In this document: one piece after another, positions 1-46,820 of the stretch
Layout: each line of letters starts with the position of its first letter
Position numbering within the stretch: position 1 is the stretch's first letter
NCBI GenBank assembly: GCA_032718475.1
Contig: JAUCBJ010006482.1
Span: forward strand, 1 to 46,820
From: Nemertoderma westbladi
Lineage: Eukaryota; Animalia; Xenacoelomorpha
Length of the DNA stretch: 46,820 nt
Direction: 5' to 3'
Translations under genes and position numbers: made by a program
The notes under the pieces: model-generated
What the model was told of the DNA's origin: nothing
The model's database searches: none
Seen by the model: the letters and a program-made list of their open reading frames with translations, nothing else

Positions 1-3000
1 TATCAGCCTACGGCCCCGTAGTTGCTCACATTATGCTAAGTTATCAGCCTACGTCCCCGTAGTTGCTCACATTATGCTAGCTAACTTATCAGCCTATGTC
101 CCCGTAGTTGCTCACATTATGCTAACTTATCAGCCTACGTCCCCGTAGTTGCTCACATTATGTTAACTTATCAGCCTACGTCCCCGTAGTTGCTCACATT
201 ATGCTAACTTATCAGCCTACGTCCCCGTAGTTGCTCACATTATGCTAACTTATCAGAGCCTACGTCCCCGTTGTTGCTCACATTATGCAACTTATCAGCC
301 TACGTCCCCGTAGTTGCTCACATTATGCTAACTTATCAGCCTACGTCCCCGTAGTTGCTCACATTATGCTAACTTATCAGCCTACGTCCCCGTAGTTGCT
401 CACATTATGCTAACTTATCAGCCTACGTCCCCGTTGTTGCTCACATTATGTTAACTTATCAGCCTACGTCCCCGTAGTTGCTCACATTATGCTAACTTAT
501 CAGCCTACGACCCCGTAGTTGCTCACATTATGCTAGCTAACTTATCAGCCTACGGCCCCGTAGTTGCTCACATTATGCTAACTTATCAGCCTACGGCCCC
601 GTAGTTGCTCACATTATGCTAGCTAACTTATCAGCCTACGTCCCCGTTGTTGCTCACATTATGCTAACTTATCAGCCTACGTCCCCGTTGTTGCTCACAT
701 TATGCTAAGTTATCAGCGTACGTCCCCGTAGTTGCTCACATTATGCTAGCTAACTTATCAGCCTACGTCCCCGTAGTTGCTCACATTATGCTAACTTATC
801 AGCCTACGTCCCCGTAGTTGCTCACATTATGTTAACTTATCAGCCTACGTCCCCGTAGTTGCTCACATTATGCTAACTTATCAGCCTACGTCCCCGTAGT
901 TACTCACATTATGCTAACTTATCAGCCTACGTCCCCGTTGTTGCTCACATTATGCTAACTTATCTGCCTACGTCCCCGTAGTTGCTCACATTATGCTAAC
1001 TTATCAGAGCCTACATCCCCGTTGTTGCTCACATTATGCAACTTATCAGCCTACGTCCCCGTAGTTGCTCACATTATGCTAACTTATCAGCCTACGTCCC
1101 CGTAGTTGCTCACATTATGCTAACTTATCAGCCTACGTCCCCGTAGTTGCTCACATTATGCTAACTTATCACCCTACGTCCCCGTTGTTGCTCACATTAT
1201 GTTAACTTATCAGCCTACGTCCCCGTAGTTGCTCACATTATGCTAACTTATCAGCCTACGGCCCCGTAGTTGCTCACATTATGCTAGCTAACATATCTGC
1301 CTACGACCCCGTAGTTGCTCACATTATGCTAGCTAACTTATCAGCCTACGGCCCCGTAGTTGCTCACATTATGCTAACTTATCAGCCTACGGCCCCGTAG
1401 TTGCTCACATTATGCTAGCTAACTTATCAGCCTACGTCCCCGTTGTTGCTCACATTATGCTAACTTATCAGCCTACGTCCCCGTTGTTGCTCACATTATG
1501 CTAAGTTATCAGCCTACGTCCCCGTAGTTGCTCACATTATGCTAGCTAACTTATCAGCCTACGTCCCCGTAGTTGCTCACATTATGCTAACTTATCAGCC
1601 TACGTCCCAGTAGTTGCTCACATTATGTTAACTTATCAGCCTACGTCCCCGTAGTTTCTCACATTATGCTAAACTTATCAGCCTACGTCCCCGTAGTTAC
1701 TCACATTATGCTAACTTATCAGCCTACGTCCCCGTTGTTGCTCACATTATGCTAACTTATCTGCCTACGTCCCCGTAGTTGCTCACATTATGTTAACTTA
1801 TCAGCCTACGTCCCCGTAGTTGCTCACATTATGCTAACTTATCAGCCTACGTCCCCTTAGTTGCTCACATTATGCTAACATATCAGCCTACGGCCCCGTT
1901 GTTGCTCACATTATGCTAACTTATCAGCCTACGTCCCCGTAGTTGCTCACATTATGCTAACTTATCAGCCTACGGCCCCGTAGTTGCTCACATTATGCTA
2001 ACTTATCAGCCTACGTCCCCTTAGTTGCTCACATTATGCTAACATATCAGCCTACGGCCCCATTGTTGCTCACATTATGCTAACTTATCAGCCTACGTCC
2101 CCGTAGTTGCTCACATTATGTTAACTTATCAGCCTACGGCCCCGTAGTTGCTCACATTATGCTAACTTATCAGCCTACGTCCCCGTAGTTGCTCACATTA
2201 TGCTAACTTATCAGCCTACGTCCCCGTAGTTGCTCACATTATGCTAACTTATCAGCCTACGTCCCCGTAGTTGCTCACATTATGCTAACTTATCAGCCTA
2301 CGTCCCCGTAGTTGCTCACATTATGCTAACTTATCAGCCTACATCCCCGTAGTTGCTCACATTATGCTAACTTATCAGCCTACGTCCCCGTAGTTGCTCA
2401 CATTATGCTAGCTAACTTATCAGCCTACGTCCCCGTAGTTGCTCACATTATGCTAACTTATCAGCCTACGTCCCCGTAGTTGCTCACATTATGCTAGCTA
2501 ATTTATCAGCCTACGTCCCCGTAGTTGCTCACATTATGCTAACTTATCAGCCTACGTCCCCGTAGTTGCTCACATTATGCTAGCTAACTTATCAGCCTAC
2601 GTCCCCGTAGTTGCTCACATTATGCTAACTTATCAGCCTACGTCCCCGTAGTTGCTCACATTATGCTAACTTATCAGCCTACGTCCCCGTAGTTGCTCAC
2701 ATTATGCTAGCTAACTTATCAGCCTACGTTCCCGTAGTTGCTCACATTATGGTAACTTATCAGCCTACGGCTCCGTAGTTGCTCACATTATGCTAACTTA
2801 TCAGCCTACGTCCCCGTAGTTGCTCACATTATGCTAACTTATCAGCCTACGTCCCCGTTGTTGCTCACATTATGCTAGCTAACTTATCAGCCTACGTCCC
2901 CGTAGTTGCTCACATTATGCTAGCTAACTTATCAGCCTACGTCCCCGTAGTTGCTCACATTATGCTAGCTAACTTATCAGCCTACGTCCCCGTTGTTGCT

Positions 3001-6000
3001 CACATTATGCTAACTTATCAGCCTACGTCCCCGTAGTTGCTCACATTATGCAACTTATCAGCCTACGGCAGCGTAGTTGCTCACATTATGCTAAGTTATC
3101 AGCCTATGTCCCCGTAGTTGCTCACATTATGCTAGCTAACTTATCAGCCTACGTCCCCGTAGTTGCTCACATTATGCTAACTTATCAGCCTACGTCCCCG
3201 TAGTTGCTCACATTATGTTAACTTATCAGCCTACGTCCCCGTAGTTGCTCACATTATGCTAAATTATCAGCCTAAGTCCCCGTAGTTGCTCACGTTATGT
3301 TAACTTATCAGCCTACGTCCCCGTAGTTGCTCACATTATGCTAACTTATCAGCCTACGTCCCCGTAGTTACTCACATTATGCTAACTTATCAGCCTACGT
3401 CCCCGTTGTTGCTCACATTATGCTAACTTCTCTGCCTACGTCCCCGTAGTTGCTCACATTATGTTAACTTATCAGCCTACGTCCCCGTAGTTGCTCACAT
3501 TATGCTAACTTATCAGCCTACGTCCCCTTAGTTGCTCACATTATGCTAACATATCAGCCTACGGCCCCATTGTTGCTCACATTATGCTAACTTATCAGCC
3601 TACGTCCCCGTATTTGCTCACATTATGCTAACTTATCAGCCTACGGCCCCGTAGTTGCTCACATTATGCTAACTTATCAGCCTACGTCCCCTTAGTTGCT
3701 CACATTATGCTAACATATCAGCCTACGTCCCCGTAGTTGCTCACATTATGCTAACTTATCAGCCTACGTCCCCGTAGTTGCTCACATTATGCTAACTTAT
3801 CAGCCTACGTCCCCGTAGTTGCTCACATTATGCTAACTTATCAGCCTACGTCCCCGTAGTTGCTCACATTATGCTAACTTATCAGCCTACGTCCCCGTAG
3901 TTGCTCACATTATGCTAACTTATCAGCCTACGTCCCCGTAGTTGCTCACATTATGCTAACTTATCAGCCTACGTCCCCGTAGTTGCTCACATTATGCTAG
4001 CTAACTTATCAGCCTACGTCCCCGTAGTTGCTCACATTATGCTAACTTATCAGCCTACGTCCCCGTAGTTGCTCACATTATGCTAGCTAACTTATCAGCC
4101 TACGTCCCCGTAGTTGCTCACATTATGCTAACTTATCAGCCTACGTCCCCGTAGTTGCTCACATTATGCTAGCTAACTTATCAGCCTACGTCCCCGTAGT
4201 TGCTCACATTATGCTAACTTATCAGCCTACGGCTCCGTAGTTTCTCACAGTATGCTAACGTATCAGCCTACGTCCCCGTAGTTGCTCACATTATGCTAAC
4301 TTATCAGCCTACGTCCCCGTAGTTGCTCACATTACGCTAGCTAACTTATCAGCCTACGTTCCCGTAGTTGCTCACATTATGCTAACTTATCAGCCTACGG
4401 CTCCGTAGTTGCTCACATTATGCTAACTTATCAGCCTACGTCCCCGTAGTTGCTCACATTATGCTAACTTATCAGCCTACGTCCCCGTTGTTGCTCACAT
4501 TATGCTAGCTAACTTATCAGCCTACGTCCACGTAGTTGCTCACATTATGCTAGCTAACTTATCAGCCTACGTCCCCGTAGTTGCTCACATTATGCTAACT
4601 TATCAGCCTACGTCCCCGTAGTTGCTCACATTATGCTAGCTAACTTATCAGCCTACGTCCCCGTTGTTGCTCACATTATGCTAACTTATCAGCCTACGTC
4701 CCCGTAGTTGCTCACATTATGCAACTTATCAGCCTACGTCCCCGTAGTTGCTCACATTATGCTAACTTATCAGCCTACGTCCCCGTAGTTGCTCACATTA
4801 TGCAACTTATCAGCCTACGTCCCCGTAGTTGCTCACATTATGCTAACTTATCAGCCTACGTCCCCGTTGTTGCTCACATTATGCTAACTTATCAGCCTAC
4901 GGCCCCGTAGTTGCTCACATTATGCTAACTTATCAGCCTACGTCCCCGTAGTTGCTCACATTATGCAACTTATCAGCCTACGTCCCCGTAGTTGCTCACA
5001 TTATGCTAACTTATCAGCCTACGGCCCCGCAGTTGCTCACATTATGCTAACTTATCAGCCTACGTCCCCGTAGTTGCTCACATTATGCTAACTTATCAGC
5101 CTACGTCCCCGTCGTTGCTCACATTATGCTAACTTATCAGCCTACGGCCCCGTAGTTGCTCACATTATGCTAACTTATCAGCCTACGTCCCCGTAGTTGC
5201 TCACAATGCTAACTTATCAGCCTACGTCCCCGTAGTTGCTCACATTATGCTAGCTAACTTATCAGCCTACGTCCCCGTAGTTGCTCACATTATGCTAACT
5301 TATCAGAGCCTACGTCCCCGTTGTTGCTCACATTATGCAACTTATCAGCCTACGTCCCCGTAGTTGCTCACATTATGCTAACTTATCAGCCTACGTCCCC
5401 GTAGTTGCTCACATTATGCTAACTTATCAGCCTACGTCCCCGTAGTTGCTCACATTATGCTAACTTATCAGCCTACGTCCCCGTTGTTGCTCACATTATG
5501 TTAACTTATCAGCCTACGTCCCCGTAGTTTCTCACATTATGCTAACTTATCAGCCTACGGCCCCGTAGTTGCTCACATTATGCTAGCTAACATATCTGCC
5601 TACGACCCCGTCGTTGCTCACATTATGCTAGCTAACTTATCAGCCTACGTCCCCGTAGTTGCTCACATTATGCAACTTATCAGCCTACGTCCCCGTAGTT
5701 GCTCACATTATGCTAACTTATCAGCCTACGTCCCCGTAGTTGCTCACATTATGCTAACTTATCAGCCTACGTCCCCGTAGTTGCTCACATTATGCTAACT
5801 TATCAGCCTACGTCCCCGTTGTTGCTCACATTATGCTAACTTATCAGCCTACGGCCCCGTAGTTGCTCACATTATGCTAACTTATCAGCCTACGTCCCCG
5901 TAGTTGCTCACATTATGCAACTTATCAGCCTACGTCCCCGTAGTTGCTCACATTATGCTAACTTATCAGCCTACGGCCCCGTAGTTGCTCACATTATGCT

Positions 6001-9000
6001 AACTTATCAGCCTACGTCCCCGTAGTTGCTCACATTATGCTAACTTATCAGCCTACGTCCCCGTAGTTGCTCACAGTATGTTAACTTATCAGCCTACGTC
6101 CCCGTAGTTGCTCACATTATGCTAACTTATCAGCCTACGTCCCCGTAGTTGCTCACATTATGCTAACTTATCAGCCTACGTCCCCGTAGTTGCTCACATT
6201 ATGCTAACTTATCAGCCTACGTACCCGTAGTTGCTCACATTATGCAACTTATCAGCCTACGTCCCCGTAGTTGCTCACATTATGCTAACTTATCAGCCTA
6301 CGGCCCCGTAGTTGCTCACATTATGCTAACTTATCAGCCTACGTCCCCGTAGTTGCTCACATTATGCTAACTTATCAGCCTACGTCCCCGTCGTTGCTCA
6401 CATTATGCTAACTTATCAGCCTACGGCCCCGTAGTTGCTCACATTATGCTAACTTATCAGCCTACGTCCCCGTAGTTGCTCACATTATGCTAACTTATCA
6501 GCCTACGTCCCCGTAGTTGCTCACATTATGCTAACTTATCAGACTACGTACCCGTAGTTGCTCACATTATGCTAACTTATCAGCCTACGTCCCCGGAGTT
6601 GCTCACATTATGCTAACTTATCAGCCCACGGCCCCGTAGTTGCTCACATTATGCTAACTTATCAGCCACGGCCCCGTAGTTTCTCACAATAGGCTAACTT
6701 ATCAGCCTACGTCCCCGTAGTTGCTCACATTATGCTAACTTATCAGCCTAGTCCCCGTAGTTGCTCACATTATGCTAACTTATCAGCCTACGTCCCCGTA
6801 GTTGCTCACATTATGCTAACTTATCAGCCTACGTCCCCGTTGTTGCTCACATTATGCTAACTTATCAGCCTACGTCCCCTTAGTTGCTCACATTATGCTA
6901 ACTTATCAGCCTACGTCCCCGTAGTTGCTCACATTATGCTAACTTATCAGCCTACGCCCCCGTAGTTGCTCACATTATGCTAACTTATCAGCCTACGTCC
7001 CCGTTGTTGCTCACATTATGCTAACTTATCAGCCTACGGCCCCGTAGTTTCTCACATTATGCTAACTTATCAGCCTACGTCCCCGTAGTTGCTCACATTA
7101 TGCTAGCTAACTTATCAGCCTACGTTCCCGTAGTTGCTCACATTATGCTAGCTAACTTATCAGCCTACGTCCCCGTAGTTGCTCACATTATGTTAGTTAA
7201 CTTATCAGCCGACGTCCCCGTAGTTGCTCACATTATGCTAACTTATCAGCCTACGTCCCCGTAGTTGCTCACATTATGCAACTTATCAGCCTACGTCCCC
7301 GTAGTTGCTCACATTATGCTAGCTAACTTATCAGCCTACGTCCCCGTTGTTGCTCACATTATGCTAACTTATCAGCCTACGTCCCTGTTGTTGCTCACAT
7401 TATGCTAACTTATCAGCCTACGTCCCCGTAGTTGCTCACATTATGCTAACTTATCAGCCTACGTCCCCGTAGTTGCTCACATTATGCTAGCTAATTTATC
7501 AGCCTACGTCCCCGTAGTTGCTCACATTATGCTAGCTAACCTATCAGCCTACGACCCCGTAGTTGCTCACATTATGCTAACTTATCAGCCTACGGCTCCG
7601 TAGTTGCTCACAGTATGCTAACTTATCAGCCTACGTCCCCGTAGTTGCTCACATTATGCTAACTTATCAGCCTACGTCCCCGTAGTTGCTCACATTATGC
7701 TAGCTAACTTATCAGCCTACGTTCCCGTAGTTGCTCACATTATGGTAACTTATCAGCCTACGGCTCCGTAGTTGCTCACATTATGCTAACTTATCAGCCT
7801 ACGTCCCCGTAGTTGCTCACATTATGCTAACTTATCAGCCTACGTCCCCGTTGTTGCTCACATTATGCTAGCTAACTTATCAGCCTACGTCCCCGTAGTT
7901 GCTCACATTATGCTAGCTAACTTATCAGCCTACGTCCCCGTAGTTGCTCACATTATGCTAGCTAACTTATCAGCCTACGTCCCCGTTGTTGCTCACATTA
8001 TGCTAACTTATCAGCCTACGTCCCCGTAGTTGCTCACATTATGCAACTTATCAGCCTACGGCCCCGTAGTTGCTCACATTATGCTAAGTTATCAGCCTAT
8101 GTCCCCGTAGTTGCTCACATTATGCTAGCTAACTTATCAGCCTACGTCCCCGTAGTTGCTCACATTATGCTAACTTATCAGCCTACGTCCCCGTAGTTGC
8201 TCACATTATGTTAACTTATCAGCCTACGTCCCCGTAGTTGCTCACATTATGCTAAATTATCAGCCTACGTCCCCGTAGTTGCTCACGTTATGTTAACTTA
8301 TCAGCCTACGTCCCCGTAGTTGCTCACATTATGCTAACTTATCAGCCTACGTCCCCGTAGTTACTCACATTATGCTAACTTATCAGCCTACGTCCCCGTT
8401 GTTGCTCACATTATGCTAACTTATCTGCCTACGTCCCCGTAGTTGCTCACATTATGTTAACTTATCAGCCTACGTCCCCGTAGTTGCTCACATTATGCTA
8501 ACTTATCAGCCTACGTCCCCTTAGTTGCTCACATTATGCTAACATATCAGCCTACGGCCCCATTGTTGCTCACATTATGCTAACTTATCAGCCTACGTCC
8601 CCGTATTTGCTCACATTATGCTAACTTATCAGCCTACGGCCCCGTAGTTGCTCACATTATGCTAACTTATCAGCCTACGTCCCCTTAGTTGCTCACATTA
8701 TGCTAACATATCAGCCTACGTCCCCGTAGTTGCTCACATTATGCTAACTTATCAGCCTACGTCCCCGTAGTTGCTCACATTATGCTAACTTATCAGCCTA
8801 CGTCCCCGTTGTTGCTCACATTATGCTAACTTATCAGCCTACGTCCCCGTAGTTGCTCACATTATGCTAACTTATCAGCCTACGTCCCCGTAGTTGCTCA
8901 CATTATGCTAACTTATCAGCCTACGTCCCCGTAGTTGCTCACATTATGCTAACTTATCAGCCTACGTCCCCGTAGTTGCTCACATTATGCTAACTTATCA

Positions 9001-12000
9001 GCCTACGTCCCCGTAGTTGCTCACATTATGCTAACTTATCAGCCTACGTCCCCGTAGTTGCTCACATTATGCTAACTTATCAGCCTACGTCCCCGTTGTT
9101 GCTCACATTATGCTAGCTAACTTATCAGCCTACGTCCCCGTAGTTGCTCACATTATGCTAGCTAACTTATCAGCCTACGTCCCCGTAGTTGCTCACATTA
9201 TGCTAGCTAACTTATCAGCCTACGTCCCCGTTGTTGCTCACATTATGCTAACTTATCAGCCTACGTCCCCGTAGTTGCTCACATTATGCAACTTATCAGC
9301 CTACGGCCCCGTAGTTGCTCACATTATGCTAAGTTATCAGCCTATGTCCCCGTAGTTGCTCACATTATGCTAGCTAACTTATCAGCCTACGTCCCCGTAG
9401 TTGCTCACATTATGCTAACTTATCAGCCTACGTCCCCGTAGTTGCTCACATTATGTTAACTTATCAGCCTACGTCCCCGTAGTTGCTCACATTATGCTAA
9501 ATTATCAGCCTACGTCCCCGTAGTTGCTCACGTTATGTTAACTTATCAGCCTACGTCCCCGTAGTTGCTCACATTATGCTAACTTATCAGCCTACGTCCC
9601 CGTAGTTACTCACATTATGCTAACTTATCAGCCTACGTCCCCGTTGTTGCTCACATTATGCTAACTTATCTGCCTACGTCCCCGTAGTTGCTCACATTAT
9701 GTTAACTTATCAGCCTACGTCCCCGTAGTTGCTCACATTATGCTAACTTATCAGCCTACGTCCCCTTAGTTGCTCACATTATGCTAACATATCAGCCTAC
9801 GGCCCCATTGTTGCTCACATTATGCTAACTTATCAGCCTACGTCCCCGTATTTGCTCACATTATGCTAACTTATCAGCCTACGGCCCCGTAGTTGCTCAC
9901 ATTATGCTAACTTATCAGCCTACGTCCCCTTAGTTGCTCACATTATGCTAACATATCAGCCTACGTCCCCGTAGTTGCTCACATTATGCTAACTTATCAG
10001 CCTACGTCCCCGTAGTTGCTCACATTATGCTAACTTATCAGCCTACGTCCCCGTTGTTGCTCACATTATGCTAACTTATCAGCCTACGTCCCCGTAGTTG
10101 CTCACATTATGCTAACTTATCAGCCTACGTCCCCGTAGTTGCTCACATTATGCTAACTTATCAGCCTACGTCCCCGTAGTTGCTCACATTATGCTAACTT
10201 ATCAGCCTACGTCCCCGTAGTTGCTCACATTATGCTAACTTATCAGCCTACGTCCCCGTAGTTGCTCACATTATGCTAACTTATCAGCCTACGTCCCCGT
10301 AGTTGCTCACATTATGCTAGCTAACTTATCAGCCTACGTCCCCGTAGTTGCTCACATTATGCTAACTTATCAGCCTACGTCCCCGTAGTTGCTCACATTA
10401 TGCTAGCTAACTTATCAGCCTACGTCCCCGTAGTTGCTCACATTATGCTAACTTATCAGCCTACGTCCCCGTAGTTGCTCACATTATGCTAGCTAACTTA
10501 TCAGCCTACGTCCCCGTAGTTGCTCACATTATGCTAACTTATCAGCCTACGGCTCCGTAGTTGCTCACAGTATGCTAACTTATCAGCCTACGTCCCCGTA
10601 GTTGCTCACATTATGCTAACTTATCAGCCTACGTCCCCGTAGTTGCTCACATTATGCTAGCTAACTTATCAGCCTACGTTCCCGTAGTTGCTCACATTAT
10701 GCTAACTTATCAGCCTACGGCTCCGTAGTTGCTCACATTATGCTAACTTATCAGCCTACGTCCCCGTAGTTGCTCACATTATGCTAACATATCAGCCTAC
10801 GTCCCCGTAGTTGCTCACATTATGCTAACTTATCAGCCTACGTCCCCGTAGTTGCTCACATTATGCTAACTTATCAGCCTACGTCCCCGTTGTTGCTCAC
10901 ATTATGCTAACTTATCAGCCTACGTCCCCGTAGTTGCTCACATTATGCTAACTTATCAGCCTACGTCCCCGTAGTTGCTCACATTATGCTAACTTATCAG
11001 CCTACGTCCCCGTAGTTGCTCACATTATGCTAACTTATCAGCCTACGTCCCCGTAGTTGCTCACATTATGCTAGCTAACTTATCAGCCTACGTCCCCGTA
11101 GTTGCTCACATTATGCTAACTTATCAGCCTACGTCCCCGTAGTTGCTCACATTATGCTAGCTAACTTATCAGCCTACGTCCCCGTAGTTGCTCACATTAT
11201 GCTAACTTATCAGCCTAAGGCTCCGTAGTTGCTCACAGTATGCTAACGTATCAGCCTACGTCCCCGTTGTTGCTCACATTATGCTAACTTATCAGCCTAC
11301 GTCCCCGTAGTTGCTCACATTACGCTAGCTAACTTATCAGCCTACGTTCCCGTAGTTGCTCACATTATGCTAACTTATCAGCCTACGGCTCCGTAGTTGC
11401 TCACATTATGCTAACTTATCAGCCTACGTCCCCGTAGTTGCTCACATTATGCTAACTTATCAGCCTACGTCCCCGTTGTTGCTCACATTATGCTAGCTAA
11501 CTTATCAGCCTACGTCCACGTAGTTGCTCACATTATGCTAGCTAACTTATCAGCCTACGTCCCCGTAGTTGCTCACATTATGCTAACTTATCAGCCTACG
11601 TCCCCGTAGTTGCTCACATTATGCTAGCTAACTTATCAGCCTACGTCCCCGTTGTTGCTCACATTATGCTAACTTATCAGCCTACGTCCCCGTAGTTGCT
11701 CACATTATGCAACTTATCAGCCTACGTCCCCGTAGTTGCTCACATTATGCTAACTTATCAGCCTACGTCCCCGTAGTTGCTCACATTATGCAACTTATCA
11801 GCCTACGTCCCCGTAGTTGCTCACATTATGCTAACTTATCAGCCTACGTCCCCGTTGTTGCTCACATTATGCTAACTTATCAGCCTACGGCCCCGTAGTT
11901 GCTCACATTATGCTAACTTATCAGCCTACGTCCCCGTAGTTGCTCACATTATGCAACTTATCAGCCTACGTCCCCGTAGTTGCTCACATTATGCTAACTT

Positions 12001-15000
12001 ATCAGCCTACGGCCCCGCAGTTGCTCACATTATGCTAACTTATCAGCCTACGTCCCCGTAGTTGCTCACATTATGCTAACTTATCAGCCTACGTCCCCGT
12101 AGTTGCTCACAGTATGTTAACTTATCAGCCTACGTCCCCGTAGTTGCTCACATTATGCTAACTTATCAGCCTACGTCCCCGTAGTTGCTCACATTATGCT
12201 AACTTATCAGCCTACGTCCCCGTAGTTGCTCACATTATGCTAACTTATCAGCCTACGTACCCGTAGTTGCTCACATTATGCAACTTATCAGCCTACGTCC
12301 CCGTAGTTGCTCACATTATGCTAACTTATCAGCCTACGGCTCCGCAGTTGCTCACATTATGCTAACTTATCAGCCTACGTCCCCGTAGTTGCTCACATTA
12401 TGCTAACTTATCAGCCTACGTCCCCGTCGTTGCTCACATTATGCTAACTTATCAGCCTACGGCCCCGTAGTTGCTCACATTATGCTAACTTATCAGCCTA
12501 CGTCCCCGTAGTTGCTCACAATGCTAACTTATCAGCCTACGTCCCCGTAGTTGCTCACATTATGCTAGCTAACTTATCAGCCTACGTCCCCGTAGTTGCT
12601 CACATTATGCTAACTTATCAGAGCCTACGTCCCCGTTGTTGCTCACATTATGCAACTTATCAGCCTACGTCCCCGTAGTTGCTCACATTATGCTAACTTA
12701 TCAGCCTACGTCCCCGTAGTTGCTCACATTATGCTAACTTATCAGCCTACGTCCCCGTAGTTGCTCACATTATGCTAACTTATCAGCCTACGTCCCCGTT
12801 GTTGCTCACATTATGTTAACTTATCAGCCTACGTCCCCGTAGTTTCTCACATTATGCTAACTTATCAGCCTACGGCCCCGTAGTTGCTCACATTATGCTA
12901 GCTAACATATCTGCCTACGACCCCGTAGTTGCTCACATTATGCTAGCTAACTTATCAGCCTACGGCCCCGTAGTTGCTCACATTATGCTAACTTATCAGC
13001 CTACGGCCCCGTAGTTGCTCACATTATGCTAGCTAACATATCAGCCTACGTCCCCGTAGTTGCTCACATTATGCTAACTTATCAGCCTACGTTCCCGTAG
13101 TTGCTCACATTATGCTAACTTATCAGCCTACGTTTCCGTAGTTGCTCACATTATGCTAACTTATCAGCCTACGTCCCCGTAGTTGCTCACATTATGCTAA
13201 CTTATCAGACTACGTACCCGTAGTTGCTCACATTATGCTAACTTATTAGCCTACGTCCCCGGAGTTGCTCACATTATGCTAACTTATCAGCCCACGGCCC
13301 CGTAGTTTCTCACAATAGGCTAACTTATCAGCCTACGTCCCCGTAGTTGCTCACATTATGCTAACTTATCAGCCTAGTCCCCGTAGTTGCTCACATTATG
13401 CTAACTTATCAGCCTACGTCCCCGTAGTTGCTCACATTATGCTAACTTATCAGCCTACGTCCCCGTTGTTGCTCACATTATGCTAACTTATCAGCCTACG
13501 TCCCCTTAGTTGCTCACATTATGCTAACTTATCAGCCTACGTCCCCGTAGTTGCTCACATTATGCTAACTTATCAGCCTACGCCCCCGTAGTTGCTCACA
13601 TTATGCTAACTTATCAGCCTACGTCCCCGTTGTTGCTCACATTATGCTAACTTATCAGCCTACGGCCCCGTAGTTTCTCACATTATGCTAACTTATCAGC
13701 CTACGTCCCCGTAGTTGCTCACATTATGCTAGCTAACTTATCAGCCTACGTTCCCGTAGTTGCTCACATTATGCTAGCTAACTTATCAGCCTACGTCCCC
13801 GTAGTTGCTCACATTATGTTAGTTAACTTATCAGCCGACGTCCCCGTAGTTGCTCACATTATGCTAACTTATCAGCCTACGTCCCCGTAGTTGCTCACAT
13901 TATGCAACTTATCAGCCTACGTCCCCGTAGTTGCTCACATTATGCTAGCTAACTTATCAGCCTACGTCCCCGTTGTTGTTCACATTATGCTAACTTATCA
14001 GCCTACGTCCCTGTTGTTGCTCACATTATGCTAACTTATCAGCCTACGTCCCCGTAGTTGCTCACATTATGCTAACTTATCAGCCTACGTCCCCGTAGTT
14101 GCTCACATTATGCTAACTTATCAGCCTACGTCCCCGTAGTTGCTCACAGTATGTTAACTTATCAGCCTACGTCCCCGTAGTTGCTCACAGTATGCTAACT
14201 TATCAGCCTACGTCCCCGTAGTTGCTCACATTATACTAACTTATCAGCCTACGTCCCCGTAGTTGCTCACATTATGCTAACTTATCAGCCTACGTCCCCG
14301 TAGTTGCTCACATTATGCTAACTTATCAGCCTACGTCCCCGTAGTTGCTCACATTATGCTAGCTAATTTATCAGCCTACGTCCCCGTAGTTGCTCACATT
14401 ATGCTAGCTAACCTATCAGCCTACGACCCCGTAGTTGCTCACATTATGCTAACTTATCAGCCTACGGCTCCGTAGTTGCTCACAGTATGCTAACTTATCA
14501 GCCTACGTCCCCGTAGTTGCTCACATTATGCTAACTTATCAGCCTACGTCCCCGTAGTTGCTCACATTATGCTAGCTAACTTATCAGCCTACGTTCCCGT
14601 AGTTGCTCACATTATGGTAACTTATCAGCCTACGGCTCCGTAGTTGCTCACATTATGCTAACTTATCAGCCTACGTCCCCGTAGTTGCTCACATTATGCT
14701 AACTTATCAGCCTACGTCCCCGTTGTTGCTCACATTATGCTAGCTAACTTATCAGCCTACGTCCCCGTAGTTGCTCACATTATGCTAGCTAACTTATCAG
14801 CCTACGTCCCCGTAGTTGCTCACATTATGCTAGCTAACTTATCAGCCTACGTCCCCGTTGTTGCTCACATTATGCTAACTTATCAGCCTACGTCCCCGTA
14901 GTTGCTCACATTATGCAACTTATCAGCCTACGGCCCCGTAGTTGCTCACATTATGCTAAGTTATCAGCCTATGTCCCCGTAGTTGCTCACATTATGCTAG

Positions 15001-18000
15001 CTAACTTATCAGCCTACGTCCCCGTAGTTGCTCACATTATGCTAACTTATCAGCCTACGTCCCCGTAGTTGCTCACATTATGTAAACTTATCAGCCTACG
15101 TCCCCGTAGTTGCTCACATTATGCTAAATTATCAGCCTACGTCCCCGTAGTTGCTAACGTTATGTTAACTTATCAGCCTACGTCCCCGTAGTTGCTCACA
15201 TTATGCTAACTTATCAGCCTACGTCCCCGTAGTTACTCACATTATGCTAACTTATCAGCCTACGTCCCCGTTGTTGCTCACATTATGCTAACTTATCTGC
15301 CTACGTCCCCGTAGTTGCTCACATTATGTTAACTTATCAGCCTACGTCCCCGTAGTTGCTCACATTATGCTAACTTATCAGCCTACGTCCCCTTAGTTGC
15401 TCACATTATGCTAACATATCAGCCTACGGCCCCATTGTTGCTCACATTATGCTAACTTATCAGCCTACGTCCCCGTATTTGCTCACATTATGCTAACTTA
15501 TCAGCCTACGGCCCCGTAGTTGCTCACATTATGCTAACTTATCAGCCTACGTCCCCTTAGTTGCTCACATTATGCTAACATATCAGCCTACGTCCCCGTA
15601 GTTGCTCACATTATGCTAACTTATCAGCCTACGTCCCCGTAGTTGCTCACATTATGCTAACTTATCAGCCTACGTCCCCGTTGTTGCTCACATTATGCTA
15701 ACTTATCAGCCTACGTCCCCGTAGTTGCTCACATTATGCTAACTTATCAGCCTACGTCCCCGTAGTTGCTCACATTATGCTAACTTATCAGCCTACGTCC
15801 CCGTAGTTGCTCACATTATGCTAACTTATCAGCCTACGTCCCCGTAGTTGCTCACATTATGCTAACTTATCAGCCTACGTCCCCGTAGTTGCTCACATTA
15901 TGCTAACTTATCAGCCTACGTCCCCGTAGTTGCTCACATTATGCTAGCTAACTTATCAGCCTACGTCCCCGTAGTTGCTCACATTATGCTAACTTATCAG
16001 CCTACGTCCCCGTAGTTGCTCACATTATGCTAGCTAACTTATCAGCCTACGTCCCCGTAGTTGCTCACATTATGCTAACTTATCAGCCTACGTCCCCGTA
16101 GTTGCTCACATTATGCTAGCTAACTTATCAGCCTACGTCCCCGTAGTTGCTCACATTATGCTAACTTATCAGCCTACGGCTCCGTAGTTGCTCACAGTAT
16201 GCTAACTTATCAGCCTACGTCCCCGTAGTTGCTCACATTATGCTAACTTATCAGCCTACGTCCCCGTAGTTGCTCACATTATGCTAGCTAACTTATCAGC
16301 CTACGTTCCCGTAGTTGCTCACATTATGCTAACTTATCAGCCTACGGCTCCGTAGTTGCTCACATTATGCTAACTTATCAGCCTACGTCCCCGTAGTTGC
16401 TCACATTATGCTAACATATCAGCCTACGTCCCCGTAGTTGCTCACATTATGCTAACTTATCAGCCTACGTCCCCGTAGTTGCTCACATTATGCTAACTTA
16501 TCAGCCTACGTCCCCGTTGTTGCTCACATTATGCTAACTTATCAGCCTACGTCCCCGTAGTTGCTCACATTATGCAACTTATCAGCCTACGGCCCCGTAG
16601 TTGCTCACATTATGCTAAGTTATCAGCCTATGTCCCCGTAGTTGCTCACATTATGCTAGCTAACTTATCAGCCTACGTCCCCGTAGTTGCTCACATTATG
16701 CTAACTTATCAGCCTACGTCCCCGTAGTTGCTCACATTATGTTAACTTATCAGCCTACGTCCCCGTAGTTGCTCACATTATGCTAAATTATCAGCCTACG
16801 TCCCCGTAGTTGCTCACGTTATGTTAACTTATCAGCCTACGTCCCCGTAGTTGCTCACATTATGCTAACTTATCAGCCTACGTCCCCGTAGTTACTCACA
16901 TTATGCTAACTTATCAGCCTACGTCCCCGTTGTTGCTCACATTATGCTAACTTATCTGCCTACGTCCCCGTAGTTGCTCACATTATGTTAACTTATCAGC
17001 CTACGTCCCCGTAGTTGCTCACATTATGCTAACTTATCAGCCTACGTCCCCTTAGTTGCTCACATTATGCTAACATATCAGCCTACGGCCCCATTGTTGC
17101 TCACATTATGCTAACTTATCAGCCTACGTCCCCGTATTTGCTCACATTATGCTAACTTATCAGCCTACGGCCCCGTAGTTGCTCACATTATGCTAACTTA
17201 TCAGCCTACGTCCCCTTAGTTGCTCACATTATGCTAACATATCAGCCTACGTCCCCGTAGTTGCTCACATTATGCTAACTTATCAGCCTACGTCCCCGTA
17301 GTTGCTCACATTATGCTAACTTATCAGCCTACGTCCCCGTTGTTGCTCACATTATGCTAACTTATCAGCCTACGTCCCCGTAGTTGCTCACATTATGCTA
17401 ACTTATCAGCCTACGTCCCCGTAGTTGCTCACATTATGCTAACTTATCAGCCTACGTCCCCGTAGTTGCTCACATTATGCTAACTTATCAGCCAACGTCC
17501 CCGTAGTTGCTCACATTATGCTAACTTATCAGCCTACGTCCCCGTAGTTGCTCGCATTATGCTAACTTATCAGCCTACGTCCCCGTAGTTGCTCACATTA
17601 TGCTAGCTAACTTATCAGCCTACGTCCCCGTAGTTGCTCACATTATGCTAACTTATCAGCCTACGTCCCCGTAGTTGCTCACATTATGCTAGCTAACTTA
17701 TCAGCCTACGTCCCCGTAGTTGCTCACATTATGCTAACTTATCAGCCTACGTCCCCGTAGTTGCTCACATTATGCTAGCTAACTTATCAGCCTACGTCCC
17801 CGTAGTTGCTCACATTATGCTAACTTATCAGCCTACGGCTCCGTAGTTGCTCACAGTATGCTAACTTATCAGCCTACGTCCCCGTAGTTGCTCACATTAT
17901 GCTAACTTATCAGCCTACGTCCCCGTAGTTGCTCACATTATGCTAGCTAACTTATCAGCCTACGTTCCCGTAGTTGCTCACATTATGCTAACTTATCAGC

Positions 18001-21000
18001 CTACGGCTCCGTAGTTGCTCACATTATGCTAACTTATCAGCCTACGTCCCCGTAGTTGCTCACATGATGCTAACATATCAGCCTACGTCCCCGTAGTTGC
18101 TCACATTATTCTAACTTATCAGCCTACGTCCCCGTAGTTGCTCACATTATGCTAACTTATCAGCCTACGTCCCCGTTGTTGCTCACATTATGCTAACTTA
18201 TCAGCCTACGTCCCCGTAGTTGCTCACATTATGCTAACTTATCAGCCTACGTCCCCGTAGTTGCTCACATTATGCTAACTTATCAGCCTACGTCCCCGTA
18301 GTTGCTCACATTATGCTAACTTATCAGCCTACGTCCCCGTAGTTGCTCACATTATGCTAACTTATCAGCCTACGTCCCCGTAGTTGCTCACATTATGCTA
18401 ACTTATCAGCCTACGTCCCCGTAGTTGCTCACATTATGCTAGCTAACTTATCAGCCTACGTCCCCGTAGTTGCTCACATTATGCTAACTTATCAGCCTAC
18501 GTCCCCGTAGTTGCTCACATTATGCTAGCTAACTTATCAGCCTACGTCCCCGTAGTTGCTCACATTATGCTAACTTATCAGCCTACGTCCCCGTAGTTGC
18601 TCACATTATGCTAGCTAACTTATCAGCCTACGTCCCCGTAGTTGCTCACATTATGCTAACTTATCAGCCTACGGCTCCGTAGTTGCTCACAGTATGCTAA
18701 CTTATCAGCCTACGTCCCCGTAGTTGCTCACATTATGCAACTTATCAGCCTACGTCCCCGTAGTTGCTCACATTATGCTAACTTATCAGCCTACGTCCCC
18801 GTAGTTGCTCACATTATGCTAACTTATCAGCCTACGTCCCCGTAGTTGCTCACATTATGCTAACTTATCAGCCTACGTCCCCGTTGTTGCTCACATTATG
18901 CTAACTTATCAGCCTACGTCCCCGTTGTTGCTCACATTATGCTAGCTAACTTATCAGCCTACGTCCCCGTAGTTGCTCACATTATGCTAGCTAACTTATC
19001 AGCCTACGTCCCCGTTGTTGCTCACATTATGCTAACTTATCAGCCTACGTCCCCGTAGTTGCTCACATTATGCAACTTATCAGCCTACGTCCCCGTAGTT
19101 GCTCACATTATGCTAACTTATCAGCCTACGTCCCCGTAGTTGCTCACATTATGCAACTTATCAGCCTACGTCCCCGTAGTTGCTCACATTATGCTAACTT
19201 ATCAGCCTACGTCCCCGTTGTTGCTCACATTATGCTAACTTATCAGCCTACGGCCCCGTAGTTGCTCACATTATGCTAACTTATCAGCCTACGTCCCCGT
19301 AGTTGCTCACATTATGCAACTTATCAGCCTACGTCCCCGTAGTTGCTCACATTATGCTAACTTATCAGCCTACGGCCCCGCAGTTGCTCACATTATGCTA
19401 ACTTATCAGCCTACGTCCCCGTAGTTGCTCACATTATGCTAACTTATCAGCCTACGTCCCCGTAGTTGCTCACAGTATGTTAACTTATCAGCCTACGTCC
19501 CCGTAGTTGCTCACATTATGCTAACTTATCAGCCTACGTCCCCGTAGTTGCTCACATTATGCTAACTTATCAGCCTACGTCCCCGTAGTTGCTCACATTA
19601 TGCTAACTTATCAGCCTACGTACCCGTAGTTGCTCACATTATGCAACTTATCAGCCTACGTCCCCGTAGTTGCTCACATTATGCTAACTTATCAGCCTAC
19701 GGCTCCGCAGTTGCTCACATTATGCTAACTTATCAGCCTACGTCCCCGTAGTTGCTCACATTATGCTAACTTATCAGCCTACGTCCCCGTCGTTGCTCAC
19801 ATTATGCTAACTTATCAGCCTACGGCCCCGTAGTTGCTCACATTATGCTAACTTATCAGCCTACGTCCCCGTAGTTACTTACATTATGCTAACTTATCAG
19901 CCTACGTCCCCGTAGTTGCTCACAATGCTAACTTATCAGCCTACGTCCCCGTAGTTGCTCACATTATGCTAGCTAACTTATCAGCCTACGTCCCCGTAGT
20001 TGCTCACATTATGCTAACTTATCAGAGCCTACGTCCCCGTTGTTGCTCACATTATGCAACTTATCAGCCTACGTCCCCGTAGTTGCTCACATTATGCTAA
20101 CTTATCAGCCTACGTCCCCGTAGTTGCTCACATTATACTAACTTATCAGCCTACGTCCCCGTAGTTGCTCACATTATACTAACTTATCAGCCTACGTCCC
20201 CGTAGTTGCTCACATTATGCTAGCTAACTTATCAGCCTACGTCCCCGTAGTTGCTCACATTATGCTAAATTATCAGCCTACGTCCCCGTTGTTGCTCACA
20301 TTATGTTAACTTATCAGCCTACGTCCCCGTAGTTTCTCACATTATGCTAACTTATCAGCCTACGGCCCCGTAGTTGCTCACATTATGCTAGCTAACATAT
20401 CTGCCTACGACCCCGTAGTTGCTCACATTATGCTAGCTAACTTATCAGCCTACGGCCCCGTAGTTGCTCACATTATGCTAGCTAACTTATCAGCCTACGT
20501 CCCCGTAGTTGCTTACATTATGCTAACTTATCAGCCTACGTCCCCGTAGTTGCTCACAATGCTAACTTATCAGCCTACGTCCCCGTAGTTGCTCACATTA
20601 TGCTAGCTAACTTATCAGCCTACGGCCCCGTAGTTGCTCACATTATGCTAGCTAACTTATCAGCCTACGTCCCCGTAGTTGCTTACATTATGCTAACTTA
20701 TCAGCCTACGTCCCCGTAGTTGCTCACAATGCTAACTTATCAGCCTACGTCCCCGTAGTTGCTCACATTATGCTAGCTAACTTATCAGCCTACGTCCCCG
20801 TAGTTGCTCACATTATGCTAGCTAACTTATCAGCCTACGTCCCCGTAGTTGCTTACATTATGCTAACTTATCAGCCTACGTCCCCGTAGTTGCTCACAAT
20901 GCTAACTTATCAGCCTACGTCCCCGTAGTTGCTCACATTATGCTAGCTAACTTATCAGCCTACGTCCCCGTAGTTGCTCACATTATGCTAACTTATCAGA

Positions 21001-24000
21001 GCCTACGTCCCCGTTGTTGCTCACATTATGCAACTTATCAGCCTACGTCCCCGTAGTTGCTCACATTATGCTAACTTATCAGCCTACGTCCCCGTAGTTG
21101 CTCACATTATACTAACTTATCAGCCTACGTCCCCGTAGTTGCTCACATTATACTAACTTATCAGCCTACGTCCCCGTAGTTGCTCACATTATGCTAGCTA
21201 ACTTATCAGCCTACGTCCCCGTAGTTGCTCACATTATGCTAAATTATCAGCCTACGTCCCCGTTGTTGCTCACATTATGTTAACTTATCAGCCTACGTCC
21301 CCGTAGTTTCTCACATTATGCTAACTTATCAGCCTACGGCCCCGTAGTTGCTCACATTATGCTAGCTAACATATCTGCCTACGACCCCGTAGTTGCTCAC
21401 ATTATGCTAGCTAACTTATCAGCCTACGGCCCCGTAGTTGCTCACATTATGCTAACTTATCAGCCTACGGCCCCGTAGTTGCTCACATTATGCTAGCTAA
21501 CATATCAGCCTACGTCCCCGTAGTTGCTCACATTATGCTAACTTATCAGCCTACGTTCCCGTAGTTGCTCACATTATGCTAACTTATCAGCCTACGTCCC
21601 CGTAGTTGCTCACATTATGCTAACTTATCAGCCTACGTCCCCGTAGTTGCTCACATTATGCTAACTTATCAGACTACGTACCCGTAGTTGCTCACATTAT
21701 GCTAACTTATCAGCCTACGTCCCCGGAGTTGCTCACATTATGCTAACTTATCAGCCCACGGCCCCGTAGTTGCTCACATTATGCTAGCTAACTTATCAGC
21801 CTACGTCCCCGTTGTTGCTCACATTATGCTAACTTATCAGCCTACGTCCCTGTTGTTGCTCACATTATGCTAACTTATCAGCCTACGTCCCCGTTGTTGC
21901 TCACATTATGCTAAGTTATCAGCCTACGTCCCCGTAGTTGCTCACATTATGCTAGCTACCTTATCAGCCTACTTCCCCGCAGTTGCTCACATTATGCTAA
22001 CTTATCAACCTACGTCCCCGTAGTTGCTCACATTATGCTAACTTATCAGCCTACGTCCCCGTTGTTGCTCACATTATACTAAGTTATCAGCCTACGTCCC
22101 CGTAGTTGCTCACATTATGCTAGCTAACTTATCAGCCACGTCTCCGTAGTCGCTCACATTATGCTAGCTAACTTATCAGCCTACGTCCCCGTAGTTGCTC
22201 ACATTATGCTAACTTATCAGCCTACCTCCCCGTAGTTGCTCACATTATGCAACTTATCAGCATACGTCCCCTTAGTTGCTCACATTATGCTAGCTAACTT
22301 ATCAGCCTACGTCCCCGTTGTTGCTCACATTATGCTAACTTATCAGCCTACGTCCCCGTTGTTGCTCACATTATGCTAACTTATCAGCCTACGTCCCCGT
22401 TGTTGCTCACATTATGCTAAGTTATCAGCCTACGTCCCCATAGTTGCTCACATTATGCTAGCTACCTTATCAGCCTACGTCCCCGTAGTTGCTCACATTA
22501 TGCTAACTTATCAACCTACGTCCCCGTAGTTGCTCACATTATGCTAACTTATCAGCCTACGTCCCCGTTGTTGCTCACATTATGCTAAGTTATCAGCCTA
22601 CGTCCCCGTAGTTGCTCACATTATGCTAGCTAACTTATCAGCCTACGTCCCCGTAGTTGCTCACATTATGCTAGCTAACTTATCAGCCTACGTCCCCGTA
22701 GTTGCTCACATTATGCTAGCTAACTTATCAGCCTACGTCCCCGTTGTTGCTCACATTATGCTAACTTATCAGCCTACGTCCCCGTAGTTGCTCACATTAT
22801 GCTAACTTATCAGCCTACGGCCCCGTGGTTGCTCACATTATGCTAACTTATCAGCCTACGTCCCCGTAGTTACTCACATTATGCAAACTTATCAGCCTAC
22901 GGCCCCGTAGTTGCTCACATTATGCTAACTTATCAACCTACGTCCCCGTAGTTGCTCACATTATGCTAACTTATCAGCCTACGTCCCCGTAGTTGCTCAC
23001 ATTATACTAACTTATCAGCCTAAGTCCCCGTAGTTGCTCACATTATGCTAACTTATCAGCCTACGACCCCGTAGTTGCTCACATTATGCTACTTATCAGC
23101 CTACGTCCCCGTAGTTGCTCACATTATGCTAACTTATCAGCCTACGTCCCCGTAGTTGCTCACATTATGCTAACTTATCAGCCTACGTCCCCGTAGTTGC
23201 TCACATTATGCTAACTTATCAGCCTACGTCCCCGTAGTTGCTCACATTATGCTAACTTATCAGCCTACGTCCCCGTAGTTGCTCACATTATGCTAACTTA
23301 TCAGCCTACGTCCCCGTAGTTGCTCACAATATGCTAGCTAACTTATCAGCCTACGTCCCCGTAGTTGCTCACATTATGCTAACTTATCAGCCTACGTCCC
23401 CGTAGTTGCTCACATTATGCTAGCTAACTTATCAGCCTACGTCCCCGTAGTTGCTCACATTATGCTAACTTATCAGCCTACGTCCCCGTAGTTGCTCACA
23501 TTATGCTAGCTAACTTATCAGCCTACGTCCCCGTAGTTGCTCACATTATGCTAACTTATCAGCCTACGGCTCCGTAGTTGCTCACAGTATGCTAACTTAT
23601 CAGCCTACGTCCCCGTAGTTGCTCACATTATGCAACTTATCAGCCTACGTCCCCGTAGTTGCTCACATTATGCTAACTTATCAGCCTACGTCCCCGTAGT
23701 TGCTCACATTATGCTAACTTATCAGCCTACGTCCCCGTAGTTGCTCACATTATGCTAACTTATCAGCCTACGTCCCCGTTGTTGCTCACATTATGCTAAC
23801 TTATCAGCCTACGTCCCCGTTGTTGCTCACATTATGCTAGCTAACTTATCAGCCTACGTCCCCGTAGTTGCTCACATTATGCTAGCTAACTTATCAGCCT
23901 ACGTCCCCGTTGTTGCTTACATTATGCTAACTTATCAGCCTACGTCCCCGTAGTTGCTCACATTATGCAACTTATCAGCCTACGTCCCCGTAGTTGCTCA

Positions 24001-27000
24001 CATTATGCTAACTTATCAGCCTACGTCCCCGTAGTTGCTCACATTATGCAACTTATCAGCCTACGTCCCCGTAGTTGCTCACATTATGCTAACTTATCAG
24101 CCTACGTCCCCGTTGTTGCTCACATTATGCTAACTTATCAGCCTACGGCCCCGTAGTTGCTCACATTATGCTAACTTATCAGCCTACGTCCCCGTAGTTG
24201 CTCACATTATGCAACTTATCAGCCTACGTCCCCGTAGTTGCTCACATTATGCTAACTTATCAGCCTACGGCCCCGCAGTTGCTCACATTATGCTAACTTA
24301 TCAGCCTACGTCCCCGTAGTTGCTCACATTATGCTAACTTATCAGCCTACGTCCCCGTAGTTGCTCACAGTATGTTAACTTATCAGCCTACGTCCCCGTA
24401 GTTGCTCACATTATGCTAACTTATCAGCCTACGTCCCCGTAGTTGCTCACATTATGCTAACTTATCAGCCTACGTCCCCGTAGTTGCTCACATTATGCTA
24501 ACTTATCAGCCTACGTACCCGTAGTTGCTCACATTATGCAACTTATCAGCCTACGTCCCCGTAGTTGCTCACATTATGCTAACTTATCAGCCTACGGCTC
24601 CGCAGTTGCTCACATTATGCTAACTTATCAGCCTACGTCCCCGTAGTTGCTCACATTATGCTAACTTATCAGCCTACGTCCCCGTCGTTGCTCACATTAT
24701 GCTAACTTATCAGCCTACGGCCCCGTAGTTGCTCACATTATGCTAACTTATCAGCCTACGTCCCCGTAGTTGCTCACAATGCTAACTTATCAGCCTACGT
24801 CCCCGTAGTTGCTCACATTATGCTAGCTAACTTATCAGCCTACGTCCCCGTAGTTGCTCACATTTTGCTAACTTATCAGAGCCTACGTCCCCGTTGTTGC
24901 TCACATTATGCAACTTATCAGCCTACGTCCCCGTAGTTGCTCACATTATGCTAACTTATCAGCCTACGTCCCCGTAGTTGCTCACATTATGCTAACTTAT
25001 CAGCCTACGTCCCCGTAGTTGCTCACATTATGCTAAATTATCAGCCTACGTCCCCGTTGTTGCTCACATTATGTTAACTTATCAGCCTACGTCCCCGTAG
25101 TTTCTCACATTATGCTAACTTATCAGCCTACGGCCCCGTAGTTGCTCACATTATGCTAGCTAACATATCTGCCTACGACCCCGTAGTTGCTCACATTATG
25201 CTAGCTAACTTATCAGCCTACGGCCCCGTAGTTGCTCACATTATGCTAACTTATCAGCCTACGGCCCCGTAGTTGCTCACATTATGCTAGCTAACATATC
25301 AGCCTACGTCCCCGTAGTTGCTCACATTATGCTAACTTATCAGCCTACGTTCCCGTAGTTGCTCACATTATGCTAACTTATCAGCCTACGTCCCCGTAGT
25401 TGCTCACATTATGCTAACTTATCAGCCTACGTCCCCGTAGTTGCTCACATTATGCTAACTTATCAGACTACGTCCCCGTAGTTGCTCACATTATACTAAC
25501 TTATCAGCCTACGTCCCCGTAGTTGCTCACATTATTCTAACTTATCAGCCTACGTCCCCGGAGTTGCTCACATTATGCTAACTTATCAGCCCACGGCCCC
25601 GTAGTTGCTCACATTATGCTAGCTAACTTATCAGCCTACGTCCCCGTTGTTGCTCACATTATGCTAACTTATCAGCCTACGTCCCTGTTGTTGCTCACAT
25701 TATGCTAACTTATCAGCCTACGTCCCCGTTGTTGCTCACATTATGCTAAGTTATCAGCCTACGTCCCCGTAGTTGCTCACATTATGCTAGCTACCTTATC
25801 AGCCTACTTCCCCGTAGTTGCTCACATTATGCTAACTTATCAACCTACGTCCCCGTAGTTGCTCACATTATGCTAACTTATCAGCCTACGTCCCCGTTGT
25901 TGCTCACATTATACTAAGTTATCAGCCTACGTCCCCGTAGTTGCTCACATTATGCTAGCTAACTTATCAGCCACGTCTCCGTAGTCGCTCACATTATGCT
26001 AGCTAACTTATCAGCCTACGTCCCCGTAGTTGCTCACATTATGCTAACTTATCAGCCTACCTCCCCGTAGTTGCTCACATTATGCAACTTATCAGCATAC
26101 GTCCCCTTAGTTGCTCACATTATGCTAGCTAACTTATCAGCCTACGTCCCCGTTGTTGCTCACATTATGCTAACTTATCAGCCTACGTCCCCGTTGTTGC
26201 TCACATTATGCTAACTTATCAGCCTACGTCCCCGTTGTTGCTCACATTATGCTAAGTTATCAGCCTACGTCCCCATAGTTGCTCACATTATGCTAGCTAC
26301 CTTATCAGCCTACGTCCCCGTAGTTGCTCACATTATGCTAACTTATCAACCTACGTCCCCGTAGTTGCTCACATTATGCTAACTTATCAGCCTACGTCCC
26401 CGTTGTTGCTCACATTATGCTAAGTTATCAGCCTACGTCCCCGTAGTTGCTCACATTATGCTAGCTAACTTATCAGCCTACGTCCCCGTAGTTGCTCACA
26501 TTATGCTAGCTAACTTATCAGCCTACGTCCCCGTAGTTGCTCACATTATGCTAGCTAACTTATCAGCCTACGTCCCCGTTGTTGCTCACATTATGCTAAC
26601 TTATCAGCCTACGTCCCCGTAGTTGCTCACATTATGCTAACTTATCAGCCTACGGCCCCGTAGTTGCTCACATTATGCTAACTTATCAGCCTACGTCCCC
26701 GTAGTTACTCACATTATGCAAACTTATCAGCCTACGGCCCCGTAGTTGCTCACATTATGCTAACTTATCAACCTACGTCCCCGTAGTTGCTCACATTATG
26801 CTAACTTATCAGCCTACGTCCCCGTAGTTGCTCACATTATACTAACTTATCAGCCTAAGTCCCCGTAGTTGCTCACATTATGCTAACTTATCAGCCTACG
26901 ACCCCGTAGTTGCTCACATTATGCTACTTATCAGCCTACGTCCCCGTAGTTGTTCACTTTATGCTAACTTATCAGCCTACGTCCCCGTAGTTGCTCACAT

Positions 27001-30000
27001 TATGCAAACTTATCAGCCTACGTCCCCGTAGTTGCTCACATTATCCTAACTTATCAGCCTACGTCCCCAGTTGCTCACATTATGCTAACTTATCAGCCTA
27101 CGTCCCCGTAGTTGCTCACATTATGCTACTTATCAGCCACGTCCCCGTAGTTGCTCACATTATGCTAACTTATCAGCCTACGTCCCCGTAGTTGCTCACA
27201 TTATGCTAACTTATCAGCCTACGTCCCCGTAGTTGCTCACATTATGCTACATATCAGCCACGTCCCCGTAGTTGCTCACATTATGCTAACTTATCAGCCT
27301 ACGTCACCGTAGTTGCTCACATTATGCTAACTTATCAGCCTACCACCCCGTAGTTGCTCACATTATGCTAACTTATCAGCCTACGTCCCCGTAGTTGCTC
27401 ACATTATGCTAACTTATCAGCCTACGTCCCCGTAGTTGCTCACATTATGCTAACTTATCAGCCTACGGCCCCGTAGATGCTCACATTATGCTAACTTATC
27501 CGCCTACGTCCCCGTAGTTGCTCACCTTATGCTAACTTATCAGCCTACGTCACCGTAATTGCTAACATTATGCTAACTTATCAGCCTACGTCCCCATTGT
27601 TGCTCACATTATGCTAACTTATCAGCCTACGTCCCCGTAGTTGCTCACATTATGCTAACTTATCAGCCTACGTCCCCGTAGTTGCTCACATTATGCTAGC
27701 TAACTTATCAGCCTACGTCCCCGTTGTTGCTCACATTATGCTAACTTATCAGCCTACGTCCCCGTAGTTGCTCACATTATGCTAACTTATCAGCCTACGG
27801 CCCCGTAGTTGCTCACATTATGCTAACTTATCAGCCTACGTCCCCGTAGTTACTCACATTATGCAAACTTATCAGCCTACGTCCCCGTAGTTGCTCACAT
27901 TATGCTAACTTATCAGCCTACGTCCCCGTAGTTGCTCACATTATGCTAGCTAACTTATCAGCCTACGTCCCCGTAGTTGCTCACATTATGCTAACTTATC
28001 AGCCTACGTCCCCGTAGTTGCTCACATTATGCTAGCTAACTTATCAGCCTACGTCCCCGTAGTTGCTCACATTATGCTAACTTATCAGCCTACGGCTCCG
28101 TAGTTGCTCACAGTATGCTAACTTATCAGCCTACGTCCCCGTAGTTGCTCACATTATGCAACTTATCAGCCTACGTCCCCGTAGTTGCTCACATTATGCT
28201 AACTTATCAGCCTACGTCCCCGTAGTTGCTCACATTATGCTAACTTATCAGCCTACGTCCCCGTAGTTGCTCACATTATGCTAACTTATCAGCCTACGTC
28301 CCCGTTGTTGCTCACATTATGCTAACTTATCAGCCTACGTCCCCGTTGTTGCTCACATTATGCTAGCTAACTTATCAGCCTACGTCCCCGTAGTTGCTCA
28401 CATTATGCTAGCTAACTTATCAGCCTACGTCCCCGTTGTTGCTCACATTATGCTAACTTATCAGCCTACGTCCCCGTTGTTGCTCACATTATGCTAACTT
28501 ATCAGCCTACGTCCCCGTTGTTGCTCACATTATGCTAGCTAACTTATCAGCCTACGTCCCCGTAGTTGCTCACATTATGCTAGCTAACTTATCAGCCTAC
28601 GTCCCCGTTGTTGCTCACATTATGCTAACTTATCAGCCTACGTCCCCGTAGTTGCTCACATTATGCTAGCTAACTTATCAGCCTACGTCCCCGTTGTTGC
28701 TCACATTATGCTAACTTATCAGCCTACGTCCCCGTTGTTGCTCACATTATGCTAGCTAACTTATCAGCCTACGTCCCCGTAGTTGCTCACATTATGCTAG
28801 CTAACTTATCAGCCTACGTCCCCGTTGTTGCTCACATTATGCTAACTTATCAGCCTACGTCCCCGTAGTTGCTCACATTATGCAACTTATCAGCCTACGT
28901 CCCCGTAGTTGCTCACATTATGCTAACTTATCAGCCTACGTCCCCGTAGTTGCTCACATTATGCAACTTATCAGCCTACGTCCCCGTAGTTGCTCACATT
29001 ATGCTAACTTATCAGCCTACGTCCCCGTTGTTGCTCACATTATGCTAACTTATCAGCCTACGGCCCCGTAGTTGCTCACATTATGCTAACTTATCAGCCT
29101 ACGTCCCCGTAGTTGCTCACATTATGCAACTTATCAGCCTACGTCCCCGTAGTTGCTCACATTATGCTAACTTATCAGCCTACGGCCCCGCAGTTGCTCA
29201 CATTATGCTAACTTATCAGCCTACGTCCCCGTAGTTGCTCACATTATGCTAACTTATCAGCCTACGTCCCCGTAGTTGCTCACAGTATGTTAACTTATCA
29301 GCCTACGTCCCCGTAGTTGCTCACATTATGCTAACTTATCAGCCTACGTCCCCGTAGTTGCTCACATTATGCTAACTTATCAGCCTACGTCCCCGTAGTT
29401 GCTCACATTATGCTAACTTATCAGCCTACGTACCCGTAGTTGCTCACATTATGCAACTTATCAGCCTACGTCCCCGTAGTTGCTCACATTATGCTAACTT
29501 ATCAGCCTACGGCTCCGCAGTTGCTCACATTATGCTAACTTATCAGCCTACGTCCCCGTAGTTGCTCACATTATGCTAACTTATCAGCCTACGTCCCCGT
29601 CGTTGCTCACATTATGCTAACTTATCAGCCTACGGCCCCGTAGTTGCTCACATTATGCTAACTTATCAGCCTACGTCCCCGTAGTTGCTCACAATGCTAA
29701 CTTATCAGCCTACGTCCCCGTAGTTGCTCACATTATGCTAGCTAACTTATCAGCCTACGTCCCCGTAGTTGCTCACATTATGCTAACTTATCAGAGCCTA
29801 CGTCCCCGTTGTTGCTCACATTATGCAACTTATCAGCCTACGTCCCCGTAGTTGCTCACATTATGCTAACTTATCAGCCTACGTCCCCGTAGTTGCTCAC
29901 ATTATGCTAACTTATCAGCCTACGTCCCCGTAGTTGCTCACATTATGCTAAATTATCAGCCTACGTCCCCGTTGTTGCTCACATTATGTTAACTTATCAG

Positions 30001-33000
30001 CCTACGTCCCCGTAGTTTCTCACATTATGCTAACTTATCAGCCTACGGCCCCGTAGTTTCTCACATTATGCTAACTTATCAGCCTACGTCCCCGTAGTTA
30101 CTCACATTATGCTAGCTAACTTATCAGCCTACGTCCCCGTAGTTGCTCACATTATGCTAGCTAACATATCTGCCTACGACCCCGTAGTTGCTCACATTAT
30201 GCTAGCTAACTTATCAGCCTACGGCCCCGTAGTTGCTCACATTATGCTAACTTATCAGCCTACGGCCCCGTAGTTGCTCACATTATGCTAGCTAACATAT
30301 CAGCCTACGTCCCCGTAGTTGCTCACATTATGCTAACTTATCAGCCTACGTTCCCGTAGTTGCTCACATTATGCTAACTTATCAGCCTACGTCCCCGTAG
30401 TTGCTCACATTATGCTAACTTATCAGCCTACGTCCCCGTAGTTGCTCACATTATGCTAACTTATCAGACTACGTACCCGTAGTTGCTCACATTATGCTAA
30501 CTTATCAGCCTACGTCCCCGGAGTTGCTCACATTATGCTAACTTATCAGCCCACGGCCCCGTAGTTGCTCACATTATGCTAGCTAACTTATCAGCCTACG
30601 TCCCCGTTGTTGCTCACATTATGCTAACTTATCAGCCTACGTCCCTGTTGTTGCTCACATTATGCTAACTTATCAGCCTACGTCCCCGTTGTTGCTCACA
30701 TTATGCTAAGTTATCAGCCTACGTCCCCGTAGTTGCTCACATTATGCTAGCTACCTTATCAGCCTACTTCCCCGTAGTTGCTCACATTATGCTAACTTAT
30801 CAACCTACGTCCCCGTTGTTGCTCACATTATGCTAACTTATCAGCCTACGTCCCCGTTGTTGCTCACATTATGCTAACTTATCAGCCTACGTCCCCGTAG
30901 TTGCTCACATTATGCTAGCTAACTTATCAGCCACGTCTCCGTAGTCGCTCACATTATGCTAGCTAACTTATCAGCCTACGTCCCCGTAGTTGCTCACATT
31001 ATGCTAACTTATCAGCCTACCTCCCCGTAGTTGCTCACATTATGCAACTTATCAGCATACGTCCCCTTAGTTGCTCACATTATGCTAGCTAACTTATCAG
31101 CCTACGTCCCCGTTGTTGCTCACATTATGCTAACTTATCAGCCTACGTCCCCGTTGTTGCTCACATTATGCTAACTTATCAGCCTACGTCCCCTGTTGTT
31201 GCTCACATTATGCTAAGTTATCAGCCTACGTCCCCATAGTTGCTCACATTATGCTAGCTACCTTATCAGCCTACGTCCCCGTAGTTGCTCACATTATGCT
31301 AACTTATCAACCTACGTCCCCGTAGTTGCTCACATTATGCTAACTTATCAGCCTACGTCCCCGTTGTTGCTCACATTATGCTAAGTTATCAGCCTACGTC
31401 CCCGTAGTTGCTCACATTATGCTAGCTAACTTATCAGCCTACGTCCCCGTAGTTGCTCACATTATGCTAGCTAACTTATCAGCCTACGTCCCCGTAGTTG
31501 CTCACATTATGCTAGCTAACTTATCAGCCTACGTCCCCGTTGTTGCTCACATTATGCTAACTTATCAGCCTACGTCCCCGTAGTTGCTCACATTATGCTA
31601 ACTTATCAGCCTACGGCCCCGTAGTTGCTCACATTATGCTAACTTATCAGCCTACGTCCCCGTAGTTACTCACATTATGCAAACTTATCAGCCTACGTCC
31701 CCGTAGTTGCTCACATTATGCTAACTTATCAGCCTACGGCCCCGTAGTTGCTCACATTATGCTAACTTATCAGCCTACGTCCCCGTAGTTACTCACATTA
31801 TGCTAACTTATCAGCCTACGGCCCCGTAGTTGCTCACATTATGCTAACTTATCAACCTACGTCCCCGTAGTTGCTCACATTATGCTAACTTATCAGCCTA
31901 CGTCCCCGTAGTTGCTCACATTATACTAACTTATCAGCCTAAGTCCCCGTAGTTGCTCACATTATGCTAACTTATCAGCCTACGACCCCGTAGTTGCTCA
32001 CATTATGCTACTTATCAGCCTACGTCCCCGTAGTTGGTCACTTTATGCTAACTTATCAGCCTACGTTCCCGTAGTTGCTCACATTATGCAAACTTATCAG
32101 CCTACGTCCCCGTAGTTGCTCACATTATGCTAACTTATCAGCCTACGTCCCCAGTTGCTCACATTATGCTAACTTATCAGCCTACGTCCCCGTAGTTGCT
32201 CACATTATGCTACTTATCAGCCACGTCCCCGTAGTTGCTCACATTATGCTAACTTATCAGCCTACGTCCCCGTAGTTGCTCACATTATGCTAACTTATCA
32301 GCCTACGTCCCCGTAGTTGCTCACATTATGCTACATATCAGCCACGTCCCCGTAGTTGCTCACATTATGCTAACTTATCAGCCTACGTCACCGTAGTTGC
32401 TCACATTATGCTAACTTATCAGCCTACCACCCCGTAGTTGCTCACATTATGCTAACTTATCAGCCTACGTCCCCGTAGTTGCTCACATTATGCTAACTTA
32501 TCAGCCTACGTCCCCGTAGTTGCTCACATTATGCTAACTTATCAGCCTACGGCCCCGTAGATGCTCACATTATGCTAACTTATCCGCCTACGTCCCCGTA
32601 GTTGCTCACGTTATGCTAACTTATCAGCCTACGTCACCGTAATTGCTCACATTATGCTAACTTATCAGCCTACGTCCCCATTGTTGCTCACATTATGCTA
32701 ACTTATCAGCCTACGTCCCCGTAGTTGCTCACATTATGCTAACTTATCAGCCTACGTCCCCGTAGTTGCTCACATTATGCTAACTTATCAGCCTACGTCC
32801 CCGTAGTTGCTCACATTATGCTAACTTATCAGCCTACGTCCCCGTAGTTGCTCACATTATGCTAACTTATCAGCCTACGTCCCCGTAGTTGCTCACATTA
32901 TGCTAGCTAACTTATCAGCCTACGTCCCCGTAGTTGCTCACATTATGCTAACTTATCAGCCTACGTCCCCGTAGTTGCTCACATTATGCTAAATAACTTA

Positions 33001-36000
33001 TCAGCCTACGTCCCCGTAGTTGCTCACATTATGCTAAATAACTTATCAGCCTACGTCCCCGTTGTTGCTCACATTATGCTAACTTATCAGCCTACGTCCC
33101 CGTTGTTGCTCACATTATGCTAACTTATCAGCCTACGTCCCCGTAGTTACTCACATTATGTTAACTTATCAGCCTACGTCCCCGTAGTTGCTCACATTAT
33201 GCTAACTTATCAGCCTACGGCCCCGTAGTTGCTCACATTATGCTAACTTATCAGCCTACGTCCCCGTAGTTACTCACATTATGCAAACTTATCAGCCTAC
33301 GGCCCCGTAGTTGCTCACATTATGCTAACTTATCAACCTACGTCCCCGTAGTTGCTCACATTATGCTAACTTATCAGCCTACGTCCCCGTAGTTGCTCAC
33401 ATTATACTAACTTATCAGCCTACGTCCCCGTAGTTGCTCACATTATGCTAACTTATCAGCCTACGGCCCCGTAGTTACTCACATTATGCTAACTTATCAG
33501 CCTACGTCCCCGTAGTTGCTCACATTATGCTAACTTATCAGCCTACGTCCCTGTAGTTGCTCACATTATACTAACTTATCAGCCTACGTCCCCGTAGTTG
33601 CTCACATTATGCTAACTTATCAGCCTACGTCCCCGTAGTTGCTCACATTATGCTAACTTATCAGCCTACGTCCCCGTAGTTGCTCACATTATGCTAGCTA
33701 ACTTATCAGCCTACGTCCCCGTACTTGCTCACATTATGCTAACTTATCAGCCTACGTCCCCGTAGTTGCTCACATTATGCTAACTTATCAGCCTACGACC
33801 CCGTAGTTGCTCACATTATGCTACTTATCAGCCTACGTCCCCGTAGTTGGTCACTTTATGCTAACTTATCAGCCTACGTCCCCGTAGTTGCTCACATTAT
33901 GCAAACTTATCAGCCTACGTCCCCGTAGTTGCTCACATTATGCTAACTTATCAGCCTACGTCCCCAGTTGCTCACATTATGCTAACTTATCAGCCTACGT
34001 CCCCGTAGTTGCTCACATTATGCTACTTATCAGCCACGTCCCCGTAGTTGCTCACATTATGCTAACTTATCAGCCTACGTCCCCGTAGTTACTCACATTA
34101 TGCAAACTTATCAGCCTACGGCCCCGTAGTTGCTCACATTATGCTAACTTATCAACCTACGTCCCCGTAGTTGCTCACATTATGCTAACTTATCAGCCTA
34201 CGTCCCCGTAGTTGCTCACATTATACTAACTTATCAGCCTACGTCCCCGTAGTTGCTCACATTATGCTAACTTATCAGCCTACGACCCCGTAGTTGCTCA
34301 CATTATGCTACTTATCAGCCTACGTCCCCGTAGTTGGTCACTTTATGCTAACTTATCAGCCTACGTCCCCGTAGTTGCTCACATTATGCAAACTTATCAG
34401 CCTACGTCCCCGTAGTTGCTCACATTATGCTAACTTATCAGCCTACGTCCCCAGTTGCTCACATTATGCTAACTTATCAGCCTACGTCCCCGTAGTTGCT
34501 CACATTATGCTACTTATCAGCCACGTCCCCGTAGTTGCTCACATTATGCTAACTTATCAGCCTACGTCCCCGTAGTTGCTCACATTATGCTAACTTATCA
34601 GCCTACGTCCCCGTAGTTGCTCACATTATGCTACTTATCAGCCACGTCCCCGTAGTTGCTCACATTATGCTAACTTATCAGCCTACGTCACCGTAGTTGC
34701 TCACATTATGCTAACTTATCAGCCTACCACCCCGTAGTTGCTCACATTATGCTAACTTATCAGCCTACGTCCCCGTAGTTGCTCACATTATGCTAACTTA
34801 TCAGCCTACGTCCCCGTAGTTGCTCACATTATGCTAACTTATCAGCCTACGGCCCCGTAGATGCTCACATTATGCTAACTTATCCGCCTACGTCCCCGTA
34901 GTTGCTCACCTTATGCTAACTTATCAGCCTACGTCACCGTAATTGCTCACATTATGCTAACTTATCAGCCTACGTCCCCGTTGTTGCTCACATTATGCTA
35001 ACTTATCAGCCTACGTCCCCGTAGTTGCTCACATTATGCTAACTTATCAGCCTACGTCCCCGTAGTTGCTCACATTATGCTAACTTATCAGCCTACGTCC
35101 CCGTAGTTGCTCACATTATGCTAACTTATCAGCCTACGTCCCCGTAGTTGCTCACATTATGCTAGCTAACTTATCAGCCTACGTCCCCGTAGTTGCTCAC
35201 ATTATGCTAACTTATCAGCCTACGTCCCCGTAGTTGCTCACATTATGCTAAATAACTTATCAGCCTACGTCCCCGTAGTTGCTCACATTATGCTAAATAA
35301 CTTATCAGCCTACGTCCCCGTTGTTGCTCACATTATGCTAACTTATCAGCCTACGTCCCCGTTGTTGCTCACATTATGCTAACTTATCAGCCTACGTCCC
35401 CGTAGTTACTCACATTATGCTAACTTATCAGCCTACGTCCCCGTAGTTGCTCACATTATGCTAACTTATCAGCCTACGGCCCCGTAGTTGCTCACATTAT
35501 GCTAACTTATCAGCCTACGTCCCCGTAGTTACTCACATTATGCAAACTTATCAGCCTACGGCCCCGTAGTTGCTCACATTATGCTAACTTATCAACCTAC
35601 GTCCCCGTAGTTGCTCACATTATGCTAACTTATCAGCCTACGTCCCCGTAGTTGCTCACATTATACTAACTTATCAGCCTACGTCCCCGTAGTTGCTCAC
35701 ATTATGCTAACTTATCAGCCTACGGCCCCGTAGTTACTCACATTATGCTAACTTATCAGCCTACGTCCCCGTAGTTGCTCACATTATGTTAACTTATCAG
35801 CCTACGTCCCCGTAGTTGCTCACATTATGCTAACTTATCAGCCTACGTCCCCGTAGTTACTCACATTATGCTAACTTATCAGCCTACGTCCCCGTTGTTG
35901 CTCACATTATGCTAACTTATCAGCCTACGTCCCCGTAGTTGCTCACATTATGTTAACTTATCAGCCTACGTCCCCGTAGTTGCTCACATTATGCTAACTT

Positions 36001-37547
36001 ATCAGCCTACGTCCCCTTAGTTGCTCACATTATGCTAACATATCAGCCTACGGCCCCGTTGTTGCTCACATTATGCTAACTTATCAGCCTACGTCCCCGT
36101 AGTTGCTCACATTATGCTAACTTATCAGCCTACGGCCCCGTAGTTGCTCACATTATGCTAACTGATCAGCCTACGTCCCCTTAGTTGCTCACATTATGCT
36201 AACATATCAGCCTACGTCCCCGAAGTTGCTCACATTATGCTAACTTATCAGCCTACGTCCCCGTAGTTGCTCACATTATGCTAACTTATCAGCCTACGTC
36301 CCCGTTGTTGCTCACATTATGCTAACTTATCAGCCTACGTCCCCGTAGTTGCTCACATTATGCTAACTTATCAGCCTACGTCCCCGTAGTTGCTCACATT
36401 ATGCTAACTTATCAGCCTACGTCCCCGTAGTTGCTCACATTATGCTAACTTATCAGCCTACGTCCCCGTAGTTGCTCACATTATGCTAACTTATCAGCCT
36501 ACGTCCCCGTAGTTGCTCACATTATGCTAACTTATCAGCCTACGTCCCCGTAGTTGCTCACATTATGCTAGCTAACTTATCAGCCTACGTCCCCGTAGTT
36601 GCTCACATTATGCTAACTTATCAGCCTACGTCCCCGTAGTTGCTCACATTATGCTAGCTAACTTATCAGCCTACGTCCCCGTAGTTGCTCACATTATGCT
36701 AACTTATCAGCCTACGTCCCCGTAGTTGCTCACATTATGCTAGCTAACTTATCAGCCTACGTCCCCGTAGTTGCTCACATTATGCTAACTTATCAGCCTA
36801 CGGCTCCGTAGTTGCTCACAGTATGCTAACTTATCAGCCTACGTCCCCGTAGTTGCTCACATTATGCTAACTTATCAGCCTACGTCCCCGTAGTTGCTCA
36901 CATTATGCTAGCTAACTTATCAGCCTACGTCCCCGTAGTTGCTCACATTATGCTAACTTATCAGCCTACGGCTCCGTAGTTGCTCACATTATGCTAACTT
37001 ATCAGCCTACGTCCCCGTAGTTGCTCACATTATGCTAACTTATCAGCCTACGTCCTCGTTGTTGCTCACATTATGCTAGCTAACTTATCAGCCTACGTCC
37101 CCGTAGTTGCTCACATTATGCTAGCTAACTTATCAGCCTACGTCCCCGTAGTTGCTCACATTATGCTAACTTATCAGCCTACGTCCCCGTAGTTGCTCAC
37201 ATTATGCTAGCTAACTTATCAGCCTACGTCCCCGTTGTTGCTCACATTATGCTAACTTATCAGCCTACGGCCCCGTAGTTGCTCACATTATGCTAACTTA
37301 TCAGCCTACGTCCCCGTAGTTGCTCACATTATGCTAACTTATCAGCCTACGTCCCCGTTGTTGCTCACATTATGCTAACTTATCAGCCTACGTCCCCGTT
37401 GTTGCTCACATTATGCTAACTTATCAGCCTACGTCCCCGTAGTTGCTCACATTATGCTAACTTATCAGCCTACGTCCCCGTTGTTGCTCACATTATGCTA
37501 ACTTATCAGCCTACGTCCCCGTTGTTGCTCACATTATGCTAACTTAT
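1..37547. repeat. Satellite DNA array, 41-bp monomer, ~900 tandem copies, open at the left edge of the window
   Basis: Continuous same-orientation repeats of CTAACTTATCAGCCTACGTCCCCGTAGTTGCTCACATTATG. Recurrent variants: 45 bp (CTAG duplication, GCTAGCTAAC), 40 bp (ATGCAAC), 43 bp (TCAGAGCC), 39 bp (CACAATGC), and substitutions such as GGCCCC, CGTTG and GTTAAC. Last match ends ...ATGCTAACTTAT at 37547. Copy number is estimated from length divided by unit size. Confidence 0.99.
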
Positions 37548-37657
37548 ACTTACTGCAGTTCAATTTATTTTGTACCACTAAATCGCTGTACGTTTTATTA
37601 GAATTAAGCAACAAAAAAGTACAAATTTAAGAATAAAGTTATCATTTCAGCAATTAT

Positions 37658-37681
37658 CCCATGTAATACGTATTACATGGG
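37658..37681. repeat. Perfect 24-bp palindrome
   Basis: CCCATGTAATAC|GTATTACATGGG is its own reverse complement. Confidence 0.95.
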
Positions 37682-37691
37682 GAAAAAACGC

Positions 37692-37834
37692 ATCTTAAAG
37701 GACACTGGCCTTGAAGATGCGGATGATCTAGCAAATGTCATGGGTGATAGGCGCAATTTTGTCAACAAGCCGGCACAGCATTCTTAAAAATGCATCTGCA
37801 ATGCAGCATGCCGATCCTAGTAGTAGTAGTAGTA
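37692..37834 (+). mobile_element. 5'-truncated 3' end of an RTE-like non-LTR retrotransposon with (TAG)n tail
   Basis: The frame from 37692 reads ILKDTGLEDADDLANVMGDRRNF, which resembles the recalled C-terminal motif of RTE-clade ORFs (L..DTGL....L...M.DR..W). It is followed by a short UTR and (TAG)5 at 37818-37834. RTE elements typically end in short tandem repeats. Confidence 0.6.
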
Positions 37835-37836
37835 TT

Positions 37837-37863
37837 AACCTCGCTGACGCTCGGTAAATAAAA
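37837..37863 (-). mobile_element. Possible Helentron/HINE-type terminal motif remnant
   Basis: Minus strand reads TTTTATTTACCGAGCGTCAGCGAGGTT: a T-stretch followed by an ACCGAGCG..GCGAGG motif like recalled termini of non-autonomous Helitron2/Helentron elements. Short, and supported by recall only. Confidence 0.35.
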
Positions 37864-38122
37864 TGCCTCGAGAATAGTGAAAAAAAGTTTTACTTTTTTT
37901 CCCTTGTAATGAATAATTATATTTACCACCATGGGTATCAGTAAAATAAAATAGGCACCAAAATAGTATGTATAAAACTTAAATAAATTATATCACCAAT
38001 TAATAGAATTCAAACTTAATTATTATCGGCAGTCAAAAGGTGGTTCATTTATAATATAGAAATAATAATTTAATATATTCAACATTCTAAATATTCTATG
38101 GATTCGATATATTGCAAAATCT

Positions 38123-38128
38123 TTTATT
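38123..38128 (-). promoter_or_regulatory. Candidate polyadenylation signal AATAAA for the K2P-like gene
   Basis: TTTATT on the plus strand, 12 nt past the stop codon. The region is very AT-rich, so this may be chance. Confidence 0.3.
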
Positions 38129-38140
38129 TATATGAGATTG

Positions 38141-40275
38141 TTACGTTTTCTGTGTCTCCCCCGGATATCCCCCATTCTCCATTGGTTTCCCATTGGTGAG
38201 TGCGGATTGGTTGAGTTCGGGTGACGATAGACTCAAATGTATTCCGCTCTCCTGATTGGTCAATCCCCCACTAGAGTGAGTTACCCGAATAATCGGCCGT
38301 ACTATTGGTTTACGACGTTGCGGGATGTTATTCGTCGGTGTTGGTGGGTTGACCTGCGCTATTTGATTCATTCTGCTCGGGACGCTACTGGATAGCGGAT
38401 GAGTGAAACGAACACGTGATATAACAGGTTGTTTGTGTGCGACATCTTGTGGTTTCGTATGTATTGATGCAGCTATTGAATTAGTGTCTTTTCCGCTTAG
38501 TGTCTGCGGCGACATAGAATCGTTTAACCAATGAGATATCCTGGCATTCATACCGTTGTTAGGCCAACCATTCGAAGGATTCTGGCCGTAGTTGCTTGGT
38601 AACGTACGATTAGCGTTTTCCATTTTTGAGTTAATATTCGGTCGTGGTCTAACAGTCCCAAAATTGCCCCTCACCTTTTCGTTTCTTCTTAAAGAGTCAA
38701 ATTTATTGCTTAGAGTTTTCCTAGAGTTGGCCCGGTTGTCCAGGAAACTTTTGAATTTAGGGAACGAGTAGTATTTGGATGATCGCATCGTGTTTCCCGG
38801 GGTACCGGCATGGCCATTCCGTGTGCCCTTCGGAGGGTCATCCTGCAAACTCTCTTTCGGTGGCGGCAAATGGTTTAATCCTTTCGGTTCATCGATATCT
38901 ATAGCGAGCGACTGAATTAATCGGTCTCCGAGATCTTTGATCGAGGCAGTTACAGACTTTTTCCTGATACCCGGCGTCACGCCTAACAAAGTGTTTGTAC
39001 TCTCTCGCTGAATAGGAAAGTGAGACGACACCTTGTGCGGTAGAGTGTGAAATCGTTTGTCTTGGTTCTCCACCTCCACTGACGGTCTGTACGATCTGTC
39101 CAGTGTGGCGACTTCTCGAGAATTTTCCGTGAGACGGCGTTGAATGCTCTTCAGTAAGTTACCGGTATCGTTGCTTGATGAATGTTCTCTAGACCGGCTG
39201 TCTCTGCTATGCGTGTCTCCGGTTGTTAGTTTGAGGAATGAGTCATTAAATGGCAGTGTTTGAGGTAACTTCCGGCGAGCGAGTGGCGACTGTTCAAGAG
39301 GGGGTTGTTTCCTCTTGGGAAAAGTTGCGTTCTCCTGTGTACGGGATGTCCTAGTAGTGGGAGATACGTGATTGTGTTGATCGTCAGTTTCAATATATGC
39401 GGTGTCCTTCTTATGTGGGGTAGTTTGTTGGGGTAGATTATAGTTAGGTTTTATTATTGGAATTTTGAACAGTGGGGGGCCACTATTTTGTTCCTGTGGA
39501 GAGATTGGCGATTGTGCCAATGGGGATGTGGCCTTGCTATGAACTTTAATGGTCGGTTTTGTCTGTTTTTCTCTGGAAATTATTTTTTGTTCTCCAGGTG
39601 TAACATGGTGTCGTCTTCCAGGATATTTTTCGTTCTCGTTGTAATAATTGGTTAATGGATCAGTGAGACTTTGTGTTGGTTTAGGGGGAGATTTCAATAC
39701 TTCTGGTACAAATGAAAACTTTTTCTCATCATGAAAGGGTTCGCGGAATTGGTTACCGTAGCGACGTGTTACGTCACCATCAGCTTCGTCGAGAGTTTCG
39801 TCCAGCATCTTATCATCAACATCATCCGTAACGATATTGTCCATTAACGGTCGCTGAAGCTCCTTATGTCTCTCTTTCCCCACCGCCACTAAAGGCGTAA
39901 TTTCCTGAATACCGCCATGGGCATTCTTCACCGAAAGTAAAGTTCCTCTGGAAAATGTAAGGATTGAGTTTTTCTCGGATCCTAGAATGATACTCTTCTG
40001 TAGTTTCTTAGATTCCCTATCCGTAAGTCTCACTTTATCCACGTTTAGCAGGATGTAAACGAAAAGGCTGAGACATAGACTTAAGTAGAGAATTAGTAGT
40101 AGATAGTAGAACACGAGTCCACCAGCTGGTGCCCCACGCGCAGCCGGCGTCTGGGTAATCACTGTTGTTGTGGTTACCATGACGATGAAGTAGTAAGCGT
40201 CTCCGAATGTCCAGCCCTCTATACCGGCCACTATTCCACTTGGTATAATACACAGAAGTAAAAAGTAAGCAGCAA
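38141..40275 (-). CDS. K2P-like gene coding exon 3 (M3, P2, M4, long C-terminal tail)
   Basis: Acceptor TTTTGTATCTTTGTTGCAG|TT GCT GCT TAC is in phase with exon 2. The frame stays open for 2135 nt to TAA at 38143-38141. Confidence 0.87.
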
Positions 40276-42389
40276 CTGCAACAAAGATACAAAACAATTA
40301 ATTGCTTGAATATTTTTTTAATTTTCAATACAGTTTTTTGGTGAAATATTACAGAGTCGTTTACTTGTTCTACAATGTCCTATGTACATTGTTACAATTG
40401 GACGGATCCAAGATGGATGTCCTTCTTTCGCACACGTGTTTGTTTGTGTGTTTGTTTGTACACACAACTTATTGCACTTAATGTTGATGGAATTGGATGA
40501 AACTTTGATGATAGGTTCATTATCGGACCTAGTTGTGTATGCAAGGTTTTGGTTGCGAGGGACCTTGCAACAGTGAAATCTATTCTAGAATGAACGATCA
40601 TAATTGTAGAATTCACTCAATCAAATTTCTGTCGACACCCCATAGGGAGCACCTATTGGACATGCTTTATGCAAAATTTAGTTTAGAATTGTTGTGGTAG
40701 AAGATAACATTTCCTACAAACAGTTTTTATACATATATACAATGAATTATACGGACGCTACTTTGCCCAATCTGTACCAATCTGGTTAAATTCTCACAAT
40801 ACTTATACACAATTTAGATATGTTACAAACATACAGGTATGGTTACAAACAACTCGTGATAGCGGTAGGTACAATATTGAACCACAGTATACAAAAAATA
40901 AGACCACAGTGTATACTTTAAGGCAAGTAAAAGTAAAAGTTCAAGATAATGTCTATTTTCGCTCTATACTTACAAGCAATAACTCCTGACAGAGTATATT
41001 GAACCCTTTTCGAAGTGTCGTTTGGTATTATTCTGTTTCTAATTTTCTTTACTAAATCCATTGCGGCTTTATGGATTGGAGTCAGCGTCACCAGATACCA
41101 AATAAACAACGGAACTCCGAACATCAGGTAGAAAGGAGAGAATTGCTTTGTCGCCGCGCTATTTGGTGTCATTCCATTGTAGCCTGTGATATAATAATAA
41201 TTTATCAATCAAATTAAAAATATTTTGTTAAAATAAATAATATTATCAAATTCGATTCGATGTGTGTGTGATTCGATTGGGTTTTAATATGAAAAAAGTA
41301 GTGTTGTAATAATAAAGCCACGAGGAGCCAAACACCGTTAAGTACTTTACAACTAACAAGTACTGTAGCCTAACTTACAGTATGTGTAGTTTTATTCTAC
41401 AGTCAACATTACGAAATGGCTACACTGTAGAATATTGGTGCGATTTCTCAATTTTTATAACAAGAATTGATAGAGACTAGTTTTCACGTACAGTAATATT
41501 ATCTAATTTCACCCCACCAGTCAGAATGTGTTTCAGATTGGTTTCATTGGGAACGTCTCTAACATGTCATAAGTCGTTTGTTACGACCCATGAGTCGAAA
41601 GTGATTCCATCTTTTGACATACGACACATGAGTTCTTTCTGGCAAGAGGCCTGTGATTGGTTACTTAGGGTAGCAGCAAGCCAGAAAATATTGTACAGAG
41701 AAAAAATATGAGACGCATCTTGGGTTTTTAAGATTTTTAATCTTATATCTTAAGGCTCATGACTTACCAGTGGAGCACGGGGGATATACTTTTGACATAC
41801 GGACTCCGACCAAATCTGAAAACGACTTATGACATGCGACACATAGCCACATATGACATGTGTGGTCAGTGGAGCACGGGCCTTAAAGACATTGTCTAGT
41901 CTAGTGCGAAACTGAAACCATATTTCAACAAATTAGACCTTGTCGTTGGTAAAATAAAACAAAAAATACATGTAAGGAATCATATTATTCAGAAGATACT
42001 GAATGAGTAATGCAGTTGGACTAACCAATGGTTGTAGCCGTGGAGAACGCAAACAGCAAACTGGAACTGAAATCCCAAGTAGATATTTGTAAAGAAGAAT
42101 TTGGTAGCAACGAGACTCCGTTCATGAAACCGTTTTCTACCTCAACCAAGTACTCCGTGAGAATCTCACGAGTGAGGCATTCGTGTTGGACGAGAAACCG
42201 TTTGGTTGTCTTTACAAGAAGCGACTTTACGAGTTCGTTGTTGTTGTAACTTCTTTCACAGAAGTATATGATAGTGGCCCCAATGAATAAGTAGACCCAC
42301 ACGACAGCTGTAAATATTAGAACTTTAATCCAATATTTCATTGTAAGATTTTTCAGATGGTAGTCAAAAAGTTTGTTCTTTTTTGTCAT
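38141..42389 (-). CDS. Two-pore-domain (K2P/KCNK, TREK/TALK-like) channel-like protein, join(42389-42026, 41183-40974, 40275-38141), ~902 aa, atypical selectivity filters
   Basis: M1 (MKYWIKVLIFTAVVWVYLFIGATIIYFCE), cap with Cys (FLVQHECLT), pore helix 1 (WDFSSSLLFAFSTATTIG|YNG), M2 (FYLMFGVPLF), M3 (YFLLLCIIPSGIV), EGWTFGDAYYF pore helix 2, M4 (FYYLLLILYLSLCLSLF). Both introns are GT-AG and phase 1. Exon lengths 364+210+2135 = 2709 nt = 903 codons including the stop. Alternative start ATG at 42341. Confidence 0.88.
40395..40565 (+). mobile_element. HINE/DINE-1-like interspersed repeat fragment in K2P intron 2
   Basis: (GTTT/GTGT)n microsatellite at ~40433-40460 followed by GATGGAATTGGATGAAACTTTG, a layout recalled from Helentron-associated non-autonomous elements. 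Boundaries approximate. Confidence 0.4.
40974..41183 (-). CDS. K2P-like gene coding exon 2 (rest of P1, M2, M2-M3 loop)
   Basis: Acceptor TTATTATATCACAG|GC TAC AAT GGA; reads (G)YNGMTPNSAATKQFSPFYLMFGVPLFIWYL...SGVIA; donor T|GTAAGT at 40973. Confidence 0.87.
41311..41418 (+). repeat. Dispersed repeat, copy 1 (partner at 46626-46713)
   Basis: Shared blocks AATAAAGCCACGAGGA, AAGTACTTT, TGTAGTTTTATTC and AACATTACGAAATG in the same order. Confidence 0.8.
41510..41886. mobile_element. Degenerate MITE-like element in K2P intron 1 (PIF/Harbinger-like right end)
   Basis: 17-bp perfect inverted pair CATGTCATAAGTCGTTT (41563-41579) / AAACGACTTATGACATG (41820-41836). 14-bp direct repeat CAGTGGAGCACGGG (41768-41781, 41867-41880). 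Ends ...GGGCCTTAA. The left terminus is not clearly recognisable. Confidence 0.5.
42026..42389 (-). CDS. K2P-like gene coding exon 1 (M1, cap domain, pore helix 1 to TTIG)
   Basis: ORF 42021..42389 ends ACC ATT G|GTTAGT (donor at 42025). An intron inside the first Gly codon of the P1 filter is the conserved K2P intron position. Confidence 0.88.
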
Positions 42390-43298
42390 GTAAACTGAAT
42401 CAATTTGGATATCACGTAATAATTAAATAAGTAATAATTATATTTGTATACAACAAGTTTTTACTTGAATTATTTTTTTCTGTTTACTATATTTTACTAT
42501 GATTTTACTGTATTTTTAGTAGTTGTTATTATTTATATAAGCGCCTTGAAATATTATACCTTAGAAAGCCGCTATTATTAATTATTATTTATTTTATATT
42601 TATTATAATCCTAATATAATATTAACAGATATAATATTCCTAAAACAATGTAGCAAAAGTAAGAAAGTAGGGTCACATTTAATTTGTTTTCATTGTTTCT
42701 CTGTTCAGTACAATTGAGATAACTGAAAACAAATGATTTATAGTACAATAGAAATATTCGTTGGGGAGGTAAATAGGGGTGGGTGTAAAAATGTTTGGCA
42801 GGACTATATTAATACAGACTAATTATTTTGGCGGGGTGTGTGTGTTAAACAAACGGAGATTGGCTAATACCTTGGCCCCTTGAGGTTTATAATAGGAAAT
42901 AAAGTCGGGTTACCTGGTTGTATAGAGTCGCATATAAAGTGTTTCGTGTTTATACAGTCGCGAATAATAAATACACCGGTTTATAACATTGTGTAGATGT
43001 ACATGTTTCGGTTAATATGAATTAATCCCCTGTGTATAACTTGTTAGTTCGTGGGCCATTATAGTATCGGGGTGTTATGTGAACTCAGTCAGAATGGAAT
43101 GCGGCGTTTTAAATTAACTACAGTATTACAGTATATGTTTACTACTGTCGCTTACTGTCGGATTGAATGGATAGAATTGGAATTTTGTAGACGTGTGTGT
43201 AGAGGCCTATATATTATAATGTAGGCCTACTTTGTTCACAACGATGTATTTCTAGTTCTGTCTTGTCTGCATTGTTGTCTGCAATCTAGACATTGGGA

Positions 43299-43321
43299 GG
43301 GGGGGGGGGGGGGGGGGGGGG
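43299..43321 (+). repeat. G23 homopolymer, G-quadruplex-capable
   Basis: 23 consecutive G, preceded by GGGA. Confidence 0.9.
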
Positions 43322-43496
43322 CTTGACTCGAATTAATCTCTCGCCAGTTGGCTACCATTTGTGTTGATAAAATCCACCCAAAATTTGTCTAATTTTATAG
43401 ATAATCAAACTCTAAAAATTAAAGAAAAAGTTTTTGATTTACTGTAGTTCCCATCCGTCCGTATTTCACATTACCACCGTAGATCATATAGGTGTA

Positions 43497-43676
43497 AAGT
43501 GTTTTATAGCGCTTTTTTCTGTCTTATAACCTGTACAGATACTAATTCTTTTATTGTTTTGGTTAGATTCAGACCGTGTTTTTAGTGAAAACCTGGGATT
43601 CTTCACATGGGGGTTAAACTGCACAAAAGTGAAATATAACGATATGAAGTCTGGTATACTTCACTTGGGCCTTTAA
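43497..43676. mobile_element. Left-truncated copy of the MITE at 44474-44750
   Basis: Colinear with 44571-44750 (AAGTGTTTTATAGCGCTT...TTGGTTAGATTCAG...TTCTTCACATGGGGG...AAGTCTGGTAT.CTTCAC.TGGGC) and ends in CTTTAA. Confidence 0.8.
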
Positions 43677-44473
43677 TTCGTGTGTAGGCATGGACTTACA
43701 TTTATGTAGGATTGTAATTGAGACAAGCAATCGTTAAACGAAATCGGTCGTCCCTTTGATGTTTAGTACCGACGCATTTATTCCAACACCCCTTCGGGTT
43801 AGAAACCTAGTGTATGTCGTGATGAAAATTGGAAATCAACTCCAAACTATACCGTTAAACATGTATGCGATTGTTGAAGAGGGTAATGACAAAATATCGA
43901 TCCTTTCATATTTTGTGTCAACTGCGAAGCAACGGTTCAATTACCATGGCAGCTGGAGGCGTTTGTCCTGGCATGCGTTACGTGCGCGCCGCACTATAAT
44001 ACTCTAATTACACAGCACCCATTGTAGCCTTTAGTATAGAGACTAAAGCCTCAATATCTAACCACTTAAAAGGATAATGCCAGAAAATGAGATTCCCTTA
44101 CTCGCCATTACTAATTGTAAGCCCTCTGTTAATATCGTATTACACTTGCGTTCAGTAACTATATAGGGCCGCGCTCTGCATTTTATGGCCATTATTCTGG
44201 GAAATAGCGCCCCGCTGACACTGTAAACAATTCGTACAGGCAGACTGTGAGCCAATCCGTCTACATTATTCGCCTTAATCTTAATGCATTATTCAGTTTA
44301 TTTAACTACTTTTATCACGTATAGGTGTTACTGTTTTTATTTTTTATGATAAATACGTTATACTTTATAGACTAAGTATGAAAAATGCAATGGAAGAAAA
44401 TGTAAAATAATTTAATGTAGGCCTACAGTAGTTACCAAATGTGATACATTGTATTTTCAGTGAACGTATTGTC

Positions 44474-44750
44474 GCCCATGTGAAGAATACCAGGATTTCA
44501 CTTTTCGGTCGACTTTTTATTGGAATTTTATATATGAAGATCTTTTATTTGTTTTAAATTTATCTTTATTAAGTGTTTTATAGCGCTTATTTCTGTCTTA
44601 TAACCTGTACATATACTAATTCGTTTATTGTTTTGGTTAGATTCAGCCCTTCTGTAACCTGTGTTTTTGTTGAAAACCTGGTATTCTTCACATGGGGGTA
44701 ACTGCAAAGTGAAATATAAGGTCAGCAAGTCTGGTATTCTTCACATGGGC
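44474..44750. mobile_element. MITE (~277 bp) with perfect 20-bp terminal inverted repeats
   Basis: GCCCATGTGAAGAATACCAG (44474-44493) is the reverse complement of CTGGTATTCTTCACATGGGC (44731-44750). Extra internal TIR copy at 44677-44696 and subterminal inverted ATTTCACTTT/AAAGTGAAAT. No coding capacity, and no clear TSD. Confidence 0.75.
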
Positions 44751-44991
44751 CCGTAATGTAGTGTAGCAAAAGTATAGTGGAACCACATTTTGTGTTCCGA
44801 AGGACACTTTTGCTACGGACACTGTAAAATACTTATAAATGTAGAAGTAAGATGAATAATGAGTAATCTTAATTACAGTATTTATATCTATTTAAATACC
44901 GGTAATATAAAGTAATGAATTTCATACGATTATCTAAGCAATTTAAGTGTAGGCCTATATTTTCCACATAATTAACAATAAATTGTTCGCT

Positions 44992-45681
44992 ATGGAAGAA
45001 ATCAGGAAAAACTACTATATAGCACAACTAGAAACAATTCGAGATGTTAAACAGAAAACTGAGGCTGTTCGGAAACTGAAAGTTTCTTTAGCGGAAAAGG
45101 TCCAGGAATACCAGCCAATGAGCGATCAGCTAGCCGAATACACAAGAGAACTCAATTTACTGCAACAGGAGAAACTCTCTCATGTGGAACAGTTGAGACA
45201 AATTCATGCTGATATGAACATACTGGACGGGATAATCAAAGAATCACAAGAGGAAATCATTCAGAATAAAGATAAGTCTAGACAGTATTACAACCAACTG
45301 ATAGAAATCCGTGAAGGTTTGGATAGTGATCGGGCTAAGTTAGGCCTAAATCCGTCCAAACTCCTTACGGAAACGGATATGGAAGAATTGGGTGTTCGAG
45401 GTTCCGCTAGTCACGATGTAACCAACGCGTATGAACGCATGTCGCCGGTTGTTGGGCCAGCTTCCACCGAGGGGCAGTCTGGTGTCCTGGGGCTGCCACT
45501 GATCGAGTTGGGTCTCAGCGGCATGGCCTCGTTCATCAGACAGAACCCGCCGCCAATGAAGCCGTGTATGTCCTGCCATCAGCAGATCCACAGGAACGCG
45601 CCCATCTGTCCGCTGTGCAAAGCGAAAAGTCGGTCGCAGAACCCGAAGAAGCCAAGAAAGGGAAGCTCTGGTGGCCCCTAA
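44992..45681 (+). CDS. ZC4H2: Zinc finger C4H2 domain-containing protein, 229 aa, single coding exon
   Basis: N-terminal coiled coil with LLQQEKLSHVEQLRQIHADMN and C-terminal RQNPPPMKPCMSCHQQIHRNAPICPLCKAKSRSQNPKKP closely match recalled ZC4H2 (KIAA1166) motifs. First ATG at 44992 (the ORF track starts at TTG 44983); TAA ends at 45681. Confidence 0.95.
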   Translation: MEEIRKNYYIAQLETIRDVKQKTEAVRKLKVSLAEKVQEYQPMSDQLAEYTRELNLLQQEKLSHVEQLRQIHADMNILDGIIKESQEEIIQNKDKSRQYYNQLIEIREGLDSDRAKLGLNPSKLLTETDMEELGVRGSASHDVTNAYERMSPVVGPASTEGQSGVLGLPLIELGLSGMASFIRQNPPPMKPCMSCHQQIHRNAPICPLCKAKSRSQNPKKPRKGSSGGP

Positions 45682-46104
45682 ATATTGGTAAATTGATATG
45701 GATTTGGTAAGGGTGCAATTTATATATCTACTGCACTACCGGTACCTAATTTATTGTTTAATTAACTTCTGCAAAAGACATTTGATTAGATACATTTTGT
45801 TACTAAATTATGTAGAATAGTTTCCATATATAGGAATATATTAAATATTGAATTATGAACATTGTTAAAAATGAAAGTATATTTATCATGTTGGATTTGT
45901 GTTAATTACAAACAACATCCTTTAAATTTATTTTCTTTGACACTGTTATTACTGTAGATGTAATTAATGTTTGTGTTCAAATATAAGTGTTTAGATTATT
46001 AGGTTATTATACCGTCCGCCAGTCACATGTTGAAAATAATAATTATTAAATATTAATCTAAGGGCTGGGGGGTAACCATCTTCCTGTCTGTCCGTTAAAA
46101 TCAA

Positions 46105-46203
46105 GGCACACAGACAGACCGACCGACTTTCTTCCTCTTCCACTAAGCATTAAAACTTCCGTAGGAAATGAAATCAGCGAACGCGAAAACCCTCGTAATA
46201 AAA
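46105..46203 (-). mobile_element. Possible HINE-like 5' end fragment
   Basis: Minus strand reads TTTTATTACGAGGGTTTTCGCGTTCGC... and then a GTCG/GTCT microsatellite (plus strand CAGACAGACCGACCGAC). Layout resemblance only. Confidence 0.3.
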
Positions 46204-46362
46204 TTTTAGTTCGGTGGTGTGCTTCATTCGAGTGACATTATTAGCCAACTGCCAACCAGACACCAGGCAGACACCAGTTTTGCGCCGCGGTGGACAGTGC
46301 CTACTACGGTTGGTTGGATGTCATAAAATATATATGTTATAGTACATTATGGTAATGCTCTC

Positions 46363-46477
46363 AAAAAAATATCAACCGCCCCTATTGGGGCTCGAACCCG
46401 GTACCTAGGTTTCAAACTTCCGGTTATCATCAGCCGAGTGTTTCCACAGCACACTGCACACAGCACAGCACAGTGCA
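46363..46477 (-). mobile_element. tRNA-derived SINE-like fragment
   Basis: Minus-strand B-box GGTTCGAGCCC (plus 46388-46398) matches GGTTCGANNCC and is followed by a T7 run (46363-46369). The A-box region is degenerate and overlaps (GCACA)n. No complete cloverleaf. Confidence 0.45.
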
Positions 46478-46625
46478 CCTAGGACAAAGTAGAGAAGGCT
46501 TTATAATGTTATATCTTCCTTCCTCTGTAATAACTACTGTATTTACATACTTGTGTGTAAAGTAGCACTTTACAGTGTGATGATAGTGGCTTTGTTACAC
46601 GAACGAACGTTAGTGAGTGAGTGAA

Positions 46626-46713
46626 AATAAAGCCACGAGGATCAGAACACTGTAAAGTACTTTGCAACAAATATGTATGTAGTTTTATTCCAAAATTTTA
46701 ACATTACGAAATG
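46626..46713 (+). repeat. Dispersed repeat, copy 2 (partner at 41311-41418)
   Basis: AATAAAGCCACGAGGATCAGAACACTGTAAAGTACTTT...TGTAGTTTTATTC...AACATTACGAAATG aligns by eye to copy 1 with one ~20-bp indel. Confidence 0.8.
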
Positions 46714-46820
46714 ATTGTACATATATCATAAGTGATAGAAACTGCACAAATTATATTAGTTGCTGTTTAAATAATTGTAAAAATGACATAAATTATGTTA
46801 TAAATAAATTTGCTTATATT

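What the first reader, a model, noticed from the sequence alone, without database searches (positions are those of the whole stretch)
38141..42389. Intact K2P-fold channel gene with both K+ selectivity filters non-canonical
Seen: the full M1-cap-P1-M2-M3-P2-M4 topology, clean splice sites and a ~902-codon open frame, but P1 is TTIGYNG and P2 is TTTTVITQ. Known: K+ selectivity depends on T-x-G-[Y/F/L]-G in each pore loop, and even atypical K2Ps (TWIK-1 GLG, KCNK7 GLE) keep most of it. Inference: this is not an ordinary K+ leak channel. It may be a non-selective or other-ion channel, a silent or dominant-negative heterodimer partner (the cap Cys for disulfide dimerisation is kept), or a membrane scaffold or mechanosensor repurposed from a TREK-like ancestor.
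Basis: partly seen in the sequence, partly recalled or inferred. Interest (0 to 1): 0.8.

Follow-up and report, generated by a model that had tools for sequence, protein, structure and literature searches.

The report
Potassium leak channel with broken filters
An animal gene keeps the whole build of a two-pore potassium leak channel but has lost three of the four glycines that make the pore potassium-selective, so it likely makes a silent subunit that would damp normal leak channels by pairing with them.

Summary
Observation confirmed: three exons, GT-AG introns, 902 open codons. Filter 1 reads TIGYN, filter 2 TTVIT(Q). No other exon, splice site or frame in the window restores a filter, and both pore loops keep canonical length. 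The scaffold is kept (13 of 14 invariant non-filter positions) while 4 of 7 invariant filter positions are lost (p 0.025; 0.10 and 0.37 at looser cut-offs). At least 12 base changes in 7 filter codons with no stop in 2.7 kb argue against simple decay. No orthologue, RNA run or genome was available, so selection and expression are inferred. Most likely a non-conducting subunit that suppresses canonical partners (0.45); non-selective channel 0.25. A TREK-like mechanosensor origin is not supported: placement among TWIK, TREK and TALK is unresolved. There is precedent. In a published 66-channel alignment, C. elegans TWK-16 has both filters altered, with the same Gly-to-Asn in filter 1. But 0 of 66 lose both filter-2 glycines. 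This scan also noted a mussel K2P lacking filter 2 (unreviewed). New, more extreme variant of a known kind.

The parts
42026..42389 (-). Exon 1: N-terminus, M1, cap helices, pore helix 1 and T-I-G of filter 1. The start could be Met1 (42389) or Met17 (42341).
   Evidence: (TREK-1 E 1e-10, TWIK-1 E 1e-9)
42177..42179 (-). Cap cysteine Cys71, the inter-subunit disulfide position
   Evidence: column 97% Cys in canonical rows; coordinate
42093..42101 (-). Conserved N-glycosylation sequon at Asn97 in the cap-to-pore-helix loop
41184..42025 (-). Intron 1, 842 nt, phase 1, inside the first glycine codon of filter 1
   Evidence: 40 of 52 incomplete database hits leave the K2P frame at this same point (counted by eye), which suggests an ancestral intron position
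40974..41183 (-). Exon 2: rest of filter 1 (Y-N-G), M2 with its G-V-P hinge, start of M3
41176..41178 (-). Asn124 in place of the last glycine of filter 1
   Evidence: Gly in 36 of 36 canonical rows; at least 2 base changes
40276..40973 (-). Intron 2, 698 nt, phase 1, within M3
38141..40275 (-). Exon 3: M3, pore helix 2, filter 2, M4, long tail and stop codon
40151..40168 (-). Filter 2, residues 228-233: T-T-V-I-T-Q in place of T-I-G-F-G-D
38144..40012 (-). About 620-residue cytoplasmic tail rich in Ser, Pro, Thr, Lys and Arg; predicted disordered from composition; no Pfam family found
   Evidence: chance of this open frame about 3e-15
38123..38128 (-). Candidate polyadenylation signal just after the stop (the region is AT-rich, so weak)

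Best explanation
This is an intact K2P-family gene whose two potassium filters are broken, and its product is likely a non-conducting subunit that would pair through its cap with canonical K2P subunits and lower their leak current. Shown: open frame, exon structure, loss of three of four filter glycines and of the filter-2 aspartate, retention of scaffold, cap cysteine and loop lengths. Inferred: selection still keeps the protein; it folds and dimerises; a pore with Val and Thr at both filter-2 glycine positions cannot line up the backbone carbonyls that pass K+; and a mixed dimer, which takes two of its four filter strands from this subunit, is dead or held inside the cell. The effect would be to depolarise or tune cells that express it. 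The 620-residue tail likely supplies trafficking or scaffold contacts.
For: At columns at least 95% invariant in 36 canonical rows, 4 of 7 filter positions are lost against 1 of 14 elsewhere (Fisher p 0.025). The neighbouring ZC4H2 gene loses 13 of 68 such columns; 4 of 7 at that rate has p 0.03. Seven filter codons need at least 12 base changes, while a neutrally drifting frame stayed open in 1 of 500 runs at 0.05 changes per site and 0 of 500 at 0.1. Loop lengths are canonical: 24 residues as in 36 of 36 rows, and 35 residues, the mode. In TASK-1, changes at the same last glycines (G97R, G203D, G203R) give no current (10.1101/2025.04.23.650279, passage). Filter-mutant TASK-3 and TASK-5 G95E subunits suppress partners, and silent TASK-5 lowers surface expression of TASK channels (PMC11364637, passages). 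Neither filter carries an acidic residue, unlike Na+, Ca2+ and CNG pores (recalled). The M4 glycine (87% conserved) is Cys and TM2.6 is Ile.
Against: No orthologue, transcript or genome, so neither selection on the new filter nor a partner gene is shown. The enrichment of losses in the filter fades at looser cut-offs: p 0.10 at 90% and 0.37 at 80%. The canonical rows were chosen for carrying the motif, which inflates filter invariance. The TASK mutations cited put in charged or bulky residues, whereas Asn often tolerates glycine-like backbone angles (recalled). Filter changes can give Na+ permeability instead of silence: UNC-58, and TREK1 TIGFG to TTGFG, which shares the Thr found here at 229 (PMC11513965). 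Both inner filter threonines (120, 228) are kept.
Confidence: 0.45

Rival explanations
1. The homodimer is a channel that has lost K+ selectivity. Filter 1 keeps a near-normal strand, filter 2 is widened, and Na+ or mixed cations pass, giving a depolarising leak like UNC-58.
For: Both inner threonines, T-I-G-Y of filter 1, both pore helices, the M2 G-V-P hinge and both loop lengths are kept. UNC-58 and the TREK1 TTGFG variant conduct Na+ (PMC11513965). TWK-17, whose filter 1 reads STGYD, has a loss-of-function locomotion phenotype (PMC9049526, passages).
Against: UNC-58 and the TREK1 variant keep all four filter glycines; here three are gone. Loss of the last glycines silences TASK-1. No acidic filter residue, and a hydrophobic TM2.6.
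Confidence: 0.25
2. A redundant duplicate under relaxed selection, on its way to becoming a pseudogene, in a fast-evolving lineage.
For: Long branch of 2.6-2.7 changes per site. At the 80% cut-off, 14 of 37 conserved non-filter positions are lost. The neighbour ZC4H2 is also fast: 36% identity to 16 animals, against 57% among them. No orthologue found.
Against: No stop or frameshift in 902 codons despite at least 12 filter base changes. 13 of 14 invariant scaffold residues are kept. Splice sites are intact and the 620-codon tail is open.
Confidence: 0.13
3. A pore-dead membrane anchor that works alone: the homodimer presents its long disordered tail as a scaffold or sensor, without acting on other K2Ps.
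For: About two thirds of the protein is a tail held open by selection or recent function, and the scaffold is kept while the filter is lost.
Against: The tail has no recognisable domain, and only common short motifs were seen. Long tails also occur on canonical hits such as P0056 and P0011. Nothing links it to TREK-type mechanosensing.
Confidence: 0.12
4. The filters are an artefact of assembly or of the gene model, and the real mRNA encodes normal filters.
For: No reads or transcripts were seen. A donor-like site lies at 40162, just before the filter-2 glycine position, and the window ends in a 37.5-kb satellite beyond which an exon could hide. An off-frame S-D-Y lies near filter 2.
Against: M4 follows in frame at the canonical distance. 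No filter motif exists in any frame of the window. The off-frame motif is at chance level: 1085 of 20000 shuffles, 4 of 73 and 13 of 175 control windows. Two separate exons would both have to be wrong.
Confidence: 0.05

Closest known systems
C. elegans TWK-16 (NP accession not read; alignment in PMC6377628 Supplementary Fig. 2)
   Same: K2P with both filters altered: filter 1 TLGYN has the same last Gly-to-Asn change, and the Asp after filter 2 is Gln, as here.
   Different: TWK-16 filter 2 (AIDFG) keeps the aromatic residue and the last glycine; this protein keeps neither. TWK-16 was not among my homologue hits or in my trees, so convergence is assumed, not tested. I found no functional data on it in the three papers searched for the name.
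KCNK7 / TWIK-3 (K2P7.1)
   Same: Natural K2P with a broken filter 2 (TIGLE) and no current in heterologous systems (PMC8616229; PMC13582297).
   Different: KCNK7 changes one filter glycine and keeps filter 1 (TTGYG); here three glycines and the aspartate are gone, and there is a 620-residue tail.
TASK-5 (KCNK15) and its G95E filter variant
   Same: Silent as a homodimer, acts through heterodimers; the filter variant is dominant-negative (PMC11364637). This is the working model proposed here.
   Different: TASK subfamily; wild-type TASK-5 has normal filters and its heterodimers conduct. G95E is a polymorphism, not a rebuilt pore.
C. elegans UNC-58, TWK-17, TWK-29
   Same: Invertebrate K2Ps with unusual filters (TCGYG; STGYD; AIEYG). 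UNC-58 conducts Na+ (PMC11513965); twk-17 loss has a phenotype (PMC9049526).
   Different: Each changes at most one filter glycine.
TREK-1 (PDB 4TWK, 6CQ6), TWIK-1 (7SK0, 3UKM), TWIK-2 (9E94) and invertebrate 'KCNK16/KCNK4-like' channels
   Same: Best sequence matches for exon 1; best structural match for the M3-P2-M4 model is TWIK-2, Z 9.5, rmsd 2.5 over 82 residues, tied within 1 Z with other pore-loop channels; same cap type and intron-1 position.
   Different: At most 28% identical over the core; all have canonical filters.

Membership tests
K2P (KCNK) family, by descent and fold | Four membrane helices and two pore loops in tandem (M1-P1-M2-M3-P2-M4) | tested here: met
   Profile match E 4e-47 over positions 3-254 of 260; four hydrophobic segments; fragment models show both pore helices
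K2P (KCNK) family, by descent and fold | Extracellular two-helix cap after M1 with a disulfide cysteine | tested here: met
   Cys71 and the cap hydrophobic pattern align with TREK-1 and TWIK-1; helices 3-52 and 58-73 in the exon-1 model
K2P (KCNK) family, by descent and fold | Assembly as a dimer | not testable with these tools
   The full spliced protein could not be folded; needs biochemistry
K+-selective K2P channel | T-x-G-[Y/F]-G in filter 1 | tested here: not met
   T-I-G-Y-N; Gly in 36 of 36 canonical rows
K+-selective K2P channel | T-x-G-[F/L/Y]-G-D in filter 2 | tested here: not met
   T-T-V-I-T-Q; no alternative frame or exon in the window
K+-selective K2P channel | K+-selective background current | not testable with these tools
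   Needs electrophysiology
TREK/TRAAK subfamily (mechanosensitive) | Falls in the TREK clade | tested here: inconclusive
   Outside the starred TREK clade, but AU p 0.23 does not reject it
TREK/TRAAK subfamily (mechanosensitive) | Glycine at TM2.6 | tested here: not met
   Ile149, counted from Gly144 by the numbering of PMC6377628
TWIK subfamily | Falls in the TWIK clade | tested here: inconclusive
   AU p 0.16
TALK subfamily | Falls in the TALK clade | tested here: inconclusive
   AU p 0.12
Silent modulatory K2P subunits (KCNK7, TASK-5) | No homomeric current; changes partner currents in heterodimers | not testable with these tools
   Inferred only
Pseudogene | Stops, frameshifts or broken splice sites | tested here: not met
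   902 open codons, GT-AG introns

The most novel reading that the evidence does not exclude
A K2P scaffold that evolution has rebuilt into a working pore with no glycine in filter 2: a dimeric channel passing Na+, mixed cations or another small solute through an asymmetric filter, converging with nematode TWK-16 on Gly-to-Asn in filter 1 and Asp-to-Gln after filter 2.
Probability: 0.2. Interest if true: 0.75.

Novelty: new variant of a known kind. Interest (0 to 1): 0.47.

Why it matters
K2P channels set resting potential, and the role of naturally silent or filter-altered members (KCNK7, several nematode TWKs) is still open. PMC11513965 says outright that the effect of filter variation cannot be predicted and needs recording. 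This gene is a more extreme natural case than any of 66 human, worm and fly K2Ps: it loses three of four filter glycines on an intact scaffold. One oocyte experiment would show whether such a subunit is a built-in brake on leak channels or a new kind of pore. It shares two changes with TWK-16, so the pair can be tested side by side. Its weight is limited by resting on one assembly with no orthologue or transcript.

Tried and rejected
No whole genome is held, so paralogues and partners could not be sought. The run search listed no RNA holder; this is no evidence on expression. Word-seeded protein searches with exon 3 (0 of 1669 candidates) and exon 1 (0 of 355) found nothing. Exact look-ups found 0 of 3 sequences. 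Two metagenome scans found no relative (0 of 593 and 0 of 217 stretches). ESM Atlas gave generic Ion_trans_2 clusters only. The two top hits of the representative search, P0001 and P0003, are repeat-derived junk. The complex prediction for two copies of the exon-1 peptide gave no answer (score 0.02, alignment not used) and is not counted either way. Foldseek of the exon-1 model gave no match at E 0.001; TWIK-1 ranked first at E 0.07. The fragment models were built on alignments of canonical channels, so they cannot show the filter's real shape; confidence drops to 66-72 over the filter-2 loop. The full-length spliced protein was not folded or searched. A compensated frameshift at filter 2 was rejected as chance-level. 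An alternative acceptor at 41006 gives G-F-N, not a filter. The quick trees kept the filter columns, despite a comment in the script; repeat the tests with those columns dropped and reach the same answer. Clades were named after seeing the first tree, and no TASK, THIK or TRESK sequence was available as outgroup. A search with the neighbouring ZC4H2 gene did not place the lineage (best full-length identities 34-42%). Ten paper searches showed no report of a K2P lacking both filter-2 glycines.
Full report
Observation. The gene lies on the minus strand in three exons, 42389-42026, 41183-40974 and 40275-38141, giving 902 codons and a stop. Both introns are phase 1 GT-AG. The other five frames hold 36-59 stops, and the chance of such an open frame is about 1e-21. 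Filter 1 reads T-I-G-Y-N and filter 2 T-T-V-I-T followed by Gln. The splicing itself is predicted, since no RNA was seen.

Identity. Each exon hits Pfam Ion_trans_2 below the curated cut-off. Exon 1 matches TREK-1 (E 1e-10) and TWIK-1 (E 1e-9) among solved structures, and no TASK-1/3 or THIK chain appears among the 25 matches. A search of 1.84 billion representatives with exon 1 gave 89 hits: two repeat artefacts and K2P proteins at 27-40% identity, none an orthologue. Twenty hits were looked up; the named ones are mostly KCNK16-, KCNK4-, KCNK10-, KCNK1- and KCNK6-like channels of hemichordates, echinoderms, molluscs, a flatworm, arachnids, a rotifer and vertebrates. The spliced protein aligns over nearly the whole of a profile of the canonical hits (E 4e-47). 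Fragment models show M1, the cap helices, both pore helices, M3 and M4 (mean pLDDT 78 and 80). The M3-P2-M4 model matches TWIK-2 best (Z 9.5, rmsd 2.5, 82 residues), within 1 Z of other pore-loop channels. Of 52 hits not used as full-length rows, 40 leave the K2P frame right after T-x-G of filter 1 (counted by eye). That is where intron 1 sits, so the intron position is probably ancestral and the gene is not a retrocopy.

Are the filters real? No T-x-G-[YFL]-G motif occurs in any frame of the window, and none of 223 possible acceptors restores filter 1. Loop lengths are unchanged: Thr120 to Gly144 is 24 residues, as in 36 of 36 rows, and Trp213 to Tyr248 is 35, the commonest value (16 of 30). 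An off-frame S-D-Y near filter 2 suggested a compensated frameshift, but 5% of shuffles match it. An exon beyond the window cannot be excluded, but M4 follows in frame.

Is the gene maintained? The comparison used 36 canonical rows. I selected 47, then dropped 9 near-duplicate cluster members, one chimeric isoform and one duplicate. At columns at least 95% invariant, the protein loses 4 of 7 filter positions (Gly124, Gly230, Gly232, Asp233) and 1 of 14 others (p 0.025). At 90% it is 4 of 7 against 4 of 19 (p 0.10), and at 80% 5 of 10 against 14 of 37 (p 0.37). The rows were chosen for carrying the motif, which favours filter invariance; among the excluded hits only P0075 showed an altered filter. 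The neighbouring ZC4H2 gene is also fast-evolving (36% identity to 16 animals, 57% among them) and loses 13 of 68 invariant columns, mostly conservatively. Four of 7 at that rate has p 0.03. Seven filter codons need at least 12 base changes in 21 bases, yet a simulated drifting frame stayed open in 1 of 500 runs at 0.05 changes per site and never at 0.1. So the filter changed while the frame was protected. This is inference from one sequence; dN/dS could not be computed.

Ancestry. The protein is a long branch (2.64; 2.71 with filter columns dropped) outside the well-supported TWIK, TREK and TALK clades, pairing weakly with an unnamed canonical channel (P0046, 92/87). AU tests reject none of the three placements (p 0.23, 0.16, 0.12). 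TM2.6 is Ile, not the Gly of TREK and TRAAK (PMC6377628, section read). A TREK-derived mechanosensor has no specific support.

Mechanism. A K+ filter needs glycines so that backbone carbonyls face the pore (established knowledge), and each K2P subunit gives two of the four strands (PMC11513965). Here Val and Thr replace both filter-2 glycines, Gln replaces the following Asp, and Asn replaces the last glycine of filter 1. In TASK-1, G97R, G203D and G203R at those last glycines give no current (10.1101/2025.04.23.650279, passage). Filter-mutant TASK-3 and TASK-5 subunits suppress partners, and silent TASK-5 reduces TASK surface expression (PMC11364637, passages). The cap, its cysteine (PMC8436263, passages) and the membrane scaffold are kept. 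I therefore commit to a non-conducting subunit that pairs with canonical K2Ps and lowers their leak (0.45). The main rival is a non-selective cation leak (0.25): both inner threonines and most of filter 1 are kept, and UNC-58 and a TREK1 TTGFG variant pass Na+ (PMC11513965, Discussion part 1 of 2), though those keep all four glycines. Relaxed decay (0.13), a stand-alone scaffold (0.12) and artefact (0.05) follow. No partner gene could be sought.

Comparison with what is known. Supplementary Fig. 2 of PMC6377628 aligns 66 human, worm and fly K2Ps (parts 3-5 of 6 read; counted by eye). The last filter-1 glycine is lost in 2 of 66 (TWK-16 Asn, TWK-17 Asp), the first filter-2 glycine in 2 (TWK-16, TWK-29), the last filter-2 glycine in 1 (KCNK7), and both filter-2 glycines in 0. 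TWK-16 has both filters altered and shares Gly-to-Asn in filter 1 and Asp-to-Gln after filter 2 with this protein, so the kind is already in print. twk-17 loss has a locomotion phenotype (PMC9049526, passages). KCNK7 is silent in heterologous systems (PMC8616229; PMC13582297; passages). The filter alignment in the SI Appendix of PMC11513965 was not among the supplements held and may discuss such channels. Passages of PMC4882002, PMC7617898, PMC2712977 and 10.1101/2025.02.15.638427 and a term search of 10.64898/2026.08.21.746268 added nothing specific. An unreviewed note of this scan describes a mussel K2P lacking its second filter under apparent selection.

Verdict. A real, intact K2P-family gene that fails the sequence tests for a K+-selective channel. 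It is a new and more extreme variant of the known filter-altered K2P subunits. Interest 0.47: a clean, testable natural mutant, limited by a single assembly with no orthologue, transcript or partner.

Noticed in passing
window 1-37547: A 41-45 bp tandem satellite of roughly 890 units fills the first 37.5 kb. On the + strand each unit carries a branch-point-like and AG acceptor-like motif (694 exact copies of a 12-mer). Earlier notes on this genome describe giant splice-junction satellites; whether this is one was not established.
   Followed up: partly
window 37554-37585 (minus): A possible 32-nt exon, with an AG before it and a consensus donor at 37553 right at the satellite edge; one of three frames is open. 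It could belong to a host gene or to the K2P 3' UTR. The same bases also read as an acceptor on the + strand.
   Followed up: partly
window 44992-45681 (+): Intronless ZC4H2 zinc-finger gene (PF10146, E 4e-47), divergently oriented from the K2P gene. It is only about 36% identical to other animals' ZC4H2 but has a well-kept zinc finger.
   Followed up: partly
window 43497-43677 and 44571-44757; inverted piece 44475-44502: An about 180-bp segment is duplicated at 83-95% identity about 1.08 kb apart, with a 28-bp inverted copy between; it may be a small mobile element.
   Followed up: no
window 41306-41362 and 46621-46677: A 57-bp interspersed repeat (81% identical), one copy inside K2P intron 1.
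   Followed up: no
protein P0004 (Ptychodera flava, XP_070579152.1): Two complete K2P units in one 640-residue model, either a tandem fusion or two merged neighbouring genes.
   Followed up: no
protein P0075: A TREK-like hit whose filter 2 reads T-I-G-F-C; real variant or error not checked.
   Followed up: no
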